A stretch of DNA of 64,000 nucleotides from Patescibacteria group bacterium (GTDB lineage Bacteria; Patescibacteriota; Minisyncoccia; GWC2-36-17; M10-OD1-4): positions 1,339 through 65,338 of the forward strand of contig JBBTYT010000001.1 in assembly GCA_038061695.1 (NCBI GenBank), in the 5' to 3' direction. Position numbers and translations under genes: made by a program. This document shows, piece after piece, positions 1 to 64,000 of the stretch. Each line of letters opens with the position of its first letter. Position 1 is the first letter of the stretch. The notes under the pieces were generated by a model. The model saw only the letters and a list, made by a program, of their open reading frames with translations. It ran no database searches and had not been told where the DNA came from.

Positions 1-2333
1 GAAATATCAAGAGTCCTCGTTTGTTTAAGAGAGTTTTTAAATTCCAGTATTTCTTTTTCAACTATTTTTTCAAGAGACTCTGAAGAAAGCGGAATAAAAG
101 TTATGATATTATCTATTCTGTTTATTAATTCAGGTCTTAAAATTTCTTTTAAGGATTTTTGAGATTTTTCTCTTGTGTTTTTAAATTGTTTTCTTCCTTT
201 TTTTCTTCCTTCTTCAAAAAATCCCAAAGACTCTTTATTAAATTCTTCATTTCCTATATTAGATGTCATAACGATAATAGTATTTTTAAAATCAATGGTA
301 TGAGAGCTTGAATCTGTTAAGACTCCTTCATCTAGTATTTGGAGAAGTATGTTAAATATCTGAGGATTGGCCTTTTCTATCTCGTCAAAAAGAATTAAAG
401 ATCGGGGATTATTTTTAACTTTCTCAGTGAGATATCCTCCTTCTTCAAATCCGACATATCCTGGAGGGGAGCCGATAAGTCTTGATATGCTATGCGGTTC
501 GGAAAATTCAGACATATCTATTCTTATAAAGTTGTTAAATGTTTTATTATATGCGTTTTTGCTTCCAAATATCTCTTTTGCTATTTGCTTTGCAAGTTCT
601 GTTTTTCCGACACCAGATGGTCCTAAAAATATAAAAGAGGCAAGAGGTCTTTCTTTATTTCGTATGTTGGCAAATGCTCTTATAACCGTTTCGGAAACTT
701 TTTTTACAGCCTCGTCTTGACCGATAATCTTTTTTAGTAAATTCTTTTTAAGATTTAATATCTTTTTTTTCTCTTCTTTTTCACCTGTAGGCATATTTAA
801 TATTTCAGATAATGTTTTTTCTATATCTTCCTTTGAAAGTGTTTTTCTTTGTTGCGCGTTATTTATTTTAAGTACATTCTTTTTTAGATTCTCTATCTCA
901 TCGGTTAAAAATATTTCTACTTTTTTCAGTTCGGCTCCAGTTTTATAATTCTCATTAAATATCGCCTCTTTTTTTTCATTTTTTACATTCTCAAGATCTT
1001 TTTCAATTTCTGATAATTCCTGCTGTTCTTCTGATGCAATGCTTGAATTACTAAGATGCGCAGATGCTTCATCTATTAAATCCAGAGCTTTGTCCGGTAA
1101 TTTTTTATTAGGAAAATATTTTTCTGAACATAAGATGGCGTAGGAGATAGCTTCATCTGATATACTTATATTATGATGTGATTGATAGGCATCTCTTAGA
1201 TGAGAGATGGTATTAAATGCTTGTTCCGGAGTTTCTTCTTTTATGCGTATTGGATTAAATCTTCTTGCTAAAGCGGAATCTTTTTCTATCGTTTTTTTAT
1301 ATTCTTCAGGCGTTGTTGCGGCTATTACCTTAATATTTCCAGAAGATAGAACAGGTTTTATCATATTAGCCGCATCAAGAGAGCCTGATGCAGAGCCAGC
1401 TCCAACTATCGTATGTATCTCATCTATAAATAGAATAACCTCTTCATTTTCAGCTTCTTCAAGTACATCTTTTAGTCTGGCTTCAAACTCACCTCTAAAT
1501 GATGTGCCGGCGACCAAAAGACCCATATCCAAAGAGAATATTTTTTTATCAAGAAGTTGAGCCGGCACTTGTTTTTTTATTATTTTCTGAGTAAGTCCTC
1601 TTACAATAGCTGTTTTTCCAACTCCAGCCTCTCCAATAAGCAAGGGATTATTTTTAAGTCTGCGTAGAAGTATATGAGATACTCTTTCAATCTCATTATC
1701 TCTACCAAATACAGGAGTTTCTTTTTTATTTTTACATCTCTCATTTAGATTATCACAGAAAAAAGATAGGGCTGGGAATTTCTCACTATATTCCATTCCT
1801 TTTTTATTTTTTTGTGAGGAGTGTCTTTTTCCTTCTTTTGTTATAGTTTGACTTAAAAATCCGTTAGTTGGAATATTTGAAGGGGAGTCTTTTAAATCTT
1901 GAAATTTTACAGAAGATTTTAATGTTTCGTTAATTTGATTTTTTATTTTTTCGTAATTTAAATCTTTTTTTAAGAGTTCTGTTTTTTCAAATATGGCGTA
2001 AAGAATATGCTCAGTTCCGATATATTTATGTTTGTATAAAGATGCGGTAGTGACTGATTTTACGAGAATATTTTTTGATAAGTCATCTAGTTTTTTAAGA
2101 ATAAGATCATGAAGTTTGAATTTTAATTTTTTTACCGTTTTGTATTTTAATTTAACGCCATTTACTAGAAGTATATTATAGGCAAGACAACCTTTTTCTT
2201 TTAAAATTGCACTTAAAATATGCTCAGGAGTTACGAGTTCTGATTTTTTAGATATAGCCTCTGACATCGCGATAAAAAATATATTTTTTGCATGCGATGT
2301 AAATTTTTCAAAAATTTTTTGTTCTGCTTCCAT
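1..2333 (-). CDS. clpC: ATP-dependent Clp protease ATP-binding subunit (ClpC/ClpA-type, two AAA+ modules). The C-terminus runs off the window start.
   Basis: Reverse-strand translation starts MEAEQKIFEKFTSHAKNIFF (Clp_N-like). D1 Walker A LLRRLKNNPLLIGEAGVGKTAIV is encoded around 1560-1670. The D2 segment has GPSGVGKTELAK and an LGF loop, the ClpP-docking type. Forward-frame ORFs 367-720 and 1207-1560 are antisense artifacts. Confidence 0.8.
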   Translation of the reverse strand, partial: MEAEQKIFEKFTSHAKNIFFIAMSEAISKKSELVTPEHILSAILKEKGCLAYNILLVNGVKLKYKTVKKLKFKLHDLILKKLDDLSKNILVKSVTTASLYKHKYIGTEHILYAIFEKTELLKKDLNYEKIKNQINETLKSSVKFQDLKDSPSNIPTNGFLSQTITKEGKRHSSQKNKKGMEYSEKFPALSFFCDNLNERCKNKKETPVFGRDNEIERVSHILLRRLKNNPLLIGEAGVGKTAIVRGLTQKIIKKQVPAQLLDKKIFSLDMGLLVAGTSFRGEFEARLKDVLEEAENEEVILFIDEIHTIVGAGSASGSLDAANMIKPVLSSGNIKVIAATTPEEYKKTIEKDSALARRFNPIRIKEETPEQAFNTISHLRDAYQSHHNISISDEAISYAILCSEKYFPNKKLPDKALDLIDEASAHLSNSSIASEEQQELSEIEKDLENVKNEKKEAIFNENYKTGAELKKVEIFLTDEIENLKKNVLKINNAQQRKTLSKEDIEKTLSEILNMPTGEKEEKKKILNLKKNLLKKIIGQDEAVKKVSETVIRAFANIRNKERPLASFIFLGPSGVGKTELAKQIAKEIFGSKNAYNKTFNNFIRIDMSEFSEPHSISRLIGSPPGYVGFEEGGYLTEKVKNNPRSLILFDEIEKANPQIFNILLQILDEGVLTDSSSHTIDFKNTIIVMTSNIGNEEFNKESLGFFEEGRKKGRKQFKNTREKSQKSLKEILRPELINRIDNIITFIPLSSESLEKIVEKEILEFKNSLKQTRTLDI

Positions 2334-2455
2334 TCTTTTTTATAACATTTATTACGTTTCTTTGCAAGGTAATCGGGCAATAGCTCTTAAGATGGAAATA
2401 TCATATTTTTTTATATTCGTAAGACCACTTTATCTTTTTTTAAAAAGCTTGTATA

Positions 2456-3832
2456 ATGATATTAATGAAAAAGAAAAAGTATTACAAATTTAGAAAGTTA
2501 GAGGCGTTTTTTGCCGTTCTATTTTTTGTGATCTCACTTTCTTTTATTTTTTCTCAATGGAATTATAATCGTAATTCGCCGGCTCAGGCTTCAAGTCATC
2601 CAGTTAAGATTGTTGGAGCCGCTTGGTCAGGTAGTATTGGTTGGATATCTTTTGTTCCTAATTGTGATAAAGATGGTGATGGTCTTTCTGATGGAGGAGT
2701 CGGATGTCCGCCAGCTCTGGATCCTGTTATTACTTATGGTATTTTGCTAGATACGCCAACCGATAATCTTTCAGGAAAAGCTTGGTCTGATTCAGTAGGT
2801 TGGATATCTTTTAATATTGCAGATTTAGCAGGTTGTCCAGATATATTTCCAGGTGATGTAGAGTGTCAGCCAAGGATTGTTGGTGGTAATGTTCTAGGTT
2901 GGGCAAGAGCGCTTAATACTAGCGGTGGTGGCTGGGATGGCTGGATATCTCTCTCTTGTCTTAATTCAGGTGTTTGCGGCACATCTTATTATCAGGTATT
3001 ATTTTCTTTAGCAACAGGAGAGTTTTCAGGGAGCGCATGGGGTGATGTAGTTATTGATTGGGTATCATTTAAGGGTCCAACTTATGGCGTTACAACCGCT
3101 CCAACTACTCCAACTGTTACGGCAAACTCAGTATCAATATTGGATTATTGTGTTGATAATAGAACTCCGGTATTCGTATTCACTTATGATTCTTCTAATT
3201 ATTATCCTATGACTAGTTATGAAATAGTAGTGACTAAGGTTGGGGATGTTCTTCCTTTTAGTAGCATATCAGGACTTCTATCTGTATCTCCTGGTGAATC
3301 TCGCTCTATTACATATACCGGAGCCCCACTTGATAGAAGCGGAGTTGTTGGTATTGATACAGGTTATAACTGGAGTATAAAAGTTACAAATACCGCCGGA
3401 GTGGATTCTTCTTTCACGGATATGGCAGGGAGTCCAGATGTTTTAATAGAGTTTAATAAGAGACCTGTAGTTGATTTTACTTGGGATCCGCTTCTAGTTT
3501 TTCCTGATATAGATATAGATTTTATAAGCGGTGGTTTTGCGGTATGTTATGATTACGATGCTATTGCTGGTAACGATCTTCCTAGGGATTGTACATCGGT
3601 GGATGGTGATACATTTTTATGGGATATTGTTCCTGGCGCGACTTATGTTGGCGGGTCATCAAATGCTTCTGCTGATCCAGTAGTAAATTTTCCTACTTCA
3701 GGAACAAAAATAGCCCAATTAAATATATGGGGAGTAGGCTTTAATACACTTGATGTAGGAGAGTCTTGCCAAATAATAAAAACTTTAGCTGTGAGAAAGC
3801 CAGCTCCAAAATTTCAAGAACAAAGACCATAA
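2456..3832 (+). CDS. Secreted/membrane-anchored hypothetical protein with four W-x4-GWISF-like repeats. It sits first in the pilus locus and is a candidate pilus-associated adhesin.
   Basis: N-terminal TM segment AFFAVLFFVISLSFIF. Repeats AAWSGSIGWISF, KAWSDSVGWISF, GGWDGWISL and SAWGDVVIDWVSF. Lies immediately upstream of pilM. Confidence 0.5.
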   Translation: MILMKKKKYYKFRKLEAFFAVLFFVISLSFIFSQWNYNRNSPAQASSHPVKIVGAAWSGSIGWISFVPNCDKDGDGLSDGGVGCPPALDPVITYGILLDTPTDNLSGKAWSDSVGWISFNIADLAGCPDIFPGDVECQPRIVGGNVLGWARALNTSGGGWDGWISLSCLNSGVCGTSYYQVLFSLATGEFSGSAWGDVVIDWVSFKGPTYGVTTAPTTPTVTANSVSILDYCVDNRTPVFVFTYDSSNYYPMTSYEIVVTKVGDVLPFSSISGLLSVSPGESRSITYTGAPLDRSGVVGIDTGYNWSIKVTNTAGVDSSFTDMAGSPDVLIEFNKRPVVDFTWDPLLVFPDIDIDFISGGFAVCYDYDAIAGNDLPRDCTSVDGDTFLWDIVPGATYVGGSSNASADPVVNFPTSGTKIAQLNIWGVGFNTLDVGESCQIIKTLAVRKPAPKFQEQRP

Positions 3833-3842
3833 ATTTTTTCAA

Positions 3843-4922
3843 ATGAAACTAAACTTAAATTCAAAAATAGATTTTTTAAGTATTTTTCGTGAACATACAT
3901 TTTTAGGTGTTGATATAGGCACATCATCAATAAAAATAGTTCAGCTTACCAGGAGCGGATTAAAATATAAACTTGATACTTATGGTGAAATTCATTTTTT
4001 TTCAAAAAATGAGAATAAAGAATCAGGAGATTCATTAAAAATGTTGGATAATGATGTTGCCTTTTTATTAAAAAAGATAATATTAGAGTCTGGTGCAAAG
4101 GCAAAGAGAGTGGTTATGAGTGTTCCTATATTCTCATCTTTCTCAATCATTATAGATATGCCTGATTTACCAAGAAATGAATTGACAAAAGCTATAGAAT
4201 TCCAAGCTAGACAATATGTCCCGATTCCTGTTAATCAAGTTGTTTTGAGTTATAATATTATAGGAAGAAAAGAGAATGCATCCGGTAATAATATATTACA
4301 GATTCTTTTAGTGGCGATACCGAATGAAGTAAGAGATAAATATTTTAATATAGCAAATATAGCAGGTGTCAAACTTGTATCTTTGGAGGTGGAAACGCTT
4401 CCAATGGTGCGGTCTGTTCTTAAAAATCTTAAAGAGACAGTCATGATAATTGATTTGGGTTTAAAGTCTACTAATTTTTGTATAGTAGATAACGGTGTTG
4501 TGAGATTATCTCATAATTACGATATATCAGGCAGTTCTATAACGCAAGCATTTTTAGGTTTTTCAGGTGGAGATTATAAGAAGGCGGAAAGTCTTAAAAA
4601 AACGATGGGTTTAAATATGACGCCCGGACAAAAAGAGATGGCAAGAGATGTTTTTCATACTATAAATATTATTACAGCAGAAGCAGATAGAATTATGAGC
4701 AGTTATTTTAATAAGTCTAATGTTAGAATGGAAAAGATTATTTTAAGTGGAGGCTCTGCTAATATGTTTGGCCTCAAGGAATATTTTGCAGATAGATTAA
4801 ATTTAGAGGTCGTTGTTGTTGATCCATTTTCAGGTATTATCTATCCAAAAGAATTAGAGAATATTTTGAAAGATATAGGTCCATCTTTTGCTATTGCCTT
4901 AGGACTTGCGATGCGGAAATAG
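3843..4922 (+). CDS. pilM: Type IV pilus assembly protein PilM (actin-like ATPase)
   Basis: LGVDIGTSSIKIVQL phosphate-1 motif; about 360 aa; followed by pilN/pilO-like genes. Confidence 0.75.
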   Translation: MKLNLNSKIDFLSIFREHTFLGVDIGTSSIKIVQLTRSGLKYKLDTYGEIHFFSKNENKESGDSLKMLDNDVAFLLKKIILESGAKAKRVVMSVPIFSSFSIIIDMPDLPRNELTKAIEFQARQYVPIPVNQVVLSYNIIGRKENASGNNILQILLVAIPNEVRDKYFNIANIAGVKLVSLEVETLPMVRSVLKNLKETVMIIDLGLKSTNFCIVDNGVVRLSHNYDISGSSITQAFLGFSGGDYKKAESLKKTMGLNMTPGQKEMARDVFHTINIITAEADRIMSSYFNKSNVRMEKIILSGGSANMFGLKEYFADRLNLEVVVVDPFSGIIYPKELENILKDIGPSFAIALGLAMRK

Positions 4923-5026
4923 GTTTTAGGTGCTAGGAATTTTTTATTTTGAATATATATTGTTAATGTAGTATAATTAAAAAGTTAAAACATAAAAGCT
5001 AACAGCTATAACTTAAAACCTAAAAA

Positions 5027-5551
5027 ATGCCAGATATTTCATTATTACAAAGTGATTACGAAGTGGTTTTGAAGGAAAGTAGAATCCCTAGTATTTTTCT
5101 TACTGTTTCCATAATACTTCTCGTAGTGAGTATAGGTTCATATGTTGGTCTTTTTTTCTATCACGCCACATTAGCTGAGAATTTGAAGCAGGTTTCCATT
5201 GCCATAGAGAGTCTAAGTATTGAAAATGCTTCAAATGAAGCTGGCAGGCTAAGTAAGATGGGCGGTCAATTAGATGTTATTCAATATTTGAGAGAGTTGC
5301 ATACGGATGCGAACGCATCTTTAGCGGTAATTGCAAAATCAGTTCATCCTAAAGTTTATTATAAAGATGCAGATATAAATTTAGTTCAAGGTGAAGCAAA
5401 ATTAACCGGTATTGCTTTGACACCTAAGTCTTTATCAGAGCAAGTGATGATGTATGCCGGAGAGAAGAATATATTAAGCTACGATATTTCCAATATCTCT
5501 TTAGTTAATGATAATGTTAAATTTGAATTAAACTTAAAGATTAAAAAGTAA
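5027..5551 (+). CDS. pilN: PilN-like type IV pilus inner-membrane assembly protein
   Basis: Single N-terminal TM (IFLTVSIILLVVSIGSYVGLFF) followed by a periplasmic region; position after pilM. Confidence 0.5.
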   Translation: MPDISLLQSDYEVVLKESRIPSIFLTVSIILLVVSIGSYVGLFFYHATLAENLKQVSIAIESLSIENASNEAGRLSKMGGQLDVIQYLRELHTDANASLAVIAKSVHPKVYYKDADINLVQGEAKLTGIALTPKSLSEQVMMYAGEKNILSYDISNISLVNDNVKFELNLKIKK

Positions 5552-5557
5552 GTTTTT

Positions 5558-6133
5558 ATGAATAAGGAATACATAACAGGGACAATCTTTCTTATCATCG
5601 CTGTGATTATCTATATTATTTTTATTGAACCAAAATATGCCGAAGTCAAAGTTACAGCAGAGTCTCTTATTGTAAAAAATAATGAGTTTGATGGTTATAG
5701 CGCTTTTATAAAAGATATTGGAAATATAGTTAAAGAATCAGAAGGAGATTTAAAAAGTATTCAAAAAATAGATTCTATCTTACCAGCATCTAAAAATACA
5801 TCTGATGTCCTTGTGAGACTTGATTATATTGCTTCTAGAAATGGACTACTAATGAAGGATGTGAAATTCTCAAATCCGGTGGCAAAATCTCAAAAAACAG
5901 GTAAATACTCAATTATAGATGTTAAGTTGTTTCTTTTAGGATCTTATAATTCATTTTTAAATTTTAGCAAAGATATAAAAAGTAGTAATCCTCTTATGGA
6001 TATAATAGATATCAAATTTTCCAATAATAAAAAAGATGAGGATAGAAACAAAGAGACGAAAGATGAAGTCGGATTATCTTTAGATCCAATTTTTGAATTT
6101 GAGATGAATATAAGTCTTTATTATCAATCTTAA
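5558..6133 (+). CDS. pilO: PilO-like type IV pilus assembly protein
   Basis: N-terminal TM (TIFLIIAVIIYIIFI), coiled-coil-like region, position between pilN and pilB. Confidence 0.45.
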   Translation: MNKEYITGTIFLIIAVIIYIIFIEPKYAEVKVTAESLIVKNNEFDGYSAFIKDIGNIVKESEGDLKSIQKIDSILPASKNTSDVLVRLDYIASRNGLLMKDVKFSNPVAKSQKTGKYSIIDVKLFLLGSYNSFLNFSKDIKSSNPLMDIIDIKFSNNKKDEDRNKETKDEVGLSLDPIFEFEMNISLYYQS

Positions 6134-6135
6134 TT

Positions 6136-6483
6136 ATGAATATTTCAATTAGAAACTTTTTACCGAAAAATGAAAAAACGAAGCAAGATTTAATGACGAT
6201 TATTTTAATAATCTCAACTTTAATAGTTTTTGTTATGATTTATAACTCTTATTTTAAAAAGGCACCCATTATCTCTGTTGTTGATGATGTAAAAAAGACA
6301 TCAGTTGGCGTTATTTCTTCTGCTGAAGCATCAAGGATTATTGTTGATAAAGTGAAAAAAGATATAAAAAGAATACAAGATGAATTAAAAAATCCTTTTT
6401 ACTCCTCTTTAAAAAAATATGAACCTGCAAGCAGTGAGATGGTGAGTCCAGGAAGAGGTAATCCATTCGTTAATACTTTTTAA
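6136..6483 (+). CDS. Small single-pass membrane protein, hypothetical (PilP-position protein)
   Basis: TM LMTIILIISTLIVFVMIY; 2-nt gap from pilO; no recognisable motif. Confidence 0.4.
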   Translation: MNISIRNFLPKNEKTKQDLMTIILIISTLIVFVMIYNSYFKKAPIISVVDDVKKTSVGVISSAEASRIIVDKVKKDIKRIQDELKNPFYSSLKKYEPASSEMVSPGRGNPFVNTF

Positions 6484-6504
6484 ATGATGAATTGATATTT
6501 TTTT

Positions 6505-8214
6505 ATGCAAAAAACACTCATAGATATATTAATAGCTTTAGGCAAAGTATCAGAAAACGATGCTAAGCTTTTAAGGCAAAATTTAACCACCTCTAAAATG
6601 ACAGAGGAGGATTTTTTATTGACTAAGTTTTCGGAAGATATTATTTTTAATGCAAAAAGTAAGTTTTACGGAGTACCACTTAAAGAGATAGCCGAAGATT
6701 ATCGCATTACAAGTTGGGCTTTATCTCAAATCCCGGAAGAAACGGCAAAGACATATAAATTCATACCGCTTAAGAAAGAGGGGTCACTTTTGGAATTAGG
6801 TATGGTTCATCCGCAAGATATGATGGCATCAGATGCTGTGAAATTTATTTTAACAAGTAAAAATCTCAATGCTAATATTTTTTTAATAACGAATACTCAA
6901 TTTGACTCTCTATTTAAACAATACTCTGCTATTGGAGTTAAAGTGCAAGAGGCTATTTCAGAAATTCAAGAAGATGTGGTTCCTGAGATAAAAATCAATT
7001 CGGACGATGGTAGTAAAATTCTTGCGGAGGCCCCAATAAATAAAATAGTCAATGTGATTTTTAAACATGCTTATGAAGGAGGAGCATCCGATATACATAT
7101 TGAGCCGATTGATGATAATACGCGTATAAGATTTAGAGTTGATGGTGTGTTGCACGCATCTTTATACTTGCCAAAGGAGACTCACAGCGCCATAGTTTCT
7201 AAGATTAAGATATTATCAAATCTTAAGATAGATGAATCAAGAATACCTCAGGATGGAAGATTTAGACAGATAATGTATGATCATCCAGTGGATTTTCGTG
7301 TTTCAACATTTCCAACCACTTCAGGAGAAAAGGTTGTTATTCGTATTTTAGATTCATATTCTGGATTAAAGAAAATAGAAGATCTTGGTTTTGTTGGTTA
7401 TTCTTACGATAAGATAATGGAAGCTCTAAAAAGACCATTTGGTATGGTTCTTACAACCGGACCCACCGGTTCAGGAAAATCTACAACACTACAATCAATG
7501 CTCGGTATTTTAAATAAAGAAGAGGTTAATGTGGTAAGCTTAGAGGATCCTGTAGAATATTACATATCAGGAGTTAATCAATCTCAAGTAAGACCTGAGA
7601 TCCAATATACCTTTGCTTCAGGCTTAAGGAGTATATTGCGTCAAGATCCGAATGTTATTATGGTTGGTGAGATAAGAGATAAAGAGACAGCTAACCTAGC
7701 TACTCATGCCGCACTTACAGGGCATATAGTTTTGTCAACAATTCATACGAATGATGCCCTTGGTGTAATACCCAGGCTTATTGATATGGGCGTGGAGTCA
7801 TTTTTGTTGCCACCGGCATTGAATTTAGTTATAGCGCAAAGATTAGTAAAAAAATTATGTGTCTCTTGTAAAACTACATATAAGCCTGAAGGTAGAGCAA
7901 GGGAAATATTAAATGAGGTTATATTGGGGATGCCTAAGTTTTTACAAGATGAATTAAATAAAAATGAAGTAAATATATGTCAAGCTAAAGGGTGTCCAAA
8001 GTGCTCCGGTAAAGGGACGAAGGGGAGAATAGTTATTTTTGAAGTTATAGAGATGACAAAGGAGTTAAGGGATATAATAATAAATGGACAATTTAACGCA
8101 AAGATTGAAGAGGAAACTAAAAGACAGAATATGATAACGATGAAACAAGATGGTATTATTAAGGTGTTAAAAGGTATTATTTCGCTAGAAGATGTTGTAC
8201 AAGCAACAGTTTAG
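6505..8214 (+). CDS. pilB: Type IV pilus assembly ATPase PilB (GspE family)
   Basis: N-terminal GspE_N-like region, Walker A GPTGSGKSTTL, Asp box, His box and a CxxC...CxxC tetracysteine (CVSCK...CPKCSGKG). Confidence 0.85.
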   Translation: MQKTLIDILIALGKVSENDAKLLRQNLTTSKMTEEDFLLTKFSEDIIFNAKSKFYGVPLKEIAEDYRITSWALSQIPEETAKTYKFIPLKKEGSLLELGMVHPQDMMASDAVKFILTSKNLNANIFLITNTQFDSLFKQYSAIGVKVQEAISEIQEDVVPEIKINSDDGSKILAEAPINKIVNVIFKHAYEGGASDIHIEPIDDNTRIRFRVDGVLHASLYLPKETHSAIVSKIKILSNLKIDESRIPQDGRFRQIMYDHPVDFRVSTFPTTSGEKVVIRILDSYSGLKKIEDLGFVGYSYDKIMEALKRPFGMVLTTGPTGSGKSTTLQSMLGILNKEEVNVVSLEDPVEYYISGVNQSQVRPEIQYTFASGLRSILRQDPNVIMVGEIRDKETANLATHAALTGHIVLSTIHTNDALGVIPRLIDMGVESFLLPPALNLVIAQRLVKKLCVSCKTTYKPEGRAREILNEVILGMPKFLQDELNKNEVNICQAKGCPKCSGKGTKGRIVIFEVIEMTKELRDIIINGQFNAKIEEETKRQNMITMKQDGIIKVLKGIISLEDVVQATV

Positions 8215-8249
8215 TAGTTTTTAGTATTATAAATATAAAGTTTTAAAAT

Positions 8250-8624
8250 ATGGATAGAAAAAAAATTTTAATAATAGAGGATGATGCTCTTTTGTCCAAT
8301 ATGTATCAGACAAAATTTAATTCTGAAGGATTTTGTATGATAGTGGTTGCTGATGGCGAGTCTGGTATCAAGCTTTTATCAGAAGGTCTTAATCCAAGTA
8401 TGGTGTTGCTTGATATTGTTATGCCAAAAATGGATGGTATAGAGGTTCTTGAAAAAATAAAGCAAATGGAGATATGTAAAGATGTGCCGGTTATAATGTT
8501 AACAAATTTAGGACAGAAGGAGAATATTGATAAAGCTACGAAGTCTGGTGCCGTAGGTTATATTGTAAAGGCGAATTATACGCCATCCGAAGTTGTGAAA
8601 AAAGTTAGAGAAATTATAGGCTAG
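8250..8624 (+). CDS. Single-domain response regulator receiver (CheY-like) embedded between pilB and pilT
   Basis: KILIIEDD acidic pocket, phosphoacceptor in MVLLDIVMPKMDG, TNLGQ, K in GYIVKA; 124 aa with no output domain. Confidence 0.75.
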   Translation: MDRKKILIIEDDALLSNMYQTKFNSEGFCMIVVADGESGIKLLSEGLNPSMVLLDIVMPKMDGIEVLEKIKQMEICKDVPVIMLTNLGQKENIDKATKSGAVGYIVKANYTPSEVVKKVREIIG

Positions 8625-8650
8625 ATTAATTAAATGATTTTTTAAATATT

Positions 8651-9718
8651 ATGAATGATTTAAAAAGAGAATTTGAGGCGTTGCTTTACGAGGTTGTTGC
8701 AAGAAAGGCATCTGATTTACATTTATCAATAGGAAGGAAACCTCAATTTAGAATAGACGGCTCTCTGGTTACTTTTGAAGAGGCGGATATCATAAGTGAA
8801 AAGAAGGGTAATGATTTAATGTCTATTCTTATGAGTGAGAATCAGAAAGAAAGATTTTTGGAAAATAGAGAAATAGATTTTTCATATACAGTTGATGGTA
8901 TAGGAAGATTTCGCGTTAATGTTTTTTTTCAGAGAGGTAATTTTTCAGTAGCCTTAAGACTTATTCCAAGCTCTATACAGACATTGGACGAACTTGGACA
9001 TCCTGATGTTTTGCATGATCTTTTAAAAACTTCACAAGGATTTTTTATTGTTGTCGGTCCTTCAGGTCAAGGTAAATCTACTACGCTCGCATCAATGATA
9101 GATGAAATAAATCATCAAAGGAAAAATCATATAGTTACAATAGAGGATCCGATAGAGTATTTATTTGAAGATATTAAATCAATTATTGATCAGAGGGAGG
9201 TTGGTAATGATACAAAAGGTTTTAATGTGGCATTGCGTTCTGTTTTGCGTCAGGATCCAGATGTTATTATGGTTGGTGAAATGAGGGATTCAGAAACAAT
9301 ATCAGCGGCTATTACCGCTTCGGAAACAGGACATCTTGTTTTTTCAACATTGCATACGAATAATGCTTCACAAACAATAGATAGAATAATAGACTCTTTC
9401 CCACCGGCGCAACAGAGTCAGATAAAGGCTCAACTTGCAGGAACGCTTTTAGGGGTTCTTTCAAAGAGGTTAATTCCAAGGATAGACGGAGGTAGAGTAG
9501 CGGCATTTGAGCTTCTAATAGCAAATTCAGCTGTTAGAAATCTAATTAGAGAAGGAAAGACACATCAAATTGATCTTGTTATTGAAACATCAGCAGATAT
9601 AGGTATGGTATCTTTAAATAAATCGCTTTCTTATCTTGTAAAAAGCGGAATTATTACTATGGAGAACGCCGAGATGCACTCTCTTAACCCAGTGGAATTA
9701 AGGATGCTTATTAAATAG
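8651..9718 (+). CDS. pilT: Twitching motility/retraction ATPase PilT
   Basis: Walker A GPSGQGKSTTL; 355 aa; lacks a GspE_N domain; AIRNLIREGK motif typical of PilT. Confidence 0.8.
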   Translation: MNDLKREFEALLYEVVARKASDLHLSIGRKPQFRIDGSLVTFEEADIISEKKGNDLMSILMSENQKERFLENREIDFSYTVDGIGRFRVNVFFQRGNFSVALRLIPSSIQTLDELGHPDVLHDLLKTSQGFFIVVGPSGQGKSTTLASMIDEINHQRKNHIVTIEDPIEYLFEDIKSIIDQREVGNDTKGFNVALRSVLRQDPDVIMVGEMRDSETISAAITASETGHLVFSTLHTNNASQTIDRIIDSFPPAQQSQIKAQLAGTLLGVLSKRLIPRIDGGRVAAFELLIANSAVRNLIREGKTHQIDLVIETSADIGMVSLNKSLSYLVKSGIITMENAEMHSLNPVELRMLIK

Positions 9719-9773
9719 AGGTTTTTAAGTATTAATCTAAAACCTAAAAACTATAACCTAAGACCTAGAAAAA

Positions 9774-10979
9774 ATGTTATTTAAATACGAAGCAAAAACA
9801 TATCAAGGTGAAACAAAGAATGGGACGATTGAAGCATCATCACAGAGTATTGCTGTTGACATACTACAAAAAAGCGATTTAATACTTCTTGATATTGTTG
9901 AGGCGTCAGATATTTCATTAGCTACAAAAAAGCTTAAGTTTTTTGAACATATTCCAAAGAAAGAAGTTTTTATGTTTTCTCGCCAGCTTTCTGTTTTATT
10001 TGAAGCTAAGGTTCCTGTTGTGGAATCTTTACGCACAATGATTGATCAAACAAGAAGCGTAGCATTTAAAGAGATTTTGGAAAAAGTAACAAAGAGCGTT
10101 AATGATGGAAATCCTTTATCAAAATCTTTTGCAGAACATAAAAAAGTTTTTTCTGATTTTTATATAAGCATTGTGAAGTCTGGTGAGCTTTCAGGAAATC
10201 TTGAAACCGTTTTCTCTTATTTAGCCGAGTCTCTTGAAAGAGATTATTATTTAACACAAAAAGTCAGAGGCGCAATGATTTATCCCGCATTTATTATATT
10301 TGCAATGATTGCCGTTACATTTGTGATGATGATTTGGGTTATTCCTAATCTTACTTCTGTTTTTACAGAATCAAATATGGAGTTGCCTTTTTTAACTCAA
10401 ATTATAGTTAATATATCAGATGTATTTCAAGAGTTTTGGTGGTTAATACTTTTTGTTTTGGTTGGTGGAGCGACTGGTTTTTGGCAGTGGGTATCAACTG
10501 AAAATGGTAAAATGATCTGGGGCTCAATCCAGCTTGAAATACCAGTTTTTGGCGAGATTTTAACAAAATTTTATCTTGCAAGATTCTCAGATTCTTTAAG
10601 CACATTAATAGTCGGTGGATTGCCAATTGTAAAATCACTAGAGACTTCTGCTGATGTCGTAGGTAATTATACATATAAAAAAATCTTAAGAGAGACTATT
10701 GATGTTGTAAAAAAAGGAGGAACTATAAGTTCAGTTTTTAGAAGATATAAAGAAGTTCCAATTATGGTTACTCAAATGATTTCAATAGGTGAGCAAGCAG
10801 GTAAGCTGGATGGCACATTGAAGACAATTTCTAAATTTTATAGCAAGGAAGTTGAGAGTGCTATGGATAATATGGTGACATTAATAGAGCCATTACTTAT
10901 TTTGGTGTTAGGAACAGGAGTAGGAATATTGATAGTCGCAATTTTAATGCCGATGTATAATCTTACCGCCGCTATATAG
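9774..10979 (+). CDS. pilC: Type IV pilus platform protein PilC (GspF family)
   Basis: 401 aa with duplicated GspF-like halves, three TM segments, C-terminal ILMPMYNL. Confidence 0.8.
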   Translation: MLFKYEAKTYQGETKNGTIEASSQSIAVDILQKSDLILLDIVEASDISLATKKLKFFEHIPKKEVFMFSRQLSVLFEAKVPVVESLRTMIDQTRSVAFKEILEKVTKSVNDGNPLSKSFAEHKKVFSDFYISIVKSGELSGNLETVFSYLAESLERDYYLTQKVRGAMIYPAFIIFAMIAVTFVMMIWVIPNLTSVFTESNMELPFLTQIIVNISDVFQEFWWLILFVLVGGATGFWQWVSTENGKMIWGSIQLEIPVFGEILTKFYLARFSDSLSTLIVGGLPIVKSLETSADVVGNYTYKKILRETIDVVKKGGTISSVFRRYKEVPIMVTQMISIGEQAGKLDGTLKTISKFYSKEVESAMDNMVTLIEPLLILVLGTGVGILIVAILMPMYNLTAAI

Positions 10980-11020
10980 TTTTTAGGTTATAGTTGCTAG
11001 GTTTTAGTTGTTAAAAATTT

Positions 11021-11389
11021 ATGGTTAAAATTAACTCTTATAAAGATTTAATCGTATGGCAAAGGTCTATGCAATTAGTTGAAAATATTTATAAAATAAC
11101 TGAGAAATTTCCCAAAGAAGAAATTTATGGTCTGACTGCGCAAATGAGAAGATCTGCCGTATCAATTCCTTCAAACATAGCAGAAGGAAGTTGTAGGGGA
11201 ACAAGAAAGGATTACGCGCAATTTTTAAGAATGGCATATGGATCTGGCGCTGAGCTTGAAACACAAATAGAGATAGCAAAAAGATTACTAGGAAAACAAA
11301 AAATTGATTATTCTGACGTTGATAAATTTTTAGATGAAGTAATGAAGATGCTTAATTCTTTAATAAAAAGACTAACCACCAACATCTAA
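11021..11389 (+). CDS. Four-helix-bundle protein (TIGR02436 / 23S rRNA intervening-sequence protein family)
   Basis: YKDLIVWQRSMQLVENIYKIT...EEIYGLTAQMRRSAVSIPSNIAEGSCRG...AYGSGAELETQIEIA is a near-textbook match to the family consensus. The gene is flanked by inverted repeats 10981-11012 and 11388-11424. Confidence 0.85.
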   Translation: MVKINSYKDLIVWQRSMQLVENIYKITEKFPKEEIYGLTAQMRRSAVSIPSNIAEGSCRGTRKDYAQFLRMAYGSGAELETQIEIAKRLLGKQKIDYSDVDKFLDEVMKMLNSLIKRLTTNI

Positions 11390-11542
11390 CAACTAAAACC
11401 TAGAACCTAAAATCTAGCACCTAGTGAAAGAGTTATTCACAGCTGTATTCAATTTAAAGTTGTTAAAATAAATATTTACTTGTATAATATATGAATATGA
11501 TAAATAAATAATTTATTCAAGGTCGAAAGTTAATCAAATCTT

Positions 11543-12052
11543 ATGAGCCACTTAAGCTTAGGGCTTATGAGAATATTAAAGAAAATTATGAAAAGAAATC
11601 AAAAAGGTTTTACGCTTATCGAACTTTTAGTCGTTATCGCTATTATCGGTATATTGTCTTCTATCGTTTTAGTCTCTTTGAATACTGCCAGAGTAAAAGC
11701 TAGAGATGCTAAGAGAACAGCGGATATGCAAGCAATTTCTACAGCTCAGGTTTTATTTGCTGATTCTCAGACAGCATTTAGATATGTAGCAGTTTCAGCT
11801 GCCGCTTGTACTGGCTGGGATGGTGTTAATTGTCCTCTTGTTACAGACGGAGTTCCAGCATTTTCTACTCTTATGCCAGTATTACCTGTTAATCCTTCAG
11901 CAACAGGACTTTATCATTATAAGAATGTTGGTTCTGATTCTACATATTGTGTAGCGGCTGATTTAGAGTCACCTGCTGGAGATGCATTTGTTTGTACTTC
12001 TGTGCGTTGCGCTAAGTTAACTGTTGTATCTACTGCTTGTGTAGAACAGTAA
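11543..12052 (+). CDS. Type IV major pilin (class III signal peptide; prepilin)
   Basis: Leader ...KRNQKG then FTLIELLVVIAIIGILSSIV (G-1, F+1, E+5). Followed by a strong rho-independent terminator. Confidence 0.85.
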   Translation: MSHLSLGLMRILKKIMKRNQKGFTLIELLVVIAIIGILSSIVLVSLNTARVKARDAKRTADMQAISTAQVLFADSQTAFRYVAVSAAACTGWDGVNCPLVTDGVPAFSTLMPVLPVNPSATGLYHYKNVGSDSTYCVAADLESPAGDAFVCTSVRCAKLTVVSTACVEQ

Positions 12053-12080
12053 TTTAGATTCTATTTAATTTAAAATAAAA

Positions 12081-12118
12081 ATTAGCGCACAATATTGTGT
12101 GCTAATTTTTATTTTTTT
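12081..12118 (+). terminator. Rho-independent terminator after the major pilin gene
   Basis: Perfect hairpin TTAGCGCACAA-TAT-TGTGTGCTAA followed by a T-run. Confidence 0.7.
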
Positions 12119-12168
12119 GGAAGTATGATATAATAAATATATCTTTTAATAAATTTTAATCTTAATTT

Positions 12169-12846
12169 ATGAAATATAATATTTTAAAGATGACATTTTT
12201 AATAACTTCTTTTGCTATGCTTTCATTTGTCGGCGCTATCTTAATTAAAAATTCCTACGCTCAGTGGGTTGGCCCCACTGGCGCGCCTCCATCAAATAAT
12301 ACATTGCCCTCTTTAAATACAGGAATTACAGATCAGATAAAAACAGGCGGTTTAACAGTTGGAAGATTAAACACATCAGGGAATATAACTGCAGGCGGAA
12401 TTATTTGTGATTCTTCGGGGTGTATAAATTCTTCTGCTTTAGAAGCAGATCCAACAGTTCTCGCATCTGTTAAAGATGGAGTATCTTGGGCTGAGCTTGC
12501 AACTGTTCCAGCAGGTTTCTTAGATGGTATTGATAATGTTGGAGCAGTTGTCGCAGAAACAGATCCAACAGTTCTCGCATCTGTTAAAGATGGAGTATCT
12601 TGGGCTGAGCTTGCAACTGTTCCAGCAGGTTTCTTAGATGGTATTGATAATGTTGGAGCAGTTACTCTCAATAGTGTTGGAACTAATGAAGTTATTGATG
12701 GCTCTCTAATGATGTCAGATATGAATGCCACGGTTATTCAGGCTAGAATTTCGGGTACTTGTTTATCAGGTATTTCCGTTGTGAATTCAAATGGAACCGT
12801 TGGTTGTGTAGTGGCTGGTTCATCGGAAGCTGTTTACGCTCCATAA
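12169..12846 (+). CDS. Secreted hypothetical protein containing a perfect 38-aa tandem duplication
   Basis: Signal peptide MTFLITSFAMLSFVGAILI. DPTVLASVKDGVSWAELATVPAGFLDGIDNVGAV occurs twice (nt 12448-12549 and 12562-12663, identical). Minus-strand ORF 12333-12731 is its antisense shadow. Confidence 0.6.
   Translation: MKYNILKMTFLITSFAMLSFVGAILIKNSYAQWVGPTGAPPSNNTLPSLNTGITDQIKTGGLTVGRLNTSGNITAGGIICDSSGCINSSALEADPTVLASVKDGVSWAELATVPAGFLDGIDNVGAVVAETDPTVLASVKDGVSWAELATVPAGFLDGIDNVGAVTLNSVGTNEVIDGSLMMSDMNATVIQARISGTCLSGISVVNSNGTVGCVVAGSSEAVYAP
12448..12663 (+). repeat. Two identical 102-bp copies in direct tandem with a 114-bp period (12-bp spacer)
   Basis: The 102-bp unit GATCCAACAGTTCTCGCATCTG...GTTGGAGCAGTT is repeated with 100 percent identity. 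Confidence 0.85.
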
Positions 12847-12863
12847 TTTTGAATTAGAAGATT

Positions 12864-13553
12864 ATGAAAAAAACAATAATAATAACAATAATATTTATAC
12901 TTATTACTATAGTTGTTTTTTCTATTTTGTACTTTTCTTTTTCTTTAAAAAAAGGTGAAGATCTAAGTAATGTTACTACATTAAATGAGAGAGAAATTCA
13001 AAAAAATACTCTTGAGATTATAAAAACAAAAGACTTTTCTCTATGCGAAAATATAAGTGATATTACATATAAATCTGTTTGTATAAATAATATTGCGATG
13101 ATGTTAGCAAAAGAGAGCGGCGATATCTCTTATTGTCAAAAAATGGATGGTAAATTAATAACAACTCAAGAGTGTGAAATACAAACTCTCTCTGTAAAAC
13201 TTTCTGAGAGCGGTGATGCAACCTTATGCGATAAATTCACTAATCAAGTATCTAAAGATGATTGTAAAAATGGTTTTTATTTAAGTGTTTCACAAGAGAA
13301 AGGCGATATTTCTTTATGCAAAAATATAAAAAATAAAACAGATTCAGATTTATGTATTAATTCTTACAATACAAGGAAAGTTTTCTTAAATGATCCGGCT
13401 AACTTTGATTGTTCTTTGATGATTGGTGATGATGCAATATCCGATTGCAAGAAAGTAAAAGATATTATAAGTGATTTTGGTAATAATGTCATTTTGTCGC
13501 CGGATAAATGTTTGCAACTCAAAACATCTTTATTTTCAACTTATTGTATATGA
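12864..13553 (+). CDS. Secreted Cys-rich repeat protein, hypothetical
   Basis: N-terminal TM IIITIIFILITIVVFSILYF; four to five repeats of C-x(10-14)-SGD(I/A)S(Y/L)C. Confidence 0.5.
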   Translation: MKKTIIITIIFILITIVVFSILYFSFSLKKGEDLSNVTTLNEREIQKNTLEIIKTKDFSLCENISDITYKSVCINNIAMMLAKESGDISYCQKMDGKLITTQECEIQTLSVKLSESGDATLCDKFTNQVSKDDCKNGFYLSVSQEKGDISLCKNIKNKTDSDLCINSYNTRKVFLNDPANFDCSLMIGDDAISDCKKVKDIISDFGNNVILSPDKCLQLKTSLFSTYCI

Positions 13554-15070
13554 GATATATTTTTTTATTAATTTTTGCTTTTATATTATCTTCTTTCGGA
13601 ATCAAAGATGTTTTTGCGGCGGAAGGTGATCTTTTGTGGTCAAAAAGCATAGATCAGACATCTAGCCAAGATTCGGCAACAGCTATTGCCGTTGATGCAT
13701 CCGGTATTTATGTTGCCGGGCGTATCCAGAATGTTACTGGCTATGATGCTAAGATAGATAAGTTGTCGCTAGACGGGACAACTGTCATAGCAAGCAGAAT
13801 ACTGAATATAGCAAATCCTTATAGAGCGGAGATCACAGATATAGCTTTAGATGCCACTGGTATATATATATCAGGATATAAGTATGCTTGTTGTCTAGCA
13901 TGGGACCTTGAATGGTTTGTAAAGAAAATATCTTTAGATTTAACAACAGAGATCTGGTCTGATAATCAAAATTATACTGTTGGCGGTAGTACTGAAGATA
14001 CGGCAAATAGCATTGCTGTTGACGCTACTGGTCTTTATGTTGGCGGTTCTATTTTACATGGAGGCGCTGGAAGCAAGTGGCGGTTAGAAAAAAGAAGCTT
14101 AACTACCGGTATTGTCTCGGATTTTGCGATAATAGATGTTGGACCAACCGGTATGTATAATAATCTTAAAAGTATTGATATTGATGCAACAAGTATTTAT
14201 TTAGCTGGTTCTTTTTCTGATTCTTCAAGTAATAAGAATTGGAGGATAGAGAAAAGGGCGATTTCTAACTTAAATACTATTATCTGGGCAAGGAATGTTG
14301 GAACGGGTGCAAATAATATACCTTATAGCATTGCTGTTGATGCTACTGGTGTTTATGTTGGCGGTACTTTTACAACTTGGAATATAAAAAAGCTTTCTAT
14401 TGTTGATGGTACTGTTATTTGGAGTAGAAGTGATTCCACTGTAGTGAACGGCTATCCTGCTAGTATTGATCTTGGAGCACCAGGTAATATCTACTCTATT
14501 GGATATGATATAAAAGTAGGTTCTGATTCTTGGTGGCATTTTGATAAGAGAGATACAAATGGAAATCTTTTGTGGTCGCAAGAAGAAAATCCATCTCTTA
14601 ACTTTGATATTCCATTTGGGGTAGTTATTGATTCTGCAAGCAATGGCATTTATGTAGTTGGCTATGACGCTATTTTAGGAAATGCTAATATTGAGTGGCG
14701 AATAGAGAAGAGAACGCTTTCTCTTATTTGTACTGGTCAAAAAGTATTTGTCTGGACGGATCCTGCTTTAACTGCTGGTCTTACAAAAATAAGAAAGGTT
14801 CATATAGATGAGCTTCGTTCAAATATTAATATTATGCGTTTGGATGCCGGTTTAATAACTTTCTTGTGGACAGATCCTATTATTGCATCAGGAGCTACGA
14901 AGATTAGAGCAACACATATTCAAGAGTTGAGGACAGCTATATTAGATGTTTATACAGCTTGTGGTTCTATAGCGCCGGTCTTTTCTGACGCAACCTTAGT
15001 AGCTGGAACAACAAAAATAAGAAAAGTTCATATAGACGAACTTAGAAGTGCTGTAAATCTTGTTCCGTAA
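13550..15070 (+). CDS. Secreted beta-propeller (SBBP-type repeat) protein with three C-terminal roughly 30-aa repeats
   Basis: Signal peptide. Six or more repeats of (S/A)IAVDATG(I/L/V)YV(A/G)G, the SBBP beta-propeller signature. C-terminal triple repeat WTDPxLxAGxTKIRxxHIxELR. Start chosen at the ATG overlapping the upstream stop (ATGA). Confidence 0.55.
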   Translation: MRYIFLLIFAFILSSFGIKDVFAAEGDLLWSKSIDQTSSQDSATAIAVDASGIYVAGRIQNVTGYDAKIDKLSLDGTTVIASRILNIANPYRAEITDIALDATGIYISGYKYACCLAWDLEWFVKKISLDLTTEIWSDNQNYTVGGSTEDTANSIAVDATGLYVGGSILHGGAGSKWRLEKRSLTTGIVSDFAIIDVGPTGMYNNLKSIDIDATSIYLAGSFSDSSSNKNWRIEKRAISNLNTIIWARNVGTGANNIPYSIAVDATGVYVGGTFTTWNIKKLSIVDGTVIWSRSDSTVVNGYPASIDLGAPGNIYSIGYDIKVGSDSWWHFDKRDTNGNLLWSQEENPSLNFDIPFGVVIDSASNGIYVVGYDAILGNANIEWRIEKRTLSLICTGQKVFVWTDPALTAGLTKIRKVHIDELRSNINIMRLDAGLITFLWTDPIIASGATKIRATHIQELRTAILDVYTACGSIAPVFSDATLVAGTTKIRKVHIDELRSAVNLVP

Positions 15071-15073
15071 TAT

Positions 15074-15847
15074 ATGATATTATTTTTTATATTTTTATTC
15101 GGTCTTATAATCGGTTCTTTTTTGAACGCCGTCATATATCGCCTTGAGGTTGGCGGTTCTTTGGTTACAGAGAGATCTCGCTGTCCGCTTTGTGGAGGTA
15201 CATTAAGCTGGTATGAGCTTATACCTCTTCTATCTTTTTTATTTCAAAAAGGACGCTGTCTTTCTTGCGGTGAGAAGATATCTTGGCAATATCCCATAGT
15301 AGAGCTTTTAACAGGATTTTTATTTCTTTTGACAGCTTTTTTAAAAGAGGGTTCTCTTTTAGATATGACACCAGTAGATATTATATATATTTTTATCGTC
15401 ATGACCTTTTTGGTCTTGATATTTATTTTTGACGGAAAACATTATATAATACCTAATGTAGCTATTTATCCGCTCATTGCTATGTCATTCTTTTACAATA
15501 TATATTCTTTAGGTATTACAGGGCTTTATTACTTTTTAGGAGCATTTATAGCATCGGGGTTTTTTCTTCTGCTTTATCTTATCTCTTCAGGCAAGTGGAT
15601 AGGTATGGGGGATGTAAAGTATGGTGCATTTATGGGTTTTTTCTTACCATGGACGAATGTTCTAGTTGCTCTTTTTATCGCTTATGTTATCGGTGCTATT
15701 TTTGGACTAGCTCTATTGTATTTAAGAAAGAAAGGCTTAAAAAGTGAGATTCCATTCGGTCCATTTTTAATTATAGGGACATTGATAGCATATTTTTTTG
15801 GAACTGATATATTAAGCTGGTATCTAGGCGGAGTTTTTTCTTTTTAG
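15074..15847 (+). CDS. pilD: Prepilin peptidase PilD (A24 family)
   Basis: CPLCGGTLSWYELIPLLSF...GRCLSCGEKISWQYP zinc tetracysteine; polytopic membrane protein; GMGDVKYG catalytic-Asp region. Confidence 0.8.
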   Translation: MILFFIFLFGLIIGSFLNAVIYRLEVGGSLVTERSRCPLCGGTLSWYELIPLLSFLFQKGRCLSCGEKISWQYPIVELLTGFLFLLTAFLKEGSLLDMTPVDIIYIFIVMTFLVLIFIFDGKHYIIPNVAIYPLIAMSFFYNIYSLGITGLYYFLGAFIASGFFLLLYLISSGKWIGMGDVKYGAFMGFFLPWTNVLVALFIAYVIGAIFGLALLYLRKKGLKSEIPFGPFLIIGTLIAYFFGTDILSWYLGGVFSF

Positions 15848-15943
15848 TTGTTAGCTTTTAGAATTAAAATAAAAGAAAAGATAAAAGTGTAAAATGCAAA
15901 GCGAAAAGTTCAAAATAACGACGCAAAATAGAAATAATAAAAT

Positions 15944-16540
15944 ATGCAAAATCTAAAATCTAAAACCTATAACCTAAAACCTAGCGAGGGCTTTACATTG
16001 ATAGAAATTATAATTGCCTCAGCGGTAATAGCTATAGTTTCTATTATAACTGTAGTTAAGGTAGGTACTGGAAATCAGGAACAGGCACTTTTAAGATCTG
16101 CTCAAAAGCTCGCGTTAGATCTAAGGAGGGCTCAAAATTTAGCACTTTCTCCATTAACTACTGATAATTGTGTTTATGGTGTTACAGGAAAAACGACCAG
16201 TTCTGATAGCTATATTCTTTATGTGGCAACTAGCACATGCGACTCTTTTAGTGATAGGAGCTTCCCAAACACCGGCTCTTATAGCGTCTGTAATGTTGAT
16301 GATGGTTGTCTTGGTAGGTATGAATTTGAGGACGGTGTTGTATTACAGACGGGTAATAATTTTGATATTTCATTTCTTCCTCCAGAACCAATATCTCTTT
16401 CTAATGGCAGAACTGCTGGTCCGCCTGGTTCTGCTTTCAATCCTGGAGGAATAGAAACAATCACCATTAGGTTAGCTAATAATATTGCAAGAGAAAAAAA
16501 AGTAGTAGTAAATAAATTTGGAAATATTGAAATACAATAA
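15944..16540 (+). CDS. Minor pilin / pseudopilin (type IV prepilin-like)
   Basis: Leader MQNLKSKTYNLKPSEG then FTLIEIIIASAVIAIVS. The internal ORF 16170-16454 is an artifact. Confidence 0.7.
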   Translation: MQNLKSKTYNLKPSEGFTLIEIIIASAVIAIVSIITVVKVGTGNQEQALLRSAQKLALDLRRAQNLALSPLTTDNCVYGVTGKTTSSDSYILYVATSTCDSFSDRSFPNTGSYSVCNVDDGCLGRYEFEDGVVLQTGNNFDISFLPPEPISLSNGRTAGPPGSAFNPGGIETITIRLANNIAREKKVVVNKFGNIEIQ

Positions 16541-16578
16541 ACGAGGTTTTAGGTTATAGCTTTTAGCTTATAGAATTT

Positions 16579-17145
16579 ATGAAAAAAATTATATTAAAAT
16601 TTAATAAAACTCTAAAACCTAAAACCTATAACCTAAAATCTAATAGGGGTTTTACTATAGTTGAATCCTTGGTTGCTATAACTATTTTGACTGTTGGCGT
16701 GTCAGCCTCAATAGGAGCTATAATGAGCTCTATTCAACTAGTCTCTAAGACAGAAAATAGAACAATAGCTGTTGGTTTGGCGCAAGAGGGTGTTGAGATT
16801 GTAAGAAATATGAGAGATTTAAATTGGATAGATGGCAATACGCCATGGGATTTGGGGTTAACTGATGATATATTAATCAGTGGTGGTTTCAAAACAGGAT
16901 GCGTTGAGTTTGATAGCGTCTCGTTTGATGTTAATTGTGTTGTCGGCACTTCTTATACTATGAAGCTTATTGATAATGCTGGTAATTTATATTACGGACA
17001 TGATCAATTGAGTCCGGCTACTATATTTTCAAGAACGATTACCTTAACAAGGATCAGCGCTGATGAGATTGTAGTGCGATCTTTGGTTGCTTGTGGAGTG
17101 AATTGCAATATTTCTGTAGAGGAACATTTATTTAATTGGCAGTAG
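16579..17145 (+). CDS. Minor pilin / pseudopilin
   Basis: Leader ...LKPKTYNLKSNRG then FTIVESLVAITILTVGVSA. Confidence 0.7.
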   Translation: MKKIILKFNKTLKPKTYNLKSNRGFTIVESLVAITILTVGVSASIGAIMSSIQLVSKTENRTIAVGLAQEGVEIVRNMRDLNWIDGNTPWDLGLTDDILISGGFKTGCVEFDSVSFDVNCVVGTSYTMKLIDNAGNLYYGHDQLSPATIFSRTITLTRISADEIVVRSLVACGVNCNISVEEHLFNWQ

Positions 17146-17170
17146 ATATTCTTTTAACTCGTAGAATAAT

Positions 17171-17713
17171 ATGATAAAAAATAGAAAATTTATAAAAGAA
17201 AAAAATGGATATACATTAATTGAATTAATGCTTGCTATATCTATTTTTTCTATCGCCGTATCAATATGCGTTAATATGTTTATTAACGCTATAAAGCTTC
17301 AAAGAAGCGCTATAGCAGTTCAAAATGTTTCCGATAATGGAAGATATATTATGGAAATAATAGCGAGGGAGATAAGAACAGGAAAAGTTAATAGTTTTAT
17401 TCTTAATGGCACTGATGATCTTTCCTTTCAGAGTAATTCTCCAAATAGAGCTGGAAATACATTAAAATTTTACTTATCCTTATCCGGAGATCAATTAATG
17501 TTTGATGATAATACCGCTGATGCCTTAGAAGCTTTATCTGTAACAGCAACTAATAATGTCGTAGTAACTTTTTTAAGATTTGAAATTCAAAATTCCACAA
17601 AACAACCAAGAATAACAATTTTTTTAAATGTTCAATCTAAAAATCCGCCAGTTGACTCTCAAGATGAAATTTATTTACAGACAACTATTTCGCCAAGAGA
17701 GCTAAGACAATAA
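17171..17713 (+). CDS. Minor pilin / pseudopilin
   Basis: Leader MIKNRKFIKEKNG then YTLIELMLAISIFSIAVS. Confidence 0.7.
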   Translation: MIKNRKFIKEKNGYTLIELMLAISIFSIAVSICVNMFINAIKLQRSAIAVQNVSDNGRYIMEIIAREIRTGKVNSFILNGTDDLSFQSNSPNRAGNTLKFYLSLSGDQLMFDDNTADALEALSVTATNNVVVTFLRFEIQNSTKQPRITIFLNVQSKNPPVDSQDEIYLQTTISPRELRQ

Positions 17714-17718
17714 TAAAT

Positions 17719-18141
17719 ATGAAAAAAATATTTAAAAAAAATGAAAATGGTATAGCTATTTATCTTTCAATCTTAATATTGGCTTCCGTCGTTTCTGTGG
17801 CTTTATCAGTCTCAAGTTTATTGATAGGTGAATTTAAAATATCAGGGGATTTACAGGAATCTTCGGCATCCATTTATGTGGCAGATTCTGGACTTGAGGC
17901 GGCGCTTTATAGTGTTAGACTTGAAACGCTTCTGGCAGGAATATATCCTTGTTCAGATCCTCAATTATTAGGAGCCGCAACAACTATGAATTGTTCTGTT
18001 ACGGTTGATACAGCTTATATAGATATTAATAATTCGCTCTGCAATAATGTACCTTATGATTGTACAAGTATTGTATCTACAGGGCAGAATAATGACGGTA
18101 CATATTTTAGGAAGCTTCAGGCAATATATCAAAATAGATGA
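17719..18141 (+). CDS. PilX-like minor pilin
   Basis: N-terminal hydrophobic IAIYLSILILASVVSVALSV then SIYVADSGLEAALYSV, which resembles the PilX_N AAEAGLE motif. Stop overlaps the ligA start (ATGA). Confidence 0.5.
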   Translation: MKKIFKKNENGIAIYLSILILASVVSVALSVSSLLIGEFKISGDLQESSASIYVADSGLEAALYSVRLETLLAGIYPCSDPQLLGAATTMNCSVTVDTAYIDINNSLCNNVPYDCTSIVSTGQNNDGTYFRKLQAIYQNR

Positions 18142-20237
18142 CGAAAAAAGGTATTAAACAAAGAATTAATAAACTCAAAAAAGAGATTAATTATCATAGA
18201 TATCTTTATCATGTTTTAGATACACGGGAAATATCAGATGCCGTTTTAGATTCTTTAAAGCATGAATTATATAGGCTTGAACAACAAAACCCTGAATTTA
18301 TAACAGAGGATTCTCCAACCCAGAGGGTTGGCGGAGAAGCATTGGATAAATTTAAAAAAGTATACCATAAGGTTAAGATGCTTTCTTTGGAAGATGTTTT
18401 CTCTACCGGTGAATTTGAGGATTGGGAGAAAAGAATCAAGAAAGTTTCACCCTCTGGAAAGTATGAATATTTCGGTGAACTCAAGATAGATGGTTTTGCA
18501 ATATCTTTGAATTATGAAAATGGTCTTTTAAAATTTGCTTCAACAAGAGGTGATGGAGAAATCGGAGAGGATGTTACTAAAAATATTAAAACTATAGAAT
18601 CTATTCCTCTTGCGTTAAACATTCACGAAGATGAAAATGTTATTAATGATGATATGAATATATATATAAAGTCTATCAAAAAATTATTGGAAAGAGGTAA
18701 TTTGGAGATAAGGGGTGAAGTTTATATGTCTAGGAAGGTGTTTTTAGAAATAAATAAAGAGAGAAAAAAAAAGGGAGAGCCTCTTTATGCAAATCCGAGA
18801 AACACAGCGGCAGGTTCTATAAGACAACTTGATCCTAAGATTGCGGCATCAAGAAAATTAGAATTTTTACCATATGCGATAATTACTGATTTCGGGCAGG
18901 ATGGTCATAAAGATGAGCATAATATATTAAAGATTTTAGGATTTAAAAGAGATAAATATGCAGGTATTTTTTCTAATATTTCTGAAGTTGAAAGTTTTTG
19001 GAAGGATATTTTAAAGAGAAGAGAGAAGTTAGCGTATCAGATAGATGGACTTGTTATATCCGTGAATGATAACGCAACTTTTAAAAAGCTTGGAGTAGTA
19101 GGCAAGGCTCCAAGGGGTGCTGTTGCTTTTAAATTCCCAGCAGAGGAATCAACAACAAAGGTTGAGGATATATCTGTGCAGATTGGAAGAACAGGCGCTT
19201 TAACTCCAGTTGCGCATTTTTTGCCTGTCTTAATAGGAGGGACTATAGTTACAAGAGCATCTTTGCATAATGAAGATGAGATAAGAAGGTTAGATCTAAA
19301 AATCGGAGATACTGTTATAATAAAGAGGTCTGGAGATGTTATACCAAAGGTTGTTAGTGTATTAAAAAATTTAAGAGTAGGCAAAGAGATGGATTTTAAG
19401 ATGCCAAAAAATTGTCCTTTTTGTGGTGGTAAAATTGAAAGAAAAGAAGGAGAAGTAATATTAAAATGCGTAAATAAAAAATGCTCCGCAAAACATAGAG
19501 AGGCGTTGCGTCATTTCACATCAAAAAAAGCTTTTGATATAGTAGGTCTTGGACCACAAATACTAAATAAGCTAGCAGATGAAGGTTTAATATCAGATTT
19601 TGCAGATATATTTTCTTTGAGAGAGGGCGACTTATTGCCTATAGAGAGATTTGCTGAGAGGTCAGCATCAAAATTAATAGAAGCAATTCAACAAAAAAAG
19701 GAGATAACTCTGGCAAAATTTATATATTCTCTTGGTATCCAGCATGTTGGTGAGGAGACAGCGCTTACACTTGCTGGAAGCACGAGCGCAGAAATAAAAA
19801 GTCAAAAATCAAAAGTCACTGTGGATGAAGTATCAAGTATATTGAAAAGTTTTTCTTTGGAGGATTTAGAAAAAATTCAGGATATAGGTCCTAAAGTGGC
19901 GGAGTCTATTCATATATATTTTAATGATATTAATAATAAGGTTCTCCTAGAAAAACTTAATAATCTTAATATTATAATCAATATTCCTAAGGTGAATTTG
20001 AAAAAATATATTTTTTCTGCTAAAGTCTTTGTATTGACTGGTGAACTAGAAGGTTTTACCAGAGATAAAGCAAAAGAGGTTATTAGGTCTTTTGGCGGAG
20101 AGATATCAAGCTCTGTATCAAAAAAAACCGATTATTTGCTCGCAGGTGAGAATCATGGTTCAAAATATGATAAAGCAAAAGAACTTGAAGTAAAAATTAT
20201 AAACGAGAAGGATTTTTTAAAAATGATTAATTCATAA
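18138..20237 (+). CDS. ligA: NAD-dependent DNA ligase LigA
   Basis: Adenylation motif ELKIDGFAIS, OB fold, Zn finger CPFCGGKIERKEGEVILKCVNKKC, HhH and C-terminal BRCT; 699 aa. Confidence 0.9.
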   Translation: MTKKGIKQRINKLKKEINYHRYLYHVLDTREISDAVLDSLKHELYRLEQQNPEFITEDSPTQRVGGEALDKFKKVYHKVKMLSLEDVFSTGEFEDWEKRIKKVSPSGKYEYFGELKIDGFAISLNYENGLLKFASTRGDGEIGEDVTKNIKTIESIPLALNIHEDENVINDDMNIYIKSIKKLLERGNLEIRGEVYMSRKVFLEINKERKKKGEPLYANPRNTAAGSIRQLDPKIAASRKLEFLPYAIITDFGQDGHKDEHNILKILGFKRDKYAGIFSNISEVESFWKDILKRREKLAYQIDGLVISVNDNATFKKLGVVGKAPRGAVAFKFPAEESTTKVEDISVQIGRTGALTPVAHFLPVLIGGTIVTRASLHNEDEIRRLDLKIGDTVIIKRSGDVIPKVVSVLKNLRVGKEMDFKMPKNCPFCGGKIERKEGEVILKCVNKKCSAKHREALRHFTSKKAFDIVGLGPQILNKLADEGLISDFADIFSLREGDLLPIERFAERSASKLIEAIQQKKEITLAKFIYSLGIQHVGEETALTLAGSTSAEIKSQKSKVTVDEVSSILKSFSLEDLEKIQDIGPKVAESIHIYFNDINNKVLLEKLNNLNIIINIPKVNLKKYIFSAKVFVLTGELEGFTRDKAKEVIRSFGGEISSSVSKKTDYLLAGENHGSKYDKAKELEVKIINEKDFLKMINS

Positions 20238-20251
20238 TTTGTGATTTATAT

Positions 20252-20542
20252 ATGATAGACAAGGAAAAGATAAAACATATTGCTTCGCTAGCAAGGCTTA
20301 AAGTAGATGATAGTGAAGTTGAAAAATTTTCAAAAGATTTATCAGCAATTTTAGATTATGTTGCTGAGCTTAATGAAGTTGATATTTCAGATATATCTCC
20401 AACATTGAGTGCAACATCATCTCAAAATGTATTTCGTGATGACAATGTGGACGAAGAAAATAAAGATGTTGCTAAGAGGTTGGTTCAGTCCGCTCCAGAT
20501 AGCGAGAATGGCTATATTAAAGTTAAGTCAATATTAAAATAA
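20252..20542 (+). CDS. gatC: Asp-tRNA(Asn)/Glu-tRNA(Gln) amidotransferase subunit C
   Basis: 96 aa; IKHIASLARLKVDDSEVEKFSKDLSAILDYV is a GatC signature; 1-nt overlap with gatA. Confidence 0.8.
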   Translation: MIDKEKIKHIASLARLKVDDSEVEKFSKDLSAILDYVAELNEVDISDISPTLSATSSQNVFRDDNVDEENKDVAKRLVQSAPDSENGYIKVKSILK

Positions 20543-21966
20543 TGGATTTTACAAAGCTAACAATAAGGGAAATTAATAAAAGCCTAAAAGAGAAAAATGT
20601 CTCAGCTTCGGAGTTGACCGATTTTTTTATCAATCAGATTAAAGATAAAGATGAGGATATAAAAGCTTTTTTAAGTAATGATTTTGCATCAGCAAAAAAA
20701 CAAGCCAAAGCCGTAGACGAGAAGATTAAAAGCGGAGTGGATATTTCAATCCTTGCCGGAGTGCCGTCTGCTATAAAAGATAATATATTGATTGACGGTG
20801 TAAAAGCCACAGCATCTTCAAAGATGCTTGAAAATTATATCGCTACTTACGATGCCACAGTAATAGAAAAATTGAAAAATCAAAATTCTGTTTTTTTAGG
20901 CAAAACAAATATGGATGAGTTTGCTATGGGATCATCAACAGAAAGTTCAGCGTTTTTTAAGACCAAGAATCCAAATGATTTAAATAGAGTGCCTGGAGGT
21001 TCGTCTGGTGGTTCTGCGGCGGCGGTTGCCTCCTCTGAAGTTGTTTTTGCTTTAGGCTCTGATACGGGAGGCTCAATTAGACAGCCAGCATCTTTTTGTG
21101 GCGTTGTTGGTTTAAAGCCTACATATGGAGCTGTTTCAAGATACGGACTTATAGCGATGGCATCTTCTTTGGATCAAATTGGCCCTTTAACAAAAACCGT
21201 AGATGATGCGAGAGTAGTTTTTGAAGCTATAAGAGGGAAAGATAAGAGGGATGCAACCAGTGTAATATATCCTGAGAAATTACAAGAGAGAGGATTAAAA
21301 GGAATGAAAATAGGAATTCCAAAGGAGTATTTTATTGATGGAATGGATAAGGATGTTGAGAAATTGATAAAATCTGAAATAAAAAAAATGGAAGATGCCG
21401 GCGCAAAGATAGAAGAAATAACATTGCCTAATACAAAAAGCGCTTTATCTGTTTATTATATTATTATGCCGGCAGAAGTGTCTTCAAATATGGCAAGATA
21501 TGACGGTATGAAATTCGGTTTTTCTACACATAATAATGACACGGAAGATCTTTTGTCGGTATATTTAAATTCAAGAGCGAAAGGTTTGGGAGTAGAAGTG
21601 AAAAGAAGAATAATGTTAGGCACATATGTTTTATCGGCCGGATATTATGACGCCTATTATAAAAGAGCTCAGCAGGTAAGAACAAAAATAACTAATGATT
21701 TTAAAAAGGCATTTGAGGAAGTTGATATTATAGTTACTCCTACGGCGCCAACAACAGCATTCTTGTTTGGCGAAAAGACAGATGATCCTCTCGCGATGTA
21801 TCTTGAAGATATATTTACAGTACCTATAAATCTAGCCGGTCTTCCGGCAATCTCTATTCCTTGCGGTAAGGTAAAAAATATGCCAGTCGGTATGCAGTTT
21901 ATAGCACCTTGGTTTTATGAGGAGAGATTATTTAGATCTGGAGAAGATTATGAAAAATTAAAATAA
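20542..21966 (+). CDS. gatA: Glutamyl-tRNA(Gln) amidotransferase subunit A (amidase signature family)
   Basis: GGSSGGSAAAVA amidase signature, Ser-cisSer-Lys triad context; 474 aa. Confidence 0.9.
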   Translation: MDFTKLTIREINKSLKEKNVSASELTDFFINQIKDKDEDIKAFLSNDFASAKKQAKAVDEKIKSGVDISILAGVPSAIKDNILIDGVKATASSKMLENYIATYDATVIEKLKNQNSVFLGKTNMDEFAMGSSTESSAFFKTKNPNDLNRVPGGSSGGSAAAVASSEVVFALGSDTGGSIRQPASFCGVVGLKPTYGAVSRYGLIAMASSLDQIGPLTKTVDDARVVFEAIRGKDKRDATSVIYPEKLQERGLKGMKIGIPKEYFIDGMDKDVEKLIKSEIKKMEDAGAKIEEITLPNTKSALSVYYIIMPAEVSSNMARYDGMKFGFSTHNNDTEDLLSVYLNSRAKGLGVEVKRRIMLGTYVLSAGYYDAYYKRAQQVRTKITNDFKKAFEEVDIIVTPTAPTTAFLFGEKTDDPLAMYLEDIFTVPINLAGLPAISIPCGKVKNMPVGMQFIAPWFYEERLFRSGEDYEKLK

Positions 21967-21977
21967 GATGAATTGTT

Positions 21978-22535
21978 ATGCAGAATACTCAAGTAGATTT
22001 TTTAATTAACGCGACAGAGGGCGTTGCAAATTCTGGAGTATTTCAGTCGGATGCGTTTTTGGCTTTTTTTTGGATTATTAAATTTATATTTTTGACACTT
22101 GCGGTAATTTTTTTTCTGCACATCATTTATCTTATTTTTAAAATTAATACTATACAAGGAGAATTTAAATTTTATAAAGATCTTTTAACAAAAAAAAATA
22201 CTTTTCAGCATAAAGGAGAATTTGCCGTAAAATGGAGAATAGTTAAAGAGAGGGCTTATAAAATACAAGAAGCGGAATATAAACTTGCTATTATTGAAGC
22301 AGATAAGTTGTTTGATGATCTTCTAAAAAAGATGAATTTAAAAGGTAATGATATGGGTGAAAGATTGAAGAATATCAATAATGAATTATTGCCATCTATA
22401 GATAGAGTTTGGAAGTCGCACAAGATAAGAAACAAGATCGCTCATGAGCCGGATTTTCATTTGAGTTATAATGATGCTCAAGATGTAATTAAAAACTATG
22501 AAGTGGCTTTATATGAGCTTAAAATACTTGATTAA
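21978..22535 (+). CDS. Hypothetical membrane protein
   Basis: Single TM FLAFFWIIKFIFLTLAVIFFLHIIYLIF; no motif recognised. Confidence 0.4.
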   Translation: MQNTQVDFLINATEGVANSGVFQSDAFLAFFWIIKFIFLTLAVIFFLHIIYLIFKINTIQGEFKFYKDLLTKKNTFQHKGEFAVKWRIVKERAYKIQEAEYKLAIIEADKLFDDLLKKMNLKGNDMGERLKNINNELLPSIDRVWKSHKIRNKIAHEPDFHLSYNDAQDVIKNYEVALYELKILD

Positions 22536-22716
22536 ATTGATTTTTTGTATTAGAATAGTTTAAACTCTAAATCGTCATATGCTTTGTAGTTAAAGATTAA
22601 GTGAGTGGAGTAGTTTTTTGTTTTATTAAGAATGAGTAAGACATTTGACCATCTGAATGTCTTAATTTGAGTTCAATTCTCAAAATAAGAGTAGCAGAAA
22701 AAAGTTGATAGAATAT

Positions 22717-22789
22717 AGCGGGGTAGAGGAGCTGGTACCTCGTCGGTCTCATAAGCCGAAGGTCGTGGGTTCGAATCCCGCCCCCGCAA
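22717..22789 (+). tRNA. tRNA with CAT anticodon, possibly initiator-like because the acceptor stem appears to have an unpaired 1:72 position
   Basis: Cloverleaf by eye: D-stem GAGG/CCTC, anticodon loop CTCATAA, T-loop TTCGAAT, acceptor xGCGGGG/CCCCGCx with discriminator A. Confidence 0.6.
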
Positions 22790-22821
22790 CAAAGTTTGGT
22801 ATGGTTTTTTCCAGTGATTAC

Positions 22822-22895
22822 GCCAGGGTAGCTCAGTTGGTTAGAGCACAGGACTCATAAGCCTGGGGTCGTGGGTTCGAATCCCACCTCTGGTA
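22822..22895 (+). tRNA. tRNA with CAT anticodon (elongator Met or lysidine-modified Ile2)
   Basis: GCCAGGG-T-A-GCTCAGTTGGTTAGAGC...CTCATAA...GTGGGTTCGAATCCCAC-CTCTGGT-A. Identity cannot be settled from sequence alone. Confidence 0.65.
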
Positions 22896-22917
22896 CCGAA
22901 ACTTTATAATTTTTTTT

Positions 22918-22995
22918 GGGGCCGTGGTCTAGCCCGGTTATGACGTCTCCCTGTCACGGAGAAGATCGCCGGTTCAAATCCGGTCGGCCCCGCCA
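22918..22995 (+). tRNA. tRNA-Asp (GTC) with genomically encoded CCA
   Basis: Acceptor GGGGCCG/CGGCCCC, anticodon loop CTGTCAC, T-loop TTCAAAT, discriminator G plus CCA. Minus-strand ORF 22904-23200 overlapping it is spurious. Confidence 0.8.
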
Positions 22996-23119
22996 GATTT
23001 CTAAGTTTGAACCCCGATAAAATAAGGGGTTTTGATGATTTAGAAACCGTTATCCGAACGAGGCGCCGGTTTTTCTTAATCCTTATCAAAGGAGTAAAAT
23101 TTTGATATAATAAAATTAT

Positions 23120-25462
23120 ATGGCAAACGAAAGAAAAACCGAAATAATCACAAGAGATCACTTTTCCAATTTTTTGGATTCTATTTATATTGAAGAACAA
23201 CGCTCAGATAATCCAAAAATTGATAAGTTGTTAAAATCCGCCTCAAAAAAAGGCGGTGGAAAAGGTTATCCTGAATTTATCATTAGCTATAAAACCAATC
23301 CTGATTTATTGATTGTTGTTGAATGTAAAGCAGATGTAACCAAACATGAAAGCAAAGATCGTGATAAATATTCAGAATTTGCGGTTGATGGTGCTTTACT
23401 TTATGCCTCCTATCTCTCTAAGGGTTTTGATGTTTTGGCAATCGCAGTTAGTGGAGAAACAAAACAATCATTAAAAGTTTCTCACTTTTTGCATTTAAGA
23501 AATGAGAAAAAAGCGACCCCAATTTTCGGAGATAAATTTTTACCTGTTGATGATTATTTGAATGGATATTTGAAAAGTCCTGAAAAATTCAGACAAGACT
23601 ATATCTCCCTTTTGGATTTTACAAAACAGCTTAATGAAAAACTACATACCTATAAGATTCTTGAAAGTCAAAGAAGTTTGCTTATCAGCTCAATTTTAAT
23701 TGCTTTAGAAAATCCTGCATTTAAAAGATCGTATGCTTCGCACACTAGACCAGAAGACTTAGCTTCTTCTCTTATACAAACAGTTTTAAGTGAATTAGAA
23801 AAGGCAAATATTACTGGTAAAAAATTAGAAAATTTAAATACACAATTTAGTTTTATAAAAACTGACACTTCTTTATCAAAAAAAGAAAATATTTTGAAAG
23901 AAATTATTGACGAAATTGACGAAAATATAAATATTTTTATTAAAACTCACAAATATTTTGATGTATTAGGACAGCTCTATATTGAATTTTTGAGATACGC
24001 AAACAGCGATAAAGGTTTAGGAATTGTTTTAACACCTCCGCATATTACAGAACTTTTTGCAGATTTGGCACAAGTAAATAAAAACTCTATTGCCTACGAT
24101 AATTGTACTGGAACAGGCGGATTTTTGATTAGTGCAATGAAAAGAATGATCGCAGATGCAAAAGGTGATGAAACAAAAATTAAAGAAATAAAATCAAAAC
24201 AGCTTATTGGAACGGAATATCAATCACATATTTTCGCTTTGGCGGTTTCTAATATGTATATCCATCAAGATGGAAAAACGAATATCATAAATGGAAGCTG
24301 TTTTGATGAGGAAGTTATTGAAGAAGTTAAATCAAGAAAACCAACAGTTGGATTTTTAAACCCGCCTTACAAATCAAATAAAAAAACAGATACTGATGAA
24401 TTAGAATTTATACTAAACAACTTAGAGTGTTTAGTTGACGGAGGAACTTGTGTTGCGATTGTACCAATGAGTAGTGCTTTAGCGATGAAAGGGAAAACCT
24501 ACGAAATTAAAAAGGAATTATTAAAAAAGCATACATTAGAAGCAGTATTATCAATGCCTAATGATTTATTTATTGATTCTGATGTTGGTACAGTTACTTG
24601 TATTATGGTTTTCACTGCTCATAAACCACATTTTCAAGGAAAAAAAACATTTTTTGGATATTTTAAAAATGATGGATTTGAGAAAAGAAGAAAAGGAAGA
24701 ATTGAAATTAATTGTCAATGGAAAGATATAAAAAATGAATGGCTAAAGGCATATTTAAACAAAGCCAATATTCCTGATTTAAGTATTAATATAGAAGTAA
24801 CGGCAAATAATGAATGGTGCCCAGAAGCATACTTAATTACAGATTTTACAAAAATAAATAATAATAATTTTATTAAAAATCTAAAAGAACATTGTATTTA
24901 TTTGTTTAATAACGATCTATCAAAAAATATTTCCAATAATCCTTTGGTGCAAAAAGAAATAAATATAAATTTTCAAAATTGGCAAAGGTTCAAGGTTAAA
25001 GATTTCTTCAAGGTTTATTCTGGTGGTGATAAACCAAAATCAGATGATTCAAAACATTGGAATGGTGAGATTGTTAATTCAGTAGAAAATCAAACAACAA
25101 ACAATGGAATAAAAGAAAAAATAGAATTTGCCGATGAAAATAAGATTTTTGAAAATTTTATTTCAGTTGTTTCTATCGGAGAAGGAGGTAAGGCATTTTA
25201 TCAACCAGAAAAAGGCGCTTGTTTTACTCGTGTTAAAGTCCTTGTTCCAATTAAGCAATGCAAAAATAATTTTAATAAATATCTCTTTCTGTTTTTTTGC
25301 TCCTTACTTGATATGGAAAGATATAGATATGGCTATGGCAGAGTTCTTAGCAAAGATAGATTGGGAGAAACGGAGTTATTAATACCAACAAAGAACAATT
25401 TACCAGATTGGGAATTTATGGAAAATTATATTAAATCATTGCCCTATTCTTCAAGTCTCTAA
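23120..25462 (+). CDS. Single-polypeptide restriction-modification enzyme, Type IIG-like: N-terminal PD-ExK nuclease, gamma-class N6-adenine methyltransferase and a C-terminal specificity region
   Basis: NPDLLIVVECK is a PD-x5-ExK motif. MTase motif I DNCTGTGGFLISA and motif IV FLNPPYK. The C-terminal region resembles a target-recognition domain. 780 aa. Confidence 0.6.
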   Translation: MANERKTEIITRDHFSNFLDSIYIEEQRSDNPKIDKLLKSASKKGGGKGYPEFIISYKTNPDLLIVVECKADVTKHESKDRDKYSEFAVDGALLYASYLSKGFDVLAIAVSGETKQSLKVSHFLHLRNEKKATPIFGDKFLPVDDYLNGYLKSPEKFRQDYISLLDFTKQLNEKLHTYKILESQRSLLISSILIALENPAFKRSYASHTRPEDLASSLIQTVLSELEKANITGKKLENLNTQFSFIKTDTSLSKKENILKEIIDEIDENINIFIKTHKYFDVLGQLYIEFLRYANSDKGLGIVLTPPHITELFADLAQVNKNSIAYDNCTGTGGFLISAMKRMIADAKGDETKIKEIKSKQLIGTEYQSHIFALAVSNMYIHQDGKTNIINGSCFDEEVIEEVKSRKPTVGFLNPPYKSNKKTDTDELEFILNNLECLVDGGTCVAIVPMSSALAMKGKTYEIKKELLKKHTLEAVLSMPNDLFIDSDVGTVTCIMVFTAHKPHFQGKKTFFGYFKNDGFEKRRKGRIEINCQWKDIKNEWLKAYLNKANIPDLSINIEVTANNEWCPEAYLITDFTKINNNNFIKNLKEHCIYLFNNDLSKNISNNPLVQKEININFQNWQRFKVKDFFKVYSGGDKPKSDDSKHWNGEIVNSVENQTTNNGIKEKIEFADENKIFENFISVVSIGEGGKAFYQPEKGACFTRVKVLVPIKQCKNNFNKYLFLFFCSLLDMERYRYGYGRVLSKDRLGETELLIPTKNNLPDWEFMENYIKSLPYSSSL

Positions 25463-25525
25463 ATATAACTCCTTGTAGATCAAAATAAAAACTCCCTGAA
25501 AAGCTGACGGGAAAAGCTCGATCAA

Positions 25526-25711
25526 CTAATTTGTGGAATCCACGATATCATCCGAGTAAGCAATCTGCTTTACACGAAGAGCAGAGTTAATAGCGGCTTG
25601 TTTTGAGGAATAACCCTCACTAGCAGCGACCTTCTCGCCGTTTAAAGCTTGAAGGTACCACCGATAATAACCGGCACGATTTTTGTAAATCACAAATCTT
25701 GGTTTTGCCAT
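25526..25711 (-). CDS. YegP-like (DUF1508/UPF0339) single-domain protein
   Basis: FVIYKNRAGYYRWYLQALNGEKVAASEGYSSKQAAINSALRVK matches the DUF1508 consensus (F.iyKd..GeyRwrLka.NGeiia.SegYsska.a...i.sVk). Codons are more G+C-rich than flanking host genes. Confidence 0.65.
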   Translation of the reverse strand: MAKPRFVIYKNRAGYYRWYLQALNGEKVAASEGYSSKQAAINSALRVKQIAYSDDIVDSTN

Positions 25712-26053
25712 AGATTTAATCCATTACTTTTTGTTAATTAATAGAGAGTCGACCTTTACGCTTACTCCCCACCCCAAAAACTAAAAGTTCCTAGGGAGGA
25801 GAGGTAAAGGCGACTTGATCTAATAACCACGAAAAGGTCCCTGAGGTATCCCGCCAGCTTTTCAAGGAGCTAATAATTACAATTTACGCTTTTTGAATTA
25901 TGGAGTCAAGATTAAGATATAAAATAATCCACCTCATTTTTACCCCTATTAGACTCTGGACGAGGCGTTTCAAACCATTCAGGATGAACTTTGTACATTA
26001 CCCTTAATTCGCTATACTTTTATCAATATCTTCGAATTTGAGCCACTTTCTAG

Positions 26054-26100
26054 GTTCAAAGTTCCGGAGATCGGCCCAGCCATATTTTTAAGTTTGAACC
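26054..26100 (+). repeat. Degenerate direct repeat of the tRNA-Asp 3' end plus downstream flank (putative attR of an integrated element)
   Basis: GGTTCAAAGTTCCGGAGATCGGCCCAGCCATATTTTTAAGTTTGAACC versus tRNA-Asp 22971-23013 GGTTCAAATCCGGTCGGCCCCGCCAGATTTCTAAGTTTGAACC. About 40 of 43 positions align with two small indels, including 12 identical terminal bases TAAGTTTGAACC. Confidence 0.6.
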
Positions 26101-26302
26101 GTAATGATTACAAGACTTAATGAAAGGAAGTTTTTTGAGCTTTCAGTGATGTATTCTCAACATAACAGAGCACGGATTGGTCGCGCTTTTTATTGCGACC
26201 ATTGACTTTTGCTTTAATAAATACTATTATGTTAAGTCATGATTCGGCATGTTGTTGGTCAGGTGGTCTGTTCATTCAAAACAAAATAAGGAGTGTGTTA
26301 TT

Positions 26303-26680
26303 ATGGTAAAGAAAATTTTGGTGCTGTTTCGAGATAAATTTTTTCACTGGAGGATATCTGATATGCTTAGACAAAATTATGGTCAATATACCTCAATAGA
26401 GAATGGAATTTGTTCTTTTCTTTACAACTCAAAAAACGCGTTGGATATCGTAGAAAGATTTAAAAAAGGAGGCTATGACTATCTGGTGATTATGGGTTCG
26501 TTCCAGATGAGTGATGTGTTCTGTAAAAATGGTATCAGAGTGTTGTGGCCGGAATGGGTCAAGGAAGATGATCATTCTAAAATTGAGTTTTATGATATGC
26601 ACGCCAGGCAAGGTTACCGGCTCGTTCGGTTTCGTCAGATTAAGAGTTTCACTAATGATACTCTAGAATTTGAGGATTGA
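26303..26680 (+). CDS. Hypothetical protein (island gene)
   Basis: Start chosen at the internal ATG with SD TAAGGAG 8 nt upstream (track ORF begins 26249). TTGACT-N17-TATTAT promoter-like site at about 26197-26225, preceded by a TGGTCGC/GCGACCA inverted repeat. Confidence 0.45.
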   Translation: MVKKILVLFRDKFFHWRISDMLRQNYGQYTSIENGICSFLYNSKNALDIVERFKKGGYDYLVIMGSFQMSDVFCKNGIRVLWPEWVKEDDHSKIEFYDMHARQGYRLVRFRQIKSFTNDTLEFED

Positions 26681-26767
26681 TTCATTTGGTGTTTCGGCAC
26701 CTTCACAGAATGGATATGATCGCCGAAACGATCGTGTCAGTAATGCATAAAATGAAAGGAGATCAAG

Positions 26768-27127
26768 ATGGAATACGATGAAGTCCTCAAACTGGCAATG
26801 AAGCTCGGAAAGGAGCGTCATCCGGAAGCTCCTCAACACCATCACGCGGCCTTTGTCAACTCAGTGCAGACTCTTGTTACTGGTTGGAGTGGAGGCTTCG
26901 GCGGTCCGTCCATGCGTGAGCACTGGGCGTGCCGAGTTGCCAAAGCCAAGGACACAGTCGGACAGTTCAGCTTCGACGATGCGGTGACGGCGGTTGAGGA
27001 AGCCTGTTACGGCCAACTCACCCTCGATCACGCGAACATGCTCGAAGAGGAGCACTGCTTCGATGATGCTCCTGGTGAAGTGGAGACGGCACAGTGGCTT
27101 CTGGCGATGCACCATCAGCACGATTGA
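26768..27127 (+). CDS. Hypothetical protein, conspicuously G+C-rich foreign ORF
   Basis: SD AAAGGAG upstream; His/Glu-rich product. Followed by hairpin terminator GGCACGTTTT-CCCA-AAAACGTGCC plus T-run (27154-27188). Overlapping minus ORF 26861-27193 and plus ORF 26994-27221 rejected. Confidence 0.5.
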   Translation: MEYDEVLKLAMKLGKERHPEAPQHHHAAFVNSVQTLVTGWSGGFGGPSMREHWACRVAKAKDTVGQFSFDDAVTAVEEACYGQLTLDHANMLEEEHCFDDAPGEVETAQWLLAMHHQHD

Positions 27128-27339
27128 ATTGAAGTGTGCGATAATGGGTTTCTGGCACGTTTTCCCAAAAAACGTGCCTTTTCTTTTATCCATTTTTGGC
27201 TATTTGACCGCCTTTATGTAATAATATACAATGGAAAGGTGAAAATATCACCTTTTCATTAAACATATTGATATTGCTACACTCGGAACAGGAGCGATAG
27301 TGTCTTCTGGTAAGTGCGAATTTAGAAAATAGTTTCTCT

Positions 27340-28761
27340 ATGAAAAAGATCGTCTTTTATTCTTGGCAGTCAGATTTACCTAACGGTACAAATCGTAATC
27401 TTATCGAAGGTGTTTTAAAGGATGTTGCCAAAGAAATAGGAAGTGATGAAGATACTAATATCGAGCATGTTATCGACAGGGATACTCAAGGTGTAGCCGG
27501 TGCGCCGAATATTGCAACAGCTATTTTCCAAAAAATTGATTCGGCAGATATTTTTGTCGCTGATGTATCAATAATTGGAAGTGCGAAAAAACGCGCAGTA
27601 CCTAATCCAAATGTTTTAATTGAATTAGGATATGCTCTTAAATCTTTAGGACACGAACGTATTATATTGGTTTTTAATACTGCGTTTGGAAAAATTGAAA
27701 AATTACCATTTGATCTAAGAATGCATAGAACTCTTACTTACCAATGTGCTGAGTCGGTTACAGATCGCACAGAAATAAAGAAAGGTTTAATTAGAGATTT
27801 CAGATTAGCTCTTTTAGCGGGATTTTCTCATGTAACTCCTAAAAAAGTCACAACACCTATAATTGATATCATCAAAAATAGAACGGCGAGTAAAAAAATT
27901 GACCTCAGGGCATATTTAGATGAATTATATAATGAATTGTGGAAATTACAGCCACCTATGAAAAGAGATGGCGGTACTGTACAAGATTTGTTATCTGCTC
28001 TACCAAAAACCGAAAAAATATCTGCCAAATTTGCAAAACTTTCACAGACCATCGTTTTAATGAACGATAAAGAATCATCAAGAGAAGTATTTCAATGGTT
28101 CGGTAAGTTGTTAACGAATTACGATCCAATACTAAAAGGCGATGGTAAAATATGGAACTGTGATGGAGATTTTTTTAAATTTATAGGGCATGATCTTTTT
28201 GTAAATTTTATAAATCCTTTTCTGCGAGAAGAAAAATGGGATGAAATAAAAGAACTTTTAAAAGGAATTTTATCAGTTGGGCCAACATCGTATAGCCAAA
28301 ACGATCGAAAGGAATCTTGGACAGAGTTATCCAAACATTCTCCGCTTTTAATAGATGAAGGGAAAACTAATCGCCGTGTATCTTTCCATGCCGATTTATT
28401 AAAAACCAGACACGAAAAAGGTGAATTAGCTTCCATCGTACCTTTTAAGGAATTTACTGAAACAGATTTTTTTCTCCATTTATATGGCGAAGGGATAACA
28501 CAAGATAACAAATATTACGGTAAATGGTATCCGAGAAGTGATATCTGGCTTCAGCATACTCCAAAATTTATATCTGAAGCTACTGATTATCCAACCGCCA
28601 TGAAGATATGCAATGCTCTACAAATAAGTGATGTCGAAGAATTTAAAAGACGGCTGGCACATACACAAATTAAATGGGATTGGCATTCCCCAGTTAGCGC
28701 AGCAGATATTAATAAAATTGGGAGTACTGGTGGTGCTGTTATTATTAAAATAGATGAATAA
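27340..28761 (+). CDS. TIR-like (ThsB/DUF1863-like, nucleoside 2-deoxyribosyltransferase fold) N-terminal domain fused to a roughly 300-aa C-terminal domain of unknown function; candidate anti-phage defense protein
   Basis: N-terminus KIVFYSWQSD parallels the ThsB-type RVFFSFHYQD start. ADIFVADVS and NPNVLIELGYALKSLGHERIILVFN carry the conserved Glu of the TIR/NDT superfamily. No motif recognised in residues about 170-473. Promoter-like TTGACC-N17-TACAAT at about 27195-27225. Confidence 0.5.
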   Translation: MKKIVFYSWQSDLPNGTNRNLIEGVLKDVAKEIGSDEDTNIEHVIDRDTQGVAGAPNIATAIFQKIDSADIFVADVSIIGSAKKRAVPNPNVLIELGYALKSLGHERIILVFNTAFGKIEKLPFDLRMHRTLTYQCAESVTDRTEIKKGLIRDFRLALLAGFSHVTPKKVTTPIIDIIKNRTASKKIDLRAYLDELYNELWKLQPPMKRDGGTVQDLLSALPKTEKISAKFAKLSQTIVLMNDKESSREVFQWFGKLLTNYDPILKGDGKIWNCDGDFFKFIGHDLFVNFINPFLREEKWDEIKELLKGILSVGPTSYSQNDRKESWTELSKHSPLLIDEGKTNRRVSFHADLLKTRHEKGELASIVPFKEFTETDFFLHLYGEGITQDNKYYGKWYPRSDIWLQHTPKFISEATDYPTAMKICNALQISDVEEFKRRLAHTQIKWDWHSPVSAADINKIGSTGGAVIIKIDE

Positions 28762-28930
28762 ATATGAAAAAGAAAAAATTTGATATTATAAAATTTATAA
28801 GGGAGTTTGTGTAATCACAAAGATTAACACGCGCACGGGTGGGTGGGGCAAGTGTTGTATTTATGTAGCCGACCTCTCCTCCAAAAAATCTTCGGATTGA
28901 ACCTCTTCTTATAACCTCGCAATTAAGAAA

Positions 28931-28960
28931 AACAGAAATCTTTAAATTTCTGTTTTTCTT
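28931..28960 (+). terminator. Rho-independent terminator at the distal end of the accessory region
   Basis: AACAGAAAT-CTTTAA-ATTTCTGTT perfect 9-bp stem followed by TTTCTT. Confidence 0.6.
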
Positions 28961-28994
28961 GCATTAAAGCTCTAATTATTCTAAAATATCTGGT

Positions 28995-29357
28995 ATGATA
29001 GATAAAAGAGAAATAGGTAAAATATTACTTATAACGATAACCTCTTTTTTGGTATTTCTTTCGATCTTATTTAAGGTGGATCCTAAAAATGCGGAACCAT
29101 TGGAATTTATAGCTTTTTATGTCAGTATATTCCTATCGCTTTTCGGGTTATTTTTCTTAGTCGGATTTATGGTGATGCATTTAAGCAAAAAATCTGACTC
29201 GCTGACATTTTATCAATCTGCTTTGCATGGGGGTTTACTCTCTCTTCTGCTCGTAGGTTTAATTATGCTTCAGCATTTGGGATATTTTTCATTTTTAAAT
29301 ATAATAATTTTTTCTTTAGGTGTGATATTTTTAGAATTTACTTTTTCAAAGAGATGA
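28995..29357 (+). CDS. Hypothetical polytopic membrane protein
   Basis: Three to four hydrophobic helices; stop overlaps the pheS start (ATGA). Confidence 0.45.
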   Translation: MIDKREIGKILLITITSFLVFLSILFKVDPKNAEPLEFIAFYVSIFLSLFGLFFLVGFMVMHLSKKSDSLTFYQSALHGGLLSLLLVGLIMLQHLGYFSFLNIIIFSLGVIFLEFTFSKR

Positions 29358-30385
29358 CGATTGATTTTAATGAATTAAAAAAAGAAGCGGATGGGGAGCT
29401 TAAAAAAATAGAGAGCCAAGAAAAACTTGAGCTTTTTAGGTTAAAATATTTTGGCAGAAAGGCGGGTATTTTAAATGATATTTTAAAATCTCTCAAAGAT
29501 TTATCAATTGAAGAAAAAAAAGAGGTTGGCAAGTTTGCAAATGAATTAAAAATATATCTTGAAAATGAAATAGATATAAAAAAAGAATCTCTCTTATTTG
29601 GTGATATAAAAGAGAGAGAAAAGAAAGAGAAGATTGATATTACTGTCCCGGGAAAAAAAGTTTTTAGAGGATATATTCATCCGTTGACTCATGTTATGAG
29701 AAAGGCGGTTTCAATATTTGAATCTATGGGATTTGAGGTTGTCTCCGGTCCAGAAGTTGAAACAGAGTTTTATAATTTCGATGCTTTAAATATACCAGCT
29801 TCTCATCCATCTCGCGATATGCAAGATACTTTCTGGCTTGATGTGCCAGGACTTTTAATGAGAACTCAGACATCATCTGTGCAGATAAGATTTATGAAGG
29901 AGCATAATAAACCTCCATTTAGAATAGTTTGTCCAGGAAGAGTCTTTAGAAAAGAGGCAACTGATGCTACGCATGAGATGCAATTTTATCAGATGGAATG
30001 TCTTGTTGTTGCAGAAAATATTTCTTTAGTCAATTTAAAATCAATTCTTGAATTATTTTTTAAGAAATTATTAGATAATAAGAAGATCAAGGTTAGATTT
30101 AGACCGTCTTTTTTCCCATTTGTTGAGCCTGGAGTAGAGGTGGACATCCTTTGTTTTAAATGTTCTGGAAAGGGATGTCCATTATGTAAAGAAACAGGTT
30201 GGATAGAGGTTGGTGGAGCAGGAATGGTGCATCCTAAGGTTTTAAAAGGAGTTAATATTGATATTTCAAAGTATAGAGGTTTTGCATTTGGTATGGGACT
30301 GGATAGAATAGCGATGATAAGATACGGAATTGATGATTTGCGTTTATTTTACAACACTGATATGCGATTTTTAAAACAATTTTAA
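29354..30385 (+). CDS. pheS: Phenylalanine--tRNA ligase alpha subunit
   Basis: Class II aaRS motifs (FRxE-like RVFRKEATDATHEMQFYQMEC, GxGxGxxR GFAFGMGLDRIAMIRYG); 343 aa. Confidence 0.9.
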   Translation: MTIDFNELKKEADGELKKIESQEKLELFRLKYFGRKAGILNDILKSLKDLSIEEKKEVGKFANELKIYLENEIDIKKESLLFGDIKEREKKEKIDITVPGKKVFRGYIHPLTHVMRKAVSIFESMGFEVVSGPEVETEFYNFDALNIPASHPSRDMQDTFWLDVPGLLMRTQTSSVQIRFMKEHNKPPFRIVCPGRVFRKEATDATHEMQFYQMECLVVAENISLVNLKSILELFFKKLLDNKKIKVRFRPSFFPFVEPGVEVDILCFKCSGKGCPLCKETGWIEVGGAGMVHPKVLKGVNIDISKYRGFAFGMGLDRIAMIRYGIDDLRLFYNTDMRFLKQF

Positions 30386-30400
30386 ACTTCAAATTTTAAA

Positions 30401-32464
30401 ATGAAAATTTCCTACAATTGGCTAAAAGAATATATTTCTTTAAAAGAAAAACCTGAAAAAATAGCAGATATTTTAACTATGCATGCCTTTGAAGTTGAAG
30501 ATGTAAAGAGGGTAGGTAAGGATTATATTTTTAATCTTGATATTTTACCAAACAGAGCCCATGACTGTCTTTCTCATATAGGTGTGGCGCGAGAGCTTGG
30601 CGTTCTGCTTAAAAGAAAGGTGAATTTTAAGATTCCAAAAGTTAAAGAAAATAAAAAAGAAAAGATAGAAGATTATATTTCAGTGGATGTGAATGAGAAA
30701 TATCTTTGCTCAAGATATACAGCAAGAGTTATTTTGAATTTGAAAGTTGGACCATCTCCAAAGTGGCTAAAAGAGAGAGTTGAATCACTTGATCAAAAAT
30801 CAATTAATAACGTCGTTGATGCAACAAATTATGCAATGTTTTTGATGGGACAGCCTATGCACGCTTTTGATCTTGATAAATTAAAGGAGGGCGAGATAAT
30901 AGTTGCAAAATCAAAAAAAGATGAAGTTATAGAAGTGTTGGGTGGTGATAAATATATTCTTGATGACTCTATTTTGACTATACGCGGTAAAGATGGGTTG
31001 CTTGCTATCGCTGGTATTAAGGGTGGTGTAAAAGCTGAAATAGATGCTAATACAAAAAATATTATTTTGGAGTCAGCATATTTTGAGCCGATAAATATAA
31101 GGCAAACATCAAAGAAGTTGAATTTGAGAACGGATTCATCAATGAGATTTGAAAATGAGCTTCATCAGACTATATGCAAGGATGCTCTGGAGTTTCTTGC
31201 TGGTATTATTTTGGATGTAGCTGGCGGTAGTGTTGTTTCCGGAGTTATTGATACAGGAGTTGATAAATATGAAAAAACAAAGATTATCTTTTCCATCAAA
31301 GAGATTAAGGATGTTATCGGCATTGATATATCTGAAAAGGATATTCTTGTTATATTAAAACGACTTGGATTTTTTGTTGTAAAATCAGTCAAAAAAGATA
31401 TTTTTATAGCGGATGTTCCTTTTGAAAGGCTAGATGTTTTATTAAAAGAGGATTTAGCCGAAGAGGTGGCGAGGGTTTATGGATATGAAAATATAAATTC
31501 AAGACCAATTGAGGCGGAGCTTTATCCGGCAGAGAGGAATGATGAATATTTTTATTCAGATTCTACAAAAAATATATTGGTCGGCCTTGGACTTACAGAT
31601 GTATATAATTATTCTTTTATAGGCAGAAAAGAAATAGCTTTATTTAATGATCAGTACAATGACCTAGTAAGTATCTTAAAACCTCTATCTTTGGATAAAA
31701 AGTTTTTAAGACCGACTTTGTTATTTCATCTTCTAAATAATATTTATGAAAATTTAAAGCATCAAAAACATATTAGGCTTTTTGAGATAGGGAAAGTATT
31801 TTCTTATTCAAAATCAAATGGTCTTTTAGAGAAAAATATGCTTGCCGGTGTTTTGGCTTATAAGACAAAGAGACAAGATGGTGCTGAGGTTTTCTATGAG
31901 CTTAAGGGAATTTTGGAGATATTTTTTGAAAAGCTCGGTATAGCTGATATATCTATAGATGCTTTAAAAAATGATAGTAGCTATTCACATTCTGCTTTTT
32001 GGCATTCTGGCAGGATAGCAGAGGTGAGTATTGGCAACATTGTTGTCGGAGTTGTTGGCGAGATAAGCCACTCTATTTTAAATAAGATGAATATAGATAC
32101 GAGAGTCTCTGCTTTTGATCTTGATTTTTCAAAGATTATAAAGATGGTGGATGAAAAATATGAGTATAAAGCTATAAGCAAGTTTCCGGCTACGACAAGA
32201 GATATAGCCATCTTAACGGAGAGCGATGCAAGAATAGGAGATGTTCAAGATTTGATAGAGAGGGTTGGCGGGTCATTACTCGTTGATGTAGATCTTTTTG
32301 ATATATACGATGATAATAATACAAATGCTTTATTTGGGAAAAGTCTGGCATTTCATCTTATCTTTCAATCTCAAGAAAAGACTCTGCTTGATAAGGATGT
32401 TGATAGTATTATGGAGAGAATAGTAAAATCTTTAAAAGATAGCGGTTGGGATGTTAGACAGTAA
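30401..32464 (+). CDS. pheT: Phenylalanine--tRNA ligase beta subunit (short form, no N-terminal tRNA-binding domain)
   Basis: Starts MKISYNWLKEYI (B3/B4 region); B5 and FDX-ACB-like C-terminus; 687 aa immediately after pheS. Confidence 0.85.
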   Translation: MKISYNWLKEYISLKEKPEKIADILTMHAFEVEDVKRVGKDYIFNLDILPNRAHDCLSHIGVARELGVLLKRKVNFKIPKVKENKKEKIEDYISVDVNEKYLCSRYTARVILNLKVGPSPKWLKERVESLDQKSINNVVDATNYAMFLMGQPMHAFDLDKLKEGEIIVAKSKKDEVIEVLGGDKYILDDSILTIRGKDGLLAIAGIKGGVKAEIDANTKNIILESAYFEPINIRQTSKKLNLRTDSSMRFENELHQTICKDALEFLAGIILDVAGGSVVSGVIDTGVDKYEKTKIIFSIKEIKDVIGIDISEKDILVILKRLGFFVVKSVKKDIFIADVPFERLDVLLKEDLAEEVARVYGYENINSRPIEAELYPAERNDEYFYSDSTKNILVGLGLTDVYNYSFIGRKEIALFNDQYNDLVSILKPLSLDKKFLRPTLLFHLLNNIYENLKHQKHIRLFEIGKVFSYSKSNGLLEKNMLAGVLAYKTKRQDGAEVFYELKGILEIFFEKLGIADISIDALKNDSSYSHSAFWHSGRIAEVSIGNIVVGVVGEISHSILNKMNIDTRVSAFDLDFSKIIKMVDEKYEYKAISKFPATTRDIAILTESDARIGDVQDLIERVGGSLLVDVDLFDIYDDNNTNALFGKSLAFHLIFQSQEKTLLDKDVDSIMERIVKSLKDSGWDVRQ

Positions 32465-32496
32465 GAGCAGTGTCAGGCACTATTTAATTTTTATAA

Positions 32497-34566
<2,070 letters not shown>

Positions 34567-34625
34567 ATTTTCATATTTGGCGCATTAGTATAAAAGTTTT
34601 AATTATTTTTTTTATAACAAGTAAT

Positions 34626-35249
34626 ATGCAAAAACAAAAAATATTTTTAATAGTAGCTCTGTTTTTATTTGTTCCTCTATTTTTTGCGTTCGCTGCCATA
34701 GTAAATCCTTTAGGAACCGTAGATACTATACCAGAGATAATATGTTTAGGAGTCTCTTTTTTATCAACTAAATTGATGCCACCATTAGCGGTTTTGTTTA
34801 TTTTTTGGGCTGGATTTTTATATCTTACAGCTGCTGGAAATTCTGAGAATATAAAAAAAGCAAATAACACTCTGGTTGCGGTAGTTATCGGTATTGCTGT
34901 TCTTCTCTTAGCACCAGCCCTAGTGGCTCTAACAGTCCAAATATCAGGCGGACCATCATCGGGCGCGCCTGTTGGCGCTACGACAGCCGTTACAAGTATA
35001 TGTAAGGTTGTCACCTCAACTTCAAATATAACAAATGCTCTTGTGAATCTAATAAATTGGTTTGCTTGGTTTGTGTCCCTAACTTCAGTCGCAATGGGGC
35101 TTTATGCTGGATTTTTATTTATGACATCCGGGGGAGATCCAAAAAAGAGAGAAGAAGCTACAAAGACATTTGTATTTACTTTGATAGGTGTTGCGGTAGC
35201 GATTTTAGCCTTCTCTATCATATCAATAGCCGAAGTTTTTATAAAATAA
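34626..35249 (+). CDS. Tandem TrbC/VirB2-like pilin protein (two VirB2-like hydrophobic hairpin units in one polypeptide)
   Basis: Signal peptide, then two units each with a TM hairpin and a charged loop (…FWAGFLYLTAAGNSENIKKANNTLVAVVIGIAVLLL… and …MGLYAGFLFMTSGGDPKKREEATKTFVFTLIGVAVAIL…). Minus ORF 34571-35014 is antisense. A bidirectional hairpin terminator lies at 35285-35309. Confidence 0.5.
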   Translation: MQKQKIFLIVALFLFVPLFFAFAAIVNPLGTVDTIPEIICLGVSFLSTKLMPPLAVLFIFWAGFLYLTAAGNSENIKKANNTLVAVVIGIAVLLLAPALVALTVQISGGPSSGAPVGATTAVTSICKVVTSTSNITNALVNLINWFAWFVSLTSVAMGLYAGFLFMTSGGDPKKREEATKTFVFTLIGVAVAILAFSIISIAEVFIK

Positions 35250-35321
35250 TCTCAAGTTTTAAAAGTTAATAAATTTTAAAAAAATCCGCACATTGCATGC
35301 GGAGTTTTTAATGTTCAATTT

Positions 35322-36038
35322 TTATATTACCAATCGACGCTGTAAGTAGCCTTTTATTTTCTGAGTACAGTGCATTACTATTTGAGATATCCTTGATTCA
35401 GTTACCCCATATATGCACCCGATGTCCTTATTTGTAAGGCCAATTTTAAAATGAAATAAGTATATATTTTTTTCATCAGCTGTAAGAGATGAGGTAATAG
35501 CTTTTTTAAGCCATCGCATATTCTCTTCTTTTTCACTTTGTATTTCCGGACTTATATTATAAATTAAATTACTATGGAAAATATTAATCTCGTCGTTATC
35601 TTCTTCAGGCGACTCTAGCTTTTCAAGTGGAATAAATCTCAATGATTGAGTTTTAAAAAGAATCATAGCAAGTTTTGCTATTGAGAGATTCATTACTACA
35701 GCAATCTCACTAAGTTTAGCTTTTCTTTGAAGAATTATTTCAATATCATTTATAGCATCTCTTGCAGTGCGACGTTTTCTAATAAGACCTTTTGATTCTA
35801 TCCCTGATCTTATTAGTCCGTCTTTCACGGCGCCTCGTATTTTTATTGTCGCATAGGTTGTAAATGAAGCTCTGCGAGATGCGTCATATTTTTCAAAGGC
35901 CTTCATGAGTCCGATAAGTCCATCCTGCACCATATCTTTAACATCAATATTTGCTGGAATGCCTTTTTTTATGTTGAAGACTATCTTTTTCACGAGTGCT
36001 AAGTGTTTTGCCACATCTTTATCAGATATCTTTTTCAT
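35322..36038 (-). CDS. RNA polymerase sigma-70 family sigma factor (group 3/FliA-like size)
   Basis: Region 2 DGLIGLMKAFEKYDASRRASFTTYATIKIRGAV; region 4 HTH GVTESRISQI; 238 aa. Confidence 0.75.
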   Translation of the reverse strand: MKKISDKDVAKHLALVKKIVFNIKKGIPANIDVKDMVQDGLIGLMKAFEKYDASRRASFTTYATIKIRGAVKDGLIRSGIESKGLIRKRRTARDAINDIEIILQRKAKLSEIAVVMNLSIAKLAMILFKTQSLRFIPLEKLESPEEDNDEINIFHSNLIYNISPEIQSEKEENMRWLKKAITSSLTADEKNIYLFHFKIGLTNKDIGCIYGVTESRISQIVMHCTQKIKGYLQRRLVI

Positions 36039-36191
36039 GAGATATTTCCTCCATAGGTATGTAATTTACTTGTAAGGAGCTGTAATAATATTAACAATTT
36101 TTGTTAGAAGTTGTCAATTATTTTTAAAAATGTATTTTATAAAAAAATAACCGCCTACTCATTAAGAGTTCGGCGGTTTTATTTTTAATAT

Positions 36192-37403
36192 CTATTTTTT
36201 AAGAAGTAATTTATTACGAATCTTAGAAAAAATACATAAGATATCTCCAAGTGGAATATCTTTCCAGTACTCATCAACGATTATACTTTTACCAAGCTCA
36301 ACTAAATCAAATTGAGAAAAATATGGTGTCTCAGCAGGATTAATCTGCATAGGCCATCTAATTTCATCATTTGAAGCTACGAGACGCATATCATTTCTCT
36401 CTTTACTTGTTAGAGAGCCGTTATCGTGAGCTACCAAAAGTCGACGATGCATAATTTCCTCTGATGGATGATCTTTGATGTAGCCGATTCGAGCCACTGT
36501 TCCCATTGGCATATGTACTGTGATATTTTTTGGTATCAGAGCAGGGCTCCACTTGCGTAAGTGTTGAAGCATTAAAGATAAAGAATTTTGATATTCTTTA
36601 CGGGTTGCGTAATGAATCATATCTGGTCCAGAAATATCATACCGATGAGTTTCGCCTGTCTTCCAATAATATACTAACATATTTGAAAGTATAGATATTG
36701 GTCCGTTATAACAAACACCGCCATGAGTAATTATTGGTTCATCAGAAAAGAGTAAGTTATCAAGCTCACTTAAAAGATTAATAAATGAGCTTGCAAGATG
36801 CTTGCTATTAATAATTAAAGTCCTTTCCTCTTCTTCTTTCGGCATAAGAGAGAAATCCGGATGAAACTCTGCAGAATTATTACTGCTTTTGAGCGGTACC
36901 ATGATACCTTTATCAGAAATATATCTTGTAAACACTTTTTCTGGACATGTATGAGCAAGATACTCAAACATTTCACTGATTTTTTCTTTCTCGGAAAGTA
37001 AAAGTCGTGAACAAGATGATAATGTCGGAGAGAAAGATTGTTGCATAGCTTGAACATGAATACGACCCAACTTTTGACCAAGATGTTCAGACATATCTGA
37101 TTTCAAGTATGCTGTAACATATCTATGTTCGGAAGTGGCGGTAGAGTCAATGCTCTTAATGGTCTCTTCACTCAAAAGCGGAATAGACTCGCCATTAACA
37201 AGTTTGTGTTTTGGCCAGTTATTTTTATCCGCTTTTGCGCAAGTTATATCCCATAGATTTTCCTGAATACCACAAGACCAGAGGGAACTCTTATATAAAG
37301 AAGCATTCCCTGGGTGACTCGTTAGAGTAACAGGTATGCCAGATGCTTGAAGGCTTAAAAGATCATTGATTGATAAATCACGGTTAGGCATAATCTTAAT
37401 CAT
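36192..37403 (-). CDS. Hypothetical protein
   Basis: Start set at MIKIMPNRDL with a GGAG SD (the track ORF extends to 37475). Hairpin terminator AACCGCC...GGCGGTT at about 36150-36180 downstream. Minus ORF 36815-37081 is in another frame and rejected. Confidence 0.45.
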   Translation of the reverse strand: MIKIMPNRDLSINDLLSLQASGIPVTLTSHPGNASLYKSSLWSCGIQENLWDITCAKADKNNWPKHKLVNGESIPLLSEETIKSIDSTATSEHRYVTAYLKSDMSEHLGQKLGRIHVQAMQQSFSPTLSSCSRLLLSEKEKISEMFEYLAHTCPEKVFTRYISDKGIMVPLKSSNNSAEFHPDFSLMPKEEEERTLIINSKHLASSFINLLSELDNLLFSDEPIITHGGVCYNGPISILSNMLVYYWKTGETHRYDISGPDMIHYATRKEYQNSLSLMLQHLRKWSPALIPKNITVHMPMGTVARIGYIKDHPSEEIMHRRLLVAHDNGSLTSKERNDMRLVASNDEIRWPMQINPAETPYFSQFDLVELGKSIIVDEYWKDIPLGDILCIFSKIRNKLLLKK

Positions 37404-37651
37404 GATGATTCTCCGTATGAATAGATAAAAAGAACAAAAATAGACCCTTCTTTCAGGGTCTATTTTTATCTTCATTTTTTGTATCTGTAACTTAGATTAG
37501 ATATCTCTTGAAATAAAAGCAAAAATAGGCCCTGAAAAAAGGGTCCAATAATGCATAAACATATTATTTTGTAATTTTTGCAATGACATAATTTAACTAT
37601 ATATAGAAAAAAGTAACTTGTCAAATGATTTTTTTTAAATTATTATAGATA

Positions 37652-37807
37652 GACCTACCACTCAATAACTTTCGTAGCGAAGCTTTTAAATAACGAGCGA
37701 GACGAAGCAAAAAAATAGAGTAATAATGGTTTTATTATGATATTTTTTTGTAAAGTCGTAGCCGTTATTTGAAAATTGTAGTAGAAAGGTTATTGAGTGG
37801 TAGGTCT
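37652..37807. repeat. Long inverted repeat (23-bp perfect core within about 45-bp imperfect arms, about 110-bp spacer) immediately upstream of the M15 peptidase gene
   Basis: AGACCTACCACTCAATAACTTTC at 37652-37674 and GAAAGGTTATTGAGTGGTAGGTCT at 37784-37807. The arms extend imperfectly (CGTTATTTAAAAGCTTCGCTACG / CGTAGCCGTTATTTGAAAA). Confidence 0.8.
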
Positions 37808-37812
37808 AAAAT

Positions 37813-38400
37813 ATGGAACAAATAATATTAGATAGTCAGTTGCCAAAAGAGGAGATATTAAAGCAGAATCCAAATATGCCTGCTCCGTTAGATGTTATAG
37901 ATAATTTAGAGATCATAACTCTTATTTATTATGGATTTGATTCTATTCTGCATCAAGGTCAGATGGTAATGCATAAAAAAGCAGTTAATGACTTAAAAGC
38001 ATTTTTTCAGTTAGCTTTCAAAATAAAATTTCCCATTGAGAAAGTGATACCGATAGCATATAAAAAGTATAAATGGAATGATGATCTATCATGTAATGAT
38101 AATAACTCGTCAGGTTATAATTTTCGTTTTATAGCAGGAACAAATAGAATGTCAAAACATGCGCTTGGTCTTGCGTTTGATATAAATCCGGCGCAAAATC
38201 CGTATATTAGATATAACGAAAAGAAAGAAGAAGTATTTAGAGCCCCAAGTTTTGCTTTATATGATAAGCAAAATCTTGGTACATTATACAAAGATCATCC
38301 GCTAGTTGTACTGCTAAAATCACACGGATGGGAATGGGGTGGAGATTGGGATATAGAAGGCGGAAGAATTGACTATCAGCATTTTGAGTTTTGTTTATAG
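37813..38400 (+). CDS. Peptidase M15 family (VanY / L-alanyl-D-glutamate peptidase-like) cell-wall hydrolase
   Basis: SKHALGLAFDINP (H-x6-D zinc ligands) and DYQHFE (D-x-x-H); GWEWGGDW. Confidence 0.65.
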   Translation: MEQIILDSQLPKEEILKQNPNMPAPLDVIDNLEIITLIYYGFDSILHQGQMVMHKKAVNDLKAFFQLAFKIKFPIEKVIPIAYKKYKWNDDLSCNDNNSSGYNFRFIAGTNRMSKHALGLAFDINPAQNPYIRYNEKKEEVFRAPSFALYDKQNLGTLYKDHPLVVLLKSHGWEWGGDWDIEGGRIDYQHFEFCL

Positions 38401-38539
38401 ATAATTTTATTAAAAATCCCCCCCTACTATGAAGAAAGATAATGTTATCCACTTTTATTATCTTGCTAAATTTTCGTTTAAGGATTATAATATAAAAAGT
38501 ATAGTAAAAATTTATTAAATTAATTTGATTTATTAATTT

Positions 38540-39769
38540 ATGAAAATAAAACAAAAACTTATCGGATCGTTTTTTTTGCTTCTTTTCTTTACTCTAGGTA
38601 TAACTAGTTATTTGCTTTATAAAAATTCAGTTAATAATTCTATCAACCTTGTATATGCAACAATGCATCAGGATATTAAGCAGAGAGCTCTTCGCATTGA
38701 AAATTTTCAAGATAGGGCAAAGAGCGATCTATTACTAGCTCTTAATTATCCGCTTTTTATAGAATATTTTGAGCTTCCAGAAACTAAAGCAGGAAATGTT
38801 TATGTGGATGGGATTATACAGTTTACCCCTAATCAACGTGAGATTAAAAATAAGCTTGATGTATGGATCAAGTTTTTTCAGAATCGATTTTCTGTTGATG
38901 AAACTTGCCTTATTGATGGATCTGGACAGGAGCATACGCGACTTACTTCAGGTATAATAGCGCCAGACGATGATTTTTCGAGTGAAGAAGATGGCGCGTC
39001 GTTTTTTGCGCCTAGTATGGCAAAATCAAAAGGAGAGGTACATATAGAGTATCCATATATGTCTCCAGATTCTAATAGGTGGGTATTCGCATATACTTCA
39101 CCAATCGTATTATCTGATGGATCAAAACCTTCGTTTTTTCACTTTGAGTTACCTATGTTATTTTTTCAAAAAACATCACTTGAACGCGCTCCTGAAAAAA
39201 CACGTATAATAGTACTTGATCCGGCAAAGGGTCTCATCCTTGCAGATACCGCGCAGAATATAGAGACAGGCGTTAAGGAATTGGGAGATATTGAAAAGTC
39301 GTTGATGACAAATTATTTTCCATCAATTAATACTATCTCGACAGGCGTAAACTTTAATACAGCTATAGCAGATATGAAAGCTGGAAAAGAAGGAAGTATA
39401 AATATTACAATGATAAATGGAGAAGAGAAGCTACTGGCATACGGTCCACTTACTACATTTGGTTGGTCTGTTTTAGAAATAAGAGATAGTGGAGAGAGTG
39501 GGGTGGCTGGAGTGTTCGGTGGTTCTATGCTGATTATTCTTATCACTGTCTTTCTTCTTGACCTTATTATTATCATCATCGTAACAAGAGCAATTGTACG
39601 ACCGATAGAAAGCTTAACTGAGAGCGCAAGTAAAATATCAAGAGGAGAAGCGAATGTTATGATACCAGAAATAAAAACTAAAGATGAGATTCACGATCTT
39701 GCAGAGGCAATGAAAGGTGTTCTTGCCGCTGTAGAATTTTTACGTGATGAAATTGATAAGAAAAAATAA
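38540..39769 (+). CDS. Membrane sensor-like protein: periplasmic Cache-like region, TM and HAMP domain, with no output domain
   Basis: N-terminal TM LIGSFFLLLFFTLGITSYLL, about 280-aa extracytoplasmic region, second TM MLIILITVFLLDLIIIIIV, then HAMP IVRPIESLTESASKISRGEANVMIPEIKTKDEIHDLAEAMKGVLAAV. Protein ends 20 aa later. Confidence 0.55.
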   Translation: MKIKQKLIGSFFLLLFFTLGITSYLLYKNSVNNSINLVYATMHQDIKQRALRIENFQDRAKSDLLLALNYPLFIEYFELPETKAGNVYVDGIIQFTPNQREIKNKLDVWIKFFQNRFSVDETCLIDGSGQEHTRLTSGIIAPDDDFSSEEDGASFFAPSMAKSKGEVHIEYPYMSPDSNRWVFAYTSPIVLSDGSKPSFFHFELPMLFFQKTSLERAPEKTRIIVLDPAKGLILADTAQNIETGVKELGDIEKSLMTNYFPSINTISTGVNFNTAIADMKAGKEGSINITMINGEEKLLAYGPLTTFGWSVLEIRDSGESGVAGVFGGSMLIILITVFLLDLIIIIIVTRAIVRPIESLTESASKISRGEANVMIPEIKTKDEIHDLAEAMKGVLAAVEFLRDEIDKKK

Positions 39770-39771
39770 AA

Positions 39772-39954
39772 TTGGGAAAGATATTGTTACAATATTATGA
39801 AATAGTAAAAGAGAGAGATGGGCTAAACTCTCAGGTTAAATTAGCTATGTTAACTAGGATTTCGTCAAAGAAAGCTGAAGTGATTGAGGATTCTCCAGAG
39901 AATATTGCGTTATTTGAAGATGCGATGAAAAAGATATTTGATGACAAAGATTAA
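39772..39954 (+). CDS. Small hypothetical protein (60 aa) downstream of the sensor
   Basis: ORF only. Followed by a 15-bp perfect-stem hairpin ACAACAGGCATCTAT...ATAGATGCCTGTTGT at 39974-40009. Confidence 0.3.
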   Translation: MGKILLQYYEIVKERDGLNSQVKLAMLTRISSKKAEVIEDSPENIALFEDAMKKIFDDKD

Positions 39955-40133
39955 GCGTGATGATTATAAAAAACAACAGGCATCTATCTTAATGGTAGAT
40001 GCCTGTTGTCAGCATTGATAGTTTTACAATAATGGTTAGGTTTGGATTAATATATCATAAAAATTTTTTGACATATTAAATTTATGTTGATATAGTAAGT
40101 CAATTAATTATAGAGGTAAATATTAATTTTTTT

Positions 40134-42866
40134 ATGAAATCAAGAAGGTTGTTTTTTATAGGCGCATTTTTTATCTTATTTGTCGTTTTTCCTAGCGTAG
40201 TAACACTTACAATAGATTGGTGGTGGTTTTCTGAAGTAGGTTATAGTAATATTTTTATTAAATCATTAGCTACTAAAATTCTATTATTTTTTTCAGTTTT
40301 TGTTTTTGTCGCTAGCTTCTTATTTACAAATCTCTACTTGGCGATTCGTTCAAAATCTCCTTGGGTAGCAAGTTTGCCGGAAATGTTAATTGGACGTTCT
40401 ATAAATCTTGATAATAGAGTTATCAAGAAATTAGCTATTACTGCAAGTCTTGTCATCGCGCTTTTTTTTGGATTTTCTGCAGTTGCTAATTGGCAAGAAA
40501 TTTTAAGATTTTATTCAGCTACGTCTTTTGGCGTAGTGGATCCAATTTTTGGAAAGGATGTAGCTTTTTATATTTTTTCTCTTCCTATATTTCAATTTAC
40601 TCTTGGTATCGTAAAGATGTTAATTGTTTTAACATTAATTATTTGTGCGTTTATATATGTTTTACGTGGTTCTCTTCGTTTTCCAGCGTTATCAGCACAA
40701 CGCGGGTTGCAATCTTTAAGGAATATAGAGATAGATCCTTCAACACGTCTTCATCTTGGTATTTTGTTAACTATTTTCTTGGCAACTATTGCCATCGGTA
40801 TATATCTCTCTTTATTTTCTCTGCTTACGAGTCAGAGTGGTCTTATCTTTGGCGCAACATATACAGATGCAACGATAAGAATACCATTATTATGGATATC
40901 TTTCGGCGTTGTTTTGTTCGCAGTAGCATCTCTATTTATATGGATATGGAGGGGAAGTTTGGCGTTGTTCGCAGGATCAATTTTTCTTTATATTTTAGTA
41001 GGAATAGCTTCCGTGATCATCCCATCTTTAGTTCAAAAATTATCTGTCACTCCAAATGAAATAGTGAAAGAAACGCCGTTTATTAAAAATAATATAGATG
41101 CTACTCGTCAGGCATTTGCTCTTAACGAGATAGAGGAAAGGGAGATTTCAGTGGATAAGCCAATAACTTCTGCTGATATAACTGCTAATAATCTTACCAT
41201 TAAGAATGTTAGGCTTTGGGATAGAAATCCTCTTTTATCAACATTTTCACAAATACAAGAGATAAGGACTTATTATGAATTTGTTGAAGTTGATGACGAT
41301 CGTTATATTATTGACGGAGAGATTCGTCAAGTTATGCTTTCTCTGCGTGAGTTGGCATCGGCTTCTTTACCGAATAGAAATTGGATTAACGAGCGTCTTA
41401 CATTTACTCACGGCTATGGCGTAGCGGCAGGACCTGTTAACCAAGTTACGCCAGAAGGATTACCAGTTTTATTTGTTAAAGATTTACCACCAAAGTCAGA
41501 TGTAAAGGAGCTTGAGATTTCTCGTCCCGAAATTTATTTTTCTGAACTTTCAAATGATTACATTATAACAAACACAAAATCACGCGAGTTTAATTATCCA
41601 AAAGGCGAAGAAAATGTTTACTCAGATTATGAGGGTAGCGGTGGCGTTGAGATTAATTCATTTTTGAAGCGTATATTTTATGCATTTAAGTTTAAATCAC
41701 TCGCATTGCTTTTATCAAACGACATTACTAGGGAAAGTCGTATTATTTACTTAAGAAATATATCTGATAGAGTTGCTAAGATTGCGCCATTTTTAACATT
41801 TGATAAAGATCCATATAGTGTTATTGCTGATGGTAAATTATATTGGATCGCTGATGCTTACACAACAAGTGATAGGTATCCTTATTCTCAACCATTAAAA
41901 TTAAATGGTAAAAATATAAATTACATCAGAAATTCTGTAAAGGCGGTAGTTGATGCATATAATGGAAAAATAACATTTTATCAAGCGGATGCAAAAGACC
42001 CGATTTTACAAACATATGCAAAGATTTTTCCAGGAACATTCAAGCCAATCTCAGAAATGCCAAAAAGCTTAATTTCTCATATTCGTTATCCTCAAGATAT
42101 ATTTACATTACAGACAAATATGTACTCTATTTATCATATGGATGATCCGCAGGCATTTTATAATAAAGAGGATCAATGGGAGGTTCCAATAATTACAGTG
42201 GATGGAGATGGTGTGTCTAAAGATAGATCTCCGCAGATGCAACCAAGGCATATTATTATGAGGTTGCCAGAAGAGAAAAAAGAAGAATATATTTTGATGT
42301 TGCCATTTACGCCGCGCGCAAAAGATAATCTTTCGGCTTGGATAGTTGCTCGTAATGATGGAGAAAATTACGGCAATCTTATAGTTTATCGTTTTCCTAA
42401 AGATAAGTTAATTTTTGGACCAAAGCAGATTATTGGTAGAATCAATCAAGACCCCGAGATTTCCCAACAGCTTTCTTTATGGAATCAGGGCGGTTCGCAA
42501 GTTATTCAAGGGCCATTACTAGTAATCCCAATAGAGGAATCATTGCTTTATGTGCGTTCTCTTTTTCTTAAGGCTGAGAATGGTAAAATTCCTGAATTAA
42601 AACGTGTTATTGTGGCATATGAGAATAAAATTGCGATGAAAGAGACATTAGAGGAGGGACTCGCAGTAATTTTTGGCAATAGTCCTACGATGAAATTAAA
42701 AGATAATAAAATTGCAAAACAGAAAATTACTATAACAGAAAATACGACTGAGCGTATAAAAAAAGCATTAAGTGCTTATGAGGAGTCATTGCGTGCTCAG
42801 AGAGATGGTGATTGGACACGCTATGGTGACGCAATTAAACGCTTAGGTGAAATATTAAAGCAATAA
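40134..42866 (+). CDS. UPF0182-like large membrane protein (N-terminal polytopic domain plus large extracytoplasmic C-terminal domain)
   Basis: 910 aa; N-terminus TIDWWWFSEVGY with about 7 TM helices, then a soluble domain. Family assigned from recalled architecture. Internal plus ORF 40490-41059 is in another frame and rejected. Confidence 0.45.
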   Translation: MKSRRLFFIGAFFILFVVFPSVVTLTIDWWWFSEVGYSNIFIKSLATKILLFFSVFVFVASFLFTNLYLAIRSKSPWVASLPEMLIGRSINLDNRVIKKLAITASLVIALFFGFSAVANWQEILRFYSATSFGVVDPIFGKDVAFYIFSLPIFQFTLGIVKMLIVLTLIICAFIYVLRGSLRFPALSAQRGLQSLRNIEIDPSTRLHLGILLTIFLATIAIGIYLSLFSLLTSQSGLIFGATYTDATIRIPLLWISFGVVLFAVASLFIWIWRGSLALFAGSIFLYILVGIASVIIPSLVQKLSVTPNEIVKETPFIKNNIDATRQAFALNEIEEREISVDKPITSADITANNLTIKNVRLWDRNPLLSTFSQIQEIRTYYEFVEVDDDRYIIDGEIRQVMLSLRELASASLPNRNWINERLTFTHGYGVAAGPVNQVTPEGLPVLFVKDLPPKSDVKELEISRPEIYFSELSNDYIITNTKSREFNYPKGEENVYSDYEGSGGVEINSFLKRIFYAFKFKSLALLLSNDITRESRIIYLRNISDRVAKIAPFLTFDKDPYSVIADGKLYWIADAYTTSDRYPYSQPLKLNGKNINYIRNSVKAVVDAYNGKITFYQADAKDPILQTYAKIFPGTFKPISEMPKSLISHIRYPQDIFTLQTNMYSIYHMDDPQAFYNKEDQWEVPIITVDGDGVSKDRSPQMQPRHIIMRLPEEKKEEYILMLPFTPRAKDNLSAWIVARNDGENYGNLIVYRFPKDKLIFGPKQIIGRINQDPEISQQLSLWNQGGSQVIQGPLLVIPIEESLLYVRSLFLKAENGKIPELKRVIVAYENKIAMKETLEEGLAVIFGNSPTMKLKDNKIAKQKITITENTTERIKKALSAYEESLRAQRDGDWTRYGDAIKRLGEILKQ

Positions 42867-42913
42867 ATATCTTACCATATACAAAGGAGGTTTTTAATTA
42901 AAATTTTAAAATT

Positions 42914-43807
42914 ATGAAGATAGGATATATAGGATTAGGAAAAATGGGTGAAGGTATGGTATTGAGGCTTTTGGAAAAAGGCTGGGATGTTGTTGCTTAT
43001 AATAGGAGTAAAGATCCGATAAAAGAGGTGGAAAAAAATGGTGCTGTTGGAGCATATTCATTAAGAGAGCTAGTGGATAAGTTGGAAACGCCAAGAGTTA
43101 TTTGGTTAATGGTTTCACATCAAGCCGTTGACGCTGTCCTAGAAGAGCTTGTGCCTTTGCTTTCTGATGGTGATGTTCTGATAGATGGTGGAAATTCAAA
43201 TTATAAGGAAACTTTAAAAAGATCAAAGGAGTTAAAAGAAAAAAATATCCACTTTTTAGATGCTGGCACAAGCGGTGGTCCAAGAGGAGCGAGAAATGGC
43301 GCTTGTGTGATGGTTGGCGGTGAAAGAGATTTATTTGATAGATATGAGAAGCTTTTTACAGATATATCTGCGGATAAGGCATATGGATATATGGGTCGCT
43401 CAGGATCAGGTCATTTTGTGAAGATGGTACATAATGGCATTGAATATGGGATGATGCAGGCTCTTGGAGAAGGATTCGAAGTTTTAAAAAAATCGGAATT
43501 TAATTTGAATCTTACAGAGGTTGTAAAGATATATAATAATAAAAGTGTAATAGAATCACGTCTTACAAACTGGCTTCAAAGCGCCTTTCAAAAACATAGT
43601 GAGGATTTAAATGGTATTTCAGGCAAGGTTTCTCATAGCGGGGAAGGTCTTTGGACTGTTGAGGCGGCAAATGAGCTTGGTGTGCCATTACCTATTATAG
43701 AGGGTTCGCTTAAATTCAGGGAAGAGTCGCAAAATAATCCTAGCTACACAGGTCAAGTTCTTTCCGCTTTGAGGAATGAATTTGGAGGACACGATGTTAA
43801 AAACTAA
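42914..43807 (+). CDS. gnd: 6-phosphogluconate dehydrogenase, decarboxylating, short (about 300 aa) form
   Basis: MKIGYIGLGKMGEGMVLRL Rossmann motif; 6PGDH C-terminal core; strong SD AAAGGAGG upstream. Confidence 0.7.
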   Translation: MKIGYIGLGKMGEGMVLRLLEKGWDVVAYNRSKDPIKEVEKNGAVGAYSLRELVDKLETPRVIWLMVSHQAVDAVLEELVPLLSDGDVLIDGGNSNYKETLKRSKELKEKNIHFLDAGTSGGPRGARNGACVMVGGERDLFDRYEKLFTDISADKAYGYMGRSGSGHFVKMVHNGIEYGMMQALGEGFEVLKKSEFNLNLTEVVKIYNNKSVIESRLTNWLQSAFQKHSEDLNGISGKVSHSGEGLWTVEAANELGVPLPIIEGSLKFREESQNNPSYTGQVLSALRNEFGGHDVKN

Positions 43808-44551
43808 ATGATTGATATAAAAGTGTACGAGAGTAAAAAAGATGCACTAAACAATATATCTGATGATATAAATAAAAAGATATCAGAATTCAAAAAAAGT
43901 AATACGCCTTTATTATTTTTAATATCAGGCGGTTCGGTTCTTGAAATTTTAGATTATATAAAAAAAGATTTTTTAGGAGATTTTATGACAATTTCTGTTT
44001 TAGATGAGAGGTTTGATATTACTAATAAAAATAATAATTTTACTCAGCTTTCAGAAAGAGTGATTTATAAAGCGATGGTTTTTGCAGGAGTCAATTTTAT
44101 AGATACAAGCGTAAAGTATGGTCAAACAAAAGAAGAGTTGGCTGATTTTTTTGAAGAAGAGCTTAAGAGCTGGAACGGAAAAAAAATAAATGGTAGAATA
44201 ATAGCAATATTTGGCGTCGGTATTGATGGACATACATCTGGCATTATGCCTTTTTTCAAAGATGAGAAAAAGTTTCTGGAATTATTTGAAGGTGATAGAT
44301 GGGTTATTAGTTATGATGCGTCAGGGAAAAATCAATATTCAGAAAGAGTAACAACGACAAATACTTTTTTACGCCGTATAGATGAAGCCTTTGTATTTGT
44401 AATTGGAGAAGAAAAAAAGATGGCATTAGAAAATATGCAAAAAAATGGAAGTGTAGCGGAAGTTCCAGCGAGAATTTTAGCTGAAATTAACGCCAAGGTT
44501 TATACAAATATACTATTTAAAAACTTTGAAATTACGAAAGAGAAAGATTAA
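43808..44551 (+). CDS. pgl: 6-phosphogluconolactonase (NagB/Pgl family)
   Basis: LFLISGGSVLEIL; 247 aa; lies between gnd and pgi. Confidence 0.55.
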   Translation: MIDIKVYESKKDALNNISDDINKKISEFKKSNTPLLFLISGGSVLEILDYIKKDFLGDFMTISVLDERFDITNKNNNFTQLSERVIYKAMVFAGVNFIDTSVKYGQTKEELADFFEEELKSWNGKKINGRIIAIFGVGIDGHTSGIMPFFKDEKKFLELFEGDRWVISYDASGKNQYSERVTTTNTFLRRIDEAFVFVIGEEKKMALENMQKNGSVAEVPARILAEINAKVYTNILFKNFEITKEKD

Positions 44552-44665
44552 GGTTTTCTTACGTGTGCTCACGCTAATCTGCCGACCAGTAGATTAGCTG
44601 CGCTTACCGTTAACACTTCAGAAAACCTTAATCTTTCTCTTTCGTAATTCGAAATTAAAAAAAAG

Positions 44666-45982
44666 ATGATGCAATTTTTTTATAAAAAAATATCTCAAAT
44701 AGAAGAAGGTGATACTATAGCGGTAACTTCTACTTTAAAAGATTATATTAAGCGCTTAAATGAAATTGCAAAAAGCGGGAATTATGAATCTCCGGAAGCA
44801 TCAATTAATTTAGCATTTGATGATGAGCTTATAAATAAGTCAGTAGAATTGGCAAGAATTAAAAAAAACGACAGATTAAAATATATAGTAATTGTCGGCA
44901 TAGGAGGTTCTAATCTCGGCACGATGGCTGTTTATGAGGCTATTTTTGGCAATTTAGCCGTAGTTTTAAATAATCAAAAGCCAAAGATGATATTTTTGGA
45001 TACGAATAATCCAAAAGATATTTTAGATGTGAAGCATATTTTAGCTGACATAAAAGATAGAGATGAAATACTAATAAATTTAATCAGTAAGTCTGGAGGA
45101 ACAACAGAAACAGTTGCGAATTTCGAGGTTTTATATGATTTTCTAAAAGGTAAAATTGATAATTTTGATGAAAGAGTTGTTGTAACAACGGATTTTGAGT
45201 CAAAGCTTTGGATTTCTGCAAAGAATAAAGGATTTTCTCTTTTGGAGATTCCAAAAAATGTAGGCGGAAGATATTCTCTCTTTTCTGCTGTTGGTATTTT
45301 CCCGTTAGCTTTGATTGGGATTGATATTAAGAATATTCTTGAGGGAGCGAAGAATATGAGAGATATATGTTTAAATAATGATATAGAAAAAAACCCAGCT
45401 CTCTTATCAGCTATTTTAATTTTTTTACATAATAAGAAAGGTATAAATATAAATAATTCTTTCTTTTTTCACTCACAACTTGAATCGGTTGGCAGGTGGT
45501 ATAGGCAACTTTTAGGGGAGTCTATAGGTAAGCAAAATAATAAGAATGGTGAAGAAGTAAGGGTTGGAATAACACCAATAGTATCTATAGGTTCGACAGA
45601 CCTTCATTCTATGGCTCAGCTTTTTTTGGGCGGTCCAAAAGATAAATTTACAACATTTATAAATACACAATCTCATAAAAGTGGTGTAAGTATGCCAAAT
45701 AAGCTTGAACTTGGTGAGCTTGTAGAAGATATAGCAGGAAGAGATTTTTCAGATATAATGGACGCAATATATAAAGGAGTAAAAGAGGCTTATATTCAAA
45801 ATAAAATGCCTTTTATGGAGGTGATTATAGATGATATTAATGAGAAAGAGTTGGGCGGATTTTTACAATTTAAGATGATGGAGATAATCTTTTTGGCGGA
45901 ACTTTTAAATGTAAACGCCTTTGATCAGCCTAATGTAGAGGATTATAAAAAAGAGACAAGGAAGATATTAAAAATTATATAG
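44666..45982 (+). CDS. pgi: Glucose-6-phosphate isomerase
   Basis: VIVGIGGSNLGTMAVYEAI, SKSGGTTET, GGRYSLFSAVG (PGI signatures); 438 aa. Confidence 0.85.
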   Translation: MMQFFYKKISQIEEGDTIAVTSTLKDYIKRLNEIAKSGNYESPEASINLAFDDELINKSVELARIKKNDRLKYIVIVGIGGSNLGTMAVYEAIFGNLAVVLNNQKPKMIFLDTNNPKDILDVKHILADIKDRDEILINLISKSGGTTETVANFEVLYDFLKGKIDNFDERVVVTTDFESKLWISAKNKGFSLLEIPKNVGGRYSLFSAVGIFPLALIGIDIKNILEGAKNMRDICLNNDIEKNPALLSAILIFLHNKKGININNSFFFHSQLESVGRWYRQLLGESIGKQNNKNGEEVRVGITPIVSIGSTDLHSMAQLFLGGPKDKFTTFINTQSHKSGVSMPNKLELGELVEDIAGRDFSDIMDAIYKGVKEAYIQNKMPFMEVIIDDINEKELGGFLQFKMMEIIFLAELLNVNAFDQPNVEDYKKETRKILKII

Positions 45983-46068
45983 CATTGATTTTTTTGTATA
46001 AATCTGTTATAATCTATGAAATTAATGTATAACATAGTTCTTTGAATTCATAATTAGGAGGGTTAAAT

Positions 46069-46332
46069 ATGATATTAAAGAATAATCAAGCAGGGAGCTA
46101 TGTTGTTGAGCTCGATGCTTACGAAGGTGTAGTTAGGGGAGCTAAGGTGTTATTCATAGCTTCTAACGAAAAGGTCGTCGTAAGAAATATCTCTAGTGTT
46201 GATAACGAGGTATTTATTATGGTTGATACTCCTAAGAAATTCTGGAGGGATTGTCATAAGAATCTTGGGCAGTCTTTTGAACCACCAGAAATTGTGAAGG
46301 TTCGCAAGAGCGATATTTATGTTCTTGTGTAA
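46069..46332 (+). CDS. Small hypothetical protein (87 aa) with strong SD and its own terminator
   Basis: SD AGGAGGG 7 nt upstream; terminator ACCCGC...GCGGGT plus T-run at 46345-46385. Confidence 0.45.
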   Translation: MILKNNQAGSYVVELDAYEGVVRGAKVLFIASNEKVVVRNISSVDNEVFIMVDTPKKFWRDCHKNLGQSFEPPEIVKVRKSDIYVLV

Positions 46333-46490
46333 TTAAACCCATAGACCCGCGGAAGCTAAAAAAGCTGAAGCGGGTTTTTTATTTGCACTCTGTTTTAGCG
46401 CATTATGTTGTGGATTAAATTTAGTTGGTGATATGTATATTTATTGATATAATGTTATTATGCATTAATAATAATTAATTTTTTAAAAAA

Positions 46491-46835
46491 ATGATGAGAA
46501 AGAAGTTTGAGTCTAATATTAAATTAGACAGGTCTATTTTTACAAATGCTCTTATATTAACTTTATTAGTAGGGTTGATTTTTTTTGCATATATTTTTGG
46601 TTCTTCTAATGGATATGTAAAAGGTAAGAAGATTGGAATATCAGAAGGAAAAGAGACTGGGCAAATTGAACTTTTGCAAGCGCAGAGAAAGTCTGCTGAA
46701 GATGCTATTATGGCAGCTCAGAATAGACTCAAAGAAGGACAGGATGCTTCTGCTCCAAAGGATATAAAAAATCCAATAGAGGATACACTTTCTCAGCCAT
46801 TTGGAACACCACTTGTAAATCCACTTAATAATTAA
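46491..46835 (+). CDS. Small membrane protein, paralog A
   Basis: TM LILTLLVGLIFFAYIFGSS, then GYVKGKKIGISEGKETGQIELLQAQRKSAEDA, C-terminal NPLNN. Confidence 0.5.
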   Translation: MMRKKFESNIKLDRSIFTNALILTLLVGLIFFAYIFGSSNGYVKGKKIGISEGKETGQIELLQAQRKSAEDAIMAAQNRLKEGQDASAPKDIKNPIEDTLSQPFGTPLVNPLNN

Positions 46836-46866
46836 TATATTAATTAGTAATTTAAGTTAATAAAAT

Positions 46867-47163
46867 ATGACAAAAACATTCTATATAGTTTTGTTTCTTC
46901 TTATTTTGATAGCGGGCGGAATTTGTTCTGGGTATTGGTATGGAAGTTCTACTGGTTTTGATTATGGTAAATCAATCGGCATAATAGAAGGAATTGAAAC
47001 AGGTAAGGTGCTAGGAAGATCAGCTGTTTTAAAGGAGCAAAGCAGTGCGGCTGAAAAAGCTTCAAAGGAAGCGCAAGATAAAGTTCTTAAAGATATTAAT
47101 CCATTTAACGCAGAAGAAATTAATCCTTTTTCCAATAGCTATACAAATCCTTTTGCTCAATAG
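46867..47163 (+). CDS. Small membrane protein, paralog B
   Basis: TM FYIVLFLLILIAGGICSGYWYGSS, then GFDYGKSIGIIEGIETGKVLGRSAVLKEQSSAAEKA, C-terminal INPFSNSYTNPF. Confidence 0.5.
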   Translation: MTKTFYIVLFLLILIAGGICSGYWYGSSTGFDYGKSIGIIEGIETGKVLGRSAVLKEQSSAAEKASKEAQDKVLKDINPFNAEEINPFSNSYTNPFAQ

Positions 47164-47193
47164 AGAGTTAAAATATTTTGTAAAATTAAAATA

Positions 47194-49083
47194 ATGAAAA
47201 GAAATATATTTAAAGTAATATTTATTCTTCCTTTGTTTGTGTTTGCAATTTCTTTTTTTGCAAATGCGCAGAATCCATTCGATATTGAATTTCCTATTAA
47301 AGAGCTTGGAAGTTGCTCTTCTATAAGCGAATGTAAGTCTTATTGTGATCAAGCTGATAATGCTATAGCGTGTATGAGTTTCGCTGAGAAAAACGGAATT
47401 GTTAAAAAGCAAGAAGATAGGTCTAGTAGAGCGGACGAAGTTCTAAAAGATAGAGCTGGTCCAGGCGGATGCGTTGGCAGAGTAGCTTGCGATGCTTTTT
47501 GTAGTGAGCCAGAAAATAGAGAAATCTGTTTCTCTTTTGCAAAAGAGAATGGTTTAATATCAAAAGATAAGATAGAAAAGATTGAAAAAGAGATGGAATC
47601 AAATAGTGGTCCAGGTGGTTGTAGTTCGCGTCAGCAGTGTGATACTTTTTGTAAAAATCCTGATAATATTCAAATTTGTTTAGATTTTGCCGTAAGCAAT
47701 GGGCATATTGATCAAGAAGAAGCGAGTCTTTTAATTGAAAGGATGAGCAGAGGTAAAGATTTCAGAATAAATAATCAAGGGTCACGAGGTGAATTTAAGG
47801 GTGAAGTGGTAGGCTTGGAGGTAGGCTTGGAGCCTGAGATAGATAAGAAAAAAGCTGAGGAGGTTTTAGCTAAAAATGGCGGACCAGGCGGATGTTTGAC
47901 CATGCTGGAATGTGAAGCTTTTTGCAGTAATGCTGACAATGGGAATATATGTCTTGATTTTGCAATTTCAAATAACTTAATACCAAAAGAGAAAGCAGAG
48001 AAGATGAAAGAGATGATGAATAAATCCGGACCAGGCGGATGTAAGGGAATTGAGTGTAAGGTCTATTGCGAGAATCCTGAAAATGCAGAGGCTTGTTTTA
48101 ATTTTGCAAAAGAGAATGGTTTGTTACATAAAGATGATATAAGACAGTTTGAGAGAGGAAAGGATATTATAAAGAGAATTGAGGGGCGAGGAGGTCCAGG
48201 AGATTGTAGGAGTGAGAAGGAGTGTAGAGCATATTGCCAAGATTCAGTAAATATTGATGAATGTGCTGCTTTCTCTGTTAGTGTGGGATTTATAGATGAA
48301 GATGAAGTTAAAAAATCTTTTGAAGAATTTGAATCTATTAAAGATATGCGAAATAATTTTTCTAATCAGGACTTTCAGGGGGATATGCAAAATCGTCTTA
48401 TAAGAGAAGGTAATTTTACCGGTCAGGGAAAAATGCAAGGAGATTTTAATCCTGAAGGTATGATGCAACAAGGCTTTGATAGGTTTGAAAAGTTTAGAGA
48501 TGAGTTTAAAAAGCATGAAGATTTTTGTTTAAAGCCAGAAAATTCTGAATCATGTAAAAAATTTGAACAGCCTAATATTAATCAAAATGAGTTTACGCCA
48601 AATGATAGAGCACTTGAAATGATGAGATACAAAGAGAATCAAAAAGATATGCCAAGGGATAATACAAATCAAGATCAATTAGATCGCAAAGATTTTAATC
48701 CTCAGAACGATGATGCTAGGAAATTTATACCTAGAGATGATCAGAGAATGGGCGATTTTAATTCTCAAGGTATCCCAAGTGGTCAAATGCCTGGAGCACC
48801 AGAAGGATTTAAACAACCAGAAGGTTTTGTTCCACCTGCAGGCTTTGACCCATCTCAGATGCCAAGAGACTTTAATCTTCAAGGTATTCCAAGTGGTCAA
48901 ATACCTATCGGATCGGAAGGATTTACTCCTCCGGCAGGCTTTGATCCATCTCAGATGCAAAGCGGATCAGAAAGTTTTAAATATCCGGAAGGATTTGTTC
49001 CTCAAATAATTCCACAGTCAATGAATAGATCAATAAATATACTTGCGAATCCACTTGATTTATTGTTTAATCTCTTAAAATAA
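47194..49083 (+). CDS. Secreted protein with six tandem Cys-rich repeats (GPGGC-x5-C-x3-C-x8-C...ENG(L/I)I) and a C-terminal Q/P/G/F-rich tandem repeat region
   Basis: Signal peptide. Repeats AGPGGCVGRVACDAFCSEPENREICFSFAKENGLI, SGPGGCSSRQQCDTFCKNPDNIQICLDFAVSNGHI and four similar copies. C-terminal GIPSGQ(M/I)P...PPAGFDPSQM repeated twice. ORFs 48244-48516, 48679-48960 and 48710-49009 are repeat-induced artifacts. Confidence 0.6.
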   Translation: MKRNIFKVIFILPLFVFAISFFANAQNPFDIEFPIKELGSCSSISECKSYCDQADNAIACMSFAEKNGIVKKQEDRSSRADEVLKDRAGPGGCVGRVACDAFCSEPENREICFSFAKENGLISKDKIEKIEKEMESNSGPGGCSSRQQCDTFCKNPDNIQICLDFAVSNGHIDQEEASLLIERMSRGKDFRINNQGSRGEFKGEVVGLEVGLEPEIDKKKAEEVLAKNGGPGGCLTMLECEAFCSNADNGNICLDFAISNNLIPKEKAEKMKEMMNKSGPGGCKGIECKVYCENPENAEACFNFAKENGLLHKDDIRQFERGKDIIKRIEGRGGPGDCRSEKECRAYCQDSVNIDECAAFSVSVGFIDEDEVKKSFEEFESIKDMRNNFSNQDFQGDMQNRLIREGNFTGQGKMQGDFNPEGMMQQGFDRFEKFRDEFKKHEDFCLKPENSESCKKFEQPNINQNEFTPNDRALEMMRYKENQKDMPRDNTNQDQLDRKDFNPQNDDARKFIPRDDQRMGDFNSQGIPSGQMPGAPEGFKQPEGFVPPAGFDPSQMPRDFNLQGIPSGQIPIGSEGFTPPAGFDPSQMQSGSESFKYPEGFVPQIIPQSMNRSINILANPLDLLFNLLK

Positions 49084-49085
49084 AT

Positions 49086-49931
49086 ATGTATCTTTTGTTT
49101 GATATAGGTGGAACCAAGACAAGAATTGCTTTCTCTGAAGATGGAAAAACATTTGAAGATCCAGAAATATTTTTAACACCTGAAAATTTTGAAGAAGGAA
49201 TAGATCTTATAAAAAGCAAAGCAAAAAAAGTTATAGGAGGAAGAAATCTTATTGCTTTGGCTGGCGGGATAGCTGGTTCTTTGAGTAAAGATAAGAAGGA
49301 GATATTAATTTTGCCAAATATTCCGAAATGGCAAGGAAAACCGATAGTCAGTAGATTAAGTAATGCTTTTAACCTTCCTATTTTTTTGGAAAATGACGCC
49401 GCTTTAGTTGCTCTCGGTGAGGCTATTTACGGTTCTGGTAAGGGAAATAAAGTAGTAGCATATATAACTTTAAGTACTGGGGTAGGTGGGGCGAGAATAG
49501 TTGACGGTAAGATAGATGTAAATTCTTTTGGTTTTGAGCCAGGACATCAAATTATTGATTTTGAAGAAGCATATTGTTCTTCTTGTGGCACTAAAGGTGA
49601 GCTAACTGATTATGTTAGTGGTAAGAGCTTAGAAAACAGACTACATAAGAAACCTCAGGATGTAAAAGATGAAAAAGTTTGGGACGAGCTTGCGAGAATT
49701 CTTGCTTATGGAATAAATAACGTTATTGTATTTTGGTCTCCTGATGTTGTTATTCTTGGTGGAAGTATGATGAACGAATCTAGTATATCTATAGAAAAGG
49801 TACGATCTTATTTGAAGGGTATATTAACTATATTTCCTAAATATTCAGATATTAAATCAGCTTCTTTGGGGGATGTTGGTGGTTTATACGGAGCTCTGGT
49901 ATTGGCAAATTCTAAAAAAGATGAATACTAA
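49086..49931 (+). CDS. ROK-family sugar kinase (glucokinase-like)
   Basis: LLFDIGGTKTRIAF ATP-binding start; ROK zinc motif CSSCGTKGELTDY; 281 aa. Confidence 0.7.
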   Translation: MYLLFDIGGTKTRIAFSEDGKTFEDPEIFLTPENFEEGIDLIKSKAKKVIGGRNLIALAGGIAGSLSKDKKEILILPNIPKWQGKPIVSRLSNAFNLPIFLENDAALVALGEAIYGSGKGNKVVAYITLSTGVGGARIVDGKIDVNSFGFEPGHQIIDFEEAYCSSCGTKGELTDYVSGKSLENRLHKKPQDVKDEKVWDELARILAYGINNVIVFWSPDVVILGGSMMNESSISIEKVRSYLKGILTIFPKYSDIKSASLGDVGGLYGALVLANSKKDEY

Positions 49932-51336
49932 GAAAACAAGAATTATAGCTACGATTGGTCCAGCATCTCAAAATGAAAAAGTGCTGACTAAAATGATAAA
50001 GTCAGGAGTGAACTTAGTTAGACTTAATTTCTCTCATGGAGATCATAAAATTCATGAGAGGACGGTTCAACTTATAAGAGAGATATCTAAGAAATTAAAA
50101 ATTTCTGTTTCTATAATTCAGGATTTATCTGGACCAAAGATAAGAATAGGGGATTTTTATAAAGATAGAGTTAATTTAAAAACCGGATCCATCTTTACAT
50201 TAAGCACTAAGCTGTGTATCGGTGATGAAAGTGTTGTATTTGTAAATTACAAAAATTTACCAAGAGAGGTTAAAAGTGGAAGCATGCTACTTCTTGATGA
50301 TGGTAAAAAGAAACTCTGTGTTATCTCTGTTTTAAAGAGTGAAATAAAATGCAGAGTAGTTGTTGGTGGAGAGATGAAAAACAGGAGGGGTGTAAATATT
50401 CCGGGAGCATATTTAAAGATCAGCTGTCTTACAGAAAAAGATAAAAAAGATATAGCTTTTGGCATTAAATATGATGTTGATTTTTTTGCTTTGTCTTTTG
50501 TAAGAAAGCCGTCAGATATTTTAGAGTTAAGATATATTTTAAATCAAGAGAAATCAGAAGCTGGTATAATTGCAAAAATTGAAACAGAGGAGGCTATAGA
50601 AAATTTAGATGCGATTATAGATGTAACAGATGCTGTTATGGTGGCAAGAGGTGATCTTGCTGTTGAGATGCCACCTGAGGATGTGCCTACATTACAGAAA
50701 ATTATTGTTAAAAAATGCAATAAGTCTGGCAAGCCAGTCATAGTAGCTACGCAGATGCTTGAGTCTATGATAAAATGTCCTGTCCCAACAAGGGCTGAAG
50801 TAAGCGATATTGCAAATTCTATACTTGATGGCGCTGATGCGCTGATGCTTTCTGAAGAGACGGCACTCGGAGATTATCCAGTTGAAGTGATAAATATAAT
50901 GGCGAGCGTTGCTATAAAGACAGAATTAAATTATCCTAAAAAAGAGATTCAAGTAGTAGATGAGCAATATAAAAAAGGTATCGTTGATTCTATAACAGAG
51001 TCAATTGTAAAAACAGCAAACGACATTGATGCGAAGATTATCATAGCTTTAACAGAGTCGGGATTTACGCCAAGAATGATATCAAGATATAAGCCGACAC
51101 AAAAGATAGTTGTTTTGACTCCAAATCAAAAAACAGCAAACAAAATAATGTTGAGTTTTGGGTGTTATCCTTTTATCATAAAACCATTTCAAGATATTAT
51201 TCAAGTAAGCGATTATGTGAGTTCATTTGTTATTAAAAATAAATATGCAAAAAAAGGTGATAGGATAGTTATCGCCGCAGGCATTCCATTCGGACAAGTA
51301 GGCGGAACTAATACTATAATGGTTCAGGAAATTTGA
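49921..51336 (+). CDS. pyk: Pyruvate kinase
   Basis: MNTKKTRIIATIGPAS...NFSHG, MVARGDLAVE. Start set at the ATG overlapping the ROK stop by 11 nt (the track ORF begins 49873). Confidence 0.85.
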   Translation: MNTKKTRIIATIGPASQNEKVLTKMIKSGVNLVRLNFSHGDHKIHERTVQLIREISKKLKISVSIIQDLSGPKIRIGDFYKDRVNLKTGSIFTLSTKLCIGDESVVFVNYKNLPREVKSGSMLLLDDGKKKLCVISVLKSEIKCRVVVGGEMKNRRGVNIPGAYLKISCLTEKDKKDIAFGIKYDVDFFALSFVRKPSDILELRYILNQEKSEAGIIAKIETEEAIENLDAIIDVTDAVMVARGDLAVEMPPEDVPTLQKIIVKKCNKSGKPVIVATQMLESMIKCPVPTRAEVSDIANSILDGADALMLSEETALGDYPVEVINIMASVAIKTELNYPKKEIQVVDEQYKKGIVDSITESIVKTANDIDAKIIIALTESGFTPRMISRYKPTQKIVVLTPNQKTANKIMLSFGCYPFIIKPFQDIIQVSDYVSSFVIKNKYAKKGDRIVIAAGIPFGQVGGTNTIMVQEI

Positions 51337-51356
51337 TAAGCTTATAATATTACAAT

Positions 51357-51788
51357 ATGGTTTCCACAACCGAGATTGAAAATTTTAATAAAAATTTTGA
51401 TGTTGTTTCTGTTTTTATTGAGCATAATGAAGAGATATTGCTTTTACATCGTCAGGATCATAAACCGCAAGGTAATACATGGGCTAATGTGGCAGGCAAG
51501 GTGAATGGCGGTGAGAATTTACTTGATGCTTTGATCAGAGAAGTTGAAGAAGAGATCGGTTTAAAAATAAAAAAAGAAAATTATACATACTTCAAGAAAT
51601 ATTATGTTAGATATCCGGGGTATGATTTTTTATATCATATTTACCATCTGCTTTTGGAAGAGAGGCCAATTTTGAATTTAAACTTAGAAGAAAGCAAAGA
51701 TTATAAATGGATAAAGCCGCAAGATGCTTTGAAGCTTGATTTAATTCAAGATGAGGATATTTCTATCAAGCAATTTTATAATATTTAA
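51357..51788 (+). CDS. NUDIX hydrolase
   Basis: Nudix box GKVNGGENLLDALIREVEEEIGL. Confidence 0.75.
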   Translation: MVSTTEIENFNKNFDVVSVFIEHNEEILLLHRQDHKPQGNTWANVAGKVNGGENLLDALIREVEEEIGLKIKKENYTYFKKYYVRYPGYDFLYHIYHLLLEERPILNLNLEESKDYKWIKPQDALKLDLIQDEDISIKQFYNI

Positions 51789-51808
51789 TCAGTTATATTA
51801 CTAATTAT

Positions 51809-52276
51809 ATGTCTAATGCCTGTGACCATAAAAGTGTCGGAATGATTCTTTACAAAGATGAAAAAATTCTATTAATTGAAAGAGCCAAATATCCTTTTGG
51901 CTTTGCCATTCCAGCTGGTCATGTCGATGATGACAAAACTTATGAAGAATCTGCCCAGCGTGAATTAAAAGAAGAGGTTGGGCTAGGAACAAAAGAATTA
52001 AAATTAATTATAGAGGGGAGAAAAGAAAATAAATGCAGGAGAGATGGCGGTTCATGGCATTTTTGGAAGATATATCAAATAATTTCAATTGGAGAAATAG
52101 ATAGAAGTAAAGACGAAACGAAGCAAGTCGGCTGGTATACTAAAGATCAAATAAGAGTTCTTGGAAATAAAGCTGAAAAGTATAATAATAAAGAAATTTC
52201 TGAGGAAGAGTGGAATAAGAATCCTGGGCTGGAACCCGTGATATATGAATGGTTTAAGGAATTAAAAATAATTTAA
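51809..52276 (+). CDS. NUDIX hydrolase (second, divergent copy)
   Basis: Nudix box AGHVDDDKTYEESAQRELKEEVGL. Confidence 0.75.
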   Translation: MSNACDHKSVGMILYKDEKILLIERAKYPFGFAIPAGHVDDDKTYEESAQRELKEEVGLGTKELKLIIEGRKENKCRRDGGSWHFWKIYQIISIGEIDRSKDETKQVGWYTKDQIRVLGNKAEKYNNKEISEEEWNKNPGLEPVIYEWFKELKII

Positions 52277-52281
52277 AGAAA

Positions 52282-52746
52282 ATGAAAAAAGTTACTAAAA
52301 TAAAAAAGAAAAAGAGAGAGGTTGTTATTTGTTCAAGCGCCGCTTTTTATAAAAATATGTTGGATGTTGAGGATGAGCTTAAGAGATTAGGATTTAAAGT
52401 AATCATCCCTCTTACTGCAAGTGCAATGAAAAAGAACGGTGATTTTAGCGTGGAAAGATATAAAACTTGGCATAAAAATTCGGATGATTATAAAAGAAAA
52501 ACTTTTTTAACGAAACATCACTTTAATAAAATTGTGAAAGGAGATGTTATTCTCGTATTGAATTATGAAAAAAATGGAATTATTGGATATATTGGCGGGG
52601 CAGTTTTATCTGAGATGGCAATCGCCCTTCATCATGGCAAGAAAATTTACATGCTTAATCCAGTACCAGAATCTCTATCTTACAAAGAAGAGCTTTATGG
52701 AATGATGCCGATTGTCATCAATGGCGATTTAAATTTAATCCGTTAA
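52282..52746 (+). CDS. Nucleoside 2-deoxyribosyltransferase-like protein
   Basis: VVICSSAAFY N-terminal strand and GGAVLSEMAIALHHGKKIYML, matching the NDT-family catalytic-Glu region. Confidence 0.45.
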   Translation: MKKVTKIKKKKREVVICSSAAFYKNMLDVEDELKRLGFKVIIPLTASAMKKNGDFSVERYKTWHKNSDDYKRKTFLTKHHFNKIVKGDVILVLNYEKNGIIGYIGGAVLSEMAIALHHGKKIYMLNPVPESLSYKEELYGMMPIVINGDLNLIR

Positions 52747-52765
52747 TAAAAAAGGTTTCAAATAT

Positions 52766-53101
52766 ATGACTTTAGAAATATTTCAAAAATTTATCGATGA
52801 ACAGGATGCTCTTTTTCGCGCGGTGAAAGATTCTAATAAAACTGATCGTGAACGTGTTTTTGCTCGTGTGATTAAATTAGGGGAAGAGTACGGGGAGTTA
52901 TGTGATGAAGTGCTTGCTTCAGTCGGAGATCAAAGAAAGGACAAATTAGATGAGAAGCATGATTTGGAGGGTGAGTTTGCTGATGTGGTTATCGTTGCTT
53001 TCATGCTCGCAAAAGCTATGAATATAGATATGAAAAAAGCGTTAATAAATAAGATGCAAAAAATTAAGGATAAACATAATAAACAAATAGGGGTTAAGTA
53101 A
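52766..53101 (+). CDS. MazG-like nucleotide pyrophosphohydrolase (single domain)
   Basis: EEYGELCDEVL and EFADVVIVAFMLAKAMNIDM (EExxE/D metal-binding helices); 111 aa. Confidence 0.65.
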   Translation: MTLEIFQKFIDEQDALFRAVKDSNKTDRERVFARVIKLGEEYGELCDEVLASVGDQRKDKLDEKHDLEGEFADVVIVAFMLAKAMNIDMKKALINKMQKIKDKHNKQIGVK

Positions 53102-53192
53102 AATTTATATAATCGAAATTGTGTTTCAAGTTGAATTTTTCAATTTTTCTGATATACTGATTTTATATTAAAATTTAACTTATTTATCTTAT

Positions 53193-53750
53193 ATGTATGA
53201 AGATATCTTAAATCCATTTAAGGAAAAAATGGAAAAAACCATTGATCATTTTAGATTGGAAATAACTTCTTTAAGAACCGGTAGAGCATCTTCCACCTTG
53301 GTTGAAGATTTGAAAGTTATTTATTTTGGAGTTCCAACTCCATTAAATCAAATTGCTTCAATAACAGTTCAACCGCCAAGCACGATAGTTATTAAACCGT
53401 GGGATAGAAGTGCTATTGCTCCTATTGAGTCTGCTATTAGAAATTCTCAAATTGGTCTTGCGCCTATTGCCGAAAGCGACTTTGTCAGGATAAATATTCC
53501 AACTTTAACTCAAGAAAGAAGAGAACAATTGATAAAGATTTTAGGTCAGAGAGCTGAGGATGCGAAAGTTGCTGTAAGGCAAGAAAGAGAGTATATTATG
53601 AAGGATATTGATAAAAGAGAGAAAGAAGGAACTTTGTCTGAGGATGATAAATTTAAATCAAAAGAGATGGTTCAGAAGCTTGTTGATTTATATAATGATA
53701 AGGTAAAAAATGTAAGAGATTTAAAGGAGAGAGATATATTAAGTAATTGA
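53193..53750 (+). CDS. frr: Ribosome recycling factor
   Basis: 185 aa; TIDHFRLEITSLRTGRASSTLVEDLKVIYFGVPTPLNQIASITV is a classical RRF. Confidence 0.9.
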   Translation: MYEDILNPFKEKMEKTIDHFRLEITSLRTGRASSTLVEDLKVIYFGVPTPLNQIASITVQPPSTIVIKPWDRSAIAPIESAIRNSQIGLAPIAESDFVRINIPTLTQERREQLIKILGQRAEDAKVAVRQEREYIMKDIDKREKEGTLSEDDKFKSKEMVQKLVDLYNDKVKNVRDLKERDILSN

Positions 53751-53761
53751 AATTATAACCA

Positions 53762-54850
53762 ATGTCAGTTTTATTATCTATAGTAGTTTTCATTGTTATT
53801 TTAGCCTTATTGGTTTTGGTGCATGAATTTGGGCATTTTAAGGCTGCGAGAAAATTCGGAATTCGTGTTGATGAATTCGGTTTTGGTTTTCCGCCTAAAA
53901 TTTGGAGTAGAAAAAAAGATGAAACAGAATATTCTATTAATTGGATACCGCTTGGCGGATTTGTGAAGATATTTGGAGAATCAAGAGAAGGGGAAGGAGA
54001 TCCAAGTAGTTTTGCGTCAAAGCCTGTTTGGCAAAGAATGATAGTCATTTCAGCAGGTGTGTTTATGAATTGGGTTTTAGCAGTTGTTCTTCTAACTATA
54101 GGATTTTGGTATGGTCTTCCTCAGCTTGTGACAGATGAGAATATTGGTAGAGCTAGAGATGTGACTGTCACTATTACTCAAGTTGTGTCAAGTTCTCCGG
54201 CACAAGAAGCAGGTTTTAAAGTAGGTGATTCTATAAACAAACTTACATTTGGTTCTGATATTATTTTAATTTCAGAGCCTGAGCATGTTCAGGAATTTAT
54301 TGCAAAGCATAAAGGTGAGAATATTTCAGCTCAAATAAAAAGAGGAGGGGAATTATTAAACTTGGAAGTTACTCCAAGATTAAAGGTTCCAGAGGGAGAA
54401 GGTGCTGTTGGTGTAGCTATGGGAAAAGTTGGTATAGTTTCATCTATTTGGTATAAAGCTCCTTGGGATGGTTTAAAAACAACATATTTTATGACAGGAT
54501 CTATGTTCACAGGTTTTTATGAAATATTAAAAAATCTTGTTCTTTCTGGTAAGGCTGGTGTTGATGTCGCAGGTCCTATAGGCATTGGTCAGATGACATA
54601 TCAATTCACTCAACTCGGATTCTCTTATCTTATTCAATTTGCTGCTATACTATCAATTAATTTAGCTATTTTAAATGCTCTTCCAATCCCAGCTCTTGAT
54701 GGTGGAAGATTTATATTTTTAATTATAGAGGCGATAAAAAGATCTCCTGTTTCTCAAAAGGTTGAGATGACTTTTCAGACAGTAGGTATTGCGCTTTTAA
54801 TATTATTAATGGTGGTGGTGACTATTAAAGATATTATACGTTTATTTTAA
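53762..54850 (+). CDS. rseP: RIP zinc metalloprotease RseP (site-2 protease)
   Basis: HEFGHF HExxH in the first TM, PDZ domain, LNALPIPALDGG LDG motif. Minus ORF 53653-54048 is antisense. Confidence 0.85.
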   Translation: MSVLLSIVVFIVILALLVLVHEFGHFKAARKFGIRVDEFGFGFPPKIWSRKKDETEYSINWIPLGGFVKIFGESREGEGDPSSFASKPVWQRMIVISAGVFMNWVLAVVLLTIGFWYGLPQLVTDENIGRARDVTVTITQVVSSSPAQEAGFKVGDSINKLTFGSDIILISEPEHVQEFIAKHKGENISAQIKRGGELLNLEVTPRLKVPEGEGAVGVAMGKVGIVSSIWYKAPWDGLKTTYFMTGSMFTGFYEILKNLVLSGKAGVDVAGPIGIGQMTYQFTQLGFSYLIQFAAILSINLAILNALPIPALDGGRFIFLIIEAIKRSPVSQKVEMTFQTVGIALLILLMVVVTIKDIIRLF

Positions 54851-55010
54851 TACTTTCCTTTGTTTTTGTTGAAAATATGCATAATTTCTAGGATGCTAGA
54901 GATTGTAATACACATGTTAAGTATCAATTTTATTAATGTTAAATAATTATATATTGATATACCTATTAAACCCTTGCTTTACGCTATATTTAGGTATAAT
55001 ATGTTAATTA

Positions 55011-56210
55011 ATGAATGATCAAGATGTAAATAAATCAGAGTTTAAGGAAATACCCTTGAAAATATATGAACCAACATGGGGTTCAGACCTTGCTGGTACT
55101 ATTATTGAGCTTGAAAAACTGCGCGTAAGAAAGCTTGGTGGACCGGTCCCACCCTATATATTTTTTCAGCTGAAAGATATTTTTCAGATGATGGAAAGTC
55201 TCGGGTCCGCGCGCATCGAGGGAAACCATACAACCCTCGCCGAGTTTGTTGAAAAAATTATTGACCAAATTCCAAAAGACACAAAAGAGGAATCCATTCG
55301 TGAGATTTTTAACATTGAACGAGCAATTAAATTTATCGAGGATAATGTTGCCGAGGGTGGGAAAATTACTCGTGCGCATATATCAGAAATTCATAAAATT
55401 ATTGTAGATGGTCTTACTCCGTCACCATTTGGTGAAGGCTCATGTTATCCTGGAGACTTGAGATCAATCAATGTCGGCATTCAAGGATCGTCCCATGTGC
55501 CACCTGATAAAGTTAAAGTGCTAGATTATTTTGAAGAGCTTATTGCGTTTGTGAACACGGAAGTCGGACCACAAAACGATCTATTGGTAACAGCTCTCTC
55601 TCATCATCGTATGGCGTGGATTCACCCATTCGATAACGGCAACGGACGTTTGATTCGAATGTTTACTTACGCTTTGCTCATTAAGCAAGGTTTTAAAGTC
55701 CATGACGGACGAATACTTAATCCAACGGCAATCTTTTGTATGGACCGTAATCAGTATTACAAAAATTTAGGACTTGCTGATACTGGAGAAAAAGACAAAG
55801 TGCTTGAATGGTGTTCGTATGTCCTTAGCGGTTTAAAAGAGGAAATTGAAAAAATTGACCGTTTGCTTGATTTAAAATATATGACTGAGACGATTTTGAT
55901 ACCAGTTTTGGCCTATGCGCTTGAACGTCAACTTATTACTAAACGCGAATTCTATATTTTAAGTGCCTTGGTGAAGAGTAAGTTGATGATAATTAAGTCG
56001 TCAGACCTCAATTCAATTATTGGAGAAGAGTCAGCTGTCCAGCGTTCACGCATTCTTAAGCGTCTAAAAGATAAAAAAATGCTCCGTCTTGCGCATGGCA
56101 AGAGTCGTGTATATACCATTAATTTCGTAAATAATTATCTATTGCGTGGGATTTTTTATGTTCTTGAGAAGAACGGCTTCGTCCCGCCGTCTTTGAACAA
56201 GAAAAATTAA
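55011..56210 (+). CDS. Fic family protein (class II, with N-terminal inhibitory SxxxEG helix and C-terminal winged-helix)
   Basis: Fic motif HPFDNGNGRLIRM; inhibitory motif SARIEGN upstream of the core. Flanked by AT-rich non-coding DNA on both sides. Minus ORF 55083-55379 rejected. Confidence 0.8.
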   Translation: MNDQDVNKSEFKEIPLKIYEPTWGSDLAGTIIELEKLRVRKLGGPVPPYIFFQLKDIFQMMESLGSARIEGNHTTLAEFVEKIIDQIPKDTKEESIREIFNIERAIKFIEDNVAEGGKITRAHISEIHKIIVDGLTPSPFGEGSCYPGDLRSINVGIQGSSHVPPDKVKVLDYFEELIAFVNTEVGPQNDLLVTALSHHRMAWIHPFDNGNGRLIRMFTYALLIKQGFKVHDGRILNPTAIFCMDRNQYYKNLGLADTGEKDKVLEWCSYVLSGLKEEIEKIDRLLDLKYMTETILIPVLAYALERQLITKREFYILSALVKSKLMIIKSSDLNSIIGEESAVQRSRILKRLKDKKMLRLAHGKSRVYTINFVNNYLLRGIFYVLEKNGFVPPSLNKKN

Positions 56211-56462
56211 AATGTAATTTAAAGTACAAACCGCCATACGATAAGACTCAAACATTGCTACATCGTCTATAGGTTTTTATCATTATTTGATAAACCTGCT
56301 TTTTAATTTGTCTTATTTTCGCTTAATTTCACTTGTAAATTCTGATTTTATTAGGATTTACAAAGTAACGGTATTGATGTATTCTATCATAATAGTGAGG
56401 ATATATCTTTTTTGACGAGGAATTAAAAGATATAAAAAATAAATTTCTTAAATTTCAAGATA

Positions 56463-57497
56463 ATGTTAAATAAAATTTTTGGATATTTTTCAAAAGATAT
56501 CGGGATAGATTTGGGCACCGCAAATACCCTTGTTTATGTTAAGGGTAGGGGTATTATAATCAATGAACCATCCGTTGTTGCTATAAATCAAAAAACTGGA
56601 CAAGTTCTAGCTATAGGTATTGAGGCAAAAAAGATGATTGGCAGAACGCCAGGGCATGTTGTAGCGGTGAGGCCTCTTGTAGATGGTGTTATCTCTGATT
56701 TTGAGGTTACCGAGCAGATGCTTAAATATTTCATAGATAAGGTTCACAAAGAATCTTTTTCTCTAATACCAAGACCAAGAGTCGTCATTGGTATTCCTTC
56801 TCAGATCACAGAGGTTGAAAAAAGAGCAGTGGAAGAGGCGGCAAAAAATGCCGGAGCGAGAGAAGTTTATTTAGTTGAAGAGCCTATGGCGGCCGCTATT
56901 GGTTCAAGAATGCCTATACATGATGCAGTTGGAAATCTAATTGTTGATATAGGTGGTGGCACAACAGATATAGCTGTTATATCTTTAGGTGGTGTCGTTA
57001 TTTCTAAAAATTTAAAAATAGCAGGTGATAAATTGAATCAGGACATTATAAGATATGCTCATGATGAGTATAAACTTCTTATTGGCGAGAGAGCGGCAGA
57101 GGATATTAAAATATCTATAGGCTCGGCTTATCCGCTGGAAGAAACCTTAACTACCCATATGAGAGGTAGAGATCTTGTTTCAGGGTTACCAAAAGAAATT
57201 ATTGTTACGGATGTTGAAATAAGAAAGACGCTTTCTCGCTCGGTAGGTGCTTTAATTAGTGCTATTAAGTCAACCATAGAATCAGCTCCTCCTGAGTTAG
57301 TCGCTGATCTCTTAAAAAATGGTATTATTTTAACTGGTGGAGGTTCTTTGCTTCGAGGTCTTGATAGGGCTATAGAGGAGGATACTAAAATATCTGTTAG
57401 AGTTGCGGAAGATGCTCTCGCTTCCGTTGTTATTGGAACTGGAATTATTATAGAAAATTTAGACAAGTTAGCCCATGTTTTAGTTTCAACTAAATAA
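56463..57497 (+). CDS. mreB: Rod shape-determining protein MreB
   Basis: DIGIDLGTANTLVYV, LIVDIGGGTTDIAVISLGG; 344 aa. Confidence 0.9.
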   Translation: MLNKIFGYFSKDIGIDLGTANTLVYVKGRGIIINEPSVVAINQKTGQVLAIGIEAKKMIGRTPGHVVAVRPLVDGVISDFEVTEQMLKYFIDKVHKESFSLIPRPRVVIGIPSQITEVEKRAVEEAAKNAGAREVYLVEEPMAAAIGSRMPIHDAVGNLIVDIGGGTTDIAVISLGGVVISKNLKIAGDKLNQDIIRYAHDEYKLLIGERAAEDIKISIGSAYPLEETLTTHMRGRDLVSGLPKEIIVTDVEIRKTLSRSVGALISAIKSTIESAPPELVADLLKNGIILTGGGSLLRGLDRAIEEDTKISVRVAEDALASVVIGTGIIIENLDKLAHVLVSTK

Positions 57498-57530
57498 AGC
57501 TATAAGTAAGAATCTTTAAGATATATTTGT

Positions 57531-58352
57531 ATGGCAAAAGGTAGTAAAATGAAGCTATTTTCTTTTTTAGTGGTGATAGTTTTTTTGTTGATTTTTTTGA
57601 GTATATTTTTTAAGAATGGTAAATTACAAAATATTATTTTTGATGTTGCTAGTATTCCAGAAAAAGCATTTTTTTTGATTGGTGATATATTTTCCAGTGG
57701 ATTTAAAATTATTTTCTCTTTAAAGAATGTTGTTATAGAGAATTCTTCATTAAGATTGGAAAATGATACTCTTGTGCAAAAGCTAGTTGATTTTGAAAAA
57801 GTAAAAAGTGAAAATATTCTTCTAAGAGAACAATTATCTTTAAGCTTAACAAAATCGTATAATCTTTTGGATGTTAAAATCACCAGTTTTGAGCCAAGTA
57901 ATCTTTTTGAATTTTTAATTATAAACAAAGGAAAGAATGATGGATTAGAAAAAGATATGCCTGTTATTTTGACCGGCAATATATTGGTTGGAAAAATTAC
58001 CGATGTCTATGATGATTATTCTAAAGTTATGCTCATAACTGACAGTAATAATAAAGTTAATGTTATTTCATTTTCTAATCAAGAAGATATTGAATCTCAA
58101 AACAGATCGTATTCTGGTGTTTTAAGTGGTTATTTTGGAAAATCAATTTTTATGGATTTAATAGAGAAGAGTTCTTTGGTTAATCAAAAAGATATGATAA
58201 TAACCTCAGGATTAGATGGTATTTATCCTGAAAATCTTATCGTTGGCTATGTTGATGTAATAAAGGATGATGATAATGCTGTTTTTAAACAAGCCTATTT
58301 AAATCCTGCTTTTTTACCATTAGACTCAACTTTAGCTTTTGTAATTAGATGA
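57531..58352 (+). CDS. mreC: Rod shape-determining protein MreC
   Basis: N-terminal TM, coiled coil, beta domain; position mreB-mreC-mreD. Minus ORF 57500-57979 is antisense. Confidence 0.7.
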   Translation: MAKGSKMKLFSFLVVIVFLLIFLSIFFKNGKLQNIIFDVASIPEKAFFLIGDIFSSGFKIIFSLKNVVIENSSLRLENDTLVQKLVDFEKVKSENILLREQLSLSLTKSYNLLDVKITSFEPSNLFEFLIINKGKNDGLEKDMPVILTGNILVGKITDVYDDYSKVMLITDSNNKVNVISFSNQEDIESQNRSYSGVLSGYFGKSIFMDLIEKSSLVNQKDMIITSGLDGIYPENLIVGYVDVIKDDDNAVFKQAYLNPAFLPLDSTLAFVIR

Positions 58353-58843
58353 AAATTTTTATATTTTTTTTCACTTTATCATTGGCTATATTTTTTCAAG
58401 TTTCTTTGATGCAAAAAATAGATTTTTATGGGGTTGCCCCAAATCTACCACTTGTTATTGTTTTTTTTCTAATATTTTTTTCTGATAATTATAAAAAAAC
58501 AATGTTTAGCGCAATGTTTTTAGGTCTTCTTTTTGATATATTTTCTGGAGTAATATTTGGAGTATTTACATTAACATTTATTGTAACAGCTTTTTTAGCA
58601 TTTGTTCTATCAGACACCATTGTTTCTCGTGATAATATATTAATCTTATTTTTTATATCCATATGCGGGACTTTATTTTATGCGTTATTTAGCGTTCTTT
58701 TAATTTATATATTTTCTTTTTTTAACACTGATAATTTAAAAATATTTTTGAATTTCATATTCTTTAGAAATATTATATTTGAGGCTATTTTGAATTCTTT
58801 ATTGATCTTTGTTTTATCGCCATTAAAAAGATTTGTGAAATGA
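58349..58843 (+). CDS. mreD: Rod shape-determining protein MreD
   Basis: 164-aa polytopic membrane protein; 4-nt overlaps on both sides. Confidence 0.6.
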   Translation: MKIFIFFFTLSLAIFFQVSLMQKIDFYGVAPNLPLVIVFFLIFFSDNYKKTMFSAMFLGLLFDIFSGVIFGVFTLTFIVTAFLAFVLSDTIVSRDNILILFFISICGTLFYALFSVLLIYIFSFFNTDNLKIFLNFIFFRNIIFEAILNSLLIFVLSPLKRFVK

Positions 58844-60792
58844 AATATTTTATAAAAAAATCGCAATCTGAGATGATAGAGCCAGAAGAAATTCTTCTAG
58901 ACAGACATTCATCAGAAAAACTAGATGATTCTAAGATGGAAGTTCCTATTAATAAGAAAATTTTTATATTATTTTTTATCTTAATTCTTTTTTTATTCGG
59001 TATTTTTATTATGCGTTCAATAGAGCTTCAACTTTTTAAATATAATGAATATTCTGGTTTAGCGGAAAATAATAAAACAAGAAGTTATCCAATACTTGCA
59101 AATAGAGGAATAATTTATGATAGAAATATGAATCAGCTTGTTTACAATGTGCCGAGTTTTGATCTTGTGGTAATCCCTGCAAATTTGCCAAAAAATAAGC
59201 TTGAAAGAGAACAAGAACTGATTAAGGTGTCAGAGCAGTTTGGCATTGGCAAGGAAGATATGTTAAATAAATTTAAAAAAGTTGATGCTGTATCATTGTC
59301 ACCGATATTGATTAAGGAAAATATACAGAGAGAAGACGCTTTGTTTATAGAATCGCACATAGATCAATTTGAAGGTGTTGAACTTAAAAAAAATTCAACG
59401 AGAGATTATAAGGATGGAAAATATTTTTCTCATATTTTAGGTTATACTGGAAAAATTTCTGTAGATGATCTTTTTTTAAATAAAAATTTATCATCTATTG
59501 ATTATATAGGAAAATCAGGTGTGGAGTTTGTTTATGACAATATTTTAAGAGGTATTAATGGCAGGGTTATTCAGTATGTTAATTCTATTTCAAGACTTAA
59601 AAAAGAGAGAAAAATAAGAGATGATGTAGTTGGTAATAATATTGTGCTTTCTATAGATGCCGATCTTCAAAGGATCATATATGATGAATTATCAAACCAG
59701 CTGGCAATTAATCCGACTGCAGATGGAGCCGCAGCAGTTGCTGTGGATCCAAAGACAGGTGAAATATTAGCTTTAGTTTCTTTGCCTTCTTATGATAATA
59801 ATATTTTTTCTAAAGGTGGTTTGAGAAGTGAATATAAGAAGATGATAGAAGATGAAAAAAAACCGCTTTTTAATAGGGTTGTTTCAGGCACTTATTCTCC
59901 AGGATCTGCTATAAAGCCTTTCATAGCATCAGCTGGACTGGAAGAGAATATTATTACAGAGAATACAAAAATACATGATACAATAGGATATATATCAATT
60001 CAAAATCAATATAATCCTGAGATAGTTTATACATTCAAAGATTGGAAAGCTGGTGGACATGGAATAATATCTATTAGAGATGCCCTCGCCGTATCATCAA
60101 ATGTGTTTTTTTACACAATCGGTGGTGGTTATGGTGATGTGGTTGGACTTGGTATGTCTAGGATTAAAAAGTATCTTAATCTTTTTGGTTTCGGTGATAT
60201 TTTAGGGATTAATTTAAATGGTGAGAGAGCAGGAATAATACCAGATCCTGAATGGAAGCAGAGGATTAAGGATGAAGATTGGTATATTGGAGATACTTAT
60301 AATTCGTCAATCGGACAAGGAGATGTATTAGTCACGCCACTTCAGATTGCTATGGCAACATCTGCAATAGCAAATAATGGCACTCTTTTTGAACCACACC
60401 TTGTAAAGGAGATAATAGATAAAGATCAAAATGTAATATCTAAAATATATTCAAAAGAGATGAGGAGTGGATTTATAAAAAAAGAAAATTTACAAACTGT
60501 CAGAGAGGGAATGAGGATGACTGTGACGGAAGGGTCAGCAAAAAGACTTTCTGATCTGCCTGTTGTAATTGCCGGAAAAACAGGAACAGCTCAGGTATCA
60601 GGTGATAATACTAATGCTTGGTTTACATCATTTGCGCCATATGAAGATCCAAATATAGTCTTGACCATATTAATTGAAAGGGGTGGTGAAGGCTCTGCGT
60701 CAGCAGTGCCGGTGGCTAGAGAGATTTATAAAAAATATTTTAAAATAAATGAACCAAAAAAACAATTAGAAGAAGAGCAACTTATTAATTAA
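58840..60792 (+). CDS. mrdA: Penicillin-binding protein 2 (elongasome transpeptidase)
   Basis: N-terminal TM, dimerisation domain, SxxK (TYSPGSAIK), SxN (SSN), KTG (GKTGTAQ); 650 aa. Minus ORF 59142-59360 rejected. Confidence 0.85.
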   Translation: MKYFIKKSQSEMIEPEEILLDRHSSEKLDDSKMEVPINKKIFILFFILILFLFGIFIMRSIELQLFKYNEYSGLAENNKTRSYPILANRGIIYDRNMNQLVYNVPSFDLVVIPANLPKNKLEREQELIKVSEQFGIGKEDMLNKFKKVDAVSLSPILIKENIQREDALFIESHIDQFEGVELKKNSTRDYKDGKYFSHILGYTGKISVDDLFLNKNLSSIDYIGKSGVEFVYDNILRGINGRVIQYVNSISRLKKERKIRDDVVGNNIVLSIDADLQRIIYDELSNQLAINPTADGAAAVAVDPKTGEILALVSLPSYDNNIFSKGGLRSEYKKMIEDEKKPLFNRVVSGTYSPGSAIKPFIASAGLEENIITENTKIHDTIGYISIQNQYNPEIVYTFKDWKAGGHGIISIRDALAVSSNVFFYTIGGGYGDVVGLGMSRIKKYLNLFGFGDILGINLNGERAGIIPDPEWKQRIKDEDWYIGDTYNSSIGQGDVLVTPLQIAMATSAIANNGTLFEPHLVKEIIDKDQNVISKIYSKEMRSGFIKKENLQTVREGMRMTVTEGSAKRLSDLPVVIAGKTGTAQVSGDNTNAWFTSFAPYEDPNIVLTILIERGGEGSASAVPVAREIYKKYFKINEPKKQLEEEQLIN

Positions 60793-60810
60793 ATTTATAG
60801 ATATAAAAAT

Positions 60811-61275
60811 ATGAAAGAATTAAAAGAGGGAGATAAAGCACCAGAATTTACATTACCATCATCATCAGGAAAGGATTTTTCATTAAGTGATTTTTTTGGC
60901 AAGAAGATCGTGTTGTATTTTTATCCAAAAGATATGACTCCAGGCTGTAGTATGGAAGCTCAGAACTTCAGGGATATTTATGATAAGTTTCAAGAGAAAG
61001 GCATTATTATTATTGGCGTTTCTCCAGATCCGATAAAGATGCATTTAAAATTTATTGAAAAAGAAAATTTGCCGTTTGAACTTTTAGCAGATGAGAGTCA
61101 TACTGTTTTGGAAATCTATGGCGTCTGGAAAGAGAAAAGTATGTATGGAAAGAAGTATATGGGTGTAGAGAGATCAACTTTTATTATTAATGAGGAAGGT
61201 AAGATAGAGAAAATTTATAGAAAAGTATCTGTCACGGGGCACGCAGAAGAGGCATTAAAATCCTGTAATATGTAA
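60811..61275 (+). CDS. bcp: Thioredoxin-dependent peroxiredoxin Bcp
   Basis: FYPKDMTPGCSMEAQ peroxidatic Cys motif; 154 aa. Confidence 0.8.
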   Translation: MKELKEGDKAPEFTLPSSSGKDFSLSDFFGKKIVLYFYPKDMTPGCSMEAQNFRDIYDKFQEKGIIIIGVSPDPIKMHLKFIEKENLPFELLADESHTVLEIYGVWKEKSMYGKKYMGVERSTFIINEEGKIEKIYRKVSVTGHAEEALKSCNM

Positions 61276-61381
61276 GAATTATAATATATATAAGTATATA
61301 TCTCAGGTATTATTGACTATTTACTATAAATGATATATTATAACTGTAATAAAGCCTGAGGGCTTTTTAAAAATAGTTTTT

Positions 61382-61585
61382 ATGAATATTTTATCAAGAG
61401 TATTTTTTTCTGTAGCGACCTATTCAAAAGAGGTTAGGTCAGAATTAAGAAAGGTTACGTGGCCATCAAAAGCAACCACTATTAATTACACACTTGCTGT
61501 AGTTGTTTTTTCCATTGTAATGATTATCTTTTTAGGCGGTCTTGATCTCGGCTTCTCTTATTTATTAAATAAGTATATATTATAA
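61382..61585 (+). CDS. secE: Preprotein translocase subunit SecE
   Basis: VRSELRKVTWPSKATTINYTLAVVVFSIVMIIF; 67 aa immediately upstream of nusG. Confidence 0.8.
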   Translation: MNILSRVFFSVATYSKEVRSELRKVTWPSKATTINYTLAVVVFSIVMIIFLGGLDLGFSYLLNKYIL

Positions 61586-61586
61586 T

Positions 61587-62132
61587 ATGGCAAAGCAGAC
61601 TATAGAACAAGGCAGGAAATGGTATGCTATTCATACTTATTCAGGATATGAAGATGCTGTTGTTAGAAATCTAAAACAAAGGATAGAGTCTATGAGTATG
61701 GAAGATAAGATATTTAATGTTCTTGTTCCAAAAGAAAAAAAGATAAAAATAAAAGACGGTAAAAGACATGTCATAGATGAAAGGATTTATCCAGGGTATG
61801 TTTTAGTTGAGATGTTAGTGACGGATGATTCTTGGTATGTTGTAAGAAATACTCCAAGAGTAACAGGATTTGTCGGTTCAGGAACAACGCCAATTTCATT
61901 ATCTGAACAGGAAATTAAAGATTTGCAGAAGAGAATGGGAGTAGAAGAGCCTAAGTACAAGATAGATTTAATTGTCGGTGATCCTGTGAAGATAGCAGAC
62001 GGACCATTTAAAGATTTTGATGGCAAGGTATCCGAGATAGATGATGAGAAGGGAAAGGTAAAGGTTTTAGTTTCAATGTTTGGAAGAGAGACGCCGGTAG
62101 AGTTGGACTTTTTACAAATAAAGAAAATTTAA
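61587..62132 (+). CDS. nusG: Transcription termination/antitermination factor NusG
   Basis: [14 protein letters not shown] domain, C-terminal KOW ([18 protein letters not shown]). Confidence 0.9.
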
Positions 62133-62152
62133 TTAAAGATAAAGTTAAAAAT

Positions 62153-62578
62153 ATGGCAGGTAAACCAATAAAAACAGTAATCAAAATAAATATTAAGGCT
62201 GGAGCGGCAAATCCAGCGCCTCCAATCGGAACAGCTCTTGGTCCGCACGGTCTTAATATTCAGCAGTTTTGTTTGCAATATAACGAGGCTACAAAAGATA
62301 GAATGGGTGAAGTTATCCCAGCAGAGATTACAATATTCACAGATAGAACATTCTCATTTAAATTAAAAACACCTCCTACATCTGAATTACTCAAAAAAGC
62401 TGCCGGAGTGACTAAGGGTTCAGCAGAGCCTCAGAAGAATAAAGTTGGTAAAGTAACAAAGAGCCAAATAAGAGAGATTGCAGAAAAGAAGATGGTTGAT
62501 TTAAATGCTTACGACCTTAATCAAGCATCGTTAATCATAAAAGGAACTGCAAGATCAATGGGTATCACAGTTGAATAG
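62153..62578 (+). CDS. rplK: 50S ribosomal protein L11
   Basis: [31 protein letters not shown]; 141 aa. Confidence 0.9.
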
Positions 62579-62649
62579 ATGTAGATAAGAAAAACAATCT
62601 TGCTTTTATGCTTGATTGTTTTTTGAATTATTAGATAATTTAAATTATT

Positions 62650-64000
62650 ATGGAGCATAATACAGATATTTTCACAAATTCAATTTTAGCGGTTGCTATA
62701 TTATTGTTTTTATCCTCAGTTATATCAGTTTATCTAAAAAATATTAAGATGCCTTATACTGTTGTGCTTGTTGTGGTTGGAATATTATTAAGTATTCTCG
62801 CAAAGAATGTTGAGGCGTTCAGCTTTTTGAATATTTTGGAGCTAACACCAGAATTAATATTTTATATCTTTTTACCAGTATTAATATTTGAGTCGTCTTA
62901 TAATATAAAATTTTCAGAATTTAAAGAAAATATAGTCACAATATCGGTGTTATCTGTTGTGGCTCTTTTAATATCAACATTAATAGTCGGAGTGCTTTTC
63001 TATTTTGGACTTAAGGTGATCGGCATAGAAATTCCTTTTATAGTAACATTGCTTTTTGGGGCGCTAATTTCAGCTACTGATCCTGTCGCCACCTTGGCGT
63101 TATTTAAGGAAATGAGAATTCCAAAAAGACTTTATTTAGTATTTGAAGGCGAGTCTCTTTTCAATGATGGAACAGCTGTTGTTGTTTTTCAGATTATATT
63201 AGCGTCTTTATTTTTGGGAAGTTTTTCAGCGATGTCTGTAATATCTGGTACGTGGGATTTTGTTTATGTTGTTTTCGTAGCTTGTATCTTCGGAGCTTTT
63301 ATGGGTTATTTATTTTCCTTTTTAATAGGGAAGGTAAGAAGCTTATTTGCAGTTGAGATGACATTGACCTTAGTACTCGCTCATACAACATTTATAATAG
63401 CAGAACGCTTTTTTGGTGCATCTGGTATTATAGCTACAGTTTTTGCAGGACTTATTGTTGGAGGCTATGGCAGAAGTAAAATATCTCCTCCAGTGCGTGA
63501 AATTATGGAAAAATTCTGGTGTTATGGAGCATTTGTTGTTAATTCACTCATATTTTTATTAATAGGACTTTCTATTGATAAGGTGAATTTTCTTGAAGTT
63601 GTAGTTGCTTCTATTATCGGAATAGTAGTTGTCTTAATAGCAAGAACGGCATCAGTATTTGTTTCTTTTCCTTTTATCCATAAATTTTCTAATGAAGATA
63701 GGACACCATTTTCTTGGCAGTTGGTTCTTTCATGGGGCGGATTAAGAGGAGCGTTGGCGCTTGCTATAGCTTTGCTTTTGCCGGAAGATTTTATTTATAA
63801 AGATTTTATTTTAACCATAACGCTTTCTATAATTTTATTTACCTTAATAATTCAAGCGACGACAATTAAGAAATTGATTCAAAAATTGGGTATAGACAAA
63901 TTATCTGATGAGGAGTCTTTTGAGTTGGAAGAAGGATTTATTTTTATTGATGAGATTGTAAGAAGAAAGTTGGTAGAGATGGAGAAATCGGGAGGAATCT
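62650..64000 (+). CDS. Na+/H+ antiporter, CPA1/NhaP-type (partial; runs off window end)
   Basis: Polytopic membrane protein with FGALISATDPVATLALF (the conserved TDP motif of CPA1 exchangers); C-terminal soluble tail begins before the window ends. Confidence 0.65.
   Translation, partial: MEHNTDIFTNSILAVAILLFLSSVISVYLKNIKMPYTVVLVVVGILLSILAKNVEAFSFLNILELTPELIFYIFLPVLIFESSYNIKFSEFKENIVTISVLSVVALLISTLIVGVLFYFGLKVIGIEIPFIVTLLFGALISATDPVATLALFKEMRIPKRLYLVFEGESLFNDGTAVVVFQIILASLFLGSFSAMSVISGTWDFVYVVFVACIFGAFMGYLFSFLIGKVRSLFAVEMTLTLVLAHTTFIIAERFFGASGIIATVFAGLIVGGYGRSKISPPVREIMEKFWCYGAFVVNSLIFLLIGLSIDKVNFLEVVVASIIGIVVVLIARTASVFVSFPFIHKFSNEDRTPFSWQLVLSWGGLRGALALAIALLLPEDFIYKDFILTITLSIILFTLIIQATTIKKLIQKLGIDKLSDEESFELEEGFIFIDEIVRRKLVEMEKSGGI

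Follow-up and report, generated by a model that had tools for sequence, protein, structure and literature searches.

A recurrent pair of a Nudix hydrolase and an unannotated NDT-superfamily protein in Patescibacteria points towards a possible second step of nucleotide disposal

House-cleaning of the nucleotide pool is usually described as one step, the conversion of an NTP to the NMP. To our knowledge, the fate of the non-canonical NMP is known in few cases only, for example for human DNPH1 and the phage enzyme DmtZ. DNPH1, also named Rcl, is a 2'-deoxynucleoside 5'-phosphate N-hydrolase with two Ser residues in its 5'-phosphate pocket, and MilB, BcmB and BlsM are CMP and hydroxymethyl-CMP N-glycosidases. 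E98 of LlNDT, E104 of DNPH1 and E103 of MilB are matching Glu nucleophiles. With the DNPH1 variant E55Q, a covalent intermediate has reportedly been trapped for intact-protein MS. Human DNPH1 was reported to sanitise the nucleotide pool and to cleave hmdUMP, with a catalytic role for E104 (PMC10603095). MilB and BcmB belong to antibiotic biosynthesis, retain Asp78 and bind the phosphate by Arg23, Ser97 and Gly99 (PMC4081090); the same article also cites an F17Y result. In the ribo-specific MilB, Phe17 takes the place of the triad Tyr at the end of β1. DmtZ is an NDT-family dAMP N-glycosidase, the gene of which lies next to or is fused with that of the dATP/dGTP pyrophosphatase DutZ (PMC12884076). 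Among the pyrophosphatases, Maf enzymes prefer modified NTPs (PMC3899018).

The locus described here originates from an ultra-small Patescibacteria bacterium (assembly GCA_038061695.1, contig JBBTYT010000001.1), of which a stretch of 64 kb, in the following called the window, was analyzed. The four consecutive small genes pointed out in an earlier note on this DNA are present as ORFs at exactly these coordinates, all on the + strand and preceded by a possible promoter:

51291..51320, + strand: possible promoter of the four-gene unit, CGGACA-18-TATAAT, 10/12 matches in a consensus scan
51357..51788, + strand: Nudix1, 143 aa, Nudix hydrolase, MutT/NudG-like (PF00293)
51809..52276, + strand: Nudix2, 155 aa, Nudix hydrolase (PF00293), conserved partner of ORF3
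52282..52746, + strand: ORF3, 154 aa, unannotated family in the NDT superfamily, predicted (d)NMP N-glycosidase
52766..53101, + strand: MazG, 111 aa, single-domain all-alpha NTP pyrophosphohydrolase of YpjD type (PF03819)

The spacers between these genes measure 20, 5 and 19 nt in gene order, and no second copies of Nudix, MazG or ORF3-like genes were found elsewhere in the window. Pentose-phosphate and glycolytic genes lie directly upstream of the block, and the surroundings of ORF3 are of housekeeping character (pyruvate kinase, frr and rseP; UDG, alaS and mnmA in relatives). Since the + strand carries nearly all genes of the region, the shared orientation of the four tells little. The possible promoter lies inside the pyruvate kinase gene, at its 3' end. 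From 51357 to 53101 the promoter/terminator scan revealed no terminator-like sites on the + strand, and the promoter-like site that follows (53131-53158), which has an extended −10 TG, stands upstream of frr. With 36 promoter-like sites observed in the region compared to 27.7 expected from shuffles in this AT-rich genome, single sites are unreliable and the scan cannot delimit an operon, so that the promoter evidence for one four-gene unit is weak.

Both Nudix proteins match PF00293 in Pfam (67.1 bits for Nudix1, 61.3 bits for Nudix2), and since no cross-match between them was obtained at E≤0.01, their description as divergent is fair. Nudix1 contains a full canonical Nudix box at residues 47-69 (G47KVNGGENLLDALIREVEEEIGL); the nearest solved structures are MutT (4v14) and a CTP pyrophosphohydrolase (2rrk). 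Its best NCBIfam match, NudG, a pyrimidine (d)NTP diphosphatase, is sub-threshold (55.3 bits, cut-off 156). In the box of Nudix2 (G37HVDDDKTYEESAQRELKEEVGL) the REx2EE part is intact and Lys replaces the Glu of Gx5E, this first Glu being lost in the Nudix2 clade; its C-terminus forms the clade-specific motif PGLEPVIYEWFKELKII, and NudE as best NCBIfam match is likewise sub-threshold (32.3 bits versus 169). The fourth gene had been described as single-domain MazG/HisE-like. The MazG half of this description holds, with 27.1 bits against PF03819 (cut-off 22) and, by reading of the sequence, the metal-binding motifs E41xxE44 and E70xxD73, whereas a HisE (PRA-PH) identity was rejected at 16.9 bits, below the threshold of 21.3. 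Placement in subfamilies by profile search, as had been proposed, was achieved in part: the best solved relatives of MazG are of YpjD type (5ie9, E 3.3e-6; 2gta, E 6.1e-5), whereas neither Nudix protein reaches an equivalog cut-off of the MutT, NudG or other Nudix models of NCBIfam, for which reason the Nudix subfamily functions stay generic. As no NCBIfam equivalog cut-off is reached by MazG either, substrates are not assignable for the three proteins. MazG showed no match to PADLOC defence models.

ORF3 gave no significant match in Pfam, NCBIfam, PHROG or PADLOC. Matches to diphthamide synthase in Pfam and NCBIfam (E about 0.005, far below cut-off) are spurious and explain the 'DPH2' labels that some homologues carry at JGI. 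Searches of PDB sequences with phmmer and with a profile (hmmsearch) yielded chance matches only, to methylmalonyl-CoA mutase and synaptotagmin, and solved NDT structures are out of reach of ORF3 sequence profiles alone. PF05014 (Nuc_deoxyrib_tr) is not matched by ORF3 of the window at the gathering threshold of 28.8 bits, and the ORF3-type domain of distant family members scores 17.8-27.7 bits, also below it. The predicted model (pLDDT 92.4) exhibits a flavodoxin-like α/β fold with a parallel sheet that is superposable on NDT, DNPH1 and MilB. This high-confidence model, two fold searches and profile-profile alignment agree on an NDT-like fold and on 'SEMAIALHHGKKIYML' as the catalytic-Glu region, both of which had been anticipated in the earlier note. 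The note also sees this fold again in a TIR-like protein at 27340, a weak link with a sub-threshold match to PF10137 as its sole basis (TIR; 21.1 bits, threshold 24.7). The match of ORF3 to YtoQ of Bacillus subtilis (PDB 8of6) offers fold information only, and our literature search found no functional characterisation of YtoQ. The ORF3 family comprises 1,266 clusters at 50% identity, and the loci retrieved for it are mostly from Patescibacteria and DPANN archaea. Across many Paceibacteria, where it has so far been annotated as 'hypothetical protein', ORF3 is 59-76% identical. A scan of viral contigs with alignment A1 found no close relatives, which is a weak negative as the scan detects close relatives only.

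The candidate active site consists of C17, S19, H80, N94, K97, Y103, G105, E111, K120 and E137. E111 is the candidate nucleophile: like the Glu of NDTs it opens the helix that follows β4, hhalign places it on the catalytic Glu of a PF05014 member (90.6% probability, E 1.3e-6) and weakly on E104 of DNPH1 (E 0.045), and it is kept in 84 of 85 diverse family representatives. In both hhalign alignments His80 falls on the position of the general-acid Asp. This Asp, located on the preceding long helix in DNPH1 (D80) and MilB (D78), is absent from ORF3, and across the family position 80 is His in 61/85 and Tyr in 12/85 representatives, with Asp outside the six commonest residues. At position 15 the family exhibits T, V or A (V in ORF3 itself) compared to Y24 of the DNPH1 triad, a match made by eye between the motifs Y-F-C-G-S of DNPH1 and V15-I-C17-S-S19 of ORF3, since the hhalign alignments miss β1. 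With the canonical Asp missing and apparently also the Tyr, chemistry or substrate may differ from those of known glycosidases. The candidate phosphate residues are conserved in 84/85 (S19), 84/85 (K97), 85/85 (G105) and 67/85 (N107) representatives.

The genomic context links ORF3 to NTP pyrophosphatases. Among the top 150 family representatives, 20 that exceed the length of a single ORF3 domain were scanned, and 13 of these 20 combine ORF3 with a domain of an NTP pyrophosphatase, namely NTPase_I-T (six), Nudix (four, in both orders: P0132, P0206, P0246 and P0228), MazG (two: P0125 and P0194) and Maf (one). At genome level, 29 of 68 loci have an NTP pyrophosphatase gene next to ORF3 or fused with it, and the other 39 have none adjacent; over 5,000 trials of within-locus shuffling the count averaged 7.6 and never exceeded 17. 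These loci were collected with patterns favouring close relatives, so that the counts are not phylogenetically independent. The Nudix neighbours belong to several different subfamilies, and elsewhere members of the family lie next to MazG, Maf and YjjX-type NTPases or are joined to them in one protein. MazG or MazG-like genes were found at most two genes from ORF3 homologues in L013, L019, L041 and L060. Other recurrent neighbours are CYTH, UDG, canonical NDT and a YfbR-like 5'-deoxynucleotidase, all of which act on nucleotides or on uracil in DNA. An apparent occurrence of YjjX in 68/68 loci, obtained with an iterated profile, was rejected as profile drift, probably via an ORF3-YjjX fusion ORF such as that in L055, and YjjX counts were taken from a non-iterated profile search. 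An apparent homology of ORF3 and Nudix was likewise discarded, the two having been merged in single-linkage clustering by a real fusion ORF in L052.

Nudix2 and ORF3 form a recurrent conserved pair. Nudix2 orthologues (>200 bits) adjoin ORF3 homologues in L004, L006, L008, L021, L026 and L074, more distant homologues do so in L010, L015 and L025, and in the genome assembly locus L052 a Nudix2 homologue is fused to ORF3. The Nudix fusions P0132, P0206, P0246 and P0228 are further instances of the pair. Its adjacency extends over many lineages, and in the reciprocal test ORF3 lies next to the Nudix2 orthologue in 6 of 9 Nudix2-orthologue loci. The earlier proposal of a dedicated module, for which synteny in relatives was named as a check, therefore stands for this pair and does not stand for the block: the four-gene order is absent even from relatives at 73-76% identity, MazG is not kept at this position, and Nudix1-type genes show no preferential adjacency to ORF3 homologues among the genome loci. 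Nudix1 is a lineage-specific addition outside the conserved partnership. The earlier interpretation as a functionally linked nucleotide-processing module and not a chance neighbourhood is partly supported, as it holds for part of the block. Since the fusion partners are classic house-cleaning NTP pyrophosphatases, sanitation or catabolism is favoured over signalling.

We give about an even chance to the reading that the four genes are a module for nucleotide disposal and recycling centred on Nudix2 and ORF3, a new NDT-superfamily enzyme and predicted (d)NMP glycosidase. As family membership and intact motifs suggest, Nudix2, supplemented here by Nudix1 and the YpjD-like MazG, would split (d)NTPs that are non-canonical, damaged, modified or in surplus into (d)NMP and PPi. 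Glu111 of ORF3 would then attack C1' of the (d)NMP under formation of a covalent (deoxy)ribosyl-5-phosphate-enzyme intermediate, His80 at the general-acid Asp site of NDT, DNPH1 and MilB would protonate the leaving base, and water would free (deoxy)ribose-5-phosphate; fold, conserved nucleophile, gene fusions and neighbourhood all point to this step. Such cleavage would make the removal irreversible because the NMP could not be re-phosphorylated. Speculatively, the sugar phosphate might enter pentose-phosphate or glycolytic metabolism, while the base is salvaged or discarded.

Instead of a hydrolase, ORF3 might be a transferase, either a classical nucleoside 2-deoxyribosyltransferase that exchanges bases among deoxynucleosides or a phospho(deoxy)ribosyltransferase that does so on (d)NMPs, in both cases for salvage in a cell lacking de novo synthesis, with Nudix and MazG supplying the NMP donors. 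Judged by the sequence, which would not separate the two outcomes, this is conceivable, and we consider it unlikely given that the Asp of the NDT triad and apparently its Tyr are missing. Against a transferase acting on nucleosides only speaks the linkage of ORF3 to four enzyme classes with NMP as product, which argues for nucleotide rather than nucleoside substrates. A TIR/SLOG-like NAD+/ADP-ribose enzyme such as an NMN or NAD glycohydrolase, accompanied by Nudix proteins that cleave NAD or ADP-ribose derivatives in defence or signalling, appears very improbable. In three of three fold searches every TIR ranks below the NDT-family enzymes, Maf, MazG and YjjX-type NTPase, to which ORF3 domains are fused, use NTPs and not NAD, and the scan of viral contigs found no close relatives of ORF3. 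Housekeeping context and missing PADLOC matches, which also apply to ORF3 itself, led us to reject a defence-system reading of the block as a whole.

The four genes might also have no joint function and be independent housekeeping enzymes that became neighbours by chance in a compact genome coded largely on a single strand, with ORF3 perhaps a non-catalytic nucleotide binder. The exact gene order missing from the closest relatives, the non-conserved neighbours Nudix1 and MazG and the weak operon signals agree with this. Independent Nudix-ORF3 fusions in both domain orders, the share of pyrophosphatase domains among the longer representatives and an adjacency far above the shuffled expectation, and reciprocal as well, render it distinctly unlikely. 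Further, E111, N94, K97, G105 and E137 are near-invariant in representatives that average about 38% identity, which argues for catalysis by ORF3.

Adjacency and repeated independent fusions tie a large unannotated family genetically to pyrophosphatases of the Nudix, MazG, Maf and YjjX types. This points towards a widespread second step that combines irreversible clean-up with recovery of the sugar phosphate, and proposes a concrete, testable function for a 'hypothetical protein' of many Paceibacteria. Patescibacteria and DPANN are reported to possess limited metabolic capacities (PMC5113843), which suggests that the module suits them. If they depend on scavenging the breakdown products of nucleic acids, modified nucleotides would be imported along with the rest and the cells would meet foreign modified bases, and the module could be a core adaptation. 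A more far-reaching version, which we regard as doubtful, would make ORF3 the founder of a new enzyme family with a Glu/His instead of a Glu/Asp/Tyr set that cleaves or base-swaps modified ribonucleoside monophosphates as universal second step after all major house-cleaning NTP pyrophosphatases, in a pathway that controls nucleotide quality, recovers ribose and is specific to ultra-small symbionts on scavenged nucleic acids. As the NDT family is in use as biocatalyst for the synthesis of nucleoside analogues (PMC7308715), a variant with another catalytic set may also have practical value.

Compared to known systems, Nudix1, Nudix2 and MazG fall into house-cleaning superfamilies (MutT/Nudix and MazG/YpjD; compare Maf and YjjX/ITPase), Nudix2 with intact REx2EE and a lost first Glu. 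ORF3 differs from DNPH1 in His80 at the place of the general acid D80, in a small V, T or A at the place of the apparent Y24, and in an extra hairpin of roughly six residues, which precedes the catalytic helix and includes the near-invariant K97; the sequence similarity of the two is insignificant (hhalign E 0.045). From MilB and BcmB with their Asp78 it is set apart by His80, a different loop and its housekeeping and house-cleaning contexts. In comparison to the NDTs of PF05014, such as the NDT and PDT of Lactobacillus, ORF3 lacks a match to this family, has His for the general-acid Asp, and its genomic linkage points to phosphorylated substrates. DmtZ and DutZ of Z-genome bacteriophages serve dATP exclusion and dZTP synthesis, unlike ORF3, and their pyrophosphatase is dUTPase-like, whereas the partners of ORF3 are Nudix, MazG, Maf and YjjX. 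Both the phage pair and Nudix2-ORF3, together with the ORF3 fusions, share the genetic logic of a glycosidase joined to a pyrophosphatase, leading from NTP via NMP to base and sugar phosphate.

The window is low in GC (about 0.33) and codes almost entirely on the + strand. Four consecutive small genes had been proposed in an earlier note, and four ORFs separated by gaps of 20, 5 and 19 nt were confirmed within 51357-53101:

51357-51788, + strand: Nudix1, 143 aa
51809-52276, + strand: Nudix2, 155 aa
52282-52746, + strand: ORF3, 154 aa
52766-53101, + strand: MazG, 111 aa

Upstream lie genes for a ROK kinase and pyruvate kinase and, farther away, 6-phosphogluconate dehydrogenase, 6-phosphogluconolactonase and PGI; downstream follow frr and genes for an M50 protease of the RseP type and for a Fic protein. 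When called from its first ATG, pyruvate kinase shares 59 nt with the ROK kinase gene (49873-49931); translation probably begins at the downstream Met of 'MNTKKTRIIATIGP'. At 47194-49083 a 629-aa protein without Pfam match is encoded, in which a signal-peptide-like N-terminus is followed by about seven Cys-rich repeats ('GPGGC...C..FC..P.N...C..FA..NG') and a Gln/Pro/Asn-rich tail. A possible foreign or defence island spans 23120-28761. One of its proteins (780 aa, 23120-25462) joins an N6-methylase to a type I specificity domain; for another (473 aa, 27340-28761) the CAP12/Pycsar-effector TIR match stays below threshold (21.1 bits vs 24.7). GC reaches 0.396 at 26-28 kb, compared to about 0.33 elsewhere.

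Nudix1 (PF00293, 67 bits) exhibits a textbook Nudix box, its closest solved relatives being MutT and the CTP pyrophosphohydrolase NudG. Nudix2 (61 bits) keeps REx2EE with Lys at the Gx5E position, and the two show no cross-match at E<=0.01. Neither reached an NCBIfam equivalog cut-off, so their substrates cannot be named. Orthologues of Nudix2 are marked by a C-terminal PGLEPV.YEWFKELKII motif. In the clade formed by the window's Nudix2 and its orthologues in the homologue loci L004, L006, L008, L021 and L026 the first Nudix-box Glu (Gx5E) is changed to K, S or A, a loss that may be offset by a Glu three residues further on (TFE or TYE). Orthologues at a greater distance (L015, L025, L052) retain GH[VI]DEGE. 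The fourth gene had been described as MazG/HisE-like. Its MazG character holds, with 27.1 bits on the Pfam model (threshold 22), an ExxE...ExxD motif and resemblance to single-domain YpjD-type pyrophosphohydrolases (5ie9, 2gta), whereas the PRA-PH (HisE) match stayed below threshold.

A hypothetical protein listed by NCBI under 'Patescibacteria group bacterium' has the same sequence as ORF3, which marks the source as a CPR bacterium. ORF3 gave no significant match in Pfam, NCBIfam, PHROGs, PADLOC or PDB sequences. Word indexing yielded 363 homologues, the best 120 of which are 59-76% identical, and exhaustive profile search yielded 1,266 clusters at 50% identity (765 at E<=1e-10). A profile of 85 diverse representatives aligned with L053:7041-7463, counted a bona fide PF05014 member by its 40 bits, with 90.6% probability (E 1.3e-6). 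Here E111 falls on the Glu of 'QTEIG' and H80 on a helix Asp. A weak alignment (E 0.045) to human DNPH1, in a sequence whose numbering gives Y24, C26, I29, E55, H56, I76, D80 and E104 (PMC10603095), agrees, pairing E111 with E104 and H80 with D80. The NDT-like fold and catalytic-Glu region suggested earlier are thus borne out. N94, G105 and E137 are invariant (85/85), C17, S19, K97, Y103, E111, A115 and K120 are conserved in at least 90%, and position 80 is His in 61/85 and Tyr in 12/85. ORF3 represents a new family within the NDT superfamily. It is neither a canonical NDT nor a DNPH1, since its general-acid Asp is replaced and, by motif comparison, it seems to lack the triad Tyr.

The four-gene order recurs only in contigs carrying the identical ORF3. 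Relatives at 73-76% identity show GNAT-ORF3 preceded, one gene farther upstream, by an NTPase of the YjjX type (L073), ORF3-paralogue-Nudix2-ORF3 (L074) or a YfbR-like 5'-deoxynucleotidase two genes off (L075). The block in the earlier note is not conserved as such; the recurring feature is the linkage of ORF3 to an NTP pyrophosphatase. The comparison covered 68 loci on one-genome-per-species contigs with crude ORF calls, for the most part Patescibacteria lineages and DPANN archaea. In 29 of them the ORF3 homologue adjoins or is fused to a Nudix, MazG, Maf or YjjX gene (Nudix in 23), whereas 5,000 within-locus label shuffles averaged 7.6 and never exceeded 17. Adjoining Nudix genes lie upstream on the same strand (15), downstream (5) or on the opposite strand (2). 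The partner is the Nudix2 orthologue in closer relatives and in a single-ORF fusion (L052); elsewhere other Nudix subfamilies take its place. Reciprocally, an ORF3-family gene was adjacent in six of nine metagenome loci with Nudix2 orthologues, about 1.2 kb off in one and absent in one, the ninth not being assessable. UDG, CYTH, canonical NDT and a MazG-like protein are further recurrent neighbours.

Fusions were scanned in 20 of the top 150 family representatives (P handles), each longer than one ORF3 domain. Partners were YjjX-family NTPase_I-T (six), Nudix (four; N-terminal in P0132, P0206 and P0246, C-terminal in P0228), canonical NDT (three; P0125 additionally carries MazG), MazG (two), and Maf, GNAT (P0129), DUF7768 and GntR (one each). 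As these representatives differ mutually by >50%, a single assembly artefact cannot account for all the fusions. Long ORFs that hold an ORF3-family domain and additional sequence also occur at L055:5746-6936, which looks like an ORF3-YjjX-type fusion, L082:4719-5909 and L036:559-1380. The GNAT acetyltransferase, fused in P0129 or immediately upstream (L073:4356-4952), does not fit a simple pyrophosphatase-then-glycosidase scheme.

The window has a single ORF3 copy, but in many relatives an old tandem paralogue is present that shares 27-38% identity with it (L004-L007, L009, L011, L016, L020, L021, L027; L074:4079-4522). Since NDT-fold enzymes are dimers sharing active sites, ORF3/paralogue heterodimers are conceivable. 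A 170-178-aa family without Pfam match (cluster c8) recurs near ORF3 genes in Paceibacteria-like loci. In L005 (6822-7343) and L006 it immediately follows the ORF3 pair, in L005 standing between the pair and a family-4-like UDG; in L007 it lies three genes upstream.

Pure coincidence as the origin of the gene block is contradicted by the fusions and adjacency statistics; in this genome it fairly describes Nudix1 and, in part, MazG. ORF3 is unlikely to be a TIR-like, NAD-related or defence protein, as it ranks nearer to NDTs than to TIRs, lacks a PADLOC match, has housekeeping genes around it and is fused to NTP-specific partners. ORF3 may instead be a transferase, either a classical NDT or one moving phosphodeoxyribosyl groups as in DmtZ.

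For the (d)NMP N-glycosidase reading, the analysis shows the fold, the conserved Glu, the linkage and the fusions, and we infer substrate class and hydrolytic outcome. Nudix, MazG, Maf and YjjX-type enzymes convert NTPs, often non-canonical, to NMP and PPi; Maf and MazG are documented examples (PMC3899018 and PMC10014863). The (d)NMPs thus generated would be split by ORF3 at the N-glycosidic bond to give base and (deoxy)ribose-5-phosphate, Glu111 forming a covalent intermediate and His80 likely donating the proton. Speculatively, the sugar phosphate could be taken up by the enzymes of the pentose-phosphate pathway and glycolysis whose genes lie upstream.

Our literature search found no description of the family or its pyrophosphatase linkage, and no curated model covers it. 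Precedents for the proposed reaction are DNPH1 (PMC10603095) and MilB (PMC4081090). In MilB a Phe takes the place of the triad Tyr, and F17Y flips specificity from CMP to dCMP (PMC4081090); by analogy, a small residue at that position in ORF3 would be compatible with ribonucleotide substrates. The pairing itself resembles DutZ-DmtZ, encoded by adjacent or fused genes in Z-genome phages (PMC12884076). The two-step logic, pyrophosphatase first and NMP N-glycosidase second, is already known; the ORF3 family is not, nor are its breadth and its altered catalytic set.
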